A DNA stretch of 64,000 nucleotides, taken from assembly GCA_034520945.1 (NCBI GenBank), contig JAXHNB010000002.1, positions 367,759 through 431,758 of the forward strand. Direction: 5' to 3'. Below, one piece after another: positions 1-64,000 of this stretch. The stretch is from Trueperaceae bacterium. Lineage in GTDB: Bacteria; Deinococcota; Deinococci; Deinococcales; Trueperaceae. How positions within the stretch are numbered: position 1 is the stretch's first letter; each line of letters begins with the position of its first letter. The translations under genes and the position numbers were made by a program. The notes below the pieces were generated by a model that saw nothing but the letters and a program-made list of their open reading frames with translations, did no database searches and was not told where the DNA came from.

Positions 1-914
1 CCTGCACCTCGCGGCCGTCGGCAGCGACGTCGTCCGGCACCGTGAACGCCGGCCAGTCGATGTCGAGGGCCCGCTTGGTGGCGGCCACCTCCTCGTCGCC
101 GAGGGCGGCGCCATGGATCTTGGGGGTGCCCGCCAGCTTGGGGCTGCCGTAGCCGATGGTGGTGCGCACCGCGATCATGCTGGGCCGCTCGTCCTCCGCG
201 ATGGCGGCCTCCATCGCCGCCTGCAGCGCGCCGTAGTCGTTCCCGTCGGAGACGCGCTGGACGTGCCAACCGTACGCCTCGTAGCGCTCCAGCACGTCCT
301 CGCTGAAGGTGATGTCGGTGGGACCGTCGATGCTGATGTGGTTGTCGTCGTACAGGACCGTGAGCTTGCCGAGGCCGAGGTGGCCCGCCAGCGAGGAGGC
401 CTCCGAGGCGACGCCCTCCATCATGTCGCCATCGGATGCGATCACCCAGGTGCGGTGATCGAACAACGGCAGGCTCGGGCCGGTTGTAGCGCGCCGCCAG
501 GTGCGCCTCGGCCAGCGCCATGCCCACGGCGTTGGCGAGGCCCTGCCCCAAGGGGCCGGTGGTGGTCTCGATGCCGGGCGCCAGGCCGACCTCCGGGTGG
601 CCGGGGGTGCGGCTGCCCCATTGCCGGTAGCCTTTCAGGTCGTCCATGGACAGGTCGTAGCCGGTGAGGTGCAGAAGGGCGTACTGAAGCATCGAGCCGT
701 GACCGGCGGACTGCACGTAGCGGTCCCGGTTCCACCAGTCGGGCCGCGCCGGGTCGTGCCGCATCATGTGCCGGTACAGCAGCCACCCCATGGGGGCGGA
801 CCCCATCGGCATGCCCGGATGCCCGTCGCCGGACGCCTGGACGGCGTCGATGGCGAGGGCACGGATGACGTTGGCGGCGCGCTGGTCGAGGGCGCGGTCG
901 TGAGCTGGGCTCAT
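1..914 (-). CDS. tkt: Transketolase, N-terminal part (runs off window edge); carries an apparent +1 frameshift at ~473
   Basis: Manual translation from ATG 914 (GGAGG SD upstream): [22 protein letters not shown]...SAGHGSML...TPGHPE...TTGPLGQG. After one extra base the next frame gives [47 protein letters not shown] (TPP-binding motif). Confidence 0.95.
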
Positions 915-1080
915 CAGGTGTTTCCTCCGTTCGAGGTGGGGCGCAGCCGCGCGGGTCGGTGTCGTGGAGATACGACGGGGTCGCTCCCGGACCGCCCGCC
1001 CAGCGGGCGTTCGTGACGGCGTTCACCATAGCAGGCGGGCCGGCGCGCGCGGCCCGGGGTTACCCCCGCGCGCTGAGGGT

Positions 1081-1560
1081 TCAGGCCTCCTGGCGGCGCG
1101 CCAGGATGGCGTCGCGCACCCGTTGCCCCGCCTCCCAGTGACGCTGTTCCATCTCCGAGGACACGCGAAGGCGCGGCACGGGCGTGGGGCGCCCATCATC
1201 CCCGATCGCCACGAAGTTCAGGTGACCGACGGTGGTCAGCGAGCGGGCGCCGCTGGTGGGGTTCTCGGCGTACACCTCGCTGCGCACGATCATGCTGGTG
1301 GTGCCGGCCCACGCCACGCGGCTCCGCACCTCGAGGATGTCGCCGACCCGGACCGGATTGCGGAAGTCGACCGGCTCGGTGGAGGCGGTGACCGAAATGC
1401 GGCGGCAAAAGCGGTTGCAGGCGATGGAGGCGTTGATGTCCATCAACTCCAGCGCCCGCCCCCCGAACAGGGTTCCCACGGGATTGGTGTGGTGCGGGAA
1501 CACGGCGTCGACGGTCGTCACCCAGCGACTGGACCGTGTTCGCTTCGGATCGATGGCCAT
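1081..1560 (-). CDS. Acyl-CoA thioesterase (HotDog fold, YciA-like)
   Basis: 159 aa; VFPHHTNPVGTLFGGRALELMD and VDFRNPVRVGD motifs; leaderless TATACT-N6-ATG. Confidence 0.9.
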   Translation of the reverse strand: MAIDPKRTRSSRWVTTVDAVFPHHTNPVGTLFGGRALELMDINASIACNRFCRRISVTASTEPVDFRNPVRVGDILEVRSRVAWAGTTSMIVRSEVYAENPTSGARSLTTVGHLNFVAIGDDGRPTPVPRLRVSSEMEQRHWEAGQRVRDAILARRQEA

Positions 1561-1630
1561 GCTGTGAGTATAGTCGGGGCCTGCTATCCTTCTCCCATGG
1601 CCGCTCGGCCGGGCGGCGCCCAGGCGCAGG

Positions 1631-1700
1631 TCCGAACGGGCGGTGTTCCGAATCAGGTGTACGTCCGAACGGGGGCGAGTCCGAGCGGGGACGAGCCCGA
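1631..1700 (+). repeat. Degenerate ~16-bp tandem repeat (TCCGA core) in bioY leader
   Basis: TCCGA at 1631, 1647, 1664, 1680 and CCCGA at 1696 (spacing 16,17,16,16); GTCCGAACGGG occurs twice exactly. Confidence 0.6.
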
Positions 1701-1721
1701 CGTGTGTTCCGGAGGTGTTTC

Positions 1722-2309
1722 ATGCTCGACGTACGTTCGTCCGCGCCGACCGGCCTGCTGGTCGATCGTCTGGTGCCCGTGCGCAGCCCGGCGTTGCGCA
1801 TCGCCGTGCAGGTCGTGATCGGCGTGGCGTTCCTGGCGGCGCTGGCGCAGGTTCGCGTTCAGGTCGGGCCCGTGCCCATCACCGGGCAGACGCTGGGCGT
1901 GCTGCTGCTCGGGGCCGCCTACGGGGCCACCCTGGGCCTGGGCACGACGTTGGCCTACCTGCTGGCCGGCGCGGCGGGTCTGGCCGTGTTCAGTGGCGGC
2001 GGCGCCGGGCTGTCCACGCTGCTGGGCCCGACCGGAGGCTACCTGTTGGGCTTTCCCCTGGCGGCGCTGCTGGTCGGAGCGCTGGCGGCGCGCGGCTGGG
2101 ACCGGTGGATCGGTTCGGCCGCCCTGGCCATGGTGGCCGGCAATGTCGTCATCTACACGTTCGGGCTGGCGTGGCTGTCGCGCTTCGCGCCCGACCTGCC
2201 CACCACGCTGGCGTGGGGCCTGTGGCCGTTCCTGGCGGGGGACGCCGTCAAGATCGTGGCGGCGGCGGGGATGCTTCCGCTGGCGTGGCGCCTGCTGGGG
2301 CGTCGCTGA
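1722..2309 (+). CDS. bioY: Biotin transporter BioY (ECF S-component)
   Basis: GPVPITGQTLGVLLLGA and LLGPTGGYLLGF motifs; hydrophobic; GGAGGTG SD before ATG 1722. Confidence 0.92.
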   Translation: MLDVRSSAPTGLLVDRLVPVRSPALRIAVQVVIGVAFLAALAQVRVQVGPVPITGQTLGVLLLGAAYGATLGLGTTLAYLLAGAAGLAVFSGGGAGLSTLLGPTGGYLLGFPLAALLVGALAARGWDRWIGSAALAMVAGNVVIYTFGLAWLSRFAPDLPTTLAWGLWPFLAGDAVKIVAAAGMLPLAWRLLGRR

Positions 2310-2339
2310 GCAGCCGGAGGGTCGCGCACGTCTTCTTCG

Positions 2340-2512
2340 GCACCACGAGAACACCCCCGGACGCTCGGGTCCGGGGGTGCGGTGCTCCGCCATGGATTGA
2401 GGGGCCGCGTGGGCGCCCCATTCCAGGAGGCGGGTCCTAGGCTACCCTCGGCGGGCACCTCCACTGGTCGTGCGATGCGATTCGCGTATTTGGACCACCT
2501 CCTTTCCGTGGT
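2340..2512 (-). ncRNA. Candidate structured small RNA with 16-nt complementarity to the 16S rRNA 3' tail
   Basis: Promoter TTGCCG-N18-TAGGGT (2548-2519); GAAAGGAGGTGGTCCA (2506-2491); second GGAGGTG (2462-2456); internal anti-SD GGACCCGCCTCCT (2437-2425); hairpin 2425-2393; terminator hairpin 2379-2352. Confidence 0.55.
2347..2379 (-). terminator. Intrinsic terminator-like hairpin closing the minus-strand small RNA (may also stop bioY)
   Basis: Perfect 11-bp stem CACCCCCGGAC/GTCCGGGGGTG with a 6-nt loop; followed by TTCTC on the minus strand only. Confidence 0.7.
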
Positions 2513-2518
2513 GATGTG

Positions 2519-2548
2519 ACCCTAGCGCACCCGCCCTGGCGGCGGCAA
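2519..2548 (-). promoter_or_regulatory. Sigma70-type promoter for the candidate small RNA
   Basis: -35 TTGCCG (2548-2543), 18-nt spacer, -10 TAGGGT (2524-2519); the same TANNNT form precedes many genes in this window. Confidence 0.55.
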
Positions 2549-2614
2549 GGGCCGGGGCCACCTGCCCGGCACGGGCGGCGACGCCCGCCGATATGCTGTG
2601 GGTGGAGGTTCGAC

Positions 2615-4681
2615 GTGCTCACCGTGTCCGAGAAGCTGGTGTTTCTGGTTCTGGCGTCGTTCTCGTTGGCGTTCGCGTACGGCGGGTTCGAACGCGTGGT
2701 GCGGGCCACCGCCCGTGGAGCGAGGGGCGGAAGCGACCGCACGCGGGGGATGGCGTCGCGCGTGGGGGCGGCGTTGGTGCGTACCCTGTCGCAGGTCACG
2801 GTGTTCCGCGATCGGCCGTGGGTGTCCACGTTCCACGCCGCGGTGTTCTACGGCTTCGTGTTCTACCTGGCGGTGAACCTCGCCGACGTGGCCAAGGGGT
2901 TGGCACCCCACGCCTACACGGCGTGGCTGGGGTCGACGTGGGCCGGGCCCTACCGGCTGGCAGCCGATGTGTTCACGGTGGCGATCCTGTTCGGCATGGC
3001 CTCTCTGTTGGTGCGACGGTTCGTGCTGCGCGATCCGGCGTTGGCGCCGCAGGCGGCGCTGCACCCGCGCGCCGCGGCGGGCGGCATCCGACGCGATTCG
3101 CTGATCGTGGGGACGTTCATCACGTTGCACGTCGGCTTCCGCTTGCTGGGGGAGGGGTTCTTGCTGGCCGCGGAAGGGGGGACCGACGCCTGGCAGCCGT
3201 TCGCCAGCCTGATCGCCGCCGGCGTGGGCGCGGACGAGTCGCGGCGAATCGGGTGGCACGTCGGTTGGTGGGGTGCGATCGGGCTGGTGTTGGCGTTCCT
3301 TCCGTACTTTCCGCGCAGCAAGCATCTGCACCTGCTGGCGGCGCCCGTCAACTTCGCGCTGGAGCGGCGGCGCTCGGATGGGACGCGGATGCCCTCCGGC
3401 GCGCTGGAGCCCTTGGACCTGGAGGACGAATCGGCCGAGACGTTCGGGGCCGAACGCCTCGAGGACCTGCCCTACGCGCAGATCCTGGACGCCTACGCCT
3501 GCATCCAGTGCCACCGCTGCACCGACGCCTGCCCCGCGTACGCGACCGGCAAAGCGCTGTCCCCCTCGGCGCTGGAGATCAACAAGCGCTATGAACTCAC
3601 CCTGGTCGCGGACCGGTTGGCGGCCGGCGAAGCGACCCCCCGGCCGTTGCTGGGGTTCGCGCAGGACGAGGAGCAGATCTGGGCGTGCACCACCTGCGGC
3701 GCCTGCATCGACGCCTGTCCGGTGGGCAACGAGCCGATGTTGGACATCGTCGACATGCGCCGCGAGCGCGTCCTGATGGCCGGGGCGTTTCCCGCCGAGC
3801 TGCAGCAGGCGTTCCGCGGGATCGAGCGCACGGGAAACCCCTGGGGGCTCGGCCAGGATGCCCGCCTGGATTGGGCCGAAGGCATGAACGTTCCCACCGT
3901 CTGGGAGGCGCCCGACTTCGAGGTGCTGTTCTGGGTGGGGTGCGCGGGGGCGTACGATCCGGTGGCGCAGGAGACGACGCGCGCCATGGCGCGGATCCTG
4001 GATCACGCGGGCGTCCGCTACGCGGTGTTGGGCAAGAACGAGACCTGCACCGGCGACCCTGCGCGGCGCGCGGGCAACGAGTACCTGTACTACCAGCTCG
4101 CCACCGAGAACGTGGCCGTGCTGAACGACGCCCTGGCCGACACGGTGCTGGACCCGGCACGGGCCAAGCGCGTGCTGACGACCTGTCCGCACTGCTACAA
4201 CGCGCTGTTGAACGACTACCCGCAGCTCGGCGGCGACTACCAGGTGGTGCACCACACCGAGGTCCTGGACGAGTTGGTGCAGGCCGAACGCCTGCCCCCC
4301 CTCGACCTCGGCCAGGGGACCACCTACCACGACCCGTGCTACCTGGGCCGACACAACGGCGTGTACGACGCACCGCGGCGCGTGTTGGGCGGCGAGGGCG
4401 ACCCCCCGCGCGAGATGCCACGCACCCGCGAGAAGAGCATGTGCTGCGGCGCCGGCGGCGCGCAGTTCTGGAAAGAGGAGTCGCCCGGCCGCGAGAAGGT
4501 CGCCGACGCCCGCATGGCCGAAGCGCGCGCGACCGGGGCGGAGGTGGTGGCATCGGCGTGCCCGTTCTGCAAGTCGATGCTGGGCAGCGCGGCGGGAGAG
4601 GAGGACGGCCCCGAGGTGCTCGACGTGGCGCAGCTCTACGACCGGCGCCTGCGCTCCCTCCAGGATCGGTTGTCTCCGTGA
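2615..4681 (+). CDS. Membrane-anchored Fe-S oxidoreductase (FadF/HdrD-GlpC-like; TM domain, 2x[4Fe-4S], CCG domains)
   Basis: N-terminal TM helices ending PYFPRSKHLH; CIQCHRCTDACP and CTTCGACIDACP; TCPHC, YHDPCYLGRHN, CCGAGG, ACPFC; GGAGG SD before GTG 2615. Confidence 0.9.
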   Translation: MLTVSEKLVFLVLASFSLAFAYGGFERVVRATARGARGGSDRTRGMASRVGAALVRTLSQVTVFRDRPWVSTFHAAVFYGFVFYLAVNLADVAKGLAPHAYTAWLGSTWAGPYRLAADVFTVAILFGMASLLVRRFVLRDPALAPQAALHPRAAAGGIRRDSLIVGTFITLHVGFRLLGEGFLLAAEGGTDAWQPFASLIAAGVGADESRRIGWHVGWWGAIGLVLAFLPYFPRSKHLHLLAAPVNFALERRRSDGTRMPSGALEPLDLEDESAETFGAERLEDLPYAQILDAYACIQCHRCTDACPAYATGKALSPSALEINKRYELTLVADRLAAGEATPRPLLGFAQDEEQIWACTTCGACIDACPVGNEPMLDIVDMRRERVLMAGAFPAELQQAFRGIERTGNPWGLGQDARLDWAEGMNVPTVWEAPDFEVLFWVGCAGAYDPVAQETTRAMARILDHAGVRYAVLGKNETCTGDPARRAGNEYLYYQLATENVAVLNDALADTVLDPARAKRVLTTCPHCYNALLNDYPQLGGDYQVVHHTEVLDELVQAERLPPLDLGQGTTYHDPCYLGRHNGVYDAPRRVLGGEGDPPREMPRTREKSMCCGAGGAQFWKEESPGREKVADARMAEARATGAEVVASACPFCKSMLGSAAGEEDGPEVLDVAQLYDRRLRSLQDRLSP

Positions 4682-4728
4682 CGCCGGGCCGACCGTGAGG
4701 ACCGGGCGGGCCCGGTAGCGTGGCGGGC

Positions 4729-5325
4729 ATGCGGCGTACCCTGTGGATGGTCCTCGGCGCGGTGGCGCTGGCCGGTGCGGGCCTGCTGGCCTTCCGGACG
4801 GGGGTGGCGCTGGCGCCCCCGCCGGAGCGCGTGGGCACGGTGCTGGACCAGCCCCAACCCACGGCCGACCTGGCGCTGCGCAGCACCGAGGGGCGCGTGG
4901 AGATGGGCGGGGTGGCCGCCCGGGCGGACTGGACGCTGGTGTTCTTCGGCTTCGTGGATTGTCCGGACGTGTGTCCGATGACCATGTCGCGCCTGGCCGA
5001 CACCTACCGGGAGCTGGGGGAGCCGTCCGACCTTCAGGTCGTCATGGTGACGGTGGATCCGGAGCGGGACGACCCGGCGCGGCTGGAACGCTACGTCGAC
5101 GGGTTCCACCCTTCGTTCATGGGGTTGGGCGGCAGCAGCGAGGACGTCGCGGCGGCCGCCGAGCGGTTCTTCATCGGCTACAACGGAACCGGCGAAGGGA
5201 TCGCGCACACGGAGGCGGTGGCGCTGCTGGACGCCGAGGCACGCCTCCGCGTGGTGTACACGCAGGGCAACCTGCACGGCCTGCAGCGCGACCTGTCGAG
5301 CCTATTGAACGGCGGGCGCCTCTGA
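4729..5325 (+). CDS. SCO family copper chaperone
   Basis: FFGFVDCPDVCP (CxxxC), VTVDPERD, conserved His (IAHT); N-terminal anchor; TAGCGT-N7-ATG. Confidence 0.9.
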   Translation: MRRTLWMVLGAVALAGAGLLAFRTGVALAPPPERVGTVLDQPQPTADLALRSTEGRVEMGGVAARADWTLVFFGFVDCPDVCPMTMSRLADTYRELGEPSDLQVVMVTVDPERDDPARLERYVDGFHPSFMGLGGSSEDVAAAAERFFIGYNGTGEGIAHTEAVALLDAEARLRVVYTQGNLHGLQRDLSSLLNGGRL

Positions 5326-5356
5326 CGCCCGCCGCCGCCGACGTCGGTCGGCGGGT

Positions 5357-5617
5357 TCAGTTCATGTCGGCAAGAATGCCGTACAGGGTGCGGCGATCCT
5401 TGGCGTCGATCTCCAGGCGCGTACGGGGACCGTCGATCCGTAGGCGCTGTCCAGCGCGGCGGCGCGTGGTGTAGATCTCCACCGTCTCGTCGCCGATGCG
5501 TGCCAGCACGCGCCGGAAACTGGGGCGATCCTGGACGACGCGGTGCGCCATGGTGCGCAGCGCGTGCGCGTCGAAACCGTCGATTTCGGTGGTCAGGGGG
5601 CCGATGTGGACCGTCAT
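5357..5617 (-). CDS. Hypothetical protein (86 aa)
   Basis: GAGGTG SD before ATG, protein-like composition, fills the gap between SCO and pyrC. Confidence 0.6.
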   Translation of the reverse strand: MTVHIGPLTTEIDGFDAHALRTMAHRVVQDRPSFRRVLARIGDETVEIYTTRRRAGQRLRIDGPRTRLEIDAKDRRTLYGILADMN

Positions 5618-5875
5618 GATGGCTCACCTCGCAGGCGTGGATTCCGGGGCGTGCGTGCGGCCCCCCGGTGGGCGCGAAGGGCATGGTAGACGCCCTCGGC
5701 CCACCGTGTGTCGCCGTCGATACGTGCAACGGGACATTCGCCAACGATCCGATGGCTATTTAGGGATATGGGCTTGGATCCATAGTCGAACGCACGTATT
5801 TCATTTCGATTCGGGAATCCTGAGCCGTTCGCGTCGGCGCGGGCGCCCGACGCTTGCCGCCATCCCCTGCGCGGG

Positions 5876-7155
5876 TCAGGGACCGTACACTTCGGCGCCG
5901 CCGACCCACGTCCGGACCGGCCATCCTCGAAGGGCCCACCCCTCCCACGGGCCGAAACGCGCTTTGGAGCGGAAGCGACGGCCCTCCACCGGACGCTCCG
6001 TGTCCAGGTCCAGCAGCACCACGTCCGCCGGCGCGCCGGCCTCCAGCCGCGGCGGCTCCAGGCCCAGCACGCGGGCCGGTCCGTCCTGCATCAGCGACAG
6101 CAGCGCCGGCAGCGTCAGGAGTTCGCCCTGCACCAATTCGGTGTACAGCAGTGGGAACGCGACTTCGAGGTTGGCGATGCCGAACGGGGCGTTCAGCAGG
6201 TCGCGGCGTTTCTCGTCCCGGGTGTGCGGCGCGTGATCGGTCCCGATGCAGTCGACGCCTCCCTCCTGCAGGGCTCGTCGGAGGTAGGCGACGTCGTCCG
6301 CGGTGCGGAGGGGCGGCGCGACCTTGAAGACGGGGTCGAACCCCTCGAGCCGGTCGTCGGCGAGGGTGAGGTGGTGCGGCGTGACCTCGCAGGTGACGGC
6401 GACGCCCCGTTCCTTGAAGTACGACACCACCTCCAGGGCGGCGCGGCAGGTCACGTGCGCGATGTGCACCCGCGCCCCGGTGAGGCGCGCGATCTCGCAG
6501 TCGCGGTAGACCATCGCCGCTTCGGCCGCGGTGGGATTGCCGGGCAGCCCCAACCGTTCGCTGACCGTCCCTTCGTTCATGACGCCGTCGCGGCGCAGGG
6601 TCGGGTCCTCGGAATGCGTCTGGACCACCAGGCCCAGGTCGCGCGCCCACTCGCAGGCGCGGCGCATCAGATCGCCGTCCACGACCGGTATGCCGTCGTC
6701 GGTCAACATCACCGCGCCCGCCTCCGCCAGGGCGGCCGCGTCGGTGAGGCGCGTCCCCGCCAGGCCCATCGACAGCGCGGCGGCCGGCCGCAGGCGGGCG
6801 CCGGGCAGCGCCTCCGCCCGGGCGAGGAGCGACCGAACCAGGCCCGGTTCGTCGACCGGCGGGTCGGTGTTGGCCATCGACACCACGGTGCCGTAGCCGC
6901 CGGCCGCGGCGGCGGCCAGCCCCGAGGCGAGGTCCTCCTTGACCTCCTGGCCGGGATCGCGCAGGTGCACGTGCGGATCGATGAAGGCGCTCGTCAACGT
7001 CAGGCCCGTGGCGTCGACCTCGTGGTCTACGGGACCGGCCGGCTCCGACCCCTCGATGCGCCCGCCGAACAACACCAGGTCGCCGCGGTCTTCGCTGCCC
7101 TCCGGCGTCGCCCACGTCGCGCCCCGGATCCGCGTGCGCGTCTGCGTCTCCTGTT

Positions 7156-7159
<4 letters not shown>
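5876..7159 (-). CDS. pyrC: Dihydroorotase
   Basis: FIDPHVHLRDPG, MANTDP, CEVTPHHL, FKVAPPLR, GTDHAPH; overlaps the pyrB stop (ATGA). Confidence 0.96.
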
Positions 7160-8654
<1,495 letters not shown>

Positions 8655-8690
8655 CTAGGAGGGGTGGACGCCGCCCCCGCGAAGCGGCCA

Positions 8691-8730
8691 CGAAACGTGC
8701 CGCCCGGACGCGAAGGCGCCGGGCGGCACG
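8691..8730 (-). terminator. Attenuator terminator hairpin in pyrR leader
   Basis: 12-bp stem CGTGCCGCCCGG/CCGGGCGGCACG followed by TTTCG on the minus strand, between the PyrR loop and pyrR. Confidence 0.7.
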
Positions 8731-8762
8731 GGACGGATCGCTCGGTGGGGTTCCACGTTCAC

Positions 8763-8795
8763 TCCTTTCCGGTCTCACGGGACCGGATTAAAGGC
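8763..8795 (-). ncRNA. PyrR-binding loop (cis-regulatory RNA)
   Basis: Minus strand GCCTTTAATCCGGTCCCGTGAGACCGGAAAGGA fits the PyrR site pattern (CCUUUAA ... GUCCNGUGAG ... AAGG); directly upstream of pyrR. Confidence 0.88.
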
Positions 8796-8842
8796 TGAGG
8801 GCAGCCTACCGCGCGGGACGCCCAACGGCAATGCGGGGTGCC

Positions 8843-8859
8843 CGTTTACGCCTCGTTAA
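8843..8859 (+). promoter_or_regulatory. Possible OmpR/PhoB-type direct-repeat box upstream of the Asp-rich protein gene
   Basis: CGTTTA (8843) and CGTTAA (8854), 11-bp period, ahead of a CACCAT -10-like hexamer; next to a sensor kinase remnant. Confidence 0.3.
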
Positions 8860-8896
8860 GGCCGGTGCGGCACCATGGGGATCGAGGAGGTTCGAC

Positions 8897-9586
8897 ATGC
8901 AAACACAGAAAGCATCCCTGGCAACGAGGTTGACATCGGTGTTCGCGGCTTTGGTCGTGTCGGCGTGCGTGATGGGGGTCGCCTTGGCGCAGTCATCCCC
9001 GGGCGATCTGGTGAGCGTGCAGGTGCAGGACGACGATGGTCGCGTGATCGCGCGAGGGAGCGTGCACGACGGCCGTCTCGACGTCTCGGTCGCTCCGCGC
9101 CGCAGCGAGCTGGGCACGATCGAGGTCACGTTCACAAGCGGCGAGACCCGGTTGTACCAGACCGCGTTCACGTCGGACGGTGACATTTTGGTGTTCGGCA
9201 ACGATTTCGACGACGACCTTGGGGCGTTCGCGGCCCGCTACGGCGTCGACAGCGTACGGATCGAGGTCGACGACGACTTCGACGAGGGCGACCCGAATGG
9301 GCGCGACCCGATCCGCGACGACGATGACGACGACATGGATGACGACCGCGACGACGTCGACGATGATCGGGACGATCTCGACGACGATCGTGACGACATG
9401 GACGACGACCGGGACGACATGCGCGACGATATGGACGATGATCGGGATGACCGGGACGATCTAGGCGACGATCGTGACGACATGGACGACGACCGGGACG
9501 ATCGCGACGACGATGACGACGATGACGATGACGACGAAGATGACGATGACGACGAAGATGACGACGACGATCGCGACGACGACTGA
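8897..9586 (+). CDS. Secreted protein with Asp-rich heptad-repeat C-terminal tail (229 aa)
   Basis: GAGGAGG SD; signal peptide ending VALA-Q; ~100-aa beta-rich domain; tail of DDDRDD[MVL] repeats and poly-D/E. Confidence 0.85.
   Translation: MQTQKASLATRLTSVFAALVVSACVMGVALAQSSPGDLVSVQVQDDDGRVIARGSVHDGRLDVSVAPRRSELGTIEVTFTSGETRLYQTAFTSDGDILVFGNDFDDDLGAFAARYGVDSVRIEVDDDFDEGDPNGRDPIRDDDDDDMDDDRDDVDDDRDDLDDDRDDMDDDRDDMRDDMDDDRDDRDDLGDDRDDMDDDRDDRDDDDDDDDDDEDDDDDEDDDDDRDDD
9313..9583 (+). repeat. Coding tandem repeats (21-bp / DDDRDDx) and GAC/GAT runs
   Basis: Visible GACGACGA(C/T)CG units; the segment CGACGATCGTGACGACATGGACGACGACCGGGACGA occurs twice. Confidence 0.9.
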
Positions 9587-9626
9587 TCGAGACGTCACCT
9601 AGCCGGCGCGGCAGCGCCCAGAGGAG

Positions 9627-9662
9627 GGGAGGGGTGGATCGGCGTGTGCCGGTCCGCCTCCC
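9627..9662 (+). terminator. Hairpin downstream of the Asp-rich gene
   Basis: GGGAGG..TGGATCGGC/GCCGGTCCG CCTCCC imperfect stem; no U-tract. Confidence 0.4.
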
Positions 9663-9677
9663 TATACGATGAACGAG

Positions 9678-9865
9678 ATGCGTGCACGGCGTAGGGGATG
9701 TCGGCGCGACGTGCGCATGGATGGGGTCCGGAGCGGCCTTCGGACCATCGTGGCCGTGTGCGTTCTCGGCATCGGGTTCGGCGGAGGTGGGTGGGCGCAA
9801 CGCGGCCCGGGGCCCGCCACCGTGCCCGAGGGGAGCGAAGTGATCGTGACCGACGTTGTGGGCGG
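9678..9865 (+). pseudogene. 5' fragment of a second secreted protein, cut by a deletion
   Basis: TACGAT-N7-ATG; signal-peptide-like GLRTIVAVCVLGIGFGGGGWA-Q then PATVPEGSEVIVTDVVG; coding signal then switches frame at GGGCGGGCGGC (~9859-9869). Confidence 0.55.
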
Positions 9866-10459
9866 GCGGCGAGGTGCGCATCCCGCCGACGGACGATGCG
9901 CCGCTGCCGTACCACGAGACGCCCACGCGCGTGCGGCACACGGACGGGGTGCCCTTCCTGGTGCTGGGTGGTCCATGGTGGCTGCCCAGCGGGCGTGAGG
10001 TGGGCACCGTTCGCCTGGGCGTGAACCTGTCGGGGGTCGCGGCAGCGAGGGCGACGTTGTGGCGCGTCCTGGTGGCCGTCGGGGCCGGCATCGCGTTGGT
10101 CGCGGGCGCCGTGACGTTGGGGTCGTTGCGGCGGGCGCTGGCGCCGCTGGAGCGATTGGTGCGCGAGGCCGAGGCGATCGATCCGGCGGACCCGCAGCGC
10201 ATCGCCCTTCCAGGGGGCCGGACGCACGACGACGAGGTAGGCCGCCTGGCCCGCGTGCTGGACCGCGCCTTGGAAGGGATTCGGGCGCACCGGCGGCGCG
10301 AGCGTGACGCTTTGGCCGAGGTCGCCCACGAGCTGGCCGCGCCGTTGTCCGTGGTGGCCGCGCGGTTGGCGGCGCTCGAGGGCCGCGTGGACGATCCCGG
10401 CGTGCGCGCTGCGTATGCCGGGGCTGGCCAGCCGCTTCACGGCCGACCCGCATCCCTAG
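9862..10459 (+). pseudogene. Sensor histidine kinase remnant (TM-HAMP-HisKA; N-terminus and HATPase domain missing)
   Basis: TM helix, HAMP (LAPLERL...DDEVGRLARVLD), H-box EVAHELAAPL; no N/G1/G2 boxes; probable original C-terminus PGLASRFTADPHP* in another frame ending at TAG 10459. Confidence 0.75.
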
Positions 10460-10595
10460 CGCCGCGCGCGCCTCACTCGTCACGATGGGGCACGGCGGGC
10501 CGAAGCAAGGCGCGAAGCTGGGCCGGCTGGGGGCCTCGCGTGCTAGCCTGGGCGCCAACGAACCGGCAACCGGCGTCCAGGGCTTGGGAGGTACC

Positions 10596-10739
10596 ATGCG
10601 GCACACGTTGTCGGGGCATTCGGCCGGTCGCCACAGGGGCGGTCCTCGCGCCGATGCTCCCATTCGAACTTCGCGCTGGACGGTGGTCCGCATCGGTGCG
10701 GACGGCGGCTTCCGTGGCGGCGCCGCATGCGAAGGCTGA
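10596..10739 (+). CDS. Possible small ORF (47 aa) or eroded gene
   Basis: GGGAGG SD before ATG 10596 and TAGCCT upstream, but codon usage is atypical. Confidence 0.2.
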   Translation: MRHTLSGHSAGRHRGGPRADAPIRTSRWTVVRIGADGGFRGGAACEG

Positions 10740-10752
10740 CGACCCCCCGCCC

Positions 10753-11787
10753 GTGAGCGATCAGGACGCCCCCCGCCCCCCCGAGGGCTACGACGTGCTT
10801 CATCGGTTGGGCTCGGGCCAAACCTCGAACGTCTACCTCGCGCGGCACGCGCGCTTTGGTTCCGTGGCCCTCAAGCTGCCCCGGCCGGAGCTCGATCACC
10901 GCCCCGTGCTGCGTCGCATGTTCGAGAACGAGGTGATGATCACCTTGCGGTTGCAGCATCCGCGGGTGGTGCAGGGGCTCGAGGGGCACCCGACCGGCGA
11001 CGGGGCGTTCCTCGCCTTGGAGTTGTGCGCGGGAGGCACGTTGGACCAACTGTTGCTGGAGCGTGGGCGTCTGCCCGCCTCCCGGGCGATCGCCTTGGTG
11101 ATCGACGTCGCGGAGGGGCTCGCCTACACCCACGGCCGCAAGGTGCTGCACCGGGACGTGAAGCCCGCCAACGTGTTCCTGAGCGAGGAGGGGCGCGCCA
11201 AGCTGGGCGACTTCGGGACCGGCGTGTTCACGGCCGAGAACGGGACCGATCGTGTGGGCACGGCGTTCTACATGGCGCCGGAGATCTTCGAGGGCGCGGC
11301 GTCGTCGGTTCGAAGCGATGTGTACGGCCTGGGCGTACTGGCGTACGAGGTGGCGGTGGGGCAGCGCCCGTTCATGGGGGACAGCTACGACGCGTTGATG
11401 CACCAGCATCTCGGAGGGCTCCTGCGCGACCCCGCCAGCGTTCGGACCGATCTGGACGCGGGCGTGTCGCGGGTGATTCGAAAGGCCCTGGCGCGCCTGC
11501 CCGAGCGGCGTTACCCGGACGTCGACGCGTTCCTGGCCGACCTTCGCGCGGCCGTCGGGGTGCCCCCCGAGGACGCGACGGTTCAGGCGAGCCCGGCCGC
11601 CTCGGCGCCGATCGGGCGACGCGGCCGGGTGAGCACGCTTCCGTCCGCCTCCCAGGCGCCGGGCGCGGGCGGCGACGCCGAGGCGGAGGACGCCTCCGTC
11701 GACGCGGGCCCGTCGGATCGCGACGACGAAGAGCGGAGGGGCCGCGGGCTGTGGCACTGGCTCAAGGGGGGCGGCCGCAAGTCGTGA
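10753..11787 (+). CDS. Soluble Hanks-type Ser/Thr protein kinase
   Basis: LGSGQTSNV, VALK, HRDVKPAN, LGDFG, GTAFYMAPE, SDVYGLG; low-complexity tail; no TM segment. Confidence 0.92.
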   Translation: MSDQDAPRPPEGYDVLHRLGSGQTSNVYLARHARFGSVALKLPRPELDHRPVLRRMFENEVMITLRLQHPRVVQGLEGHPTGDGAFLALELCAGGTLDQLLLERGRLPASRAIALVIDVAEGLAYTHGRKVLHRDVKPANVFLSEEGRAKLGDFGTGVFTAENGTDRVGTAFYMAPEIFEGAASSVRSDVYGLGVLAYEVAVGQRPFMGDSYDALMHQHLGGLLRDPASVRTDLDAGVSRVIRKALARLPERRYPDVDAFLADLRAAVGVPPEDATVQASPAASAPIGRRGRVSTLPSASQAPGAGGDAEAEDASVDAGPSDRDDEERRGRGLWHWLKGGGRKS

Positions 11788-11864
11788 GGCCGTGATGGAC
11801 GCGGCTCCACGTCGGTCGGTCGCGTGGATCCCGACCTCCGCACTACACATTTCCGCGGCCGGCC

Positions 11865-11940
11865 TGGTATCCTGTTTCTCGGAACGAATCCGAAGAACGA
11901 CGGGGCGTCGTTGCTTCGGACCCGAACGACTTCCGAACCT
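11865..11940 (+). promoter_or_regulatory. suf operon promoter and structured leader
   Basis: Extended -10 TGgTATCCT (11865-11873); hairpin TCCGAAG-AACGAC/GTCGTT-G-CTTCGGA (11889-11920). Confidence 0.5.
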
Positions 11941-11967
11941 TCGAATTCACGCGAACGAGGTGCTGTG

Positions 11968-12735
11968 ATGAGCGACAACCGGCTCGAGATTCGTGACCTG
12001 CACGCCCGCGTCGCCGGCGGCGAGGACATCCTGAACGGCGTCGACCTGATCGTGCCCCGCGGCGAGGTGCACGCCCTGATGGGCCAGAACGGCTCGGGCA
12101 AGTCGACCCTCGCCAAGGTGATCGCCGGCGATCCCGCCTACGAGGTCACCGCGGGCGACATTTTCGTGGACGGGCAGAGCGTGCTGGAGATGGAGCCGGA
12201 CGAACGTGCGCGTGCGGGCCTGTACCTGGCGTTCCAGTACCCGGTCGAGGTGCCCGGCGTGTCGATCGCGAACTTCCTGCGCCTGGCGCTGAACGCCCGC
12301 CGCGAGGGGGAGGAAGAGATCGGCGTGATGGAGTTCTACGAGAAGCTGCAGCGCGCCGTGAAGGCGCTCGACTGGGACGAGTCGATCATCGAACGCAACC
12401 TCCACGAAGGGTTCTCGGGCGGCGAGAAGAAGCGCAGCGAGATCCTGCAGCTGCTGGTGCTGGAGCCGCACTACGCGATCCTCGACGAGACCGACTCCGG
12501 TCTGGACGTCGACGCGCTCAAGACGGTGTCGAAGGGCGTCAACGCGGCGCGCACGCCGGAGTTCGGCGCGCTCGTCATCACCCACTACCAGCGGTTGCTG
12601 AACTTCATCGTTCCCGACCGGGTGCACGTGATGGCCAACGGTCGCGTGATCACCAGCGGCGAGAAGGAGCTGGCCATGGATCTCGACACCAAGGGCTACG
12701 ACTGGATCAAGGAACAGGTCGCCGCGACCGCCTGA
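11968..12735 (+). CDS. sufC: Fe-S cluster assembly ATPase SufC
   Basis: MGQNGSGKST, AFQYPVEVPGV, FSGGEKKR, LDETDSGLDVD, ITHYQRLL. Confidence 0.97.
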   Translation: MSDNRLEIRDLHARVAGGEDILNGVDLIVPRGEVHALMGQNGSGKSTLAKVIAGDPAYEVTAGDIFVDGQSVLEMEPDERARAGLYLAFQYPVEVPGVSIANFLRLALNARREGEEEIGVMEFYEKLQRAVKALDWDESIIERNLHEGFSGGEKKRSEILQLLVLEPHYAILDETDSGLDVDALKTVSKGVNAARTPEFGALVITHYQRLLNFIVPDRVHVMANGRVITSGEKELAMDLDTKGYDWIKEQVAATA

Positions 12736-12838
12736 GCCGCGCGGACGGCCACGCGGCCTGGCCGCGTGCGCCGCGCGTCCGCGCATCAGGCCCGGCGGGC
12801 GCGCCCCGCCCACGCTTCGCGCCCCGAGGAGGGACGAC

Positions 12839-14272
12839 ATGGCAGACGCACCGATGCAGCACCCGGATGCCGACAAGCTGACCGGGATGCAGCACGAGAA
12901 GCAGTACGACTTTCAGATCCCCGAGAACTACTTCTACAAGAGCGAGAAGGGGCTGAACAAGCGCAGCATCGAGAAGATCAGCTACTTCAAGGGCGAGCCG
13001 CAGTGGATGCTGGACTTTCGCCTGCGCGCGCTCGAGATCGCCCACAAGAAGGGCCGCCCCAAGTGGGGTCCGGACCTCTCCGAGCTGGACTTCGACGAGA
13101 TCTTCTTCTACATCCGTCCCAACGAGCAGCAGGGCACCACCAAGGATTGGGACGAGATCCCCGAGGAGGTGCGCGAGACCTACCGCCGGCTGGGGATCCC
13201 CGAGGCGGAGCAGAAGGTGCTGGCCGGCGTCGGCGCGCAGTACGAGTCCGAGATGGTCTACCACAACCTCAAGGAGGAGTGGGAGAAGAAGGGCGTCGTC
13301 TTCCTGGACACCGACACCGGCATGAAGGAGTACCCGGAGATCTTCCGGGAGCACTTCTCGACGGTGATCCCGCCCGAAGACAACTACTTTGCGGCGGTGA
13401 ACAGCGCCGTGTGGTCGGGCGGTTCCTTCGTGTACGTCCCCGCGGGGGTCGAAATCGATGTTCCGCTGCAGGCGTACTTCTTGCTCAACGCCGAGAACAT
13501 CGGCCAGTTCGAACGGACGTTGATCATCGCCGAGCCCGGCGCCAAGCTGCACTACATCGAGGGGTGCACCGCGCCGAGCTACAAGACCAGCAGCTTCCAC
13601 TCCGGCGTGATCGAGATCATCGCCAAGGAGCGCAGCAACGTTCGCTACTCCACCATCCAGAACTGGTCGCACAACGTGTTCAACCTGGTGACGCAGCGCG
13701 CCATGGTGCACGAAGGCGCCAGCATGGGGTGGCTGGACGGCAACCTCGGCTCGAAGACCACCATGAAGTACCCCAGCTGCTACCTGCTGGGCGAGGGCGC
13801 GCACGGCGAGGTGCTCTCGATCGCCTTCGCCGGGAACGGCCAGCACCAGGACGCCGGCGCCAAGATGATTCACGCCGCGCCGCGCACCAGCAGCTCGATC
13901 GTGTCCAAGTCGATCTCGAAGGGGACGGGCCGCAGCAGCTACCGCGGGCTGGTGCAGATTCACGAGGGCGCCACGCACGCCAAGTCCAACGTCGAGTGCG
14001 ACGCGCTGCTGTTGGACGACACCGCCAGGACCGACACCTGGCCCTACATCGAGATCGGCGAGAAGACCGCGCACATCGGCCACGAAGCAACGGTGTCGAA
14101 GCTGAACGACGAGCAGATCTTCTACCTGCAGTCGCGCGGCCTGTCGGCAGAGGAGGCGATGGCGCTCATCGTCCGCGGCTTCCTGGAGCCGGTCGCGAAG
14201 GAGCTCCCCCTCGAGTACGCCGTCGAGCTGAACCGCCTGATCGAGCTGGAGATGGAAGGGAGCGTGGGCTGA
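12839..14272 (+). CDS. sufB: Fe-S cluster assembly protein SufB
   Basis: GVGAQYESE, AVWSGGSFVYVP, GQFERTLII, YIEGCTAP, HEATVSK, ELPLEYAVELNRLI. Confidence 0.97.
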   Translation: MADAPMQHPDADKLTGMQHEKQYDFQIPENYFYKSEKGLNKRSIEKISYFKGEPQWMLDFRLRALEIAHKKGRPKWGPDLSELDFDEIFFYIRPNEQQGTTKDWDEIPEEVRETYRRLGIPEAEQKVLAGVGAQYESEMVYHNLKEEWEKKGVVFLDTDTGMKEYPEIFREHFSTVIPPEDNYFAAVNSAVWSGGSFVYVPAGVEIDVPLQAYFLLNAENIGQFERTLIIAEPGAKLHYIEGCTAPSYKTSSFHSGVIEIIAKERSNVRYSTIQNWSHNVFNLVTQRAMVHEGASMGWLDGNLGSKTTMKYPSCYLLGEGAHGEVLSIAFAGNGQHQDAGAKMIHAAPRTSSSIVSKSISKGTGRSSYRGLVQIHEGATHAKSNVECDALLLDDTARTDTWPYIEIGEKTAHIGHEATVSKLNDEQIFYLQSRGLSAEEAMALIVRGFLEPVAKELPLEYAVELNRLIELEMEGSVG

Positions 14273-15595
14273 GTGTCGACGCTGGTCGACAATCCCGCGC
14301 TCGACGCGGACGCGCTCGAGGCGCTGATCGCGCGCCACGACGAACCGGACTGGCTGGCCGAAGAGCGTAGGGCGGCGTTCCGCACCTTCGAGAAGACGCC
14401 GTGGCCCACGTCGCGTGACGAGAACTGGCGCTTCACCGACCTGCCGCGCTTCGCGGTCGACGGCCTGACGTTCGGCGAGGGACCGCGCGACGCGGCGGTG
14501 TCCGACCGCATCCACATGCGCATGACCGACTCCGACGCCGAGGGCATCCTGGTGCACAAGAACGGCGAGGTGGTCGAGCGGCGCAGTGAGCTGCGCGAGC
14601 ACGGCGTGATCTTCACCGACCTGCGCACCGCCGTGCGCGAGCACGAGGAGCTCGTGCGCGAACACCTCTACACCGTGGTGGACGCCAAGGCCGGCAAGTA
14701 CCACGCCCTGAACGCCGCGTTCTGGCAGAACGGCACCTTCGTGTACGTGCCGCGCGGCGTCGAGGTCGAACTGCCGCTCGGCGCGTTCGTCACCGCGGAC
14801 CGCGGCGGCCTCTCAGCCGGGCGTACGCTGGTGGTGGTCGAGGACAACGCCAAACTCACCTACCTCGACGAGTACACCAGCGACCCGTTCGACGAGCGGC
14901 TGTTCCACTCTGCGGCCAGCGAGCTGGTGCTGGGGCCCGGCGCCAAGGTGCGCCACCTCAGCCTGCAGAACTGGGGCCGCAACGTCGCGCACATGAACAA
15001 GCAGCGCGCCCACCTGGCGCGCGACGCGCGCCTGGAGTCGCTCAGCGTCAGCCTGGGCGCCGACGCGGCCCGCGCCGAGGTCGAGTCGAAGCTGGAAGGC
15101 CCCGGCGGCGAGAGCGAGATGCTGGGCCTCTACTTCGGCGACAAGGGCCAGCACTACAACCAGTACACGATTCAGCACCACGCCGCCGATCACGCCTTCA
15201 GCGACCTGCTGTTCAAGGGCGCGCTGCGCGACGGCAGCACCGCCGCCTACTCGGGCGTGATCATCGTGGACGAGGGCGCGCAGAAGACCGACGCCTACCA
15301 GACGAACCGGAACCTGCTGCTGGACTCCGACAGCGAGGCGGTCAGCATCCCGCAGCTCGAGATCGGCGCCAACGACGTCAAGTGCTCGCACGGCTCCACC
15401 ACCGGCCCCGTTCCGGAGGACCAGCGCTTCTACCTGATGAGTCGCGGCATGCCGCCCGAGGTGGCCGAGCACCTGCTGGTGACCGGCTTTTTGTACGAGG
15501 TGATGAGTCGCGTCACCCTGCCCAAGGTCGCCGCGTACGTCGAGCGGGTGGTGCAGGCCAAGTTGGGCGTGCCCGGCGTGAAGGAGAAGTTGTGA
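14273..15595 (+). CDS. sufD: Fe-S cluster assembly protein SufD
   Basis: ENWRFTDL, AQKTDAYQTNRNLLL, PQLEIGANDVKCSHG, FYLMSRG; follows sufB. Confidence 0.95.
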   Translation: MSTLVDNPALDADALEALIARHDEPDWLAEERRAAFRTFEKTPWPTSRDENWRFTDLPRFAVDGLTFGEGPRDAAVSDRIHMRMTDSDAEGILVHKNGEVVERRSELREHGVIFTDLRTAVREHEELVREHLYTVVDAKAGKYHALNAAFWQNGTFVYVPRGVEVELPLGAFVTADRGGLSAGRTLVVVEDNAKLTYLDEYTSDPFDERLFHSAASELVLGPGAKVRHLSLQNWGRNVAHMNKQRAHLARDARLESLSVSLGADAARAEVESKLEGPGGESEMLGLYFGDKGQHYNQYTIQHHAADHAFSDLLFKGALRDGSTAAYSGVIIVDEGAQKTDAYQTNRNLLLDSDSEAVSIPQLEIGANDVKCSHGSTTGPVPEDQRFYLMSRGMPPEVAEHLLVTGFLYEVMSRVTLPKVAAYVERVVQAKLGVPGVKEKL

Positions 15596-15921
15596 GCCCA
15601 GCCACGCCCGAGACGCGGCACGCCGTCGGCTCGGTCGACGACTTCCCCGAGGAGGGCATCACCCCGGTCACGGTCGAGGGACGCGAGGTGGTGGTGGTGC
15701 GGCACGAGGGTCGCTTCTACGCCCTGCCGGACCGCTGCACGCACCAGAAGTACCCGCTGCACGACGGCGAGGTGCTGCCGGGCAAGATCAAGTGCATCCA
15801 CCACGGCGCCACCTTCGACCTGAACACCGGCAAGCCCACCATGCCGGCCGTCAAGAAGATCGAGCTGTTCGACGCCGAGGTCGAGGACGGCACCGTCTAC
15901 GTGCGGGTGCAGAGCCGCTGA
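15592..15921 (+). CDS. Rieske-type [2Fe-2S] ferredoxin
   Basis: DRCTHQ...KCIHHGATFDL Rieske ligands; GTG overlaps the sufD stop. Confidence 0.9.
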   Translation: MSPATPETRHAVGSVDDFPEEGITPVTVEGREVVVVRHEGRFYALPDRCTHQKYPLHDGEVLPGKIKCIHHGATFDLNTGKPTMPAVKKIELFDAEVEDGTVYVRVQSR

Positions 15922-15945
15922 GCGCAGGCGCGACGACGTGATGCG

Positions 15946-15975
15946 AGGGCCCGCCGTCAGGCGGGCCCTTCTTCG
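15946..15975 (+). terminator. Intrinsic terminator of the suf operon
   Basis: AGGGCCCGCC-GTCA-GGCGGGCCCT followed by TCTTC. Confidence 0.75.
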
Positions 15976-15980
15976 GTTCG

Positions 15981-16496
15981 TCAGGGCGGGGTTCCCACGT
16001 CGGCATCTTCCGCTGGGCCGACCCGCACCAGCACGCTCACGCGCGCCTGCACGTGGTCGGGCGCCAGCCCCTCGCTGGTCTTGAACGCCACGTTCACCTC
16101 GGCCGGGGCGAGGTCCAGGCACGCCGCGACGCTGTCACGAAGCGCGTCACGGTAGGGCGCCAGCGCGGGCCGGTCCAGGGTGATCACGGCGGCGACGTTC
16201 ACGACCCGCAGCGGCCCGCAGGTGTCGCGCAGATGGGCGCGCACGCGCGCCAGCAGTTCACGGCCGTCCAGGCCGCGGTGGGCGGGGTCGCTGGGCGGGA
16301 AGTGAAGCCCGATGTCGCCCGCGCTCGCGGCGGCCAGCAGGGCGTCGGCCAGCGCGTGCAGCAGGGCGTCGCCGTCGCTGTGCGCCACGGCGCCGCGCGG
16401 TGCCTCCTCGATCGCCACGCCGCCCAAGCGCAGCGGCCGGTCGGCCGCGAGGGCGTGCGCGTCCTCGCCGAACCCGATGCGGAGCGACTCGTCCAT
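15981..16496 (-). CDS. ispF: 2-C-methyl-D-erythritol 2,4-cyclodiphosphate synthase
   Basis: [48 protein letters not shown]. Confidence 0.93.
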
Positions 16497-16563
16497 CGAC
16501 GCGCATGGTACCGCCGCGGGGCCGGCCCGGTTCGCGCGGGGCGGGCATGGCATGATGGCGCGC

Positions 16564-17436
16564 ATGCCGTTTCCCGTGGGCGTCCTCGTCCTGGTGCTCG
16601 TCACGCTGCTCTGGGGCACCACCTTCGTGGTGATCAAGGAGACGCTCACGGTCGTCCCGGTGCCGCTGTTCCTGGCGCTCCGCTTCACCATGGCGCTGGC
16701 GTTCTTCGTGTGGGTGCCCCTGGGCCGCGCCGCGCGGCGGCCCGCCATGGTGCTGGGCCTGTTGTCGTTCGCGGGCTTCGCGACGCAGACGCTGGGTCTG
16801 GCGGTCACCACCGCGTCGAAGGCGGCGTTCATCACCGGCCTGTCGGTGGTGCTGACGCCCGTGGTCGCGGCCGCATGGTTGCGCGCGGCCGTGCCGGTGC
16901 GGGCGTGGATGGCGGCGTTCGTGGCGCTCGGGGGCCTGGGCCTGATGACGTTGTCCGGTCAGGAGGTCGGCGGCGTGAACCGCGGTGATCTGTGGGTGTT
17001 GGTGACCGCCCTCGCCTACGCGGTGTTCATCGTCTACCTGGGCAAGGTGGCGCACGCCGCGCCGGCGTTGGCGCTCGCGGGGTGGCAGCACCTGCCGATG
17101 GCCGCCTTGGCGTGGCTGTGGGCCATCCCGCACCTGGACGCGCTGGCCACGCTACCGCTGTCCGCGTGGGCGGGGATCGCCTACCTGGCGGCGGTGTGCA
17201 CGGCGTTGGTCGCCGTGCTGCAGACCTACGCCCAGCGGGTGGTGCCGGCCCACCTGGCGGCGCTGATCTTCCTGTTGGAACCGGTGTTCGCCGCGCTGTT
17301 CGCGTACCTGCTGCTGGGCGAACGCCTGGGCCTGGCGGGCTGGATCGGCGGCGGTCTGGTGGTGCTCGCGATGGCGCTGGCCGAACTGAAGCCCAAGCGA
17401 CTGCTGCGGGCGCGGCGTGCGCGGGCCGGCGACTGA
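16564..17436 (+). CDS. DMT/EamA family transporter
   Basis: [34 protein letters not shown]; ~10 TM helices. Start could also be 16552 or 16555. Confidence 0.88.
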
Positions 17437-17453
17437 CGGCCCGCGCGCCGCGC

Positions 17454-19397
<1,944 letters not shown>

Positions 19398-19529
19398 GCT
19401 GCCTCCTGACCCGGACGGAAAACGAGGGTGCGGGCGCTTCACGATGGTTCCCGGGCGAAGCCCCTTCACCGACGACATTGGGGTGACGCGCCGAGCATAC
19501 CGCACGCGGCGGCGGCGCTCGACGCGTCG

Positions 19530-21008
19530 CTAGCGCCAGGGGCGCCACGAACGGGGCAGCCGCCACCAATCGAACGTGAACACCACGAACACGACCACCA
19601 CCTCGAGGCGACCGGCGTACATCGCGAAGGTGAGCAGGAGGGTGGCCGGATCCGACAGGACAGCGTAGCCGGCCATCGGCCCCACCGCGCCGATGGCCGG
19701 GCCGACGTTGCCCAGCGCGGCGATGGACGCGCTGAACGCCGTGACGTAGTCGTTGCCCATCATCACCAGCGTCGTGGTCAACGTGGCGAACAGGGCCACG
19801 TACAGCGTGATGAAGGCGGCGACCGCCCGCAGCACCTCCTCCGGCACGGTGCGCCGGCCGACGCGCACGGGCAGCACGGCGCGGGGGTGCAGGACGCGCT
19901 GCACCTCGCGCGCCGTGTGCCGGGCCACGATCAGCAGCCGTACCACCTTGATGCCGCCGGCGGCGCTGCCGGCGCTGCCCCCGATGAACATGAGCAGCAA
20001 CAGCACGGTCTGCGCCGGACGGTGCCAATCCGCGAAGTCGGTCGAGGCGTAGCCGGTGGTGGTGAGGATCGACACGCTTTGGAACAGCGCGTGACGGAGG
20101 GACGATCCCCCCTCCGACGGCCACAGGAGCCACGTCAGGGCGGCGGCGGCCACGCCCAGGATCGCCAGGTAGGTGCGGAACTCGGTGTCCCGCCACAACG
20201 CACGCGGACGCCCGCTCCAGGCCCGAAACTGCAGCGTGAAGCTCACGCCGGCCAGCGCCATGAACGGAATCGCCGCCCACTGCGTGGCCGCGGAGAACCC
20301 TTCGAACGAGCGAGCCTCGGGGCTGAACCCCCCGGCCGCCATGGTGGTCAGGGCGTGCGTGAACGCCTGGTACGGCCCCAGGCCCGTTGCGAGGTAGGCA
20401 ATGCCGGCCGCGAGGGTGAGCCCCGCGTACACCAGCAGCACCGCCGTCGCCGTGTTCCGCAGGCGCGGCGTCATGCGGTCCTCCGTCGGGCCGGGCGCCT
20501 CGGTGAAGAACAGCTGCCGGCCCGCGATCGCCAGCTGCGGAAACACCGCGACGAACAGCACGATGATGCCGATCGCGCCGATCCACTGCGACAGCGCGCG
20601 CCACACGAAGGTCGTGGGTCCGAGCGCGCCGAAGTCGCTGAGGACCGTCGCCCCCGTCGCCGTGAAGCCGCTCATCGACTCGAACAGCGCGTCGACGGGC
20701 GACAGGGCCCCCCCGACCCAGTAGGGCATCGAGCCGACCAGAGGCACCAGCAACCACAACGTCAGCACCGACACCAGCGCCTCGCGGCGCGAGGGGTCCC
20801 CGTCGGCACGGCCGAGCACGTTCAGGAGCGTTCCCGCGGCCAGGCCGACGACCGCCGTGGCGGCGAAGCCCGTCCACGGGTCGCCCACCAGGCGCGCCGC
20901 CAGCGCGAAGGCGGCGGCGAGGCCGCCCAGCCCGGTCAGGCCGGCCCCCAGGATGCGCGGCGCGAACCGCCCGCGCACCCTGGGGTCGCCCGCCTCTCGC
21001 GGGGTCAT
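19530..21008 (-). CDS. trkH: Trk potassium uptake membrane protein
   Basis: FESMSGFTATGAT, TTTGY, FIGGSAGSAAGGIK, LGNVGPA, MYAGRLE pore motifs. Confidence 0.93.
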   Translation of the reverse strand: MTPREAGDPRVRGRFAPRILGAGLTGLGGLAAAFALAARLVGDPWTGFAATAVVGLAAGTLLNVLGRADGDPSRREALVSVLTLWLLVPLVGSMPYWVGGALSPVDALFESMSGFTATGATVLSDFGALGPTTFVWRALSQWIGAIGIIVLFVAVFPQLAIAGRQLFFTEAPGPTEDRMTPRLRNTATAVLLVYAGLTLAAGIAYLATGLGPYQAFTHALTTMAAGGFSPEARSFEGFSAATQWAAIPFMALAGVSFTLQFRAWSGRPRALWRDTEFRTYLAILGVAAAALTWLLWPSEGGSSLRHALFQSVSILTTTGYASTDFADWHRPAQTVLLLLMFIGGSAGSAAGGIKVVRLLIVARHTAREVQRVLHPRAVLPVRVGRRTVPEEVLRAVAAFITLYVALFATLTTTLVMMGNDYVTAFSASIAALGNVGPAIGAVGPMAGYAVLSDPATLLLTFAMYAGRLEVVVVFVVFTFDWWRLPRSWRPWR

Positions 21009-21066
21009 GACGCCCCGCGGCCGCCCCACGGGACGGCGCCCCACCGCGGACCGACTGCGCCGCCGC

Positions 21067-22413
21067 TCACGCGGCGCCGCGGCACTGCCGGGCCAGCCAG
21101 CGTTCCACCGCGGCGATGTTGTCCGGCGTGGTGACGACGTACAGGTGATCATCGTGCTGGATGGTCGTCTCGCCGGAGGGGATCAGCACCTTGTCCTTGC
21201 GCACGATCGCGCCGATCAGGCTGTGCGGCGGGGCGCCCAGGTCGCGCACCTTGCCGACCTTGGCGGTGCGGGGGTAGGTGACCTCCATCACCTCGGCGCG
21301 GTCCTCGATGCTGGCCAGGTGGTCGACTTCGTCGACCCGCAGCCAGTTCAGCACCTCCTGCAACGCGGCGGTGCGCGGCGTCAGCGGCGCGTCGATGCCG
21401 ACCCGCTCGAACAGCCGGCGGTTGCGGGTGCGCCCCACCCGCGTGATCACCTTCGGTACGCCCAACTGCTTGGCCAACAGGCTGGTCAGCAGGTTCTTGC
21501 TGTCGTCGTCGGTGACGGCCACCACCACGTCGCTGTCGTCCAGGCGTTCCTGCTCCATCAACTCGAGCTCGGTGCCGTCCCCTAGCAGAACGAGCGCGTT
21601 GGGGAGGAGCTGCGCCAGCTTCTGGCAGCGCGCCTCGTTGGAATCGATGATGGTGATCCGAGCCCCGATCTCCTGCAGCCGTTCGGCGACCATGAACCCG
21701 ACGTTCCCGCCGCCGACGATGGCGACGCGCGGTCCCTTCTTGCGGGGCGCGAAGCGGCGTTCGACCGCGCTCATGCTTTCGCGCGTCCCCATGAACACCA
21801 CCTTGTCTTCGGGGCGGAGCACGGTCGTGCCCGAGGGAATGACGAAACTATCGTCCCGGATCGACCCCACCAGCAGCGCGCGGGGCGGCAGGTCGACCTC
21901 GGCCAAGGAGCGGCCCAGGAACGGGTCGCCCTCTCGCAGGCGGTACTCCAACAGGTGGATGCGGCCGCCCGCGAAGCTGGCGCTGTCCACGGCGCGCGGG
22001 ACGCGCACGATGTCGGTGATCTGCTTGGCGAGGGTTCGCTGCGGCCACAGCACCCGGTCGATGACCAGGCCGATCTGCGACATCGCGCCCTTGTGGGCGA
22101 ACGCGTCCAGGTAACGCTGGCGGGACACGAACGCCATGGTGCGCTCGGCACCCAGGCCCTTCGCCGCCAGGCAGGCCAGCACGTTGACGTCGTCGTTCGG
22201 GGTGCAGGCGATGAAGCGGTCGCACGATGCCACGTCCGCCTGCTTCAGGTCGTCCGGGTCGGCGCCGTTGCCCCGCACGAAGCGCACGTCGAGCGTCTCG
22301 AACGACTGCGCCCGCGTCTCTTGTTGGTCCATGACCGTCACGTTGTGGGTGCGGTGGAGCGCGCCGGCGATCTGCTGCCCGACATCGCCCCCGCCGACGA
22401 GGACGAGGTTCAT
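21067..22413 (-). CDS. trkA: Trk potassium uptake regulatory protein (tandem RCK domains)
   Basis: Two GxGxxG motifs (VGGGDVG, VGGGNVG); 448 aa; adjacent to trkH. Confidence 0.93.
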   Translation of the reverse strand: MNLVLVGGGDVGQQIAGALHRTHNVTVMDQQETRAQSFETLDVRFVRGNGADPDDLKQADVASCDRFIACTPNDDVNVLACLAAKGLGAERTMAFVSRQRYLDAFAHKGAMSQIGLVIDRVLWPQRTLAKQITDIVRVPRAVDSASFAGGRIHLLEYRLREGDPFLGRSLAEVDLPPRALLVGSIRDDSFVIPSGTTVLRPEDKVVFMGTRESMSAVERRFAPRKKGPRVAIVGGGNVGFMVAERLQEIGARITIIDSNEARCQKLAQLLPNALVLLGDGTELELMEQERLDDSDVVVAVTDDDSKNLLTSLLAKQLGVPKVITRVGRTRNRRLFERVGIDAPLTPRTAALQEVLNWLRVDEVDHLASIEDRAEVMEVTYPRTAKVGKVRDLGAPPHSLIGAIVRKDKVLIPSGETTIQHDDHLYVVTTPDNIAAVERWLARQCRGAA

Positions 22414-22495
22414 ACGCGCGCCATCTTAGCCGACGGGTCGCGTGGCGTCCGGCACTGATGGACGTCGCGCCTGCGCGGCCCCGGCCGGGGGGCGC

Positions 22496-24046
22496 TCAAC
22501 GACGCCGGACCGCCGCGAACGCCGAGGTGGCGACGCCCAGGCCGAGCAGCAGCCATGGGGTGAGGTGCCCGTGGCGCACGTACGGGGTGACGCCGTCCAG
22601 GCGGGCGTACGAGACGCGCAAGGTGCCGCGCTCCCCGCGGGGCAGCGCCTCCACGGTGCGGCCCAATGGGTCCACGGCAGCGGTGATGCCGTCGTTCCCG
22701 GCGCGCAACAACCAACGACGCGTCTCGATCGCCCGCAGGCGCCCCATGTCGAAGTGCTGGCGCGCGCCGTTCCCGCGGGAGAACCAGGCGTCGTTGGTGA
22801 TGTTGATCAGCACCTCGGCGCCGCCCTGCACCATTCCGCGGGGAATGCGTGGGAACACCGACTCGTAGCAGACGTAGGCCGCCACCCGGCCGGCGCCCGT
22901 CTCCAACGGCCGCGGCCCCGGCCCCGGCACCGTGTTCTCGAGCAGGGGCAGCCCGAACAGGCCGAAGATCGCGCGGTACAACGGCGCCGCCACCTCGAGC
23001 AGGGGCCAGCGTTCCCCGAACGGCACCAGCACGTGCTTGTCGTAGCGGTCGGACAGCGCGCCGCCCCGAATCGCGAACACGGCGTTGGTGCTGCCCCCCT
23101 CAGTGCGGGCCCGCCCGCCCACGACGAACGCGCTCTGCGGCGCGGCCTCCTGAATGGCGCGGCGGGCCGGTTCGCCGCGGAACCCCTCCAGCGGATAGCC
23201 CAGCACCGCCCCCTCGGGCCAGATGACCAGGTCGGGCGGGTCCTGGCCGACGGCGCTCTCGGTCAGTTCGACGTGCACGTCGAGGTCGCGGTCTGCGCCC
23301 GCCGCCCGACCGAACGGATCGACGTCGCCCTGCACCAACAGCGCGCTGCGCTCCGCGGCGGGGAGGTCGGCCTCGATCCCGCCGGCCCGCAGGTCGCCGC
23401 CCCACCACGCCAGCAGGACCAGCACCAGCGCCAGCGGCGGTCCGAACATCGACGCGTTGGAACGCGGCGGCGCGGTGCGCGACGCGTCGCTGCCCGCGCC
23501 GCGGTCCGTAGCGGGGGACCGCCGTACGAACGGCGCGGCCAGGAGCGCCGCGGCCCAGGTCGTGAACAGGCTCAGTCCGTGGACGCCGACCAGGTCCGCC
23601 CACTGCGCCACGGGCGTATCCAGCCAGGCGTACCCGAGCGTGCCCCACGGGAAGCCGAGGAAGCCCAGGCCCCGCAGCCAGGTCATCAGCACCCAGAAGG
23701 TAGCCAGCACGAACAGCGTCGGCGCGCCGCCCCGCCCGACCCAGCGGGCGGCGGCGACCGTCGCGCCCCAGATCGCCCCCAATGCCGCCAGCAGGAACGG
23801 GAACAACACCCAGAACACCGGGCCCAGCAGGTCGCTGAAGCTGGCCGGCAACCACAGCACGTGCAGTGCGAAGAACGCCACCGCCGCGGCGAACGCCACC
23901 CAGAAGGCCGCCCGCGGACCCGGACTTCCAGCCACGAGCGCGAACACGACGGCCAGCGCCGCGACGGCGAACCACGCGGGGGACGGGGGCAGCGACGTCG
24001 ACAGGACGATCCCGGCGGCGGCCGCCAACAGCAGCCGAATGATCAC
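22496..24046 (-). CDS. lnt: Apolipoprotein N-acyltransferase
   Basis: GFPWGTLGY, IWPEGA, YDKHVLVPFGE, VCYES, ITNDAWF, RAIETRR, RAGNDGIT. Confidence 0.95.
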   Translation of the reverse strand: MIIRLLLAAAAGIVLSTSLPPSPAWFAVAALAVVFALVAGSPGPRAAFWVAFAAAVAFFALHVLWLPASFSDLLGPVFWVLFPFLLAALGAIWGATVAAARWVGRGGAPTLFVLATFWVLMTWLRGLGFLGFPWGTLGYAWLDTPVAQWADLVGVHGLSLFTTWAAALLAAPFVRRSPATDRGAGSDASRTAPPRSNASMFGPPLALVLVLLAWWGGDLRAGGIEADLPAAERSALLVQGDVDPFGRAAGADRDLDVHVELTESAVGQDPPDLVIWPEGAVLGYPLEGFRGEPARRAIQEAAPQSAFVVGGRARTEGGSTNAVFAIRGGALSDRYDKHVLVPFGERWPLLEVAAPLYRAIFGLFGLPLLENTVPGPGPRPLETGAGRVAAYVCYESVFPRIPRGMVQGGAEVLINITNDAWFSRGNGARQHFDMGRLRAIETRRWLLRAGNDGITAAVDPLGRTVEALPRGERGTLRVSYARLDGVTPYVRHGHLTPWLLLGLGVATSAFAAVRRR

Positions 24047-24076
24047 GGCGCCCAGGCTAGCACGGCCGGACGCGAC

Positions 24077-25231
24077 TCAGGGGGCGCCTGCCTGCCCTGC
24101 GCGGCCGTGCAGCAGCGCCGCGACCAGCGCGACGCGGTCCAGGGTGGCCTGCACCCGGAGGTGCTCGTGCCGGGCGTGCGCGCCACCCCCCACCGAGCCG
24201 AGCCCGTCCAGGGTGGGCACGCCGAGCGCCGAGGTGAAGTTGCCGTCCGACACGCCCCCGACCACGGCGGTGTCCGCCTCCTGCCCCATGGCGCGCAGGC
24301 AGGCCTGCGCCTCCGCCGCCAGGGCCCGGTTGGCCGGCGTCGGCTCCATCGGCCCACGGTTGATGCCCCCCTCCAGGCGGAAGGTGACCCCCTCCACCGC
24401 GGCGTCATGGTCGGCCAGCGCCGCGGCGACCCGTTCCCCCTCGGCGAGGCGCAAGAAGCGCACGTCGACGCTGGCCCGGGCCGACTCGGCGATCACGTTG
24501 GTCACCGTGCCCCCCTGCACCACGGTGACCGCCACGGTCGTGCCGGCGTCCAGGTCGGCCAGCCCCTCGGCGAAGAGCACGAACTGCGCCAGCGCCCGCA
24601 CGGCGCTGGCGCCGCGTTCCGGTTCGGTGCCGGCGTGGGCGCTGCGGCCGGCGAAGTGGGCGGTGAACAGGCCCACGCCCTTGCGACCGACCTTGAGGGC
24701 GCCGTCCTCCCGGCCGGGTTCGAGTACCAGCACCCGCGCGTGTCGCCGGGCCTCCGCCTCGATGGCCGCGCGGGAGTACGCGCTGCCCGCCTCCTCGTCC
24801 GGGGTGAGCAGCAGCGTGACGGGGCCGCGGGGCCCCCCGGCCTCGCGCACCAGGCGCATGGCGTGCACGGCGTTGACGATGCCCGCCTTCATGTCGAGGG
24901 CGCCGGGACCGTACACCACGTCGTCCTCGTGCCGCCACGGCATCTCGTTCAGGGTGCCGGCCGGCCACACCGTGTCGTAGTGCGCCAGCAGCAAGGTTCC
25001 GTCCTGGGGGTCGCCGCCGTCCAGGCGGGCGGTGAGCAGAGCGCCGGCCGCGGTCTCGGTGCGGGTCACCGTCCAGTCGTCGCCCGCCAGCAGGGCAGCG
25101 AGATGGTCGGCGAGGCGCTGGGCGCGCTCCAGGTCGAAGGTGGGCGATTCGAGCGCCACCAGGGCGTGCAACGTCTCCAGAAACGAAGACGAACGTGCCG
25201 ACGCCTGCCGGCGGAAGGTGTGAGCGTTCAT
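24077..25231 (-). CDS. M20 family metallopeptidase (glutamate carboxypeptidase-like)
   Basis: LAHYDTVW, GPGALDMKAG, PDEEAGS, GRSAHAG, GGVSDGN, GGGAHARHE. Confidence 0.9.
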   Translation of the reverse strand: MNAHTFRRQASARSSSFLETLHALVALESPTFDLERAQRLADHLAALLAGDDWTVTRTETAAGALLTARLDGGDPQDGTLLLAHYDTVWPAGTLNEMPWRHEDDVVYGPGALDMKAGIVNAVHAMRLVREAGGPRGPVTLLLTPDEEAGSAYSRAAIEAEARRHARVLVLEPGREDGALKVGRKGVGLFTAHFAGRSAHAGTEPERGASAVRALAQFVLFAEGLADLDAGTTVAVTVVQGGTVTNVIAESARASVDVRFLRLAEGERVAAALADHDAAVEGVTFRLEGGINRGPMEPTPANRALAAEAQACLRAMGQEADTAVVGGVSDGNFTSALGVPTLDGLGSVGGGAHARHEHLRVQATLDRVALVAALLHGRAGQAGAP

Positions 25232-25265
25232 GGGCGGCATGCTACCGCCCCGGACGCGCGCAGGA

Positions 25266-25592
25266 TCACTCGGCGTCGGAGGGGACGCGGCGGCGGGTGC
25301 GCCGCAGGCGCTCCGCCAGTTCGCGCACGTGGGGTTCCTTGGTGGTGCGCGCGTAGCTGTATCCGATGCGGAAGTCGCCGTCGGCGCGGCCCGGATCGAC
25401 GTCCCGCTCGATCTGGGCGCGCGAGAGGTACACCTGCGCCAGCAAGACGTCGCGCATGCGTTGCGGCTTTACGGCGTGCAGGTCCAACAGGGCGTCCTGG
25501 AACGCGACCTGCGCGCCGCGCACGTCGCCACGTTCGGCCAGGGCGGTGCCCCGCTTGTAGTGCCGGGCCGCGCTGAAGAGGAGTTCGCGCAC
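25266..25592 (-). CDS. Small helical (TPR-like) hypothetical protein, 108 aa
   Basis: C-terminal part of ORF 25266..26513 is protein-like from GTG 25592; preceded by TATGCT-N6. Confidence 0.7.
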   Translation of the reverse strand: MRELLFSAARHYKRGTALAERGDVRGAQVAFQDALLDLHAVKPQRMRDVLLAQVYLSRAQIERDVDPGRADGDFRIGYSYARTTKEPHVRELAERLRRTRRRVPSDAE

Positions 25593-25662
25593 GCCGAGAG
25601 CATACCCGCCGCGTGGGGCCGGGCATGCAGGGCATGCAGGGCGCGCGGGATGGCCGGCCGCG

Positions 25663-26652
25663 TCACGAGCCCGGCGCCTCCCCGAACGGGCGCTCCAGCC
25701 CGAGCCGCGCCGCCTCGCGCGCCGCCTCCGGGGCCCAGTCGAGGGCCAGCGCGCCCCGATAGGCGCGCCGGGCATCGTCACGACGGCCGGCCAGGTCGTA
25801 CAACTGGCCCAGCCGGGCCAGCAGCCAGCCCGGCACGTGGTACGGCCGCGAGAAATCGCCGCGGCTGGCCTGCTCCAAAACCTCGAGCGCTTCGGCCGGG
25901 TGGCCGTGCGCCAGCAGCACGTCGGCCTCCGCCAGCCGGGCCTCGGCCCCGGCCAACTCGCGCAACGCCTCCAGCAGGCGCGCCGGTTCGCGCGCCTCGC
26001 CCGACAAGGCCGAATCCAACAGCGCGCGCCGGCGCGCCTCGTCGCTCGGTGGCGCCACGGTCGCGAACGCCGCGTCGTCCCCCAGGCGGCCCAGCAACGG
26101 CGGCAGGTGCTCGATCGGGGCGAGGACGACCGTGCGGCCGCGGGCGGCCCGCCGTAGATCCGCGGCCATGCGATCGGCGCGGTTTTCGAGCCAGTCGGTG
26201 CCGGGACCGTCGCCGAACAACTCCAGGCGCGTGTCGTGAACCGCTTGCACTGCGGGAAGCAGCTCCCGCACGATCCGCTCCTGGTCCAAGGCGGCCTCCA
26301 GGAGCGCGCGCATCGGCGCCTCGGCGTCGGCCAGACGCTCCATGGCGGGGCGCGCGGCCGTCGCCTCGGACAGGTAGCGCTCCAGGTCCGCCCGCGCCGC
26401 CGGGTCGGGGGAGGGGGCCGCGGCCCCCCGGAGCGGAACGCCTCGTGCGTGGGCCCAGGGCACGACCGCCATGGGGAGGGCCACCTCCTCGGTGGTCTTC
26501 CAGTCGGGCTCACGGAACGCGCCCGCAGGGAGGGCGGTGGTGAGCACCAGCTCGGGTGCCTCGGCCGCCACCACGTCGCGGACCGTGACGGCGTTGTAGC
26601 GGGGGAAGCGAAGGTGGAACGGGCCGACCAGCGGCACCAGACGAAGGGCCAT
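25663..26652 (-). CDS. Hypothetical protein with C-terminal TPR repeats
   Basis: Starts MALRLVPLVGPFHLRFPRYN after TACCAT-N6; TPR-like LARLGQLYDLAGRRDDARRAYRGAL. Confidence 0.8.
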   Translation of the reverse strand: MALRLVPLVGPFHLRFPRYNAVTVRDVVAAEAPELVLTTALPAGAFREPDWKTTEEVALPMAVVPWAHARGVPLRGAAAPSPDPAARADLERYLSEATAARPAMERLADAEAPMRALLEAALDQERIVRELLPAVQAVHDTRLELFGDGPGTDWLENRADRMAADLRRAARGRTVVLAPIEHLPPLLGRLGDDAAFATVAPPSDEARRRALLDSALSGEAREPARLLEALRELAGAEARLAEADVLLAHGHPAEALEVLEQASRGDFSRPYHVPGWLLARLGQLYDLAGRRDDARRAYRGALALDWAPEAAREAARLGLERPFGEAPGS

Positions 26653-26707
26653 GGGGGGATGGTACCGTCGGAGCCGCGTGCGGTCTGACGCGTGGAAGGG
26701 AGTCACC

Positions 26708-28150
26708 GTGTACGGACAACCACGATCTCCCTCGTGGCATCGCGACGTGCTCTGGGCCGCCGCGCTGGTGACGTTGATCGCCACCATGGTCGCCGTGACC
26801 GCCTTCGCCTGGTCCCGGCTGGCCGACGAGGTGCGCGGGCCGCGGGCGATCGCAGAAGCGTTGCGGGTCACGCTCGTTCCCAACGACGGCGCATCGAGTG
26901 CGTTGAACGTACGCGACGACACTTTTTCGGTCGACGGGCCGTTCGAGGTTCTGGCGGGCTCCGGCGTGCAGGTCGACCCGACGGAGGTCCCGACCTTCGA
27001 CGCCGACGCCGCCATCGACCGCATCGCGGGCGTGTGGTCGGGACGCCTGGTGGACGGGGGGAGGGACGCGCTGCTGGCCGAGGTGTCCGATCCTGCGTTG
27101 TCGGCGCAGCTGGCGCGCGCCCTGGACGGTCCCGCGCCGGCGTTGATGGAGGCGGAACTGGCGGAGGAGATGCTCCCCTCGGGCCTGACGGACGGGTCGC
27201 GGCTGGCCAATTGGGAGCTCCAGGCCCAGCAGAGCCCCGGTGCAGAGGTCCAGCCCGTCGTGGGCATGTTCGTGTTCGTGGACCCAGGTGAGCTTCAGGG
27301 CCTGTCCGACCGTCAGATCGGCGTGCGCGTCGTCTCGGGCCTGAGCGAGGTCGTCATGACCGAGGGCGCGGACGCCGCCCGCGACGCCGTGACCAACCAG
27401 AACCTGACGGCGCGGCTCGAGCAGGGGCTTAGCCAGGGCCGCGCCGCCGTTCACGACCTGTTCGAGACCCTGCTCACGCCGCGGCGCGCCGCGTTGGAGG
27501 CACGCCTGGACGAAGCGAGGGCCTTGCTGGCCGACACCGCGTCGGCGCCCCAGGGCTTGGCCGGCCTCCTGCCCGAGAGCGAGCTGGCGGGCCTGTCCCA
27601 GGAGGCCGCCAACGCGCGCGTCTTGGAGGCGCTGTCGGAACGTACCTGGGAGGAGGGCGCGGGGGCGCTCGCGTCGTTGCTGCAGAACGATCCGCGGGCC
27701 GAGCGGCTCGATTCGGCGCGTCCGGTGGTCGCGGCGTTCACCCGTGGTGCGCGCAACGGCGCGCTTCGCGTCGCGTACGCCGCAGCCGCGGTGGCGGTGC
27801 TGGCCGGGCTGGTGGCGGCGCTGCTGGCCCGTGGCGCGGGGCGCGTGGCGCGCCCCGGGATCGCGGTGCTGCTCGGGGCCGCGCCGGGTTCGTGGTTGGC
27901 CTGGACGGCCCAGCGCCACGACCTCGGCGCAGGCGACGTGAGCGTGCCGCCGACCGTGATCGGGGGCGGCGCCTTCAGCGCGCTGGAGGGCCTGCTTTCC
28001 TACCTGGCGACGGCGGTGCCCGACGGCGCGATCGCGGCCGTTCTGCGCGTGCACCTCGTGGCGGCCGGGATCGGGGCCGCGCTGCTGTTGGTGGCGGTGG
28101 TCGTGTTGGCGAGCCGGGCCGTTCGTCCGCGGCGCCGCGGCTACCTGTGA
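26708..28150 (+). CDS. Membrane protein with three ~100-aa extracytoplasmic repeats
   Basis: GAAGGGAG SD; one N-terminal TM and about three C-terminal TMs; internal repeats at 26972, 27278, 27569. Confidence 0.8.
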   Translation: MYGQPRSPSWHRDVLWAAALVTLIATMVAVTAFAWSRLADEVRGPRAIAEALRVTLVPNDGASSALNVRDDTFSVDGPFEVLAGSGVQVDPTEVPTFDADAAIDRIAGVWSGRLVDGGRDALLAEVSDPALSAQLARALDGPAPALMEAELAEEMLPSGLTDGSRLANWELQAQQSPGAEVQPVVGMFVFVDPGELQGLSDRQIGVRVVSGLSEVVMTEGADAARDAVTNQNLTARLEQGLSQGRAAVHDLFETLLTPRRAALEARLDEARALLADTASAPQGLAGLLPESELAGLSQEAANARVLEALSERTWEEGAGALASLLQNDPRAERLDSARPVVAAFTRGARNGALRVAYAAAAVAVLAGLVAALLARGAGRVARPGIAVLLGAAPGSWLAWTAQRHDLGAGDVSVPPTVIGGGAFSALEGLLSYLATAVPDGAIAAVLRVHLVAAGIGAALLLVAVVVLASRAVRPRRRGYL

Positions 28151-29100
28151 GCGGCGTCCGGGCGGACGGGCTCGTCGGTGGCGCGCCACAGGTCCGGCTC
28201 CAAGCCCGCCTCGGCCACCATGGCCTCCAGATCGGCCGTGGGCAGGGGGTGACGGCCCGCCACGGCCACGAACGCCGCCTCCAGCAGGTTGGTCGGTAGG
28301 CTCCGCCCGTCGTACCGGGGGGTCGTGGTGGCCACGGCCTTCACGCCGCGCGCCGCGAGGTCGGCCATGTCGGCGGGGGTGGTGGTGTTGGTCAGCACCG
28401 TGATGCCCCTCAGGTCATGGGGCGCGTAGCGGGCCAGGAAGTGGAAGTCGCCCGCGATCACCTCCTGACCCTGGAACAGCCGGGCGCGCCACCCGCTCGC
28501 GGAGGCGCGCTGCTTACGGCCGGTCGGATAGACCCAGTCGAACGGCAGCTTCGTCACCACCGGTGCCAGGACGCGGGCGATGGCGGCGATGGTGGCCGGA
28601 CGGCGGACGGAAATGGGAACCCCCAACAAGAACGGCAGGTCCCCCAGCGTCAACACGGCGCCGTGGGCGTACAGCGCCTCGGTCATGCCCCAACGATCGA
28701 TCGCGGAGGTGACCAGCACGCGGCGGCCGCGCCAGGCCAGCGTCTCGTCCAGGTGCGCCACGGCGCGTCGTTCGAGCGTGGTCTTCAGGCCCGCCCCGCA
28801 CACCACCGGAACGCGCCCGGCGTGGCGGGCCAGGGCGGCGCTTTCGCGGATCTCGTAGCGTCGCGACCCCACCACCAGCTCCAGGTCGGCTCCGCCCAGC
28901 CCGAAGGCGTCGGCCTCGCCTTGCAGGCGCGCGTAGGTACGGGCCGCCTCGCGCAGGTCGCCGTCGGTGCCGATCCGTTCCAGCCGCACGCGACGTCCCA
29001 ACAGCGCGATCTCGGCGGCGAAGTCGCGGTGGGGAGACCCGCGGGAGACGCTGACGACGCGCAGCGGCCGTGCGGGATCGTCCGTGCGCGGGCTGGGCAT
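28141..29100 (-). CDS. Conserved protein of the family commonly annotated quinate 5-dehydrogenase (function unverified)
   Basis: RVVSVSRGS..RD, LERIGTDGD, DAFGLGG, PVVCGAGLK.TLER, VIAGDFH, TNTTT, GRSLPTNLLEA. Confidence 0.65.
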   Translation of the reverse strand: MPSPRTDDPARPLRVVSVSRGSPHRDFAAEIALLGRRVRLERIGTDGDLREAARTYARLQGEADAFGLGGADLELVVGSRRYEIRESAALARHAGRVPVVCGAGLKTTLERRAVAHLDETLAWRGRRVLVTSAIDRWGMTEALYAHGAVLTLGDLPFLLGVPISVRRPATIAAIARVLAPVVTKLPFDWVYPTGRKQRASASGWRARLFQGQEVIAGDFHFLARYAPHDLRGITVLTNTTTPADMADLAARGVKAVATTTPRYDGRSLPTNLLEAAFVAVAGRHPLPTADLEAMVAEAGLEPDLWRATDEPVRPDAAHR

Positions 29101-29103
29101 CGA

Positions 29104-29694
29104 TCACTCCTCCTTGGAGACGACGGCGATCTGGTCGTCGAAGTGCTTGGAGATCCGCCCGCTGATCTGCGTCCCGAACTGGCGCAGCATCCACAGTTCG
29201 GGGATGATCTCGGTGACCAGCTCGCCCCCGTCGAAGATCCGCACCATCGAGCTCTCCGACAGCACCACCGCGACCGCCCGCGTGTGCGCGCTGATGGAGG
29301 CGGCGGCCATGTGCCGGCTGCCGAGCCCCAGGGGCAGCTCGATCCCCTCGGCGCTGGAGGACAGGAAGCGGCAGGCGGCCACCGCCACGCCCGCGTCGGA
29401 CACCACGAAGGCGCCGTCGAGTTGGGCCAGCTCCTTCAAGGTCTCCCGCACGTTGGGGTCCTCGACGCGCTTGTCCTCGTCGGGGTGACCCGCCAGCGGG
29501 TCCAGGATCAAGGGGCGCGATCGTGCCAGCACCGCGGCGTGATCGCCGACGGTGAACAGGGTGCCGATCTTGCGTCCTTCGCGGCCCTCCCGGGCCAGCT
29601 CCAGCGTGATCAGCGTCACCTGCTGCAATACCTGCGGGTCGCAGCTGCGCTTGGCGAGGTAGGCGTCGTCGAACAGCGCAACGTCACGAAACAT
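29104..29694 (-). CDS. Stand-alone diadenylate cyclase (DAC/DisA_N domain)
   Basis: EGREGRKIGTLFTVGD, KELAQLDGAFVV (DGA), GLGSRHMAA (RHR-type motif), VVLSES; no TM segment. Confidence 0.85.
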   Translation of the reverse strand: MFRDVALFDDAYLAKRSCDPQVLQQVTLITLELAREGREGRKIGTLFTVGDHAAVLARSRPLILDPLAGHPDEDKRVEDPNVRETLKELAQLDGAFVVSDAGVAVAACRFLSSSAEGIELPLGLGSRHMAAASISAHTRAVAVVLSESSMVRIFDGGELVTEIIPELWMLRQFGTQISGRISKHFDDQIAVVSKEE

Positions 29695-29732
29695 CAGCGA
29701 CGGACCTGGGGGCGGGGCACGAGGCGGCGCAT
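29694..29732 (-). CDS. Candidate leaderless leader peptide MRRLVPRPQVRR coupled to the diadenylate cyclase
   Basis: TAGGCT-N6-ATG at 29732; its TGA shares a base with the DAC ATG (TGATG). Confidence 0.45.
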   Translation of the reverse strand: MRRLVPRPQVRR

Positions 29733-29794
29733 GTCCCGAGCCTAGCGTGCCGACGCGACGCGCGCGAATCGGAGGCCGCTGCTACAGTCTCGGC

Positions 29795-31168
29795 ATGAGC
29801 CTCACCTCGCCACGAATCACCGTGATCGGTGCCGGGATGGCCGGTTCGGACGCGGCGCTGGCCGCGTCGCGCCTGGGCGTCCACGTCGACCTGTACGAGA
29901 TGCGGCCGACGCGGACCACACCGGCGCACGCCACCGACCGCTTCGCGGAGATGGTGTGCAGCAACAGCCTCGGCGGCGAAGCCGAGACCAACGCCAAGGG
30001 CCTGATGCAGGCCGAGATGCGGGCGGCCGGCGGCGCGATCATTGGGGCCGCCAACGCGTCGCGCGTGCCGGCCGGTGGGGCGCTGGCCGTGGACCGGGCC
30101 GCCTTGGCGGAGGCGGTCACCGACCGGATTCAGGCCGATCCCCGCATCACCGTCCACCGCGAGGAACTCACCGAGCTGCCGGCGGGCGTGGTGGTCCTCG
30201 CGACGGGGCCCCTCACCAGCGACGCGCTGGCGGATGCGGTTCGGCGCCACGTGGGCGAGGACTTCCTGGGGTTCTACGACGCCGCCTCCCCGATCGTGGA
30301 CGTGGAGTCCATCGATCACGACGTCGTGTACCGCAAGGGACGCTACGATCAGGCGGCCGACTACCTGAACGTGCCGTTGCGCCGCGAGGACTACGACCGG
30401 CTGTACCAGGGCCTGCGCGACGCGCGTCAGCACACGCCGCACGACTGGGAGAAGCTGGAGTTCTTCCAGGGCTGCATGCCGATCGAGGAGCTGGCGCGGC
30501 GCGGCTACGACACGCCCCGCTTCGGGCCGCTGAAGCCGGTCGGCCTGGAGCATCCCGACACGGGCGAACGCTTCTTCGCCGTGGTGCAGCTGCGGCAGGA
30601 GGACGCCGCGGGACGCATGTGGTCGTTGGTCGGCTTCCAGACCGGCCTGAAGTGGGGCGACCAGAAGGACCTGGTGCGCAGCCTGCCGGGGCTCGCCAAG
30701 GCGGACGTGGTCCGCTACGGCGTGATGCACCGCAACACCTACCTGAACGCGCCGCGGCTGTTGGCGCCCGACCTGTCGTTGCGGGGCGACCCCGACGTGT
30801 TCGTGGCGGGCGTGCTGGCCGGCACCGAAGGCTACCTGGAGTCGTCCGCCACCGGCTGGCTGGCCGGCGTCAACGCCGCCCGCCGCGCGCGGGGCGAACC
30901 TTCGGTGCACCCGCCCGAGGACACCATGCTGGGCGGGCTGGTCCAGTTCCTCTCCGGCGCCAACCCTGATGGCTTCCAACCGATGAACGCCAACTGGGGG
31001 CTGGTGCCGAACGCGCCCAAGAAGGACGCGCAGGGGCGGCGGATGGGCAAGAAGGATCGCCGCGCCCACATGTACCGGCGCGGCCTCGCCTCCTTCGAAG
31101 CGTGGTTGGCGGCCCGCGAGCTGCCATCCCAGGCCGCACCGGCGCCGGCCCCCGCCGCCCCGCTATGA
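29795..31168 (+). CDS. trmFO: Folate/FAD-dependent tRNA m5U54 methyltransferase
   Basis: IGAGMAGSDAA, EMVCSNSL, FYDAASPI, RYGVMHRNTY, GTEGYLES, FQPMNANWGL. Confidence 0.95.
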   Translation: MSLTSPRITVIGAGMAGSDAALAASRLGVHVDLYEMRPTRTTPAHATDRFAEMVCSNSLGGEAETNAKGLMQAEMRAAGGAIIGAANASRVPAGGALAVDRAALAEAVTDRIQADPRITVHREELTELPAGVVVLATGPLTSDALADAVRRHVGEDFLGFYDAASPIVDVESIDHDVVYRKGRYDQAADYLNVPLRREDYDRLYQGLRDARQHTPHDWEKLEFFQGCMPIEELARRGYDTPRFGPLKPVGLEHPDTGERFFAVVQLRQEDAAGRMWSLVGFQTGLKWGDQKDLVRSLPGLAKADVVRYGVMHRNTYLNAPRLLAPDLSLRGDPDVFVAGVLAGTEGYLESSATGWLAGVNAARRARGEPSVHPPEDTMLGGLVQFLSGANPDGFQPMNANWGLVPNAPKKDAQGRRMGKKDRRAHMYRRGLASFEAWLAARELPSQAAPAPAPAAPL

Positions 31169-31175
31169 TGCCGTC

Positions 31176-32207
31176 ATGCGCGTCATCGATCTGAGAAGCG
31201 ACACCCTCACCGTGCCCGACCGCGCCATGCGCCGCGCCATGGCGAAGGCCGAGGTCGGCGACGACGTCTACGGCGAAGACCCCACCGTGAACCAGCTGCA
31301 GGACGAACTGGCCGAACGGGCCGGCATGGAGGCGGGCCTGTTCTTCCCGACCGGCTCGATGAGCAACCAGGCGGCGCTGGCGGCGCACACGCGGCGGGGC
31401 GCCGAGGTGATCGCGCCCGAGGGGGCGCACGTCTACGAGTACGAGCTGGGGGCGATGTCGGCCCTGTCCGGCCTCACGCCGCGGCTCCTGCCCGCGCCCT
31501 ACGGCGTGCCCAACGTGGACGATCTGCGCGCCGCCGTGCACACGGGCGGCCACCAGGCGCCGAGTGGGCTGGTGGTGTTGGAGAACACGCACAACCGCGC
31601 CGGCGGGACGGTGCTGCCGCTGGACCGCCAGGCCGAGCTGATCGCCGCGGCGCGGGAGGCCGGGCTTCCCGTGCACCTCGACGGCGCGCGGGCGTTCAAT
31701 GCCGCCGCCGCCCTCGGCGCCGGCATCGACGAGGTGTGCCGCGGCGTCGACACGGCGTCGTTGTGCCTCAGCAAGGGCCTCGGCGCGCCCGTCGGCACGG
31801 TGCTGGTCGGCCGCCGCGAGGTGATCATGGAGGCGCACCGCTACCGCAAGATGTTCGGCGGCGGCATGCGGCAGGCGGGCGTGCTGGCCGCGGCCGGCCT
31901 GCACGCGCTCCGGCACAACGTGAGCCGGCTGGCGGACGATCACGCCCGCGCGCAGACCCTGGCGGAGGGCCTGGCCGGGTTGCCCGGGGTCGACGTCGAC
32001 CTGGAGGCGGTGCAGACCAACATGGTGTACCTCCGCGTCGCCGGGGCGCGACCTCTCGTGGCGGAGCTCGCGGAGCACGGCGTTCGCGCGGGCGCCACCG
32101 GGCCCAATACCATCCGGATGGTGACGCACCTCCACGTACGGGACGAGGACGTTCGGCGCGCGCTGCGCATCGTGACCGAGCGGGTCGCGCAGCGGCGCGC
32201 CGCCTGA
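31176..32207 (+). CDS. ltaE: Low-specificity L-threonine aldolase
   Basis: IDLRSDTLT, GDDVYGEDPTV, LENTHN, HLDGAR, CLSKGLGAPVG, GGGMRQAG. Confidence 0.94.
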   Translation: MRVIDLRSDTLTVPDRAMRRAMAKAEVGDDVYGEDPTVNQLQDELAERAGMEAGLFFPTGSMSNQAALAAHTRRGAEVIAPEGAHVYEYELGAMSALSGLTPRLLPAPYGVPNVDDLRAAVHTGGHQAPSGLVVLENTHNRAGGTVLPLDRQAELIAAAREAGLPVHLDGARAFNAAAALGAGIDEVCRGVDTASLCLSKGLGAPVGTVLVGRREVIMEAHRYRKMFGGGMRQAGVLAAAGLHALRHNVSRLADDHARAQTLAEGLAGLPGVDVDLEAVQTNMVYLRVAGARPLVAELAEHGVRAGATGPNTIRMVTHLHVRDEDVRRALRIVTERVAQRRAA

Positions 32208-33101
32208 GTGCACCGCGCCGTCCTGCTGGGGCACCCCGTCGGGCACAGCCTCAGCCCGGCGATGCACGACGCGGCCTTCGCGGCGGCGGGGCTGGAGGCG
32301 CGCTACGAGGCGTGGGACGTGCCCCCGGACGCGCTCGCCGCCGCGGTGGGCCGCCTCCGCGCTGGCGAGGTGCTGGGCGCCAACGTGACCGTGCCCCACA
32401 AGACGGCCGTGATGGCGCATCTGGACCAGGTCAGCGAGCGGGCCCGCGCCATCGGGGCGGTGAACGTGATCCGACCCGTGGGCGGCGGCCTGCACGGCGA
32501 CAACAGCGACGCGGAGGGGTTCCTGAGGTCGCTGCGCGAGGCCGGGCACGACCCAGGGGGTCGTCGTGTGGTGCTGCTGGGGGCGGGGGGCGCGGCCCGG
32601 TCCGTGGCGTGGGGCCTGATCGACGCGGGCGTGGTGGAGCTGGGGATCGTGAACCGCTCCCCGGACGCGGCCGAGGCGTTGGCTGCGGCGCTTCGGGCGC
32701 GGGCCGGGGAACGGATGCGGCTGTGGACGGCGGGACGCGAGGCGTGGGCGCGCGGCGTGCGCGCCGAGTGGTGGATCAACGCCACCTCGGTCGGGATGCT
32801 TCGTGGCGGGGTCGATCCGGACGAGAGCCCCGTGCCGGCGTCGGCCTGGTCGGAGGTGGTGACCCGACACGCCGAGGAGGGATGGCCCGAGGCGCCTCTG
32901 GCCGTCGACCTGGTGTACCGCCCCCGCGACACCCGCTTCCTTCGCGACGCCCGGGCGGCGGGCGTGGCGACGTTGTCGGGGCTGGGCATGCTGCTGCACC
33001 AAGGCGCGGTCGCGTTCGAGGCGTGGACCGGCCGTGCCGCGCCGCTCGCCGCGATGCGGACCGCCCTCGAGGCGGCTTTGGCGGGGGAGCGCGCGGGGTG
33101 A
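32208..33101 (+). CDS. aroE: Shikimate dehydrogenase
   Basis: GHPVGHSLSPAMH, GANVTVPHK, GAVN, GAGGAAR, INATSVG, GLGMLLHQG. Confidence 0.94.
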   Translation: MHRAVLLGHPVGHSLSPAMHDAAFAAAGLEARYEAWDVPPDALAAAVGRLRAGEVLGANVTVPHKTAVMAHLDQVSERARAIGAVNVIRPVGGGLHGDNSDAEGFLRSLREAGHDPGGRRVVLLGAGGAARSVAWGLIDAGVVELGIVNRSPDAAEALAAALRARAGERMRLWTAGREAWARGVRAEWWINATSVGMLRGGVDPDESPVPASAWSEVVTRHAEEGWPEAPLAVDLVYRPRDTRFLRDARAAGVATLSGLGMLLHQGAVAFEAWTGRAAPLAAMRTALEAALAGERAG

Positions 33102-33153
33102 GGGGCCGGCGGTGCGTGGACCCGCGCGGGCGGGGCCCGGCGGCGGGGCGGAC

Positions 33154-34086
33154 GTGAACGCCCCCGGCCGGGTGGCGATCCTGGCGGACGTCCACGGCAA
33201 CCTGGCTGCTTTGGAGGCGGTCGTGGAGGACGTCCGGGCGGTCGACGCGGACCGCGTGATCGTCAACGGCGACATGGTGAACCGAGGGCCGGACGGCGTG
33301 GCGGTGCTGGAGCGGCTGGACGCGCTTGCGTGGCCGATGACGCTCGGCAATCACGACGACCTGATGCGCATGTGGGTGACGCGCGACCCGGCCCTGCCGC
33401 CGGCGTGGTTCGACCATCCGTATTGGCGCGCCACACAGTGGTGCGCCGAACGGCTGCATGCCGCCGGCTGGCTGCCGCGCCTGACCGCGCTGCCCATGAC
33501 CCTCACCGTCGCCGCCGAGGGGGCCGACACGGTGCTGGTGTCACACGGCAGCCCCCGGCACTACCGCGAAGGGTACGGCGAGTTGCTGGACGACGCCACC
33601 CTCGGCGACATCGTCCGGACCGTCGAGGCGGAGGTGCTGGTCGGTTCGCACACGCACCGGCCGTTGCTGCGGCGGTTCGGCCGGCGGACGTTTTTGAACA
33701 GCGGTGCGGTCGGTACCCCGTTCAATGCCGACCCGCGGGCGCAGTACCTGGTGCTGCACCGGGACGGGCGTCGCTGGCGTCCGGAGTTCCGGCGCGTGTC
33801 GTACGACCGCCACGCGGCGTTCCGTGCCTTCCACGACAGCGGGTACCTGGACGAGGGCGGCCCCAGCGCGCGCATCTTCCTATTGGAGCTCGCCACGGCG
33901 CAGAGCCTGCTGGTGCCCTACCAGGCGTGGGCCGCGCGCAGGGATCTTCCCGAAGGTCCGGACTCCTGGACGGCGTACGTGCAGGCGCACCCCGAGCGGT
34001 TCGTGGCGCCCGACCCAGCCGGCGCCGAACTGCTGGACCGGATCGGCGGGCCGCCCCAGGTAGAGCCTCCCGAGGGGCAGGCGTGA
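33154..34086 (+). CDS. Calcineurin-like metallophosphoesterase
   Basis: ADVHGN, GDMVNRGP, LGNHD, SHGSP, GSHTH, LNSGAVG. Confidence 0.88.
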   Translation: MNAPGRVAILADVHGNLAALEAVVEDVRAVDADRVIVNGDMVNRGPDGVAVLERLDALAWPMTLGNHDDLMRMWVTRDPALPPAWFDHPYWRATQWCAERLHAAGWLPRLTALPMTLTVAAEGADTVLVSHGSPRHYREGYGELLDDATLGDIVRTVEAEVLVGSHTHRPLLRRFGRRTFLNSGAVGTPFNADPRAQYLVLHRDGRRWRPEFRRVSYDRHAAFRAFHDSGYLDEGGPSARIFLLELATAQSLLVPYQAWAARRDLPEGPDSWTAYVQAHPERFVAPDPAGAELLDRIGGPPQVEPPEGQA

Positions 34087-34130
34087 GGCAAGGGCGTTCG
34101 GGGCGGGCCTGACGGCCGCGCCGGGCGAAC

Positions 34131-35696
34131 TCAGTGGCCCGTGCGCTCGACCCGCCACGCCCCTTCCCGGACGGGCGTGAGGCGCAGGCCGTCCGGCGGG
34201 TCGTCGGAGATGTCCCGCAGCAGATCGCCTGCCGTCTCGGGGTCCAGGTCGAAGCGTGACGCCACCATCTCGGTCTTGGCGATGAGCGGCATGTCGGGGC
34301 TGGACAGAAACCGGAGCATGCGCGTTCGCAGATCGCCCGCCAAGAATCGCTCGGCGCGGCTCGGCACGGAGCTCCCGTCGTCCTGCCACTGCGCCGCGCG
34401 TTCGGCGGCCACGTCGACGTCGTCGGGGGACGGCGAGGGGTCGGCCGGTTCGTCGGGCGTGTCGTCGCTCACATCGGGTCCGGCGGGCGGCGTCACCTCG
34501 GGCGGCGTCTCCGCCTCGGGTCGAGCGGGCGGTGTCGCTGGGCGACCGGGTGCCGTCGTGGTATCGGCGTCGGCGTCGGCGTCGGTCGGGGTGGCCCGTG
34601 CCGGCTCCGCACGGCGCGGATCGCGGGTGTCGGCCGCGCGGGCGCGCACGCGCTCGGGTTGCGCCTGTTCCCGCACGCGCACGGCGGGCGGCGGGGGTCC
34701 GTACGCATCGGTGCCGGGCGCGTCCGTCTCGGCCGGAACGTCGCCCATTGGGGCGCGGCGGGCCTCCTGGCGGTCCTCGGCGCGCTGCGACCGGTCGAAC
34801 GGCGCCGCGGACGGCGCGTCCGGCAGCAGGTCGTCGCTGGCCGGGTCGCCGAGGGGGTCGTCCCCCGGCTCGCGGTCGTTCCAGGCCTGCGTCCAGTCGG
34901 GGGCGCGACGGGGGGCGGCGTCGGTGGGCGCCGGGCGGCCTGGGGCGTCGCCGCTGCCGAACCACCCTTGCACGGTCCGGACCATGCCGCCGAACAGGCC
35001 CGCCCGATGGTCTTCGCGCCCGCGCGGGGGGGACGTGTCGTTGCTCGCGCCGGAGGGGCTTCGGGGGCCGCCCTCCGCCAGGGGTTTCACCTTCACCCGT
35101 GGCGCCCGTGGCGCGTCGTCGGGCAGATCCGCGCCGTGGCCGCCCGCACCGGCGACGCCGTCGTCCGGGGGGCCGGCGAGGTCCGCTGGGTCGGTGGCGT
35201 CCAGCGGCGTGGGGCCGGGGGATCCGGCGTCAGGGACGGCCTCGCCGGCCGGCGCCCGCTCGTCGCGCGGGACTTCGTCGTGGGCCTGCGGCGGTCGCTC
35301 GGGGTCGGCGACCTGCCGGCGAGCGTCCTCGTCGGGCAGGCGGTGGCTGGCCCAGGTGCTGGGGGTGACCTTCGGCCGCGCCCGGCGGGGTCGCTTGTGC
35401 AGGCCGAGCCGCACGGTGTCACCGTCGACCTCGAGGATGACGGCGTCGTTGACCTGCACCTCGTTCGCTTCGAAGAGCGGTCCCAGCCCGGCCAAGCGGC
35501 GGGGCGGTTCGGACCACAACACCAGCGCTTCGGCGCTTTCCAGCTCGTGCGCCAGCAATTCCCCTTCGGGGAGGCGACCCGCCAGCGCGAACGGCAGTTG
35601 CACGCTGCCGGTGCGGAGGCACAGGCGCGTCACGTTGATGGTGTGTCGTTCGGCCGCTGCGGGCGGGCCCTTTCTGCGCTTCGGGTCTCGGTCCAC
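34131..35696 (-). CDS. Hypothetical protein: two small globular domains joined by a long Pro/Ala/Asp-rich linker
   Basis: GGGAGGGG SD before GTG; ordered N-terminal ~105 aa and C-terminal ~65 aa; acidic low-complexity middle. Confidence 0.75.
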   Translation of the reverse strand: MDRDPKRRKGPPAAAERHTINVTRLCLRTGSVQLPFALAGRLPEGELLAHELESAEALVLWSEPPRRLAGLGPLFEANEVQVNDAVILEVDGDTVRLGLHKRPRRARPKVTPSTWASHRLPDEDARRQVADPERPPQAHDEVPRDERAPAGEAVPDAGSPGPTPLDATDPADLAGPPDDGVAGAGGHGADLPDDAPRAPRVKVKPLAEGGPRSPSGASNDTSPPRGREDHRAGLFGGMVRTVQGWFGSGDAPGRPAPTDAAPRRAPDWTQAWNDREPGDDPLGDPASDDLLPDAPSAAPFDRSQRAEDRQEARRAPMGDVPAETDAPGTDAYGPPPPAVRVREQAQPERVRARAADTRDPRRAEPARATPTDADADADTTTAPGRPATPPARPEAETPPEVTPPAGPDVSDDTPDEPADPSPSPDDVDVAAERAAQWQDDGSSVPSRAERFLAGDLRTRMLRFLSSPDMPLIAKTEMVASRFDLDPETAGDLLRDISDDPPDGLRLTPVREGAWRVERTGH

Positions 35697-35793
35697 GGGC
35701 GAACCCCTCCCTACGCTGGAACGTGTCCGAGTCTAGCAGGCGGCCCGGTGTTTCTTCGGCGTGAGCGGCGACGCGGAACGGCGGCGCAGCGGC

Positions 35794-36228
35794 TCAGCGT
35801 CGCGTCGCGGCGACCGCGCCGAGCAGGATCGTGATCAGGACGAAGGCGCTCAGCGACAGTACGGGAATGGTCACCCAGCCGAACCATTCGATGTAGGCGG
35901 CGTTGCAGGGGACGCCGCTGCGGCAGGTGCTCGCGAAGCCGAAGTCGGGGATCTTCTGCACCAGCACGTGGTAGGCGGCGATGAGGCCGCCCAGGGTCGT
36001 CAGCGGCAGTGCGTAGCGAATGATGCTCACGTCGCCGCGCCACGCCGCGATGCCCAACTGGATCGCCAGCGGGTACATCAGGATCCGCTGGTACCAGCAG
36101 AGCGTGCACGGCACGAACCCACGCACCTCGCTGAACCACAGGCTGCCGAGGGTGGCCACGAGCGACACCAGCCAGGCCAGGTACAGCACCATGGCGGTGC
36201 GCCCCGCGCCGGTGTCGTGTCGGGTCAC
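35794..36228 (-). CDS. dsbB: Disulfide bond formation protein (DsbB/BdbC type)
   Basis: [24 protein letters not shown] and second Cys pair CRSGVPC; overlaps the dsbA stop. Confidence 0.92.
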
Positions 36229-36845
36229 TCCAGTGCCGCGTCGAGGGCCCGCGACAGCCCTTCGTAGGTGGCGTCGACCTCCTCGCCGTTCAGCAGCACG
36301 CTGGGCGTGCCGCCGAGGCCGAGCTCCTGGGCATGGTCCTGGTCGGCCTGCACGGCGTCCATTCGTTCGTCGTTCGCCGCGCAGGACCGCAGTGCCTCGC
36401 CGTCGATCCCGTCGGCGTACTCGAGGGCCAGCTCGATGGCGCGCCCTTCGTCCAGGCCGTCCTGCGCGCGGTAGGCGACCTCTTCGAACGCCCAGAAGGC
36501 GTCGTTGCCCTGGTCGAACACGCACTCCCCGACGTGGGCGATGCGGCGGGCTTCAGGCCCGATCACCACGAAGTTCTTGTAGTAGATCGCCACCCGATCG
36601 CCGTACTCGCGTTCGATGCGGGGCACCACGGTTTCGGTGAAGGTGCCGCAGTGCGGGCACAGGAAGTCTTCGAACAACACCAGCTCCGCCTCGGGGTCGG
36701 CGGCCCCCTTGCGGGGTTGGGCGTCCAGGGCCAGGTCGCCGCCTTCGGCGGAGGCGCCACCCGCCAGGCGGGGGGCGAGGACGAGCGCGACCACGACGAC
36801 GGCCGCGAGGGCCACGGTGGCGAGGATCATGCGTTGCGGGGTCAT
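36225..36845 (-). CDS. DsbA/BdbD family thiol-disulfide oxidoreductase
   Basis: [14 protein letters not shown] cis-Pro loop, N-terminal anchor. Confidence 0.9.
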
Positions 36846-36905
36846 GGCGTCATGCTACCGGACGAAGGTGAGACGTGCGAGCCGGGACGCACGAAGTCGG
36901 GCGGG

Positions 36906-37475
36906 CTAGAAGCCCGCATGATGGTCGATGCCTTCGTACGCATCGACGAAGGTGCGCATGGCGTCGACGTCCGGCTCATCGAAGCGTTGCAGCCGCTGCC
37001 AGGCGGTCAGCGTGAACGGGGTTTCCATGTCGGGCCGCGGCGCGATCACCACCCGGCGATAGCCGCGCGACGCTTGCTCCAACACCGAGATGCGTTCATT
37101 GGTCGCCGCTGCGTCCTCGGCGGGCCGGTACCAGAGGATCACGCCGCCGTCCTCCATGTTGTGGATCAGGCGTTGGTCGTTCACCTCGTCGCCGGGCTCA
37201 TACGTGCCCCAGGACGCCAGGTCCGGCGTGTGCGGGCCGGAGGTGGGTGGGTCGCTGTTGTAGTCGGGCACGTTGGTGCCGAGCGCGATGTGCCGGTTGC
37301 CCTGGCTGGCGAATCGTTCGCCGGGAAGGTTGGCGGACTGGATGATCTGCAGCGCGATGGGGACGGCGATCAGCGCGACGACGCCGATGCCGCCGAGGAT
37401 CCAGGGGAGCCGGTTTCCGCGGGCGCGGCCGGGCGCGCGTTTGCGCTTGCTTCGGTGCTTCTGCGGGTTCGCCAT
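36906..37475 (-). CDS. DUF3105 family protein
   Basis: YNSDPPTSGPH, IHNMEDGGVILWY, LTAW; basic N-terminus plus TM helix. Confidence 0.8.
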   Translation of the reverse strand: MANPQKHRSKRKRAPGRARGNRLPWILGGIGVVALIAVPIALQIIQSANLPGERFASQGNRHIALGTNVPDYNSDPPTSGPHTPDLASWGTYEPGDEVNDQRLIHNMEDGGVILWYRPAEDAAATNERISVLEQASRGYRRVVIAPRPDMETPFTLTAWQRLQRFDEPDVDAMRTFVDAYEGIDHHAGF

Positions 37476-37669
37476 GATGCGAACGAAGATAGCAGGCCGG
37501 TGGGTGGAGGTCCGTCAAACGCCGGACCTCCCGCGCCGTCTCCGCGAGGGAGGTGGCCGGAGCCTTGTCGGGCGCGCGAAGTCCGTAGGGCGCCTCCTCT
37601 GCTATCCTCGATGCAGCAGCGGGCGCCACGCCCGCGCTGAACGTTCCAGCCCACCTCGAGGGGGTACCC

Positions 37670-38269
37670 ATGGCATTCGAACTTCCTTCCCTTCCCTACG
37701 CATTCGACGCGCTCGAACCGCACATCGACGCCCGCACCATGGAGATCCACCACGGCAAGCACCATGCCGGCTACGCCAGCAAGCTGTCCGCCGCGGTGGA
37801 GGGGACCGATCTGGCCGGCAAGGGGATCGAGGAGATCCTTCGGATGGGCGCTGACCGGCTTCCCACGGCGGTCCGCAACCACGGCGGCGGCTACGCCAAC
37901 CACAACCTGTTCTGGGAGATCCTGTCGCCGAACGGCGGCGGCGCGCCGTCCGGGGAGCTCGGCAGCGCGATCGAATCGACCTTCGGTTCGTTCGAGGACT
38001 TCAAGAAGACGTTCTCCGACGCGGCGGCCGGCCGTTTCGGCAGCGGGTGGGCCTGGCTGGTGGTCAAGCCGGGCGGCGCGCTGGCGGTGTACAGCACCCC
38101 GAACCAGGACAGCCCCTACATGGACGGGGACGTGCCCATCATGGGCCTGGACGTCTGGGAGCACGCCTACTACCTGAACTACCAGAATCGCCGCGCCGAC
38201 TACATCGCGGCCTTCTGGAACCTCGTGAACTGGCCTGCGGTGGCCGAGCGGTACGCGGCCGCACGCTGA
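37670..38269 (+). CDS. sodA: Superoxide dismutase [Mn/Fe]
   Basis: [41 protein letters not shown]. Confidence 0.96.
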
Positions 38270-38315
38270 CGCGCCGCCCGCGGCGCGGGCCACGCACCAT
38301 ATGAGCAAAGCCTAG

Positions 38316-38344
38316 ACGGGCACGGGGACGCTCCCCGTGCCCGT
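38316..38344 (+). terminator. Hairpin downstream of sodA
   Basis: Perfect 13-bp inverted repeat ACGGGCACGGGGA-CGC-TCCCCGTGCCCGT. Confidence 0.65.
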
Positions 38345-38401
38345 TCGCATGGACCTTGGCACCCGGCGCCCCGCACGACGGTCCCCCCCTAGGGTGAGGG
38401 C

Positions 38402-38902
38402 ATGGGCGACGCCGCCGAGTCCCGCCTGACCCTCACGTTGTGCGGGTGCTGCCTGGTGCTGCTCGCCTGGGGCCTCTGGCCCCACCTGCGCGCGCGGCCC
38501 CAGGCTCCCGTCACGTCGCACCCGTCGATCACCGTCGCGATCGAAGGGGCGGTGCGGGCGCCCGGCAGCTACCAACTCCCGTTCGGCGCCCGCGTCGAGG
38601 CGCTGATCGATTCCGCCGGCGGGCTCGCGCCCGGCGCCGCGCGGGAGATGGTCAACCGCGCCGCGCCGCTCTCGGAGGGCGCCGTGGTGGTGGTGCCGGC
38701 CCAGCGGACGCCGGACGGCAATGATCGCCTGTCGCTGAACACCGCCACCCGCGACGAACTCCGGCGCCTTCCGGGCATCGGCCCGGCGCTGGCCCAGCGG
38801 ATCGTGGCCCACCGGCCCTTCTACCGCGTGGAGGAGCTGCGGGAGGTGCCGGGCATCGGCCCCGTCACCCTGGCGCGCCTTCGCCCGCGGGTCACGCCGT
38901 AG
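38402..38902 (+). CDS. comEA: Competence DNA receptor ComEA
   Basis: TM helix, SLBB (VAIEGAVRAPGSYQL), HhH (LNTAT..EL..LPGIGP, VPGIGP). Confidence 0.92.
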   Translation: MGDAAESRLTLTLCGCCLVLLAWGLWPHLRARPQAPVTSHPSITVAIEGAVRAPGSYQLPFGARVEALIDSAGGLAPGAAREMVNRAAPLSEGAVVVVPAQRTPDGNDRLSLNTATRDELRRLPGIGPALAQRIVAHRPFYRVEELREVPGIGPVTLARLRPRVTP

Positions 38903-38911
38903 GGAGCCCCG

Positions 38912-41077
38912 GTGGGCGCAGGCTTCGTGCCGTGGTCCGTGCCCTACGCCCTGGGGGTGGCGGCGGGCGCGTGGCTGCACGGCAGCGGCCTGCCCGCCCC
39001 CGCCCTCGCGCTGGCGGTGCTGGCGCTCCCGGCCTGCCGCCCGCGCCACCGACGCGTGTGGCTGGTGCTGCTGTTGGCCCTGCCGCTGGGGTGGGTTCGG
39101 CATGCCCAGCGGGAGGCACGGCCGGTGCCGCTCGCCCCGCTGGCGGGTCGCACCGTGGAGCTGGCGGGGTACGGCGAAGGGGGCCTGCTGCGCGTCCGTG
39201 GACTGGGCGGGGTGCGCGTCGCGTTGCGGCCGACCGATGCCGTGCCGCGCGGGCCGGTCCGGGTCCGCGGGCGGCTCGAGGCGGCGGAGGGCGTGCGCAA
39301 CCCCGGCGGCTTCGATGCGCGCGCATGGCTGCGCCGGCGTGGGGGCGCGCACGTTCTGTACGTCGATGCCGTCACGGCGGCGGGGACTCCCGCGACCGGC
39401 CTCCGCGAGGCGGCACGGGACGCCCTCACGCGCGGCCTGACGCCCCAGCGCGCACGCCTGATGCGCGCGCTGGTGCTGGGCGAGCGCGAGGGGGCGGGCG
39501 AGCTGCGCGACACCTTCGCCCGGGCGGGCCTGGCGCACCTGCTGGCACTTTCGGGTCTGCACTTGGGCATCCTCGGTGGGGTCGCGGCGGCGCTTCTGGC
39601 GCCGCTCGGGCCTTGGCGCTGGGCGGGTGCCGGCTTCTTCGCGGCCGCCTTCGCCCTGTGGGTGGGCCCGACCCCCGGCTTGGCCCGCGCCGCCATGATG
39701 GCGGTGGCGACCGGGCTCGGCATGGCGTCGGGGACGGGACGGCTGGACGGGTTCGCCACGCTGGCGCTGGCGGCGGGCCTGACGCTGACGGTCCGGCCGG
39801 ACTGGACGTTCGACCTGGGGTTTCAGCTGTCCTACCTGTCGCTGTTCGGCATTCTCGCGTGGGGGGTGCCGCTGGCGCGCCGCGCCGCGCGGGGGCGGTC
39901 CGCCTGGCATCCGCGGGCATGGGCGCCGGCCGGCATGGCGGTCAGCGCGTCGGCCACCGTGGCGACCGCCCCGATGGTGATCGACGCGTTCGGCGAGGTG
40001 CCGCCGTTCGGGCCGCTGGTGAACCTGGTGGCGGTGCCGCTGACCACCGTGCTGGTGCCGGCAGGGTTCGTCGCCGCGGCACTCGGGGCGGTCTGGGCGC
40101 CGCTGGCCGTGCCGGTGCAGGCCGTGGTGGGGCCCCTCGCGGGGGCGCTGTTGGCGCTCGCCCACGCCTGTTCGGCGCTCCCCGTGATCACGTGGGGACA
40201 GATCGGCACGCCCGCAATGGGCCTGTGGATGGTGGGCACGCTGCCGTGGGCGTGGACGCTTCGCGGGCGGTTGCGGCCGTGGCGGGCCGCGGCGGTGACG
40301 GCGTGCGCCCTGGCCGCGGCGTGCCTGATGGCGCTTCCGGAGCGGCCCCCGACGGCGTACGTGCTCGACGTCGGTCAGGGCGACGCGATCGTGCTTCGCC
40401 TCCCTGGGGGGCACGACGTGCTGGTCGACGGCGGCGGCACCCCCTTCTCGGACTACGACGTGGGCGCGGAGGTGGTCGTGCCCGCCCTGCGGGCGCTGGG
40501 CGTGCGCGCCCTCGACCTGGTGGTGGCCACGCACGCCGACAGTGATCACGTGGAGGGGCTCGCCGCCGTGCTGCAGGAGCTGCCCGTGGGCCTGCTGGCG
40601 TACGGCCACGACGTGCGCAAGCCGGTGTGGGACCGCCTGTTGGCCGTGGCCGACGCGCGCGGCGTGGCCCGCCGGCCGCTGCGCCGGGGCCAGCGGATCG
40701 CCCTGGGTCGCGCCGAGCTGCACGTGCTGCACCCGGTCGCGCGAAGCCGCGGCGAACCGAACGACGATTCCGTCGTGCTCCGGGTCGACTGGCGGGGGCG
40801 CGCGTGGGCGTTGCTTTTGGGCGACGCGCCGGCCGCGCTGGCCTCGCGCTTGGCGATTCCGCCGGTTCCGCTGCTGATGGCGGCGCACCACGGCGCGAAT
40901 GATGGCACCTCGGCCGCGCTGTTGCGGGCGGCCCGGCCCGAGGTGGTGGCGATCTCGGTGGGCCGCAACCGCTACGGCCACCCCTCGGACGCGGTCCTGG
41001 CCCGCGTCCGCGAGGTCGGCGCGGAGGTTCGTAGGACCGACCAGGAGGGCGCCCTTCGCTTTTCGCCCGCGTGGTAG
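38912..41077 (+). CDS. comEC: DNA uptake channel ComEC/Rec2
   Basis: RNPGGFD, AHLLALSGLH, GFQLSY, LDVGQGDA, THADSDH, AHHG, NRYGHP. Confidence 0.94.
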   Translation: MGAGFVPWSVPYALGVAAGAWLHGSGLPAPALALAVLALPACRPRHRRVWLVLLLALPLGWVRHAQREARPVPLAPLAGRTVELAGYGEGGLLRVRGLGGVRVALRPTDAVPRGPVRVRGRLEAAEGVRNPGGFDARAWLRRRGGAHVLYVDAVTAAGTPATGLREAARDALTRGLTPQRARLMRALVLGEREGAGELRDTFARAGLAHLLALSGLHLGILGGVAAALLAPLGPWRWAGAGFFAAAFALWVGPTPGLARAAMMAVATGLGMASGTGRLDGFATLALAAGLTLTVRPDWTFDLGFQLSYLSLFGILAWGVPLARRAARGRSAWHPRAWAPAGMAVSASATVATAPMVIDAFGEVPPFGPLVNLVAVPLTTVLVPAGFVAAALGAVWAPLAVPVQAVVGPLAGALLALAHACSALPVITWGQIGTPAMGLWMVGTLPWAWTLRGRLRPWRAAAVTACALAAACLMALPERPPTAYVLDVGQGDAIVLRLPGGHDVLVDGGGTPFSDYDVGAEVVVPALRALGVRALDLVVATHADSDHVEGLAAVLQELPVGLLAYGHDVRKPVWDRLLAVADARGVARRPLRRGQRIALGRAELHVLHPVARSRGEPNDDSVVLRVDWRGRAWALLLGDAPAALASRLAIPPVPLLMAAHHGANDGTSAALLRAARPEVVAISVGRNRYGHPSDAVLARVREVGAEVRRTDQEGALRFSPAW

Positions 41078-41085
41078 CGTTTCTC

Positions 41086-41838
41086 ATGCTCAAGGCGGTG
41101 CGCGTGCTCGCCGAGAACGGGCCCGTCCGTGTCGAGTTGGCACGTAGCGAGGGCCGGCTGGTGGTCGTCAAGCGGCTGGTGGGGTTCCATCCGGTGCTCG
41201 AGCGGCGCTTGGCCCGCGAGGCCGAGGTGGTGCGCAAGCTCGATCACCCCGGCATCCTGCCGCTCCTGTGGGTGCGGGACGGCGTGCTGGTCTATCCCTT
41301 TTTGCCGGGCGTCAATCTCGCCGACGCGCTGAGGGCGGGCCCGCTTCCCTGGCGCCGCGCGCGCCGCATCGGCGTCGAGGCGCTCCGCGCCCTGGACTAC
41401 GCCCACGGGCACGGCATCATTCACCACGACGTCAAGCCTGGCAACCTGGTGCAACGGGGCGAGCGAACCATCCTGCTGGACTTCGGCTTCGCGAAGGACC
41501 TGGCCCTGTCGTCGATCACGGCGATTTCGTCGGCCATGGGCACGCCGAACTACATGGCGCCCGAGCAGTTCGGCGGCGTCCGCGACGATCCGCGCAGCGA
41601 CATCTACGCCGTCGGGGCGGTGCTGTACCACGCCGTGGCGGGCGAGCCCCCCTACGGCCGGGAGGTGCTGCGCATGCTGGCCGGCGAACGGCCCGAATTG
41701 GCGCCCGTGCCCGCACGGGCGCGGGCGTTGGCGGACTGGATCCGGACGGCCCTGGCGCCCGCGCCGAGCGCGCGCTTCCAGTCGGCCGCCGAGATGCTGG
41801 CCGCGGTGCCGGACGAACGCGCCCAGGTGGCCCGTTGA
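41086..41838 (+). CDS. Minimal soluble Ser/Thr protein kinase (250 aa) lacking a canonical Gly-rich loop
   Basis: VVVKRL, HHDVKPGN, LLDFG, GTPNYMAPE, SDIYAVG; N-terminus has LAENGPVRV in place of GxGxxG. Confidence 0.88.
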   Translation: MLKAVRVLAENGPVRVELARSEGRLVVVKRLVGFHPVLERRLAREAEVVRKLDHPGILPLLWVRDGVLVYPFLPGVNLADALRAGPLPWRRARRIGVEALRALDYAHGHGIIHHDVKPGNLVQRGERTILLDFGFAKDLALSSITAISSAMGTPNYMAPEQFGGVRDDPRSDIYAVGAVLYHAVAGEPPYGREVLRMLAGERPELAPVPARARALADWIRTALAPAPSARFQSAAEMLAAVPDERAQVAR

Positions 41839-42785
41839 TCCTCGCGTTCAGCGGCGATTCGTTCCTGGCCCGGCGTGGTGCGCGGCGCGCCCTGGACGCC
41901 CGCGGCGGCGATGGCGTCTCCGTGGTCGAACTGGGCGAGGGGACCGACGCCGACGAGATCGTCCAGCAGGCCCGACAGTCGGGGCTGTTCGGGGCCTCGA
42001 CGCTGCTGATCGACTTCGACGCCGCGTTCCAGGGCCAGGGGGGCGTGGCGCCGCGCAACGCCGCCCTGAAGGCGCTGGCGTCGGTCCCGGACGAGACCCT
42101 GGTGGTGGTGATCGACAGCCACGCCACACCGGCGCGTCAGAAGCGCTGGCAGGAGCTGGGCGAACTGGATCACCGCCCCACCCCCCGGTTCGGCGAACTG
42201 CGGCGCTGGATCGCGCGCGAGCTCGACGATGCCGGGGTGCGCGTCGAGCCGAGCGTGCCGGCGTTGCTGGCCGACCTGTTCGGCGAGGACCTGCCCGGGC
42301 TCGCCTCCGAAATCCAGAAGCTGGCGGTCCTGGACGAGACGCTCGGCGAGGACCGCGTACGTCGTCTGGTCGCGCGGCCCGCCTCCCGCGACGCCTTCGA
42401 CATGATCGACGCCATCGTGCGTGGCGACGCGGGGCAGGCGGTGCGGGTGGCTCAGACGCTGATGGACGCCGGCGAGCCCCCCGCCCGCGTCGCCGGGGCA
42501 TTGGCGTGGCAGTTCGCGCTGGTGGCGCGGGCGCGGGGGTTGCGCGAGGAACAGGGGGAGGTGCCCAAGGCGATCGCCGCGAAGGAGCTCGGCACCTCCC
42601 CATACCCGGCGGGACGGGCGATGGCGCTGGCGCGCGAGGCGGACGAGCGGATGCTGGCCGAGGTGTTCGAGCAGTTGCTGGACGCCGAGACCGCCCTCAA
42701 GACCGGCCGCCGCGAGCCGGGGTGGGCGATGACCGCGTTGGCGCTGTCGTTGGCGTCGACCTTCGGGCGTGGGGCCGCCCCGTGA
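41835..42785 (+). CDS. holA: DNA polymerase III delta subunit
   Basis: ILAFSGDSFLA, SGLFG, LASEIQKL, FDMIDAI, LLDAETALKTG; conventional position downstream of comEC; TTG overlaps the kinase stop. Confidence 0.85.
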   Translation: MILAFSGDSFLARRGARRALDARGGDGVSVVELGEGTDADEIVQQARQSGLFGASTLLIDFDAAFQGQGGVAPRNAALKALASVPDETLVVVIDSHATPARQKRWQELGELDHRPTPRFGELRRWIARELDDAGVRVEPSVPALLADLFGEDLPGLASEIQKLAVLDETLGEDRVRRLVARPASRDAFDMIDAIVRGDAGQAVRVAQTLMDAGEPPARVAGALAWQFALVARARGLREEQGEVPKAIAAKELGTSPYPAGRAMALAREADERMLAEVFEQLLDAETALKTGRREPGWAMTALALSLASTFGRGAAP

Positions 42786-43777
42786 GCGCGGACCGACGCG
42801 GCGCGGACGCGCTCGCGGCGCCCGCGCAGGTGGTGGACGGTGTCGCGGCGGGCGACCCGCGGTCGCTGGCGCGCGCGGTCTCGTGGCTCGAAGCGGACGA
42901 TCCGCGCGGCGCGGAGGTGCTGGCGCGGCTGCGTCGCGGGGCCGGCGGGGCCGCCCCGGCACACCTGATCGGGATCACCGGCGCACCCGGGTCGGGGAAG
43001 AGCACCCTGGTGGACCGCTACATCCACCACCAACGGCACCATGACCGGCGCGTGGCGGTCGTGGCCGTCGATCCGACCAGCCCCTTCTCCGGCGGGGCGA
43101 TCCTCGGCGACCGCATTCGCATGACCCGCTGGCACGCCGACCCGGGCGTGTTCGTCCGCTCGATGGCCACCCGCGGTCAGCTCGGCGGGTTGGCGGCGGG
43201 CACGCTGCGCGTGGCGGGGTTGCTGGCGATGAGCGGCTTCGACCGGGTCGTGATCGAGACGGTGGGGGTGGGGCAGTCGGAGGTGGACGTCGTCGAGGTC
43301 GCCGATACGACGGTGCTGTTGCTTGCGCCGGGCGCGGGGGACGGGATTCAGGCGGTCAAGGCCGGCGTGATGGAGATCGCCGACGTGTTCGTCGTCGCCA
43401 AGGCCGACCTGCCCGGCGCCGACCGCCTGCAGCGCGAGATCCGGGCGTCGCTGGCCCTGGCGCCGGCGGCCGAGGGGGATGCCTGGTCGCCGCCGATCGT
43501 GCGGGCCAGCACCACGGACGAGGCGGGGGCGGAGGCGTTGGCGTCGGCCCTGGAGGCGCACCGCGCCCACCTGGCGGCGGGCGGCGGCGGCGGTTTCGCA
43601 GAGCGCCGCCGGCGGCGGGTCCGCGCCGAACTGGCCGCGGCCGTGCGCGGGCGCGTGCGCGGCGCGCTGTTCGAGCACGGCGAGGCGTGGGTCGACGCTG
43701 TCCTCGCCGGCGAGCGAAGCGCCGAGCAGGCCGTGTCGGGGTTGATGGCGCACCTGGCCGTCACCGAGCAGGCGTAG
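42782..43777 (+). CDS. meaB: Methylmalonyl-CoA mutase-associated GTPase MeaB
   Basis: GITGAPGSGKSTL, AVDPTSPFSGGAILGDRIRM, ETVGVGQSE, KAGVMEIAD. Confidence 0.93.
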   Translation: MSADRRGADALAAPAQVVDGVAAGDPRSLARAVSWLEADDPRGAEVLARLRRGAGGAAPAHLIGITGAPGSGKSTLVDRYIHHQRHHDRRVAVVAVDPTSPFSGGAILGDRIRMTRWHADPGVFVRSMATRGQLGGLAAGTLRVAGLLAMSGFDRVVIETVGVGQSEVDVVEVADTTVLLLAPGAGDGIQAVKAGVMEIADVFVVAKADLPGADRLQREIRASLALAPAAEGDAWSPPIVRASTTDEAGAEALASALEAHRAHLAAGGGGGFAERRRRRVRAELAAAVRGRVRGALFEHGEAWVDAVLAGERSAEQAVSGLMAHLAVTEQA

Positions 43778-44326
<549 letters not shown>

Positions 44327-44408
44327 ACTCTTCGTTCGCGGCCGCCGAGGGGGTCGCACTCGGCGCGGCAGGCGGGACGCCTGGCGCCGCGCCCGGAGAG
44401 GACGTCGG

Positions 44409-45401
44409 ATGTCGTACTTGATGCGAGGCTTGGCGGCGAACGGTGGGATCCGTATCGTCGCGGCGGACACGACGGCGTTGGTGAGTGAGGCGGTGCAGCG
44501 CCACGAGGCGCGGCCCACCGCCGGCGCAGCGCTGGGACGGACGTTGACCGGCGCGCTGCTGCTTTCGCACGTCCTGTTGAAGGACCCCCGCGACCGCGTC
44601 ACCCTGCGGTTGCAGGGGGACGGGCCGTTGGGCGGCGTCATCGCCGAAGCGGGCCTGGACGGCACCGTCCGCGGGTACGCTGAGCGACCGTCGGCCGACC
44701 TTCCGCTCCGGCAGGACGGAAAGCTGGACGTCGGGGGGGCGGTGGGGCCCGAGGGAACGATCGAGGTGATCCGGTCGCACGCCCCCTACGGCGACCCCTA
44801 CCAGAGCGCCGTGGAGCTGGTCTCGGGCGAGGTGGCCGAGGACATCTCCGGATTCCTGGCGCGAAGCGAGCAGATCGCCTCCGCCGTGCTATTGGGCGTG
44901 TACTACCAGAACGGTGTCGTCTCGCGGTCCGGGGGCGTGCTGCTGCAGGCGTTGCCGGACGCGGAGGAGGGCGTGCTCGCCCGGCTCGAAGCCAACGTGC
45001 GCGCGTTCGGCCCCCTCACCGAAGGGTTGCGGCGCGCGTCGTTGATCGAAGCGATGCACGAGCTGACGGCCGGGTTCGACCTGCGCATCATGAACGACGA
45101 GGCGCTCCCCGTAGGGTTCGCGTGCCGCTGCAGCGACGACAAGGCGCGTCAGGTCCTGGCGTACTTCACGCCCGAGGAGCGACGCCGCATGATCGAGGAG
45201 GACGGCGGCGCCGAGGCGGTGTGCCACTGGTGCGGCCAAAGGCGCTGGATCGGGGCGGAGGCGATCCGCTCCCTTGGCGACGGCAAGGACGAGGTGCGGT
45301 GTCCGGACTGCGGCACGTTGTGGTACCGCGACGCGGGCACGGTGATGGTGCGCGACGGCGAACGGTGCGCCTGCGGACGCCCGGTGGCGCTTCCGAACTG
45401 A
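44409..45401 (+). CDS. hslO: Hsp33 redox-regulated chaperone with extra C-terminal Cys4 module
   Basis: AALGRTLTG, GDGPLGG, KLDVGGAVG, SGEVAED, SEQ, CRC...CHWC, then CPDC...CAC. Confidence 0.93.
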   Translation: MSYLMRGLAANGGIRIVAADTTALVSEAVQRHEARPTAGAALGRTLTGALLLSHVLLKDPRDRVTLRLQGDGPLGGVIAEAGLDGTVRGYAERPSADLPLRQDGKLDVGGAVGPEGTIEVIRSHAPYGDPYQSAVELVSGEVAEDISGFLARSEQIASAVLLGVYYQNGVVSRSGGVLLQALPDAEEGVLARLEANVRAFGPLTEGLRRASLIEAMHELTAGFDLRIMNDEALPVGFACRCSDDKARQVLAYFTPEERRRMIEEDGGAEAVCHWCGQRRWIGAEAIRSLGDGKDEVRCPDCGTLWYRDAGTVMVRDGERCACGRPVALPN

Positions 45402-45422
45402 ACACCTGCTAGCATTCGCGGC

Positions 45423-46316
45423 ATGCCCCTCATCGCGCTTCTGGCGCTTCTCGTCGTCGCCGTACTGTGGGGTTCGGCGTTTCCGCTCATCAAGGTCGGC
45501 CTCTCGGGCCTGTCGGTGCCGCACCTGACGGTGGTGCGGCACCTCGTGGCGTCGGGGGCGTTCGCGGTGTTCCTGCTCGCGACCGGCCGCCGGCTCCGGC
45601 CCGCCTGGTCGGACGTGCCGTGGTTCCTGCTGCTGGGGTTCAGCGGCATGTTCGTCTACCACACGGCGCTCAACGCCGGCGAACTCCGGGTCTCGGCCGG
45701 CGCCACCAGCCTGATCATCGCGACCGCGCCGGCCATCACCGCGCTGTTGGCGCGCCTGATCACGGGCGAGCGCCTGCCGGCCTGGGGGTGGGCGGGCATC
45801 GCGACGTCGTTCTCCGGCGTGGTGCTGATCGTGCTCGGCGACACCCCGGACCTTCGCTTCGACCCGTTCGCCGGGTTCGTGCTGTTGTCGGCCTTCGCGA
45901 CCAGCCTGTACTTCGTGTTGCAGCAGCGCATGTTCGCGCGCTACCAGGCGGTGGAGGTCACCGCGTTCGTGACCTGGGGCGGCACCGTGCCGATGCTTGC
46001 CTTCCTGCCCGGCCTGCCGGCCGACGTGCTCAGCGCCCCGCCCCAAGCGCTCATGGCGGCGGTGTACATCGGCCTGCTCCCTTCGGCGGTGGCGTACAGC
46101 CTGTTCGCCTTCGCCCAGACCCGGGCGCCGGTCACGCAGGTGGCGACGATGCTGTACACCGTGCCGTTGTTCAGCCTGCTGCTGTCGTGGGGCATTCTCG
46201 GCGAGGTGCCGACCCTACTGACGCTCCTCGGCGGGGCGGTGGCGATCGTTGGCATCGTGATGGTGCAGCGCGCGCGCAGGCACGCCGCCCGTCGGGTGAC
46301 CGCCCTGCGCGGCTGA
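45423..46316 (+). CDS. DMT/EamA family transporter
   Basis: VLWGSAFPLIK; duplicated 5-TM EamA pattern; TAGCAT-N7-ATG. Confidence 0.88.
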   Translation: MPLIALLALLVVAVLWGSAFPLIKVGLSGLSVPHLTVVRHLVASGAFAVFLLATGRRLRPAWSDVPWFLLLGFSGMFVYHTALNAGELRVSAGATSLIIATAPAITALLARLITGERLPAWGWAGIATSFSGVVLIVLGDTPDLRFDPFAGFVLLSAFATSLYFVLQQRMFARYQAVEVTAFVTWGGTVPMLAFLPGLPADVLSAPPQALMAAVYIGLLPSAVAYSLFAFAQTRAPVTQVATMLYTVPLFSLLLSWGILGEVPTLLTLLGGAVAIVGIVMVQRARRHAARRVTALRG

Positions 46317-46333
46317 GCCCGCGCGGGCGCCGC

Positions 46334-46945
46334 TCAGGCCCGTGGCGGGCGGGGCGCGCCCAGGCGGCGCTCGGTCCCCTTGGCGAGCCTGCGGACGTTC
46401 TCGCGGTGCTGGGCGAAGGCCAGCAGCATCAGTACGATCCCCAACGCCAAGTCCGGGGGCGCGTAGGTGCCCGACGCCAGCAGGAACAGCGGGGCCGAGG
46501 CCATCCCCACCAGCGAGCCGAGCGACACGTAGCGACCGAGCGCGATCGTCAGCACGCCCAGGACGACGGCGACCAACGCGACGGCGGGGTTGACGACCAG
46601 GAACACCCCCAGGGTGGTGGCGATGCCCTTGCCGCCCCGCAAGCGCAGGAACACGTTGAAGTCGTTGCCGAGCACCGTGGCCATGCCGGTGAGGGCCACG
46701 GTCCACCCGTCCATGCCGAGGGCCAGCGGCAGCAACGTCGCCAGGGCGCCCTTCACCGGGTCCATGAGGCCGACCAGCAGGGCCGGCCACACGCCCAGCG
46801 CACGCAGCACGTTGGTGGCGCCGATGTTGCCGGACCCGACCTGCTGGATGTCCACGCCGTGCGCACGCGCGACCAGCCAGCCGGTCGGCACCGTGCCGAC
46901 CAGGTAGCCGATCACCATGAACAAGGGCGCGAGCAGGACGGACAC
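46334..46945 (-). CDS. plsY: Glycerol-3-phosphate acyltransferase PlsY
   Basis: GYLVGTVP, GSGNIGATNVLR, DPVKG, RGGKGIAT, HRENVRRL..GTE. Confidence 0.94.
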   Translation of the reverse strand: MSVLLAPLFMVIGYLVGTVPTGWLVARAHGVDIQQVGSGNIGATNVLRALGVWPALLVGLMDPVKGALATLLPLALGMDGWTVALTGMATVLGNDFNVFLRLRGGKGIATTLGVFLVVNPAVALVAVVLGVLTIALGRYVSLGSLVGMASAPLFLLASGTYAPPDLALGIVLMLLAFAQHRENVRRLAKGTERRLGAPRPPRA

Positions 46946-47001
46946 GTGACCTCCCAGCGGAGGGGAACGTCGGGGGCGAGGGCGGGGCGAAGCGCGGGCG
47001 T

Positions 47002-47036
47002 GGGACCTGGCCGTGGGACCTGGGCGCGGGACCTGG
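47002..47036 (+). repeat. Three GGGACCTGG copies with a 13-bp period in the plsY leader
   Basis: Exact copies at 47002, 47015 and 47028, just downstream of a minus-strand TATGAT (47046-47041). Confidence 0.7.
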
Positions 47037-47127
47037 CCGAATCATACCGGCGCGCGTGTGGGGGGACCGTGAGGGGCCCAAGGTGGGGGCGAGGTTCGGG
47101 ACGAGCGGGCGCGGTACCCTGCGCGGC

Positions 47128-48687
47128 ATGACTCAAGAGGCGCTACTTCTGCTGGTCGTCGTCGTGACCGGCGTGTTCGCGTTCCGGTGGACCCGGCGGC
47201 TGGCGCCGGGGTGGAGCGAGCTTCCGCTCAAGACCGCCGCGGCCGCGTTGTTGGCGGCCGGCGTGCTGGCGGCCGAGTTCGGGGTGGTCCAGGCCGGGCC
47301 CGCCTGGCGGTGGGCGGCGCTGGTGTTGGCGCCGCTGTACGTGTTCGCGCCGCTGGCGCTGACCGGGTTGGCGCGGGCCGGGCGGTTCCGCGCAGCGGGC
47401 CTGCTGGTGCGCGTGCTGTACTGGTCGGGGCCGGGACGGGACGGGATGCGGCGCTTGTTGACGCAGGTCGCGTTGCGCCGCGGCGACGCCGACGCGGCCG
47501 AGCGAACCATGCCGGAGGACGCGCCGTTGTTGCAGGCGCAGCTGCACGCGCTGCGCCAGGAGTGGGCGCGCGTGCTCGAGGTCGAGCTCGACGGGGCCCG
47601 CGACAACGTGCACCTGTTGGAGGAGGCCAAGGTGCGGGCATTGCTGGCGTTGGAGCGGACCGACGAGGCGGCTGCGCGCGTGGCGGACCTGGAGTCTCGC
47701 CTGCAGGACGCCGACGCCGGTCCGATCCTCGCCCGCGCCGCGCTGTTGTCGTCCGCGCGGCTGGCCGCCGCGCGCGGCCGGTTGGAGGAGGCCCAGAAGG
47801 CGTTGCAACCGCCGCCCGCCGGCGTGCCGCCGTTCGAGTTGTTCGCGATCCTGGCCGAAGCGGCGGAGCGAGGCCGGCACGACGTGGCGGGCGACCTGTG
47901 GACGCGTGCGTACGCGGCCGCCCCCCCGCCGTTGCGCCCGCGCTACGCCGAGCATCTGCGCGCCCTGGGCCGCACCGTGCCGGAGGTACGGCTCCGGCGG
48001 CCGGTGGCGACCTACGCCATGGCGGCCACGCTGGTCGTGGCGTACCTCGGCCAGCTGCTGCTGGACGGCTCGGTGGCGCCGTTTCCGACCCCGATCGGAC
48101 GACTGGACCCCAGCATGGCGACGGCGGCGTTCCTGTTGGGCGTGCCGGGCGTGCCGAGCGGCGAGGCGTGGTGGCGTTTCCTGTCGTACGCGTTCGTGCA
48201 CGGCAACCTGATCCACATCCTGCTGAACGCCTGGGTGCTCACCGACATCGGCCGTCTGTACGAGGTGCGCCGCCGCTGGGGCGACCTGCTGGCGGCGTTC
48301 GTGATGGGGACCCTGATGGGGGGGTACCTGACGCAGGTGGCGCAGGCGGGGCAGACGGTGGTGCTGGTCGGCGCCTCGGGGGGCGTGCTGGGCGTGGCGG
48401 GGGCGTTGCTGGCGGACGTGCTCCGCGGCCGGGGCGCCGCGGACCGCGCCATGACGCGCAGCCTGGCGCAGTGGATGGCGCTGATCGCGCTGCTGTCGGT
48501 GGCGGTTCCGAACGTCTCCCTGTGGGGCCACGTGGGCGGCGTGGTCGGGGGCTTCCTGTGGGGGTTCGTGCGTCAGGGCCTCCCGGGGGGCCGACGCATC
48601 GACGACGCGGCGGGCGGGGCCTCCATCCTGGCGATGGTCGCAGCGGTGGCGCTGGCGATGGCCACGATTCCGCGCATCCTGCCCTGA
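47128..48687 (+). CDS. Rhomboid intramembrane serine protease with N-terminal TM and helical (TPR-like) region
   Basis: WWRFLSYAFVHGNLIHILLN, LVGASGG (catalytic Ser), SLWGHVGG (catalytic His). Confidence 0.9.
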   Translation: MTQEALLLLVVVVTGVFAFRWTRRLAPGWSELPLKTAAAALLAAGVLAAEFGVVQAGPAWRWAALVLAPLYVFAPLALTGLARAGRFRAAGLLVRVLYWSGPGRDGMRRLLTQVALRRGDADAAERTMPEDAPLLQAQLHALRQEWARVLEVELDGARDNVHLLEEAKVRALLALERTDEAAARVADLESRLQDADAGPILARAALLSSARLAAARGRLEEAQKALQPPPAGVPPFELFAILAEAAERGRHDVAGDLWTRAYAAAPPPLRPRYAEHLRALGRTVPEVRLRRPVATYAMAATLVVAYLGQLLLDGSVAPFPTPIGRLDPSMATAAFLLGVPGVPSGEAWWRFLSYAFVHGNLIHILLNAWVLTDIGRLYEVRRRWGDLLAAFVMGTLMGGYLTQVAQAGQTVVLVGASGGVLGVAGALLADVLRGRGAADRAMTRSLAQWMALIALLSVAVPNVSLWGHVGGVVGGFLWGFVRQGLPGGRRIDDAAGGASILAMVAAVALAMATIPRILP

Positions 48688-48745
48688 GCGGTGACGTGCG
48701 TCGGGGGCGGCGCGCAGCGGCGAGAGGCGCGCCGCGGCGTGCCTC

Positions 48746-50158
48746 TCAGCGTCCGCAGCGCGTAGCGGCGCCGAGCGCGGCGTCCACGCACACGATGCCG
48801 AACCCGTAGGCGGGGTCCACATGGTTTCGCGGGCGCTCGGCGGTGCGGAACAGCTGATCCAGGACCTCGTCGTGCCGCAACTCCGGGTGTTCCGAGATCA
48901 GCAGGGCCGCCCCCGCCGCGGCGAACGGCGTGGCCATCGAGGTTCCGGTCAGCGAGCCGTACCGGTCGGCGGGAAAGGTGCTGAGTATCCCCGCGCCGCC
49001 CGCCGAACGCCCGCCGGGGGCGACCAGGTCGACCTGGCGCGTGTCGCGGTCGTAGTTGGAGAACGCGCTCACCCCGCGGTCCTCGTCCACGGAGCCGACC
49101 GCGATCGCGCACGGGCCGTTGGCGGGGGCCGAGACGGCGGTGCGTGAGCCGCTGTTGCCCGAGGCGGCGAACACCAGCACGCCGCGGCGGCGCGCCTCGA
49201 GCACCGCCTCGTCGATGACCGGGAGGCCCTTTGCGGACGGCGGCACGGTGCCGAGGCTGATCGAGATCACGTCCACGGGCGGATCGGGCGGGGGCGGGCC
49301 CTGATCCGGGCCGTCCGGATCGACCCCGCTGGCCCACGCGACGGCGGCCGCGACCGCCGTCGCGGACAGCTCCTGCGCCACCATGCCGGGGCCGACCTCC
49401 TCGGCGATCTTGAGCGGCACCATCCGGACCCCCGTGGCGGCGACGCCGGCGATGCCGAGGGCGTTGTCGCTCGCCGCACCCAGGATGCCGGCCACGTGCG
49501 TGCCGTGCGCGTCGCCGGTCGACACGTCGGCGTCGTTTCCGACGAAGTCCCAGCCGGGGTCGAAGCGTGAATGCAGGTCCTCGTGCGTCACGTCGAAGCC
49601 GACGTCGATGATGGCGACCCGGACGGCGGCGTCGCCGGTCTGGACCTCCCAGGCCCGGTCGACGCCGAAGGTCGGCAGCGACCACTGCTGGGCGTAGTAG
49701 GCGTCGTTGGGTTCCCCGAAGGTGCGCAGCTTCGGTTCGGGGTGGGCGTAGCGCACCCGGGGGTCACGCAGCAGGCGCGTGGCCGTGGCGATGGGATCGC
49801 GGGCGCGCACCCGGTCCACGCCCCGCACCTCGCTGGCGCGGGCGTTCAGGCCGTGGTCGCGCCGGACCGCGGCGACCCGTGCCGCCGCGCGATCCGCGCC
49901 GCGGGCGGCGCTTGCGATGCCGCCGTTTTGGTACCCGACCAGCAGCGAGCCGGCCTCGAAATCTTCCGGATGCGCCCGTGCCGCCTCGATCCACGCCTGC
50001 GAGGCGGCACGGGCGTCTGCGGGGCTGAGGGCGCCGTCGTCGCAGCGTTCGAAGGCGGCGGTGATCTTGGCGTCCAGGTGCGCATCGCTGCCGAATTCTG
50101 AACAGGCCGCCAGCAGCGGGGGAACGAGGAGTGCGAGAAGGAGCCCGAAACGGCGCAT
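48746..50158 (-). CDS. S8 (subtilisin-like) serine peptidase, lipoprotein
   Basis: Lipobox LLAAC; VAIIDVG, HGTHVAG, AASGN, GTSMATP. Confidence 0.93.
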   Translation of the reverse strand: MRRFGLLLALLVPPLLAACSEFGSDAHLDAKITAAFERCDDGALSPADARAASQAWIEAARAHPEDFEAGSLLVGYQNGGIASAARGADRAAARVAAVRRDHGLNARASEVRGVDRVRARDPIATATRLLRDPRVRYAHPEPKLRTFGEPNDAYYAQQWSLPTFGVDRAWEVQTGDAAVRVAIIDVGFDVTHEDLHSRFDPGWDFVGNDADVSTGDAHGTHVAGILGAASDNALGIAGVAATGVRMVPLKIAEEVGPGMVAQELSATAVAAAVAWASGVDPDGPDQGPPPPDPPVDVISISLGTVPPSAKGLPVIDEAVLEARRRGVLVFAASGNSGSRTAVSAPANGPCAIAVGSVDEDRGVSAFSNYDRDTRQVDLVAPGGRSAGGAGILSTFPADRYGSLTGTSMATPFAAAGAALLISEHPELRHDEVLDQLFRTAERPRNHVDPAYGFGIVCVDAALGAATRCGR

Positions 50159-50253
50159 GACGCGAGTCTATCGCGAGGGTGCGCGTTCGGCGCGCCTCGG
50201 GGGCACGACCGGGGTCGAAGGAGCGTCCATGGCCCGTGCCCGCGGCGCCGCGT

Positions 50254-50538
50254 TCAGGAGGGACCGCGTAGCCGCGCCAGCAGCGCCACGGCGTCCGGCC
50301 ACGGGTCGGCGTAGAAGCGGCCCCGCTGGTACGACACGATCTCGACGCCGCTGACGTCGCGGCCCGGGTAGAGGCGAGCCAGGACCGGCGCGTGCGCCGC
50401 AAGCTCGGCTTCGAAGTCGTGGCTGGTCATCACGCGGGAGGCGACGAGCTTGCGGTGGCCGCGGAAGCGGAACACCAGCAGCACCATGGAGGCCTGCTGA
50501 AACGCGTAGGGATCGGGGGAGGCGGGGTCTCGGGTCAT
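50254..50538 (-). CDS. Hypothetical protein (94 aa) divergent from recA
   Basis: Protein-like segment [25 protein letters not shown]...; fills the gap between the S8 gene and recA. Confidence 0.6.
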
Positions 50539-50620
50539 GGAGGGCACGGGCGCTGGGGGTCCGGCGCGGCGGCCGGGGCCCGCGCTCGGCACCGGCCCAG
50601 GCTACCTGCGCGCGCACCCC

Positions 50621-50656
50621 TTGTGCGCAGGGCCCCCCAGGCCTTAGGATTTAAGG
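50621..50656 (+). promoter_or_regulatory. recA promoter with overlapping palindrome
   Basis: TTGTGC-N18-TAGGAT; CCTTA-N5-TAAGG (50642-50656) covers the -10 element up to the expected start site. Confidence 0.55.
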
Positions 50657-50742
50657 TATCCGATCGACGGCGTGGAGGTGCCGCGTCGTTCGACCCGAAC
50701 GTCCCCGGCGCGCCGCGCGCCGCGAACACAGGAGGCCATGCC

Positions 50743-51870
50743 ATGAGACAGACCGTGAACGACGCCCCGCGACAGTCCGACGAGAAGCGCGAGGTCCTGA
50801 ACCGCACCCTTTCGCAGATCGAGCGTACGTATGGGAAGGGTGCGGTGATGCGGTTGGGGGATGAGGCGTCGCGGGAGCGGGTGGGGGTCATTTCGACGGG
50901 GTCGATGAGTGTGGATCTGGCGTTGGGGGTGGGGGGCGTCCCGCGGGGTCGGGTGGTGGAGGTGTACGGCCCGGAGGCGGGGGGGAAGACGACGTTGGCG
51001 TTGCACGTGATCGCGGAGGCGCAAGCATTGGGGGGCGTGGCCGCGTTCGTGGACGCGGAGCATGCGTTGGACCCGAGTTACGCGGAGGCGTTGGGGGTGG
51101 ACGTGGAGGAGTTGCTCGTGTCGCAGCCGGACACGGGTGAGCAGGCGCTCGAGATCATGGAGTTGTTGGTCCGCTCGGGGGCGGTGGACGTGGTGGTGGT
51201 GGACAGTGTGGCGGCGTTGGTGCCGCGTGCGGAGATCGAGGGGGAGATGGGCGATTCGCACGTGGGGTTGCAGGCGCGGTTGATGAGTCAGGCGCTGCGG
51301 AAGTTGACGAGTGTGGTGTCGAAGTCGGGCACGACGGCGTTGTTCATCAATCAGGTGCGGGAGAAGATCGGGGTGATGTACGGCAATCCGGAGACCACGC
51401 CGGGCGGTCGGGCGTTGAAGTTCTATACCAGCGTGCGGATCGAGGTGCGCAGGAAGGGGGACGTGAAGGTGGGGGCGGACAAGGTGGGGAACCGGGTGCG
51501 GGTGAAGGTGACGAAGAACAAGGTCGCGCCGCCGTTTCGGGAGGCGGAGATCGACATCGTGTTCGGGCAGGGGATCGATAAGACGGGGGATCTGATTCAG
51601 GTGGCCAGCGACCTGGGCGTGATTCAGAAGAGCGGGTCGTGGTTCTCGTACGGCGATACTCGCTTGGGGCAGGGCAAGGAGAAGGTGGGCGATTACCTGC
51701 GGGAGCATCCCGAGGTCGCCCGCGAACTTCGTGAGCGCGTCACCGCCACCCTCCACCCACCCAAGACCCCACAGGGCACGCCGGACGGCGTGACGCAGGC
51801 GGGCGGCGCGACCGGCGATGCGCACCTCGCGGGCGAAGACGCCGAGGCGGAGATCGAGGCCGTGGCGTAG
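50743..51870 (+). CDS. recA: Recombinase RecA
   Basis: [77 protein letters not shown]. Confidence 0.98.
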
Positions 51871-52017
51871 GCAGCCTGTCGCGTACCCGGCATCGGGACG
51901 TGAGGTGCATAGGGACGTTTGGTTCTGACCATGCGGGGCACGACGCTCGGTAGGATGGGGAAATCCCTCGTCCCCACGCGGCGACCTACCGAGGTCGTGT
52001 CGCGGAAGGAGCCCGCA

Positions 52018-53865
52018 ATGGTCGTTCCCAGCCCCCAGTCCTCCGCCCCTGGACCCGACCACGGGTGGAGGGTCAACGACTTCGCGTTGGTCGTGGCCAC
52101 GGCCAACGGAACCGGTTCGCAGACGGCCAACCTGGCACTGCTGCGAAGCATCTTCGACATGGGCGTGCCCGTTCACGGCAAGAACGTGTTCCCCTCCAAC
52201 ATTCAGGGCCTCCCGACCTGGTTCCACATCCGCGCCAGCGCGGACGGCTGGGTGGCACGGCAACAGCCCGAGATCGCTGTCGCATTCAACGCCGCCACCC
52301 TGCACGAGGACGTCGCCTCGCTCCCCCCGGGCGGGGCGCTGTTCCTGAACGGCGACCTGCGCGGGGCGCCCGAACGCGACGACGTCACCACCTACCGCAT
52401 CCCCGTGGGTGATCTGATGCAGGGCCTCCAGGCGAAGGGCAAGCTCAAGGACTACCTCGCCAACATGACCTACCTCGGCGTGCTGACGCAGTCGTTCGGC
52501 ATTCCGCTGGACGTGGTCGAACAGGCACTCTCGCGACAGTTCGGCGGCCGTAGCAAACTGGTGGACGCCAACATGCCCGTGGTCGAGGCGTCGTACCGCT
52601 GGAGCAAGGAGACGTCCAGCAAACGCGACCCGTTCGTGATCGATGCCATGGGCGCCACCGACGATCTGATCCTCATCACCGGCAACGACGCCGCCGCCCT
52701 CGGCAGCGTGTTCGGCGGCGTCAGCTTCGCGGCGTGGTACCCCATCACGCCCTCCACCAGCGTGATCGACGGCCTTCGCGACCACCTGGTCCGCCTCCGT
52801 ACCGAACCCGACGGCACCCCCAGCTGGACCATCGTGCAGGCCGAAGACGAACTCGCCGCGATCGGGATGATCATCGGCGCCGGTTGGGCCGGCGCGCGCG
52901 CCATGACCGCCACCAGCGGGCCCGGCCTCAGCCTGATGGCGGAGTTCGCCGGCCTCGGGTACTTCGCCGAGGTGCCCGCCGTCGTGTGGGACATCCAGCG
53001 GGTCGGCCCCTCCACCGGGCTTCCCACGCGGACCGGCCAGGGCGACCTCGCCTTCGCGTACGGACTCGGCCACGGCGACACGCGCCACCCCGTGCTGCTG
53101 CCCGGGTCGGTCGGCGAGTGCTTCGAGTTCGGTTGGCGCGCCCTCGACCTGGCCGAGCAACTCCAGACCCCCATCTTCGTTCTCTCCGACCTGGATCTCG
53201 GCATGAACACCTGGATGGCCGAGCGCTTCGCCTACCCCGATACGCCGATGCAGCGCGGCAAGGTGCTGCGAGGCGACGAGATCCCCGACGGCTACGCCCG
53301 CTACCGCGACGTCGACGGCGACGGGATCGCGCCCCGGACGCTGCCTGGCGAAGCCAACCCCCACGGCGCGTGGTTCGCGCGGGGAACCGGCCACGACGAC
53401 GCCGCGGTGTACTCCGAACGCCCGGAGGTCTGGACCGAGAACATGCAACGCCTGGCACGCAAGCACGACACGGCCCGAACGCTGGTGCCGGCCCCCGAGG
53501 TCGACCGCGTGGACGGCGCGCACACCGGCGTGATCTGCATGGGCTCCACGCGCTACGCGATCATCGAGGCCCGCGCCGCGCTGCAGGCCGACGCCCGAGG
53601 CGTGTCGTTCCTGCGCGTACGGGCGCTCCCGATCGGGCCCGAGGTGCGCGACTTCGTCGCCGCCCACGAGCGCACGGTCGTGATCGAGATGAATGCGCAC
53701 GGGCAACTGTGCGCCATCCTCCGCAGTGAGCTGCCCGACCTCGCCGCCCGACTGGTCTCCGTCGCCCACCTGGACGGCATCCCGTTCAGCGCCGAACAGG
53801 TGCGCGCCTGGCTGGACCCGCACCTGGATCCCCGTGCCGGCCGCCTCGAAGGGAGCCCCGCATGA
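52018..53865 (+). CDS. korA: 2-oxoacid:ferredoxin oxidoreductase alpha subunit
   Basis: NGTGSQTAN, FPSNIQGLPTW, WYPITPS, QAEDELAA, TATSGPGLSLM, QRVGPSTGLPT. Confidence 0.9.
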   Translation: MVVPSPQSSAPGPDHGWRVNDFALVVATANGTGSQTANLALLRSIFDMGVPVHGKNVFPSNIQGLPTWFHIRASADGWVARQQPEIAVAFNAATLHEDVASLPPGGALFLNGDLRGAPERDDVTTYRIPVGDLMQGLQAKGKLKDYLANMTYLGVLTQSFGIPLDVVEQALSRQFGGRSKLVDANMPVVEASYRWSKETSSKRDPFVIDAMGATDDLILITGNDAAALGSVFGGVSFAAWYPITPSTSVIDGLRDHLVRLRTEPDGTPSWTIVQAEDELAAIGMIIGAGWAGARAMTATSGPGLSLMAEFAGLGYFAEVPAVVWDIQRVGPSTGLPTRTGQGDLAFAYGLGHGDTRHPVLLPGSVGECFEFGWRALDLAEQLQTPIFVLSDLDLGMNTWMAERFAYPDTPMQRGKVLRGDEIPDGYARYRDVDGDGIAPRTLPGEANPHGAWFARGTGHDDAAVYSERPEVWTENMQRLARKHDTARTLVPAPEVDRVDGAHTGVICMGSTRYAIIEARAALQADARGVSFLRVRALPIGPEVRDFVAAHERTVVIEMNAHGQLCAILRSELPDLAARLVSVAHLDGIPFSAEQVRAWLDPHLDPRAGRLEGSPA

Positions 53866-54902
53866 CGCGCCCCACCCCCGCCGCCCGGCAACCCAACGCC
53901 GTCGGCCTCACCAAGACCGACTACGGCGGCCGGCCCTCGACCCTGTGCAAAGGATGCGGCCACAACTCGGTCGCCAACCAGATCGTGCAGGTCGCCTTCG
54001 AGCTCGGCGTACGGCCCGACCGCATCGTCAAGCTGTCCGGGATCGGCTGCTCCAGCAAGTCGCCCGCCTACTTCCTCGGCACCTCCCACGGGTTCAACGC
54101 CCTGCACGGGCGCATGCCGTCCATCGCCACGGGCGCCCTGGCCGCCAACCACGGGCTGCACGCGCTCGGGGTGTCCGGCGACGGCGACACCGGCTCGATC
54201 GGCCTGGGGCAGTTCAAGCACCTCATGCGACGCAACGTCCGCATGGTGTACATCGTCGAGAACAACGGCGTGTACGGCCTCACCAAAGGCCAATTCTCGC
54301 CCACGGCCGACGAAGGCCAGGAACTGAAGTACGCCGGCGTCAACCCCTTCCCCGCCGTCGACCTCTGCGCCGAAGCGCTGATCGGCGGTTGCGGGTTCGT
54401 CGCGCGCGGGTTCGCCGGCGACGCCAAGCAACTGCGCGAACTGCTCAAGGCCGCCCTGGCCCACCGCGGCACGGCCGTGCTCGACGTGATCAGCCCCTGC
54501 GTGGCGTTCAACAACGACAATGAGAGCACCAAGAGCTACGGCTACGGCCGCAGCCACGAGGTGCCGCTCCAGGACGTCGGCTGGATTCCGCCGCAGGAGG
54601 ACATCGTGCTGGATGACCACGAACCCGGCCAGACCCGCGTGGTGGAACTGCACGACGGCAGCCACCTCGCGTTGAGCAAGCTCGAGGACGACTACGACCC
54701 GAGCGACCGCAACCGGGCGCTGGACCGGCTGCAGCGGGCCGAGCGCAACGGCGAACTGCTGACCGGCCTGCTGCACTTCGACGGCTCGCGCCCCTCGTTC
54801 GCGGAAATGGTCGGCCTCCACGCCACCCCCCTCGCCGAGCTGGACGAGGACGCCCTCAGGCCGCCTGCGCAGGCGCTGGCCGACACGCTCGACCGCTACT
54901 GA
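53862..54902 (+). CDS. korB: 2-oxoacid:ferredoxin oxidoreductase beta subunit
   Basis: STLCKGCGH, SGIGCSSK, LHGRMP, SGDGD, NNGVYGLTKGQFSPT, ISPCV. Confidence 0.9.
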   Translation: MTRPTPAARQPNAVGLTKTDYGGRPSTLCKGCGHNSVANQIVQVAFELGVRPDRIVKLSGIGCSSKSPAYFLGTSHGFNALHGRMPSIATGALAANHGLHALGVSGDGDTGSIGLGQFKHLMRRNVRMVYIVENNGVYGLTKGQFSPTADEGQELKYAGVNPFPAVDLCAEALIGGCGFVARGFAGDAKQLRELLKAALAHRGTAVLDVISPCVAFNNDNESTKSYGYGRSHEVPLQDVGWIPPQEDIVLDDHEPGQTRVVELHDGSHLALSKLEDDYDPSDRNRALDRLQRAERNGELLTGLLHFDGSRPSFAEMVGLHATPLAELDEDALRPPAQALADTLDRY

Positions 54903-56950
54903 CCCTCCTCCGGCGGCGCGGTCACCAGCGCCCGGAAGCGCGGACCGAAGCCGGGCGCCACGTTGGCCACCACCGTGTCGCCCACCTGGAACGTGGTGTC
55001 GCCGTGCGGAAACACGGTCCGACCGTCCCGCCGGATCGCCACGACGATGCTCTCCTGCGGCAGGTTCGCGGTGCGTAGGCTCCGCCCCACCAGCGCGGCC
55101 CCGCGGGGCACCCGCACCTCCACGATCTCCTGCCCCGTCAGGTCGCGCAGCCGGAGGCGCTCCTCCACCTCCTCCTGCGTCCGCTCGCGCTGCAGGGCCA
55201 GGTAGTAGGCGCGCGCCAGGTCGGTCTGCCGCACGAAGCCGATCGGCCGGTCCGGATCGTTCGGATCCACCACCGGCATGCGGCCGATCTCGAGCCGCGC
55301 CATGCGCTCCAGCACCTCACTGGCCGCCTCGTCCGGCCGCGCGCGGAACACGCGGGTGCGGCATACGTCGCACAACGGCGTCGTCGCAGGCCAGCCCTCG
55401 CGGCGAGTCCGCTCCAAATCGCTCAGCGTCACCATCCCCACCATCGTCGACGGGTCCGCCTTCGACACCACCACGAAGCCGTGATGATGCGACGCCACCA
55501 GACCGTCCGCCAGGTCACCGAGCGTGTCCTCCGCGAACACCCGCGGCACGTCGCGGTCCATCACCTCGCTCACCCGCACCGTCTGCAGCAGATCGATCTC
55601 GCGCATCCGCATCAGGCTCAAGCCCCGCCGGGACAGCATCAGCCGGTAGAACGACTCCGGGTGCAACTGATCGGCCACCAAGGTCGCGATCACCGCGGAC
55701 AGCAGCAACGGCAGGATCATCTCGTAGCTGCCCGAGATCTCGAACACCATCACGATCGAACTCATCGGCGCCCGCGTCACGCCCGAGAACACCGCCGCCA
55801 TCCCCACCAGCGCGTACGGCCCCGGCTGGATCGGAAGCTGCGGCACGACCAGCCGCATCGCCTCGCCGAACAGGGCGCCGAAGCTGGCGCCCACCATCAA
55901 CACCGGCGCGAAGATCCCGCCCGCGCCCCACGACCCGATCGACGCCCCCGTCGCCAGCATCTTCGCCGCCAACAGCGCCCCCAGGAACAGCGGCGCCGTC
56001 AGATCCTGGTTCAGGATCTGCCCCGTCGTCTCGAACCCGCGCCCCAACACCTGCGGCAACGCCAACGCCAACACGCCGACCGTCAACCCGCCCAGCGCCG
56101 GGCGTGCCCAGGGACGCACCTTCAGGCGGTTGAACAGGTCCTCGCTGCCGACCATCACCCGAATGAACGCCACCGCCACCAGCGACGCCAGCACCCCCAT
56201 CAGCAGGTACCCCGGCAACTCCAGCGGGGTGGCCAGCACGTAATCGGCCGGCACCGCGAACGCCGGCGCGTCGCCCAGCATGCTGCGCGATACCGCCGTC
56301 GCCGCCACCGCCCCAACGACCACCGACGAAAAGTAGCGCCCCTGGAACTGCCCCAGCACCACCTCCAGCGCGAACAACACCCCCGCGATCGGCGCGTTGA
56401 AGGTCGCCGCGATGCCGCCCGCCGCCGCCACCGCCACCAGGTTGCGGCGTCGCTCGTCGTTCAGACGCCACCAGCCCGACACCGTCGACGCCAGCGCGGC
56501 GCCGATCTGCACCACCGGCCCCTCCGTGCCCAACGAACCGCCGCTCCCGATCGACAACACCGTCGCCACCGGCCGCCACAACAACAGCCGACGCGGCACC
56601 CGGCCGCCCAGGTTCGACACCGCCACCATCACCTGCGGAATGCCGGACCCCCGCGCGTCCGGCGCCAGGTGCAGCACGATCGGCGCCACCAACAGCCCCC
56701 CCAACGCAGGGACCAGCAGCGTCACCAACGCCGCCGGCACGAACCCGATCGCGTCGGACAACGCCTGCACCGTGTTGCCCGCCCCGCCCACCAGCGCGTC
56801 GAACGCCACCGCGGCCAGACCCGCCAGGCCGCCGACCACGATCGCGCTGGCGATCAGCGACAGGGTCTCGTTCGCGATGTACGGCCGCAACCATGCCGCG
56901 TGGCGTCCACGACGGCCGCCCGCGGCGTCCTCCTGGCGGGCGTCCCCCAC
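54896..56950 (-). CDS. CLC chloride/proton transporter with CBS pair and C-terminal RCK_C (TrkA-C) domain
   Basis: GSGIP, GSLGTEGP, ATFNAPIAG, GGIFAP; CBS (VSEVMDR..GMVTLSDL); RCK_C (LVGRSL..LPQESIVVAIRRDG..PHGDT). Confidence 0.92.
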   Translation of the reverse strand: MGDARQEDAAGGRRGRHAAWLRPYIANETLSLIASAIVVGGLAGLAAVAFDALVGGAGNTVQALSDAIGFVPAALVTLLVPALGGLLVAPIVLHLAPDARGSGIPQVMVAVSNLGGRVPRRLLLWRPVATVLSIGSGGSLGTEGPVVQIGAALASTVSGWWRLNDERRRNLVAVAAAGGIAATFNAPIAGVLFALEVVLGQFQGRYFSSVVVGAVAATAVSRSMLGDAPAFAVPADYVLATPLELPGYLLMGVLASLVAVAFIRVMVGSEDLFNRLKVRPWARPALGGLTVGVLALALPQVLGRGFETTGQILNQDLTAPLFLGALLAAKMLATGASIGSWGAGGIFAPVLMVGASFGALFGEAMRLVVPQLPIQPGPYALVGMAAVFSGVTRAPMSSIVMVFEISGSYEMILPLLLSAVIATLVADQLHPESFYRLMLSRRGLSLMRMREIDLLQTVRVSEVMDRDVPRVFAEDTLGDLADGLVASHHHGFVVVSKADPSTMVGMVTLSDLERTRREGWPATTPLCDVCRTRVFRARPDEAASEVLERMARLEIGRMPVVDPNDPDRPIGFVRQTDLARAYYLALQRERTQEEVEERLRLRDLTGQEIVEVRVPRGAALVGRSLRTANLPQESIVVAIRRDGRTVFPHGDTTFQVGDTVVANVAPGFGPRFRALVTAPPEEGQ

Positions 56951-56954
56951 CGGC

Positions 56955-57980
56955 TCAGCCCCCCTGCACCCGGCGCCACGCCGCCAACCAGTTGCGGTGC
57001 GTCACCTTCTCCAGCGAGGCGTCGTCCCAACCGTGATCGCGGAGCGCCTCCACCAGCCGGGGCAGGCCGGCGGCGTCGCCGAGCGCCGAGGGGACCGTCG
57101 TGCCGTCGAAGTCCGACCCGAACGCGACGCGGTCCTCGCCCACGCGGTCCCGCACGTGCTCCAGGTGCCGAATGATCGTGTCCAGCGGCGTGTCCGGTTC
57201 ACTGCGCCCGTCCTCGCGCAGGAAGCCGCACGCGAAGTTCACGCCCACCAGGCCGTCCCGTTCGGCCAACGCGTCCAGCTGCGCGTCGGTCAGGTTGCGC
57301 GGGCTGCGGCACAACGCGTGCGCGTTGGAATGGCTGGCCACGACCGGCCGCTCGCTGTACCGGAGCACGTCCCAGAACCCCGCCTCGTTCAGGTGCGACA
57401 CGTCCAACACCACGGCGAGCCGGTCGCACGCCCCCACCAGCGCGCGCCCCTCCGCCGTCAGGCCCGGCCCCACGTCCGGCGAGCCGGGAAACGCGAACGG
57501 CACGCCGGTCCCGTACGCGTTCGGGCGGGCCCACACCAGCCCCAACGAACGCAACCCCAACGCGTGCAGGACCTCGAGGACGTCCAGGTCCAGCACCGCC
57601 TCGGCGCCCTCCAGGTGCGGCACCGCCGCCAGCACGCCGTCCGCCATGGCGCGCTCCACCTGATCCGCGTCGCGGCACGCCCGCAGCGACCCCGCCGCCG
57701 CCAGGCGCCCCAGCGTGGCGAACATGCCCAGCGTCGTGCGCAAGGCGTGGTCGGGGTCGATCGGCCCGAACGGCGGGACGTCGTCGCGGCGGACGCCGGG
57801 GGCGGCCATCGGTCCGTCCGGGTTGGGCGTGAACATGGCGAACATCCCGCCGGCCATGCCCCCTTCGCGGGCCCGGACCGCGTCGACGTGCCCCACCTCC
57901 ATGCGGGCGTCGAAGGCGCGCTCCGGGTGTTGGTACAGCCGGAGGAGCGTGTCGTTGTGCCCATCGAACACCGGCATCAT
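56955..57980 (-). CDS. Membrane-dipeptidase family (M19) peptidase
   Basis: FDGHND, HLEGAE, LDVSHLN, ASHSN, RNLTD, FGSDFDG. Confidence 0.92.
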   Translation of the reverse strand: MMPVFDGHNDTLLRLYQHPERAFDARMEVGHVDAVRAREGGMAGGMFAMFTPNPDGPMAAPGVRRDDVPPFGPIDPDHALRTTLGMFATLGRLAAAGSLRACRDADQVERAMADGVLAAVPHLEGAEAVLDLDVLEVLHALGLRSLGLVWARPNAYGTGVPFAFPGSPDVGPGLTAEGRALVGACDRLAVVLDVSHLNEAGFWDVLRYSERPVVASHSNAHALCRSPRNLTDAQLDALAERDGLVGVNFACGFLREDGRSEPDTPLDTIIRHLEHVRDRVGEDRVAFGSDFDGTTVPSALGDAAGLPRLVEALRDHGWDDASLEKVTHRNWLAAWRRVQGG

Positions 57981-58029
57981 GGCGCCAGGCTACACCTGCC
58001 CGCGGGCGGTGCGGCCCGTCGACGGGCGC

Positions 58030-59085
58030 TCAACGCACCTGCAGGGCCGCGCCGCCGCGCGGGCGGACCTCGCCGATCGCGCAGGCACGCGGAAAGGCGG
58101 GCTGGAGCGCCTCCAGCAACGCCGGCGCACGGGCTGGGTCGACCGACAACAACAGCCCGCCGGAGGTCTGCGGATCGACCAACGCCAAGCGCCGCACCTC
58201 GGGCAGGGCGTCCAGGCCCGCCACGCGGTCCTGCACGTAGCGGGCGTTGGTGCCGTGCGCCTTGGTGACGATGCCGCGCGCCAGCGTGTCCTCCGCGCCG
58301 GCCAGCAACGGGACGGCGGCGGCGTCCAGGGCCAGCGTCACGCCCGAGCCCTCCGCGACGTGGAGGGCGTGCCCCAGCACCCCGAAGCCGGTGACGTCGG
58401 TGGCGGCGTGCACCCCGGGCCGCAGCTCCGGGCTCACGTCCAGGCGGTTGAGGGTCTTCATCGACGCCAGCGCCTCGGCCAGCGTGTCCTCGTCGATCTC
58501 GTCGTTCTTGCGCGCGCCGGTCAGGGTGCCGGTGCCGACCGCCTTGGTGAGCAGCAGCACGTCGCCGGGCCGCGCGTGCCGGTTGGTCCACAGCTGCTCC
58601 GGGTGCGCGATGCCGGTCACGGCGAAGCCGAGCTTCAGCGCGTCGTCCTCGATGGAGTGCCCCCCCACCAGCTGCGCGCCCGCGGCGTTCAGCGTACGCG
58701 TGGCGCCCGCCATCAGGCCACGCAGGACGTCGTCCGGCAGCGTGCCCAGCGGATAGCCGAGGATGGTGAGGGCGGTCAGCGGCTCCGCCCCCATGGCGTA
58801 CACGTCGCTCACCGCGTTCGCCGCAGCGATGGCGCCGAAGTCGTCCGGGTCGTCCACGATCGGGGTGAAGAAGTCGACGCTCTGCACCATCGCCTGCGTG
58901 TCGTTCAGGCGCCACGCCGCCGCGTCGTCCAGGAAGTCGGTCCCGACCAACAGGTCGTCGTGCGTCTGCCGAGGCAGTTCCCGCAGCAGGTCGGTGAGGG
59001 TGCCCGCCGCGATCTTGGCGGCGCACCCGCCCTTCGACACCGTCCGCGTCAGGCGGGGGAGATCCCCCGTCACCCGTTCAGCCAT
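58030..59085 (-). CDS. selD: Selenide, water dikinase (selenophosphate synthetase), Cys form
   Basis: GGCAAK (TGC codon), DDAA, VDFFTPIVDDP, NAVSDVYAMG, GGHS, TDVTGFG, DPQTSGGLL. Confidence 0.94.
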   Translation of the reverse strand: MAERVTGDLPRLTRTVSKGGCAAKIAAGTLTDLLRELPRQTHDDLLVGTDFLDDAAAWRLNDTQAMVQSVDFFTPIVDDPDDFGAIAAANAVSDVYAMGAEPLTALTILGYPLGTLPDDVLRGLMAGATRTLNAAGAQLVGGHSIEDDALKLGFAVTGIAHPEQLWTNRHARPGDVLLLTKAVGTGTLTGARKNDEIDEDTLAEALASMKTLNRLDVSPELRPGVHAATDVTGFGVLGHALHVAEGSGVTLALDAAAVPLLAGAEDTLARGIVTKAHGTNARYVQDRVAGLDALPEVRRLALVDPQTSGGLLLSVDPARAPALLEALQPAFPRACAIGEVRPRGGAALQVR

Positions 59086-60128
59086 GCCAGCAACTCCTCT
59101 CGCGTGCCGCGCGCCAGCACGGTCCGGCCGTCCGCCGGGGTGGCCTTGCGGTACAGCGGATCGTAGTAGTCGTGCAACAGCGGTTCGATCACGCCGCGGA
59201 ACGCCTCGGGATCGTCCCACGCGCCCTGCGCGTGCGCGTCCTCCAGCGCGGCCACCATCCGCTCGGTAGGCTCGGCGCCCAGCCGCCTGCGCAAGCGTCG
59301 CACGGACGCCGCCAACGCCGCCAGCGTCGCCGCCTCGCCGTCCCGCCGGGCCGGCGCCAGCGCGTAGTCGCGGTGGATGCGGCGAACGCGTGCGTCCAGG
59401 TCGTCCTCGAGGACCAGCAGTGGGGCGCGCCGCACTACCTCGTACACCGCCTCGGGTAGGTGCAGCCGCCCCACGTTGCGGGACTCGTCCTCCAGCAACA
59501 CCGTCTCCTCGCGGCCCAGCAGCAGCGGCAGCGCCAGCCGGTGCTCGAAGGTCGCCTGGGCCGGCTGCGGCCCGTCGGCCCCGAACGTGCTGCCACGGTG
59601 CCCCGCCGCCCCCTCCAGGTCCAGGACCAACAGCGACGGGAGCGACATGGCGGCGTGCAGCAGCTCGGTCTTGCCGCTGCCGGTCGGGCCGGTCACCACC
59701 CACGCCGTCCGCCGCGCCAGCGACGGCGCCAGGGACGCCACCAGGTGCGCCCGCACCGCCTTGTACCCGCCCGCCACGCGCGGCACCTGCGGTGGCGCCG
59801 TGAAACGCTGCGCCAGCTCGCTCCGCATGCCGCCACGCCAGCACATGAACGCGCTCGGTTGGCCCTCGGCCGCCTGGCGCCAGGCGCGCACGCGGCGGGG
59901 CATGTCGGCCTGCGTCCGGATCCGACCCTCCTCGACGGCGGCGTCCTGTCCCTCCTGGGCGTAGCGCGCGCCCACCGCGTCGCGCTCGTCGTCGCTCAGG
60001 ATCGGCAGCGGCAGCGCCCCCGGCAGTGCGCCCTTCGCCACCTCGCGTGGTGCGCGCACGTCGATGATCCGGCGGGCCGGCCGGCCCGCGCGGGGCGGCA
60101 GGAGCTGGTCGGGACGGACCTCGTTCAC
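59070..60128 (-). CDS. selU: tRNA 2-selenouridine synthase
   Basis: Rhodanese IDVRAP...CWRGGMRS, GGYKA, P-loop GPTGSGKT, DLEGAAGHRGSTFG, EDES, YYDPLY; overlaps selD. Start could be ATG 60137. Confidence 0.92.
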   Translation of the reverse strand: MNEVRPDQLLPPRAGRPARRIIDVRAPREVAKGALPGALPLPILSDDERDAVGARYAQEGQDAAVEEGRIRTQADMPRRVRAWRQAAEGQPSAFMCWRGGMRSELAQRFTAPPQVPRVAGGYKAVRAHLVASLAPSLARRTAWVVTGPTGSGKTELLHAAMSLPSLLVLDLEGAAGHRGSTFGADGPQPAQATFEHRLALPLLLGREETVLLEDESRNVGRLHLPEAVYEVVRRAPLLVLEDDLDARVRRIHRDYALAPARRDGEAATLAALAASVRRLRRRLGAEPTERMVAALEDAHAQGAWDDPEAFRGVIEPLLHDYYDPLYRKATPADGRTVLARGTREELLAWLNG

Positions 60129-60228
60129 GCCCGTCATGGTAGCCGCGAACGCCGGGCCGGGCCGCGACGCGCGGTACGCGCGCCGCGCAGGCCCACTGCC
60201 CGCGCCCGCGGGGTGTAGCATCGCGCGC

Positions 60229-61461
60229 ATGGACCTGGCCCGCGCCGCGCAGCGCATCACCACCGGCCTATTCATTGCGCACAGCCTCGGGTCGGCCGGC
60301 GTGATCGCCACCGCCACCGTGGCGTCCATCGTCGGGGCGGAACTGTCGGGACGCACGGCGTGGGCGGGCCTGCCCGCCGCGGCGTTCCAGATCGGGACGG
60401 CGCTGGCGGCGCTGCTGGTGGGCGCGCTTACCGCCCGCTGGGGGCGCCGGCCCGGCCTGACCGCGTCCGGTGCCCTGGGCACGCTCGGCATGGCGGGCGC
60501 CGCCGCCTCGGCGGTGTACGGCGCGTTCGGCGTGATGCTGGCCTGCCTGTTCGTGGCCGGCACCGCCAACGCGGCCGTCCGCTTCGCGCGGTTCACGGCG
60601 GCCGAGGTGAACCCCGCCGCCCGCCGCGGCCGCGCGGTCGCGATCGTGGTGATGGGCGGCATCGTCGGCTCCGTGCTGGGGCCCGCGCTGGTCGCGCCCA
60701 GCGGTGCGCTGACGCAGGCGGCCGGCCTGGGCGAGCTGGCGGGGCCGTTCGTCGCCGCCGCGCTCCTGTTCCTGTTGGCCATGATGGCGTTCACGGTCTT
60801 CCTGCGACCCGAACCGCGCGAGGTGGCCGAGGCGCTGGAGGCCAGCGTTCCCGCAGGCGCCGGCGCCCCCGCCAGCGCGCGGCCGTTGCGGGTGCTGCTG
60901 CGCGATCCCGGCGTGCGGACCGCCATGGTCTCCCTGGTCCTGGCGCAGGGGGTGATGGTGATGGTGATGGGCATCACCTCGCTGTACATGCGGGATCAGG
61001 GCCACGCCCTGGCGGCGATCGGCTGGGTGTTCTCCGCCCACACCCTGGGCATGTTCGCCTTCTCGGTGGCGTCCGGCTGGGCCACCGACCGCTTCGGCCG
61101 GACTCCCGTGCTGCTGGCGGGCGGCGCCGTCCTGGCGTTGGCCTGCCTGCTGGCGCCGCTTTCGGCGGCGTTCCTGCCGCTGTTGGTGGCGCTGTTCCTG
61201 CTGGGGCTCGGCTGGAACCTGTGCTACGTGGCGGGGTCGGCGTTGTTGACCGACCGCCTCTACACCGGCGAGAAGTCCCGCACGCAAGGGGTCAACGACC
61301 TGTTCATGGGCAGCGTCTCCGCCGCCAGCAGCCTGGGGGGTGGCGTGGTGTACGCCGTCTTCGGCTTCTCGACCATGGCGTACGCCGGTCTGGTGGCTTC
61401 GTTGGTGCTGTTGGCGGTGGTGGCGGCGCCGCGGGCGCGGCGGCGGCTGCGGCCGACGTGA
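60229..61461 (+). CDS. MFS transporter
   Basis: ~12 TM helices, motif A (ARWGRR, TDRFGR), RFTAAE, AHTLGMF, LLGLGWN. Confidence 0.88.
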   Translation: MDLARAAQRITTGLFIAHSLGSAGVIATATVASIVGAELSGRTAWAGLPAAAFQIGTALAALLVGALTARWGRRPGLTASGALGTLGMAGAAASAVYGAFGVMLACLFVAGTANAAVRFARFTAAEVNPAARRGRAVAIVVMGGIVGSVLGPALVAPSGALTQAAGLGELAGPFVAAALLFLLAMMAFTVFLRPEPREVAEALEASVPAGAGAPASARPLRVLLRDPGVRTAMVSLVLAQGVMVMVMGITSLYMRDQGHALAAIGWVFSAHTLGMFAFSVASGWATDRFGRTPVLLAGGAVLALACLLAPLSAAFLPLLVALFLLGLGWNLCYVAGSALLTDRLYTGEKSRTQGVNDLFMGSVSAASSLGGGVVYAVFGFSTMAYAGLVASLVLLAVVAAPRARRRLRPT

Positions 61462-61506
61462 GCCGCGGCGCGTGCGGCGCGCGGGTCACGGCGTAGGCTA
61501 CGGGTC

Positions 61507-62160
61507 ATGAGCGACGGCGACCGCGCGGGTGGGCGCAGTGATACGCGGACGGTGCCCGCCGTTCCGGCGGAGCGCCGCATGGGCGTGGTCCAACGCGTCG
61601 TCGGGCAGCTGGTGCCGCGGCGCCGCCACCTGCGGGGCACCGTGTACCTGCTGCTGGACCACTCCACCAGCATGGGCGATCCCGACAAGATGACGCAGAT
61701 GCGCGAAGGCGCGGTGCGATTCTTCCTGGAGGCGGTGCAGCGCGGCTACGCCGTGGGGGCGGTGTCGTTCGCCGACCGGGCGGCGCTGATCACCGGCGCC
61801 AGCCTGGACGCGCACCGCTTCTGGCGGCGCGTGCACGAACTGCGGCCGTACGGGCGCACCGCCATGGCGCGGGCCCTGCGGACCGGCACGGGCCGGCTGA
61901 ACCTGCGGCGGGGGCGCAAGGTGCTGGTGCTGATCACCGACGGGGTGCCAGACGACCGGGACGGCACGCTCGAGGCGGCGCGCATGGCGCGCGCCGCGGG
62001 CATCACGCTGATTCCCATCGGCACCGGCAACGCCGATCACGCCTTCCTGGCGGCGCTGGCGGGCCGGCCCGAGCTGGTGCGGCACGTGCCGCGTGCCGCC
62101 TGGGCGGAGGCGATCGCCGAGGTGGCCACCGGGCTGTCTTCTGGTCGCGCGCCCGGGTGA
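61507..62160 (+). CDS. Stand-alone von Willebrand factor A domain protein
   Basis: MIDAS LLDHSTSM, GRTAM, LITDG; TAGGCT-N7-ATG. Confidence 0.85.
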   Translation: MSDGDRAGGRSDTRTVPAVPAERRMGVVQRVVGQLVPRRRHLRGTVYLLLDHSTSMGDPDKMTQMREGAVRFFLEAVQRGYAVGAVSFADRAALITGASLDAHRFWRRVHELRPYGRTAMARALRTGTGRLNLRRGRKVLVLITDGVPDDRDGTLEAARMARAAGITLIPIGTGNADHAFLAALAGRPELVRHVPRAAWAEAIAEVATGLSSGRAPG

Positions 62161-62250
62161 ACGCGCGGCGTCCAGGCGGCGCGCGAGGTGACGCCGGGCC
62201 GCCGGCCGGCGCGGACGCGGCGGTAGGATGCGCGGCCGGGAGGTGAGGGC

Positions 62251-63234
62251 GTGACGACCGCAGCGCGGGCGAGGGAGACGGCGCCAGAGGACGCGCGGCA
62301 GCAGACCGGCCCGCCGGTGGTGGTGGCACGGGGCCTGACCAAGCGCTACGGCGGGTTCGAGGCGGTGTCCGACGTCGACTTCGAGGTGCGCGCCGGCGAG
62401 GTGCTGGGCCTGCTGGGCCCCAACGGGGCCGGCAAGTCCACCGTGATGCGGATGATCTACCAGGTCACGCCACCCAGCGCCGGGTCGCTGCACGTGTTCG
62501 GGCACGAAACCGGGCGCGAGGCGCGCCGCATCAAGGGCCGCCTGGGCGTGGTGCCGCAGATGGACAACCTGGACGAGGACCTCACCGCCCGCGACAACCT
62601 CCGCATCTACGGCCGCTACCACGCGCTCGGCGCGGCGGAGGCCCGCCGGCGCGCCGACGAGCTGCTGGCGTTCGCCGAGCTGGAACGCAAGGCGGACGCG
62701 CAGGTGCGCGAGCTGTCCGGCGGCATGAAGCGGCGCCTGACGCTGGTGCGGGGGCTGGTGTCCGACCCGGAACTGGTGGTGCTGGACGAGCCGACCACCG
62801 GCCTGGACCCGCAGGTGCGCCTCAGCCTGTGGGACAAGCTGGACGCGCTCAAGGCCGGCGGCGCCACCCTGCTGATGAGCACCCACTACATGGACGAGGC
62901 CGAGCGGTTGTGCGACCGGTTGTTGATCATGGATCAGGGCCGGATCGTCGCGGCCGGCTCGCCCGCCGAGCTGATCCGCGCCTCGCTGCCGCCCTACGTG
63001 GTCGAGGCGCGGCTGGCGGGCCGGGACGATGCGCCGTTTCGCCGCCTGGCCGACCCGAGCGGCAGCGACTTCGTGCGGGCCGCAGGCCGCGTCAGCGTGT
63101 TCGTGCAGGACGGCCGAGAGGCGCTGACGCGCGTACTGGATGACGGCGTCGACCCGGAACGGGCCTTCGTGCGTCCCAGCAACCTCGAGGACCTGTTCCT
63201 GCGCCTCACCGGCCGCGCCCTGCGGGAGGCGTGA
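62251..63234 (+). CDS. ABC transporter ATP-binding protein (NodI-like)
   Basis: GPNGAGKST, LSGGMKRRL, LDEPTTGLDPQ, THYMDEAERLCD. Confidence 0.92.
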   Translation: MTTAARARETAPEDARQQTGPPVVVARGLTKRYGGFEAVSDVDFEVRAGEVLGLLGPNGAGKSTVMRMIYQVTPPSAGSLHVFGHETGREARRIKGRLGVVPQMDNLDEDLTARDNLRIYGRYHALGAAEARRRADELLAFAELERKADAQVRELSGGMKRRLTLVRGLVSDPELVVLDEPTTGLDPQVRLSLWDKLDALKAGGATLLMSTHYMDEAERLCDRLLIMDQGRIVAAGSPAELIRASLPPYVVEARLAGRDDAPFRRLADPSGSDFVRAAGRVSVFVQDGREALTRVLDDGVDPERAFVRPSNLEDLFLRLTGRALREA

Positions 63235-64000
63235 TGGTCGACGTGCACAGCGCGGGGCGCGTGTGGCTCCGCAACCTGTGGGTGTTCCGCGACCGCTGGT
63301 ACTACGGGTTGCTGCCGAACTTCTTCGAGCCGGTGTTCTACCTGTTGGGGATGGGCGTCGGCCTGGGCTACTACGTCAGTACCGGCGGCGCGTTCGCCGG
63401 TGACTACCTGGGCTTCATCGCGCCCGGCCTGGTCGCGGCGGCCGCCATGAACGGTGCCTCGTTCGAGACCACCTACAACGTGTTCGTCAAGCTGCACTTT
63501 GGCCGCATCTACGACGCCACCATCGCCACGCCCGTCAGCATCGAGGACGTCACCGTCGGCGAAGCGGCCTGGGCCACCACCCGCGCCCTGCTGTACGGCG
63601 GCGTGTTCCTGTTGGTGACGCTGTTCTTCGGGACCGAGGTCAGCTGGCGGCTGCTGCCCGCTTTGGCGGCCCTCGCGTTGGTCGGCTTCGCCTTCGCGGC
63701 GCTGGGCTTGGCCTTCACGGCGGTGGTGCCGACCATCGAGCTGTTCTCGTACTACTTCACCCTGTTCCTGACGCCGTCGTTCCTGTTCAGCGACATCTTC
63801 TTCCCGGTCGCGGAACGTTTCCCGCCGTTCTTCGCCACCTTGGCGGCGTTCACGCCGCTGTACCGCAGCGTGCAGCTGGTGCGCGGGCTGGTGCGCGGCG
63901 AGTACGCCACCGTGCCGTGGGACGTGGCCTACCTGCTGGCGTTCGGGACGGTTCTGCTGGCGTTCGCGGTGTGGCGGATGCGGAAGCGGATGATCACCTG
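63234..64000 (+). CDS. ABC-2 permease (NodJ-like); stop codon probably cut by the window edge
   Basis: Manual translation MVDVHSAGRVWLRN...FFEPVFYLLGMGVGLG...YLGFIAPGL...FLFSDIFFP...TPLY...RKRMIT, then TG at the window end. Confidence 0.9.
   Translation, partial: MVDVHSAGRVWLRNLWVFRDRWYYGLLPNFFEPVFYLLGMGVGLGYYVSTGGAFAGDYLGFIAPGLVAAAAMNGASFETTYNVFVKLHFGRIYDATIATPVSIEDVTVGEAAWATTRALLYGGVFLLVTLFFGTEVSWRLLPALAALALVGFAFAALGLAFTAVVPTIELFSYYFTLFLTPSFLFSDIFFPVAERFPPFFATLAAFTPLYRSVQLVRGLVRGEYATVPWDVAYLLAFGTVLLAFAVWRMRKRMIT

Follow-up and report, generated by a model that had tools for sequence, protein, structure and literature searches.

We identified a predicted small RNA of about 168 nt which, at a probability that we put near 0.7, is a stand-alone small mRNA of rre type (ribosome-regulated expression; Hahn et al., RNA Biol 2016/17, PMC5711450) in Deinococcales, with ribosome docking, a near-cognate start codon and the act of translation under selection. 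The RNA lies on the minus strand of the window, by which we mean the whole 64,000-nucleotide stretch of Trueperaceae DNA that was analysed. Its case rests on an extended Shine-Dalgarno (SD) sequence matching the entire free tail of the 16S rRNA, on a 15-codon frame held open in relatives, and on a covarying fold into which that frame is built.

Promoter, terminator and extent of the RNA

The predicted transcription unit has the following features.

2543..2548, minus strand: -35-like hexamer TTGCCG, read off the sequence
2519..2524, minus strand: -10 box TAGGGT (TANNNT), with an 18-nt spacer from TTGCCG; conserved in relatives
2345..2512, minus strand: small RNA of about 168 nt, the predicted transcript; full-length match to RF02471
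2352..2379, minus strand: terminator hairpin with an 11-bp stem (2379-2369 with 2362-2352) and a 6-nt loop, then UGUUCUCGUG

We placed the 5' end of the RNA at A2512, 7 nt past the -10 hexamer, because of the position of the -10 box, and the 3' end is predicted to fall within the T-rich stretch past the terminator. Among the listed sequencing runs, no RNA run was found to contain this stretch, and one run of unspecified type matched 0.23 of its words. A simple consensus scan of 2250-2700 called no promoter and no terminator, the terminator being missed because its T run is weak. It is conservation instead that supports the putative promoter and terminator. A TANNNT box begins 12 nt (29 sequences) or 13 nt (1 sequence) upstream of the first base of ACCAC in 30/30 relatives, and 30/30 likewise have a hairpin rich in G+C with a T-rich tail behind it. 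The -35 hexamer is argued for weakly within the Deinococcales clade, with TTG at the -35 distance in 3/30 close relatives as against 88/100 homologues of other phyla. A pairing of the 3' flank CUCGUGGUG with the 5' end of the RNA, seen in a single-sequence fold, was rejected since the flank is not conserved. The elements named in the preliminary description, namely the promoter hexamers, the SD, the AUA frame, a second GGAGGUG, an anti-SD and the 11-bp stem, were all found where it had put them.

An extended Shine-Dalgarno sequence matching the 16S tail

The match to the ribosome begins within a few nucleotides of the predicted 5' end.

2490..2507, minus strand: extended SD GGAAAGGAGGUGGUCCAA, 18 contiguous pairs (2 G.U) with the 16S tail UUGGAUCACCUCCUUUCU
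2506-2491, minus strand: SD core of the preliminary description, GAAAGGAGGUGGUCCA, read off the sequence

The core had been credited with 16 contiguous pairs to the 16S tail. The source genome's own 16S rRNA terminates in ...GGTTGGATCACCTCCTTTCTA, and when this end was used the long pairing stood while its true length grew to 18 pairs (2507-2490, two G.U), so that a complement of at least 16 nt to the own 16S 3' end, as in the rre mRNAs, is present. With the two G.U pairs set aside, the strictly Watson-Crick runs measure 11 and 5. The predicted energy of the SD:16S duplex is -31.9 kcal/mol, compared with -12.2 for a GGAGG core set between A residues. The pattern ACCAC.G...GGAGGUG.U is invariant across 32 relatives.

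Within the 3.47-Mb genome, 18 contiguous pairs with the 16S tail were found at this locus and on the antisense of the 16S gene itself only. SD-like strings might have come together by chance in a G+C-rich stretch between genes, about 0.1 such 18-mer being expected in a genome of this size (a base-odds estimate with G.U allowed), but end-to-end conservation in 35/36 genomes of the family and the covarying helices described below refute it, and we give it a negligible share. The near-uniqueness of the complementarity could also be read as the mark of a never-translated non-coding RNA acting as a cap or sponge on the 16S tail, for 30S parking or tail protection, its frame being a structural by-product. 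The reading frame bears directly on this.

Evidence that the reading frame is under selection

2487..2489, minus strand: near-cognate start AUA, 8 nt past GGAGG; initiation predicted
2442..2489, minus strand: 15-codon mini-ORF IRESHRTTSGGARRG with UAG (2444-2442); frame held open in relatives
2456..2462, minus strand: second SD-like GGAGGUG, within the ORF, with 16 nt between its AGGU and the stop; invariant in relatives

Among the relatives, stops occupy 0/272 in-frame codons, compared with 16/219 in one and 29/219 in the other of the two remaining frames (45/438 out of frame). Across Deinococcales the spacer between SD and start is 7, 8 or 9 nt, and the ORF is 12-15 codons long and differs by whole codons only. 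Structure explains neither the missing stops nor why indels come in whole codons when the adjoining spacer changes by single nucleotides. We conclude from these comparisons that the mini-ORF frame is under selection.

The in-frame codon nearest +8 was ATT in 26, ATA in 14, ATC in 9 and CTG in 4 of the 53 parsed Deinococcales relatives (53/53), and no ATG, GTG or TTG is conserved at SD spacing in these 53. This points to initiation at AUA in the window RNA, which thus has a short ORF right after the 16S complement with a weak start codon at +8, as the rre mRNAs do. Two other candidates were rejected. The GUG within the SD falls out of frame in the 9 sequences with a 7- or 9-nt spacer, and in loci L007, L008 and L015 a stop codon immediately precedes the AUH. 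The +5 codon is CUG or UUG in some relatives and CAA, CAU, CGA, UAG or UGA in others. Outside Deinococcales, the ORF-bearing loci among the matches listed start with ATG, GTG or TTG in 110/110 cases, and in every ORF-bearing homologue among those matches the stop follows AGGU at 13-16 nt.

The lack of any Deinococcales copy with a canonical start is what a non-coding sponge would predict, and rreB, the best described rre mRNA, is mostly 30S-bound and barely translated. Against it stand the two regularities of the frame, the canonical starts of the homologues elsewhere, and the unaffected growth on rreB overproduction, from which Hahn et al. argue against simple ribosome titration (PMC5711450). 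We regard a pure sponge as improbable.

Conservation of a predicted RNA fold rather than of the peptide

2508..2511, minus strand: P1 5' strand CCAC, pairing with GUGG 2464-2461; helix 1, predicted
2493..2497, minus strand: P2 5' strand UGGUC (3' part of the SD), pairing with GACCA 2469-2465; start codon in the loop
2445..2455, minus strand: 5' strand of the long-range helix, made of the last four sense codons; CCCGCC with GGCGGA 2391-2386, GAGGG with CCCUC 2403-2399
2386..2403, minus strand: 3' strands of the long-range helix (CCCUC ... GGCGGA), identified by covariation
2425..2437, minus strand: internal anti-SD-like GGACCCGCCUCCU, pairing with the SD in a single-sequence fold

Over the whole conserved fold, 91.7% of cells were paired, compared with at most 54.6% when the partner was slid, and changes on both sides occurred at 10/23 pairs; the observed values were reached by 0/500 shuffles. 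P1 was 98.6% paired with 2 pairs changed on both sides, and P2 was 96.4% paired with changes that were mainly wobble. Helices 3 and 4 had 3 and 4 pairs, respectively, changed on both sides. The GGU:ACC part of the proposed structure is weakly supported, with 20-24 of 56 cells unpaired. The equivalent long-range helix in RNAs of the GUGAGGUG type reached at least 9 contiguous pairs in 53/93 sequences, compared with 158/1860 shuffles, and P1 in Actinomycetota covaries as CACG:CGUG or CACA:UGUG, as judged by eye. Simple RNAalifold on a MAFFT alignment returned local helices only and missed the long-range helix. On these covariation patterns, the conserved fold hides both the second SD and the last codons.

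The internal anti-SD does not belong to this fold. It had been proposed to drive a conformational switch with the SDs, yet its CGCCUCC is found in 18/51 parsed relatives and is absent from most, which marks it as lineage-specific; a switch between SD and anti-SD is unsupported and was not accepted for the family as a whole. A middle hairpin at 2425-2393, proposed alongside it, does appear in the single-sequence fold but conflicts with the covarying pairing of CCCUC 2403-2399 with GAGGG 2449-2445.

We then weighed the fold against the peptide. If the locus were an ordinary small-protein gene, with a functional 15-residue peptide (..TSGGARRG) and a long SD that merely drives its expression, then an open frame kept in register would be expected, as is seen, and so would the C-terminal residues TSGGARRG, which are constant within Deinococcales. 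The RreB and RreR peptides, too, are conserved within their clades (PMC5711450). Other features fit this reading poorly. The N-terminal half of the peptide varies freely, and the second SD is read in different frames between clades, as GGA GGU in some and GAG GUG in others, giving SGG or EVA. Third positions are invariant in AGU GGA GGU GCC .. GGG over 32 sequences, and since the synonymous sites of conserved codons stay fixed over RNA copies whose G+C ranges from 42 to 68%, the constraint probably acts on the RNA. Changes in the last codons track the pairing partner and not the amino acid, as in GGUGGUCAUC:GGUGACCACC. A poor start (AUH or CUG, 53/53) would be odd if the product mattered, and synthetic versions of RreB and RreR were unstructured (PMC5711450). 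According to the preliminary description, homologues with a canonical AUG and a conserved peptide would have made this an ordinary small-protein gene. Homologues with ATG, GTG or TTG do exist; across the clades compared, the alignments indicate that the peptide is not conserved and the RNA fold is, and a canonical start joined to a peptide conserved beyond the needs of the RNA was not found. A small-protein gene is in our view an unlikely explanation.

Distribution and gene neighbourhood

The RNA had been described as an orphan, which it is not. Model R1, which scored 110.9 bits on the window locus (G000:C2:370136-370270), matched 35/36 genomes of the same family and 16/19 of the sister family (order Deinococcales), and there are look-alikes in five or more further phyla. 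A two-block pattern was found at no fewer than 120 loci in Actinomycetota, Acidobacteriota, Latescibacterota, Heliobacteriaceae and Deinococcales, and a mini-ORF of the same layout was present in 113/120 among the matches listed. In the reciprocal comparison, R1 matched 47/54 ORF-bearing loci of other phyla at E<=0.01, scores that partly stem from the pattern by which the loci were fetched, as 1/7 control loci, a locus with nothing but the search pattern, also matched (23.6 bits). Since all SD segments have to match the same 16S tail, they are bound to resemble one another, and the distant look-alikes may have arisen by convergence.

In the window the next downstream gene is bioY, which is convergent. 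Downstream genes in 30 relatives vary (aminotransferase, BioY, methyltransferase) and lie mostly on the opposite strand. A divergent Fe-S oxidoreductase gene is the upstream neighbour in at least 18/30 relatives; a functional tie to it was rejected as synteny, the gene not being adjacent in other phyla. At two Latescibacterota loci rplM lies downstream on the same strand.

These arrangements bear on a cis-acting leader, in which stalling on the short ORF would control terminator read-through into a downstream gene. A strong SD, a short ORF, structure and a terminator together make the classic attenuator layout, and the two rplM loci agree with it. No conserved same-strand downstream gene was found, however, in the window, in the 30 relatives or in other phyla, nor was any neighbour common to all phyla among the loci compared, and no antiterminator alternative was seen. 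We consider attenuation very unlikely.

A proposed mechanism and its implications

The reading that we favour, a small mRNA of the rre kind, suggests the following course of events. The RNA would arise by minus-strand transcription that begins near 2512 and ends at the terminator near 2345, as the conserved signals imply. Its first 25 nt would dock the 30S subunit, with the unpaired GGAAAGGAGG between P1 and P2 as seed, and the 18-bp pairing with the whole free 16S tail would then melt P2, an idea also proposed for rreB. The AUA would thereby be set in the P site, 8 nt downstream of the SD. As a third-position near-cognate of AUG it would initiate rarely and be opposed by IF3, and the RNA would mostly be a 30S-bound species. 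IF3 discriminates against AUH-type start codons, as is established for the AUU start of infC. When initiation did occur, 15 codons would be read and P1, P2 and the long-range helix unwound, after which the ribosome would halt at UAG, the second SD then lying some 10 nt behind the codon in the P site. Selection would thus preserve ribosome passage through a structured RNA and not the peptide, and the RNA would most likely serve to regulate what becomes of itself on the ribosome, according to how much free 30S or IF3 is available. The preliminary description had considered a tightly repressed AUA-initiated micropeptide mRNA binding 30S; this comes close to the comparative data and to rreB, except that the peptide is not conserved between clades.

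A wider reading is that the window RNA, Ms_IGR-5, the CC2171/rre RNAs and the look-alikes of Acidobacteriota, Latescibacterota and Heliobacteriaceae are one ancient, nearly pan-bacterial family of ribosome-docking mini-mRNAs, in which the Deinococcales members have an infC-like AUH start and the RNA senses or buffers free 30S and IF3. We regard it as possible but doubtful. In all its members the 5' SD would match the 16S tail in full, RNA pairing would dictate the sequence of the mini-ORF, and a second SD, placed one ribosome-length ahead of the stop, would be covered by an internal ..UCACC.. stretch that imitates the 16S tail. The Deinococcales would have swapped a canonical start for the IF3-discriminated AUH design seen in infC, and translation-coupled decay of the RNA would report initiation capacity (free 30S, IF3).

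Several points follow. In the accessible part of the literature, rre small mRNAs have been described from Alphaproteobacteria alone, and the same design is now seen in Deinococcales and, by layout, in the further phyla above. One whole order would be using near-cognate starts only, of a class rejected by IF3. A read-out of initiation capacity may be a possible function of rre-type RNAs, whose function Hahn et al. called elusive (PMC5711450).

Comparison with known systems

Our searches of open-access full text and bioRxiv for a prior description found only the 2016 rre paper and passing Rfam-based listings; those with sequence strings, peptide strings and general terms returned nothing relevant. 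The rreB and rreR RNAs are small mRNAs of Alphaproteobacteria (Bradyrhizobiaceae/Rhodobacterales), with analogues reported in Caulobacterales (PMC5711450). According to the same source, rreB is 165 nt long with a 17-nt SD and a 14-codon GTG ORF, resides mainly in the 30S/P100 fraction, is weakly translated, and is stabilised when its start codon is changed to a stop (PMC5711450). The window RNA resembles them in size (about 165 nt) and, as the conserved signals predict, in being transcribed as a unit of its own from promoter to terminator, with a predicted 5' end a few nucleotides before an SD that matches the entire free 16S tail (17 nt in rreB, 18 here), with the 5' part of the SD unpaired and its 3' part in a hairpin, with an ORF of 14-18 codons and a weak start codon, and with a variable neighbourhood. 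It differs in its start codon, which is GUG there and AUA here (AUH or CUG across Deinococcales); it is for rreB alone that strong 30S association and weak translation have been demonstrated. Homology to rreB, rreR or CC2171 was not detected by the RF01867 model score or by comparison with Rhodobacter locus L194, an 18-codon GTG frame with AGGAGG 9 nt before its stop that has only the SD and the general layout in common with the window RNA. That the BLASTN search of Hahn et al. returned Alphaproteobacteria only is probably because the internal G.U breaks the perfect complement here.

At gathering thresholds Rfam gave no match in the window. RF01867 (CC2171, a Caulobacter sRNA) scored 14.4 bits (E 0.97, cut-off 75), which is near noise with the SD segment alone aligned. 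The CC2171 consensus opens with cAAcaAucGAAAGGAGGUGAUCCA, and we infer that it is the Caulobacterales rre analogue of Hahn et al. The source genome's own infC appears to start at AUA, 8 nt past GGAGG (GGAGGUGGAGUCC-AUA), and so has the same strong SD, AUH codon and 8-nt spacing as the mini-ORF, but it encodes a protein of about 180 residues.

The closest Rfam entry is RF02471 (Ms_IGR-5, an Actinobacteria sRNA), at 29.2 bits (E 7.3e-5, gathering score 45) over model positions 1-184 of 184 against 2345-2512, minus strand. When the whole genome was scanned with RF02471, the locus was lost at the initial filter and a single unrelated match (E 0.35) came up. A hit to a known Rfam family had been named as a result that would speak against a new RNA, and this full-length sub-threshold match goes part of the way. 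In the literature found, Ms_IGR-5 is listed as an sRNA only, the accessible text making no mention of an ORF or a 16S complement; ribosome-protected reads are reported for its homologues in two mycobacteria. It differs from the window RNA in phylum, in its AUG, GUG or UUG starts and in a second SD read GAG GUG. The SD, the second GAGGUG and the terminator are nevertheless all in register between the two, and the Actinomycetota loci have the promoter, the SD, an ORF of 11-13 codons, a stop 14 nt past AGGU and the long-range helix. The actinobacterial members thus have in common with the window RNA an architecture of SD, ORF, second SD at a fixed distance, helix and terminator, which ties a listed Rfam sRNA to the rre-type design and indicates mycobacteria, Streptomyces and Truepera as tractable models; Ribo-seq data already exist for mycobacteria and Streptomyces.

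Organization and distribution of the RNA locus

The minus-strand gap between bioY and the iron-sulfur oxidoreductase gene contained every feature listed for it in the preliminary description (promoter hexamers, Shine-Dalgarno (SD) sequence, AUA frame, second GGAGGUG, anti-SD and hairpin), confirming that observation as a whole.

Features of the RNA locus (window positions)
bioY: ends 2309, plus strand (Pfam)
Fer4/CCG iron-sulfur oxidoreductase, membrane-anchored: starts near 2616 (Pfam), within 2516-4681, plus strand
-35-like TTGCCG: 2548-2543, minus strand, 18-nt spacer to the -10 box (sequence reading)
-10 box TAGGGT: 2524-2519, minus strand (sequence reading)
ACCAC, 5' start: from 2512, minus strand (sequence reading)
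Extended SD (SD1) GGAAAGGAGGUGGUCCAA: 2507-2490, minus strand (complement of the 16S tail)
AUA near-cognate start: 2489-2487, minus strand, opens mini-ORF IRESHRTTSGGARRG
Second SD GGAGGUG: 2462-2456, minus strand (sequence reading)
Mini-ORF stop UAG: 2444-2442, minus strand (sequence reading)
Internal anti-SD GGACCCGCCUCCU: 2437-2425, minus strand (sequence reading)
Terminator hairpin, 11 bp, then UGUUCUCGUG: 2379-2352, minus strand (sequence reading)

Simple consensus scans of 2250-2700 called neither promoter nor terminator, so that support for both signals comes entirely from conservation: a TANNNT box started 12 or 13 nt 5' of the first base of ACCAC in 30/30 relatives, and a G+C-rich terminator hairpin was common to all 30. 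Just 3' of the terminator, CUCGUGGUG (2341-2349, minus strand) is complementary to the RNA 5' end, with which a single-sequence fold pairs it; it showed no conservation in relatives.

The transcript had been described as an orphan, which proved incorrect. BLASTN with a 191-nt query detected the RNA in 29/36 other genomes of the same family. R1, a covariance model built from 32 sequences and run over 151 genomes of the order with stricter filters, under which weak matches can drop out, matched 35/36 genomes of the same family and 16/19 of a second (the window's genome not counted), and 1/36, 0/23 and 1/36 in the three remaining families. Near-identical RNAs also occur in Trueperaceae / Deinococcales records (L048, L094). 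Since relatives carry different genes downstream, such as an aminotransferase, BioY or a methyltransferase, mostly in convergent orientation, this comparison indicates that the small RNA is a gene of its own and not a leader. At least 18 of 30 relatives (L003-L029 range) have the divergent oxidoreductase gene next to the RNA on its upstream side; in other phyla it was absent as a neighbour among the matches listed.

Complementarity to the 16S rRNA tail

The single 16S gene detected in the window's genome ends in ...GGTTGGATCACCTCCTTTCTA, and the complement in SD1 therefore spans 18 contiguous positions with two G.U pairs, covering the whole free tail. The whole-tail pairing proposed earlier thus stands, with its 16 contiguous pairs corrected to 18. 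The predicted duplex energy is -31.9 kcal/mol, versus -12.2 for a core of GGAGG with A on either side. In 3.47 Mb, 18 contiguous pairs were found at this locus only, leaving aside the 16S antisense strand. Very strong SDs with 14 contiguous pairs lie at C1:12442 and C9:34703 of the same genome (both minus strand; UGGAAAGGAGGUGG and UGGAAAGGAGGUGA); neither covers the whole tail, and the latter has an AUG downstream at the usual distance.

A short open frame with near-cognate starts

The alignment to the model comprised 56 Deinococcales sequences; 53 were parsed and three with variant second-SD strings were left out. The codon nearest +8 of GGAGG and in register with the conserved stop was ATT in 26, ATA in 14, ATC in 9 and CTG in 4 (53/53), following an untranslated spacer of 7 nt in 7, 8 nt in 44 and 9 nt in 2 sequences and opening a frame of whole codons, 12 to 15 in number. 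No stops occurred among 272 codons in the variable part of the frame, versus 16/219 and 29/219 in the other frames; the sequences are related and the counts non-independent, so we give no exact probability. The GUG within the SD is ruled out as a start: sequences with a 7- or 9-nt spacer put it in another frame, and three genomes carry a stop codon immediately 5' of the AUU, AUA or AUC. An open, in-register frame with near-cognate starts throughout one order indicates that the tiny frame is real, bearing out the AUA-opened 15-codon frame proposed earlier. In L183-L189, loci from families f2 and f5 of the order, the +8 codon is CUG (GGUGAUCCAG CUG UUA ..) and not AUU, AUA or AUC; some have GGGGG as SD core, and the frame to UAA/UAG is still maintained.

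Conservation at the RNA level

The N-terminal half of the peptide varies freely among relatives. In the constant part (..AGU GGA GGU GCC CGY CGA GGG UAR), synonymous sites are invariant across 32 sequences, and the sole variable site, CGY, covaries with its pairing partner (C-G 24, U.G 21, U-A 11). Judged by these patterns, the conserved entity is the RNA and not the peptide.

Elements of the supported fold (alignment)
P1: CCAC 2511-2508 with GUGG 2464-2461, minus strand
Unpaired segment GGAAAGGAGG: between P1 and P2, minus strand
P2: UGGUC 2497-2493 with GACCA 2469-2465, minus strand; start codon in the loop
Long-range helix: CCCGCC-GAGGG 2455-2445 with CCCUC 2403-2399 and GGCGGA 2391-2386, minus strand

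In the 56-sequence alignment, which was fitted to the model and is biased in the structure's favour, 91.7% of proposed positions were paired versus at most 54.6% with partners slid; 10/23 pairs had changed on both sides, and 0/500 shuffles reached the observed values. Support for a GGU:ACC extension was poor. Through the long-range helix, the last four sense codons pair with sequence directly 5' of the terminator. The middle hairpin drawn earlier (2425-2393) is incompatible with this helix. Pairing of the internal anti-SD with the SD appeared in the single-sequence fold and failed family-wide, CGCCUCC being present in just 18/51 parsed relatives.

Look-alikes in other phyla

Searching a species-representative genome set for a GGUC-bearing SD together with a second GUG(N)AGGUR returned at least 120 loci, among them many Actinomycetota, Acidobacteriota and Latescibacterota, one Heliobacteriaceae member, and Deinococcales. 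Among the matches listed, to which all counts in this section refer, 113/120 carried a mini-ORF of the same type and the other seven lay inside ordinary coding sequence. Outside Deinococcales the start was canonical in 110/110 ORF-bearing loci (ATG 51, TTG 33, GTG 18 in 102 distinct sequences). Starts lay 6-14 nt 3' of GGAGG, frames had 11-20 codons, and stops fell 13-16 nt 3' of the second-SD AGGU (TAG 90, TGA 7, TAA 5). Depending on the clade, the second SD is read as GAG GUG (..TREVAAR, ..RPGEVAET) or GGA GGU (..GSGGTSR, ..TSGGARRG), so the peptide is not the common feature. In the GUGAGGUG type, a stretch starting GGUG finds its partner in a ..CACC segment further downstream, with at least 9 contiguous pairs in 53/93 sequences versus 158/1860 shuffles; compensatory variants include GGUGGUCAUC:GGUGACCACC.

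R1 matched 47/54 ORF-bearing loci of other phyla at E<=0.01. It also matched 1/7 control loci (23.6 bits), so the search pattern itself supplies part of the score. No neighbour gene was common between phyla among the loci compared. The likeness across phyla may reflect convergence on the common 16S tail.

In two Latescibacterota (L073 942-1238, L105 854-1237) the next gene after the homologous mini-mRNA is rplM (ribosomal protein L13), oriented in the same direction, the sole case in which a leader role is conceivable. The mini-ORFs of L033-L152 (Actinomycetota, Acidobacteriota) stop at UAG in 90/102 distinct sequences; high-G+C genomes usually stop at UGA. The Actinomycetota UAG contributes its G to a local hairpin as well (GCUGC..GCAGC), a rival of the long-range helix.

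Proposed mechanism

Sequence comparison delineates a free-standing gene with a whole-tail SD, an in-register open frame and a fold predicted to bury the frame's end. We propose that a 30S subunit would dock on the unpaired GGAAAGGAGG and then zip through P2, placing AUA in the P site, where initiation would seldom occur and IF3 would oppose it. The fold would open on the occasions when translation takes place, and a ribosome terminating at UAG would have the second SD ~10 nt behind its P-site codon. The RNA would thereby control its own fate on the ribosome, as in the case of the alphaproteobacterial mini-mRNA rreB. The earlier interpretation, a conformational RNA that captures 30S subunits or a repressed micropeptide mRNA, is partly supported, without its orphan status and middle hairpin.

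In the window's genome infC has an apparent AUA start 8 nt after GGAGG (L193 1462-1500; C5 ~699559-699597), in the context GGAGGUGGAGUCC-AUA, or more fully GGGAGGUGGAGUCC AUA GCA AAG GAC AUG AAG ... The in-frame AUG five codons after AUA has no properly spaced SD, and the IF3_N domain begins just 3' of it. With the same spacing, the SD-AUA design thus appears to be in use in this genome, and by analogy suggests that the mini-ORF would respond to IF3 in the same direction as infC.

Comparison with known RNA families

In a permissive local cmscan, Ms_IGR-5 (RF02471, an Actinobacteria sRNA) aligned full-length to 2345-2512 (minus strand) with SD1, the second GAGGUG and the terminator in register; the score, 29.2 bits (E 7.3e-5), fell short of the gathering score of 45, so that the Rfam check recommended earlier gave a full-length but sub-threshold match. 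CC2171 (RF01867) aligned over the SD alone (14.4 bits). The window locus, which reached E 7e-5 with RF02471 in the local scan, was missed by a genome-wide RF02471 search; relatives of this family below threshold are easily overlooked. Papers mentioning Ms_IGR-5 list it as an sRNA, one of them reporting ribosome-protected reads in M. abscessus and M. smegmatis, and CC2171 is expressed in Methylorubrum with its function given as unknown.

The closest known kind is the rre mRNAs, on which we found no follow-up studies in open-access full text and bioRxiv. According to Hahn et al. (RNA Biol 2016/17, PMC5711450), the rreB mRNA measures 165 nt, matches the 16S tail with a perfect 17-nt complement and carries a 14-codon frame opened by GTG; it occurs mostly with 30S subunits, and both its long SD and its GTG start keep translation weak. 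Changing the start codon to a stop stabilised it, overproduction had no growth effect, and its function "remains elusive"; BLASTN analogues were reported from four alphaproteobacterial orders only (PMC5711450). We found the expected 18-codon GTG frame at a Rhodobacter locus, with AGGAGG 9 nt 5' of its stop. The 5' part of the rreB SD was proposed to be an unpaired seed with the rest in a hairpin (PMC5711450), which is the arrangement of P1 and P2 in the window RNA. The window locus is probably of the known rre-type kind; its phylum and near-cognate start are new.
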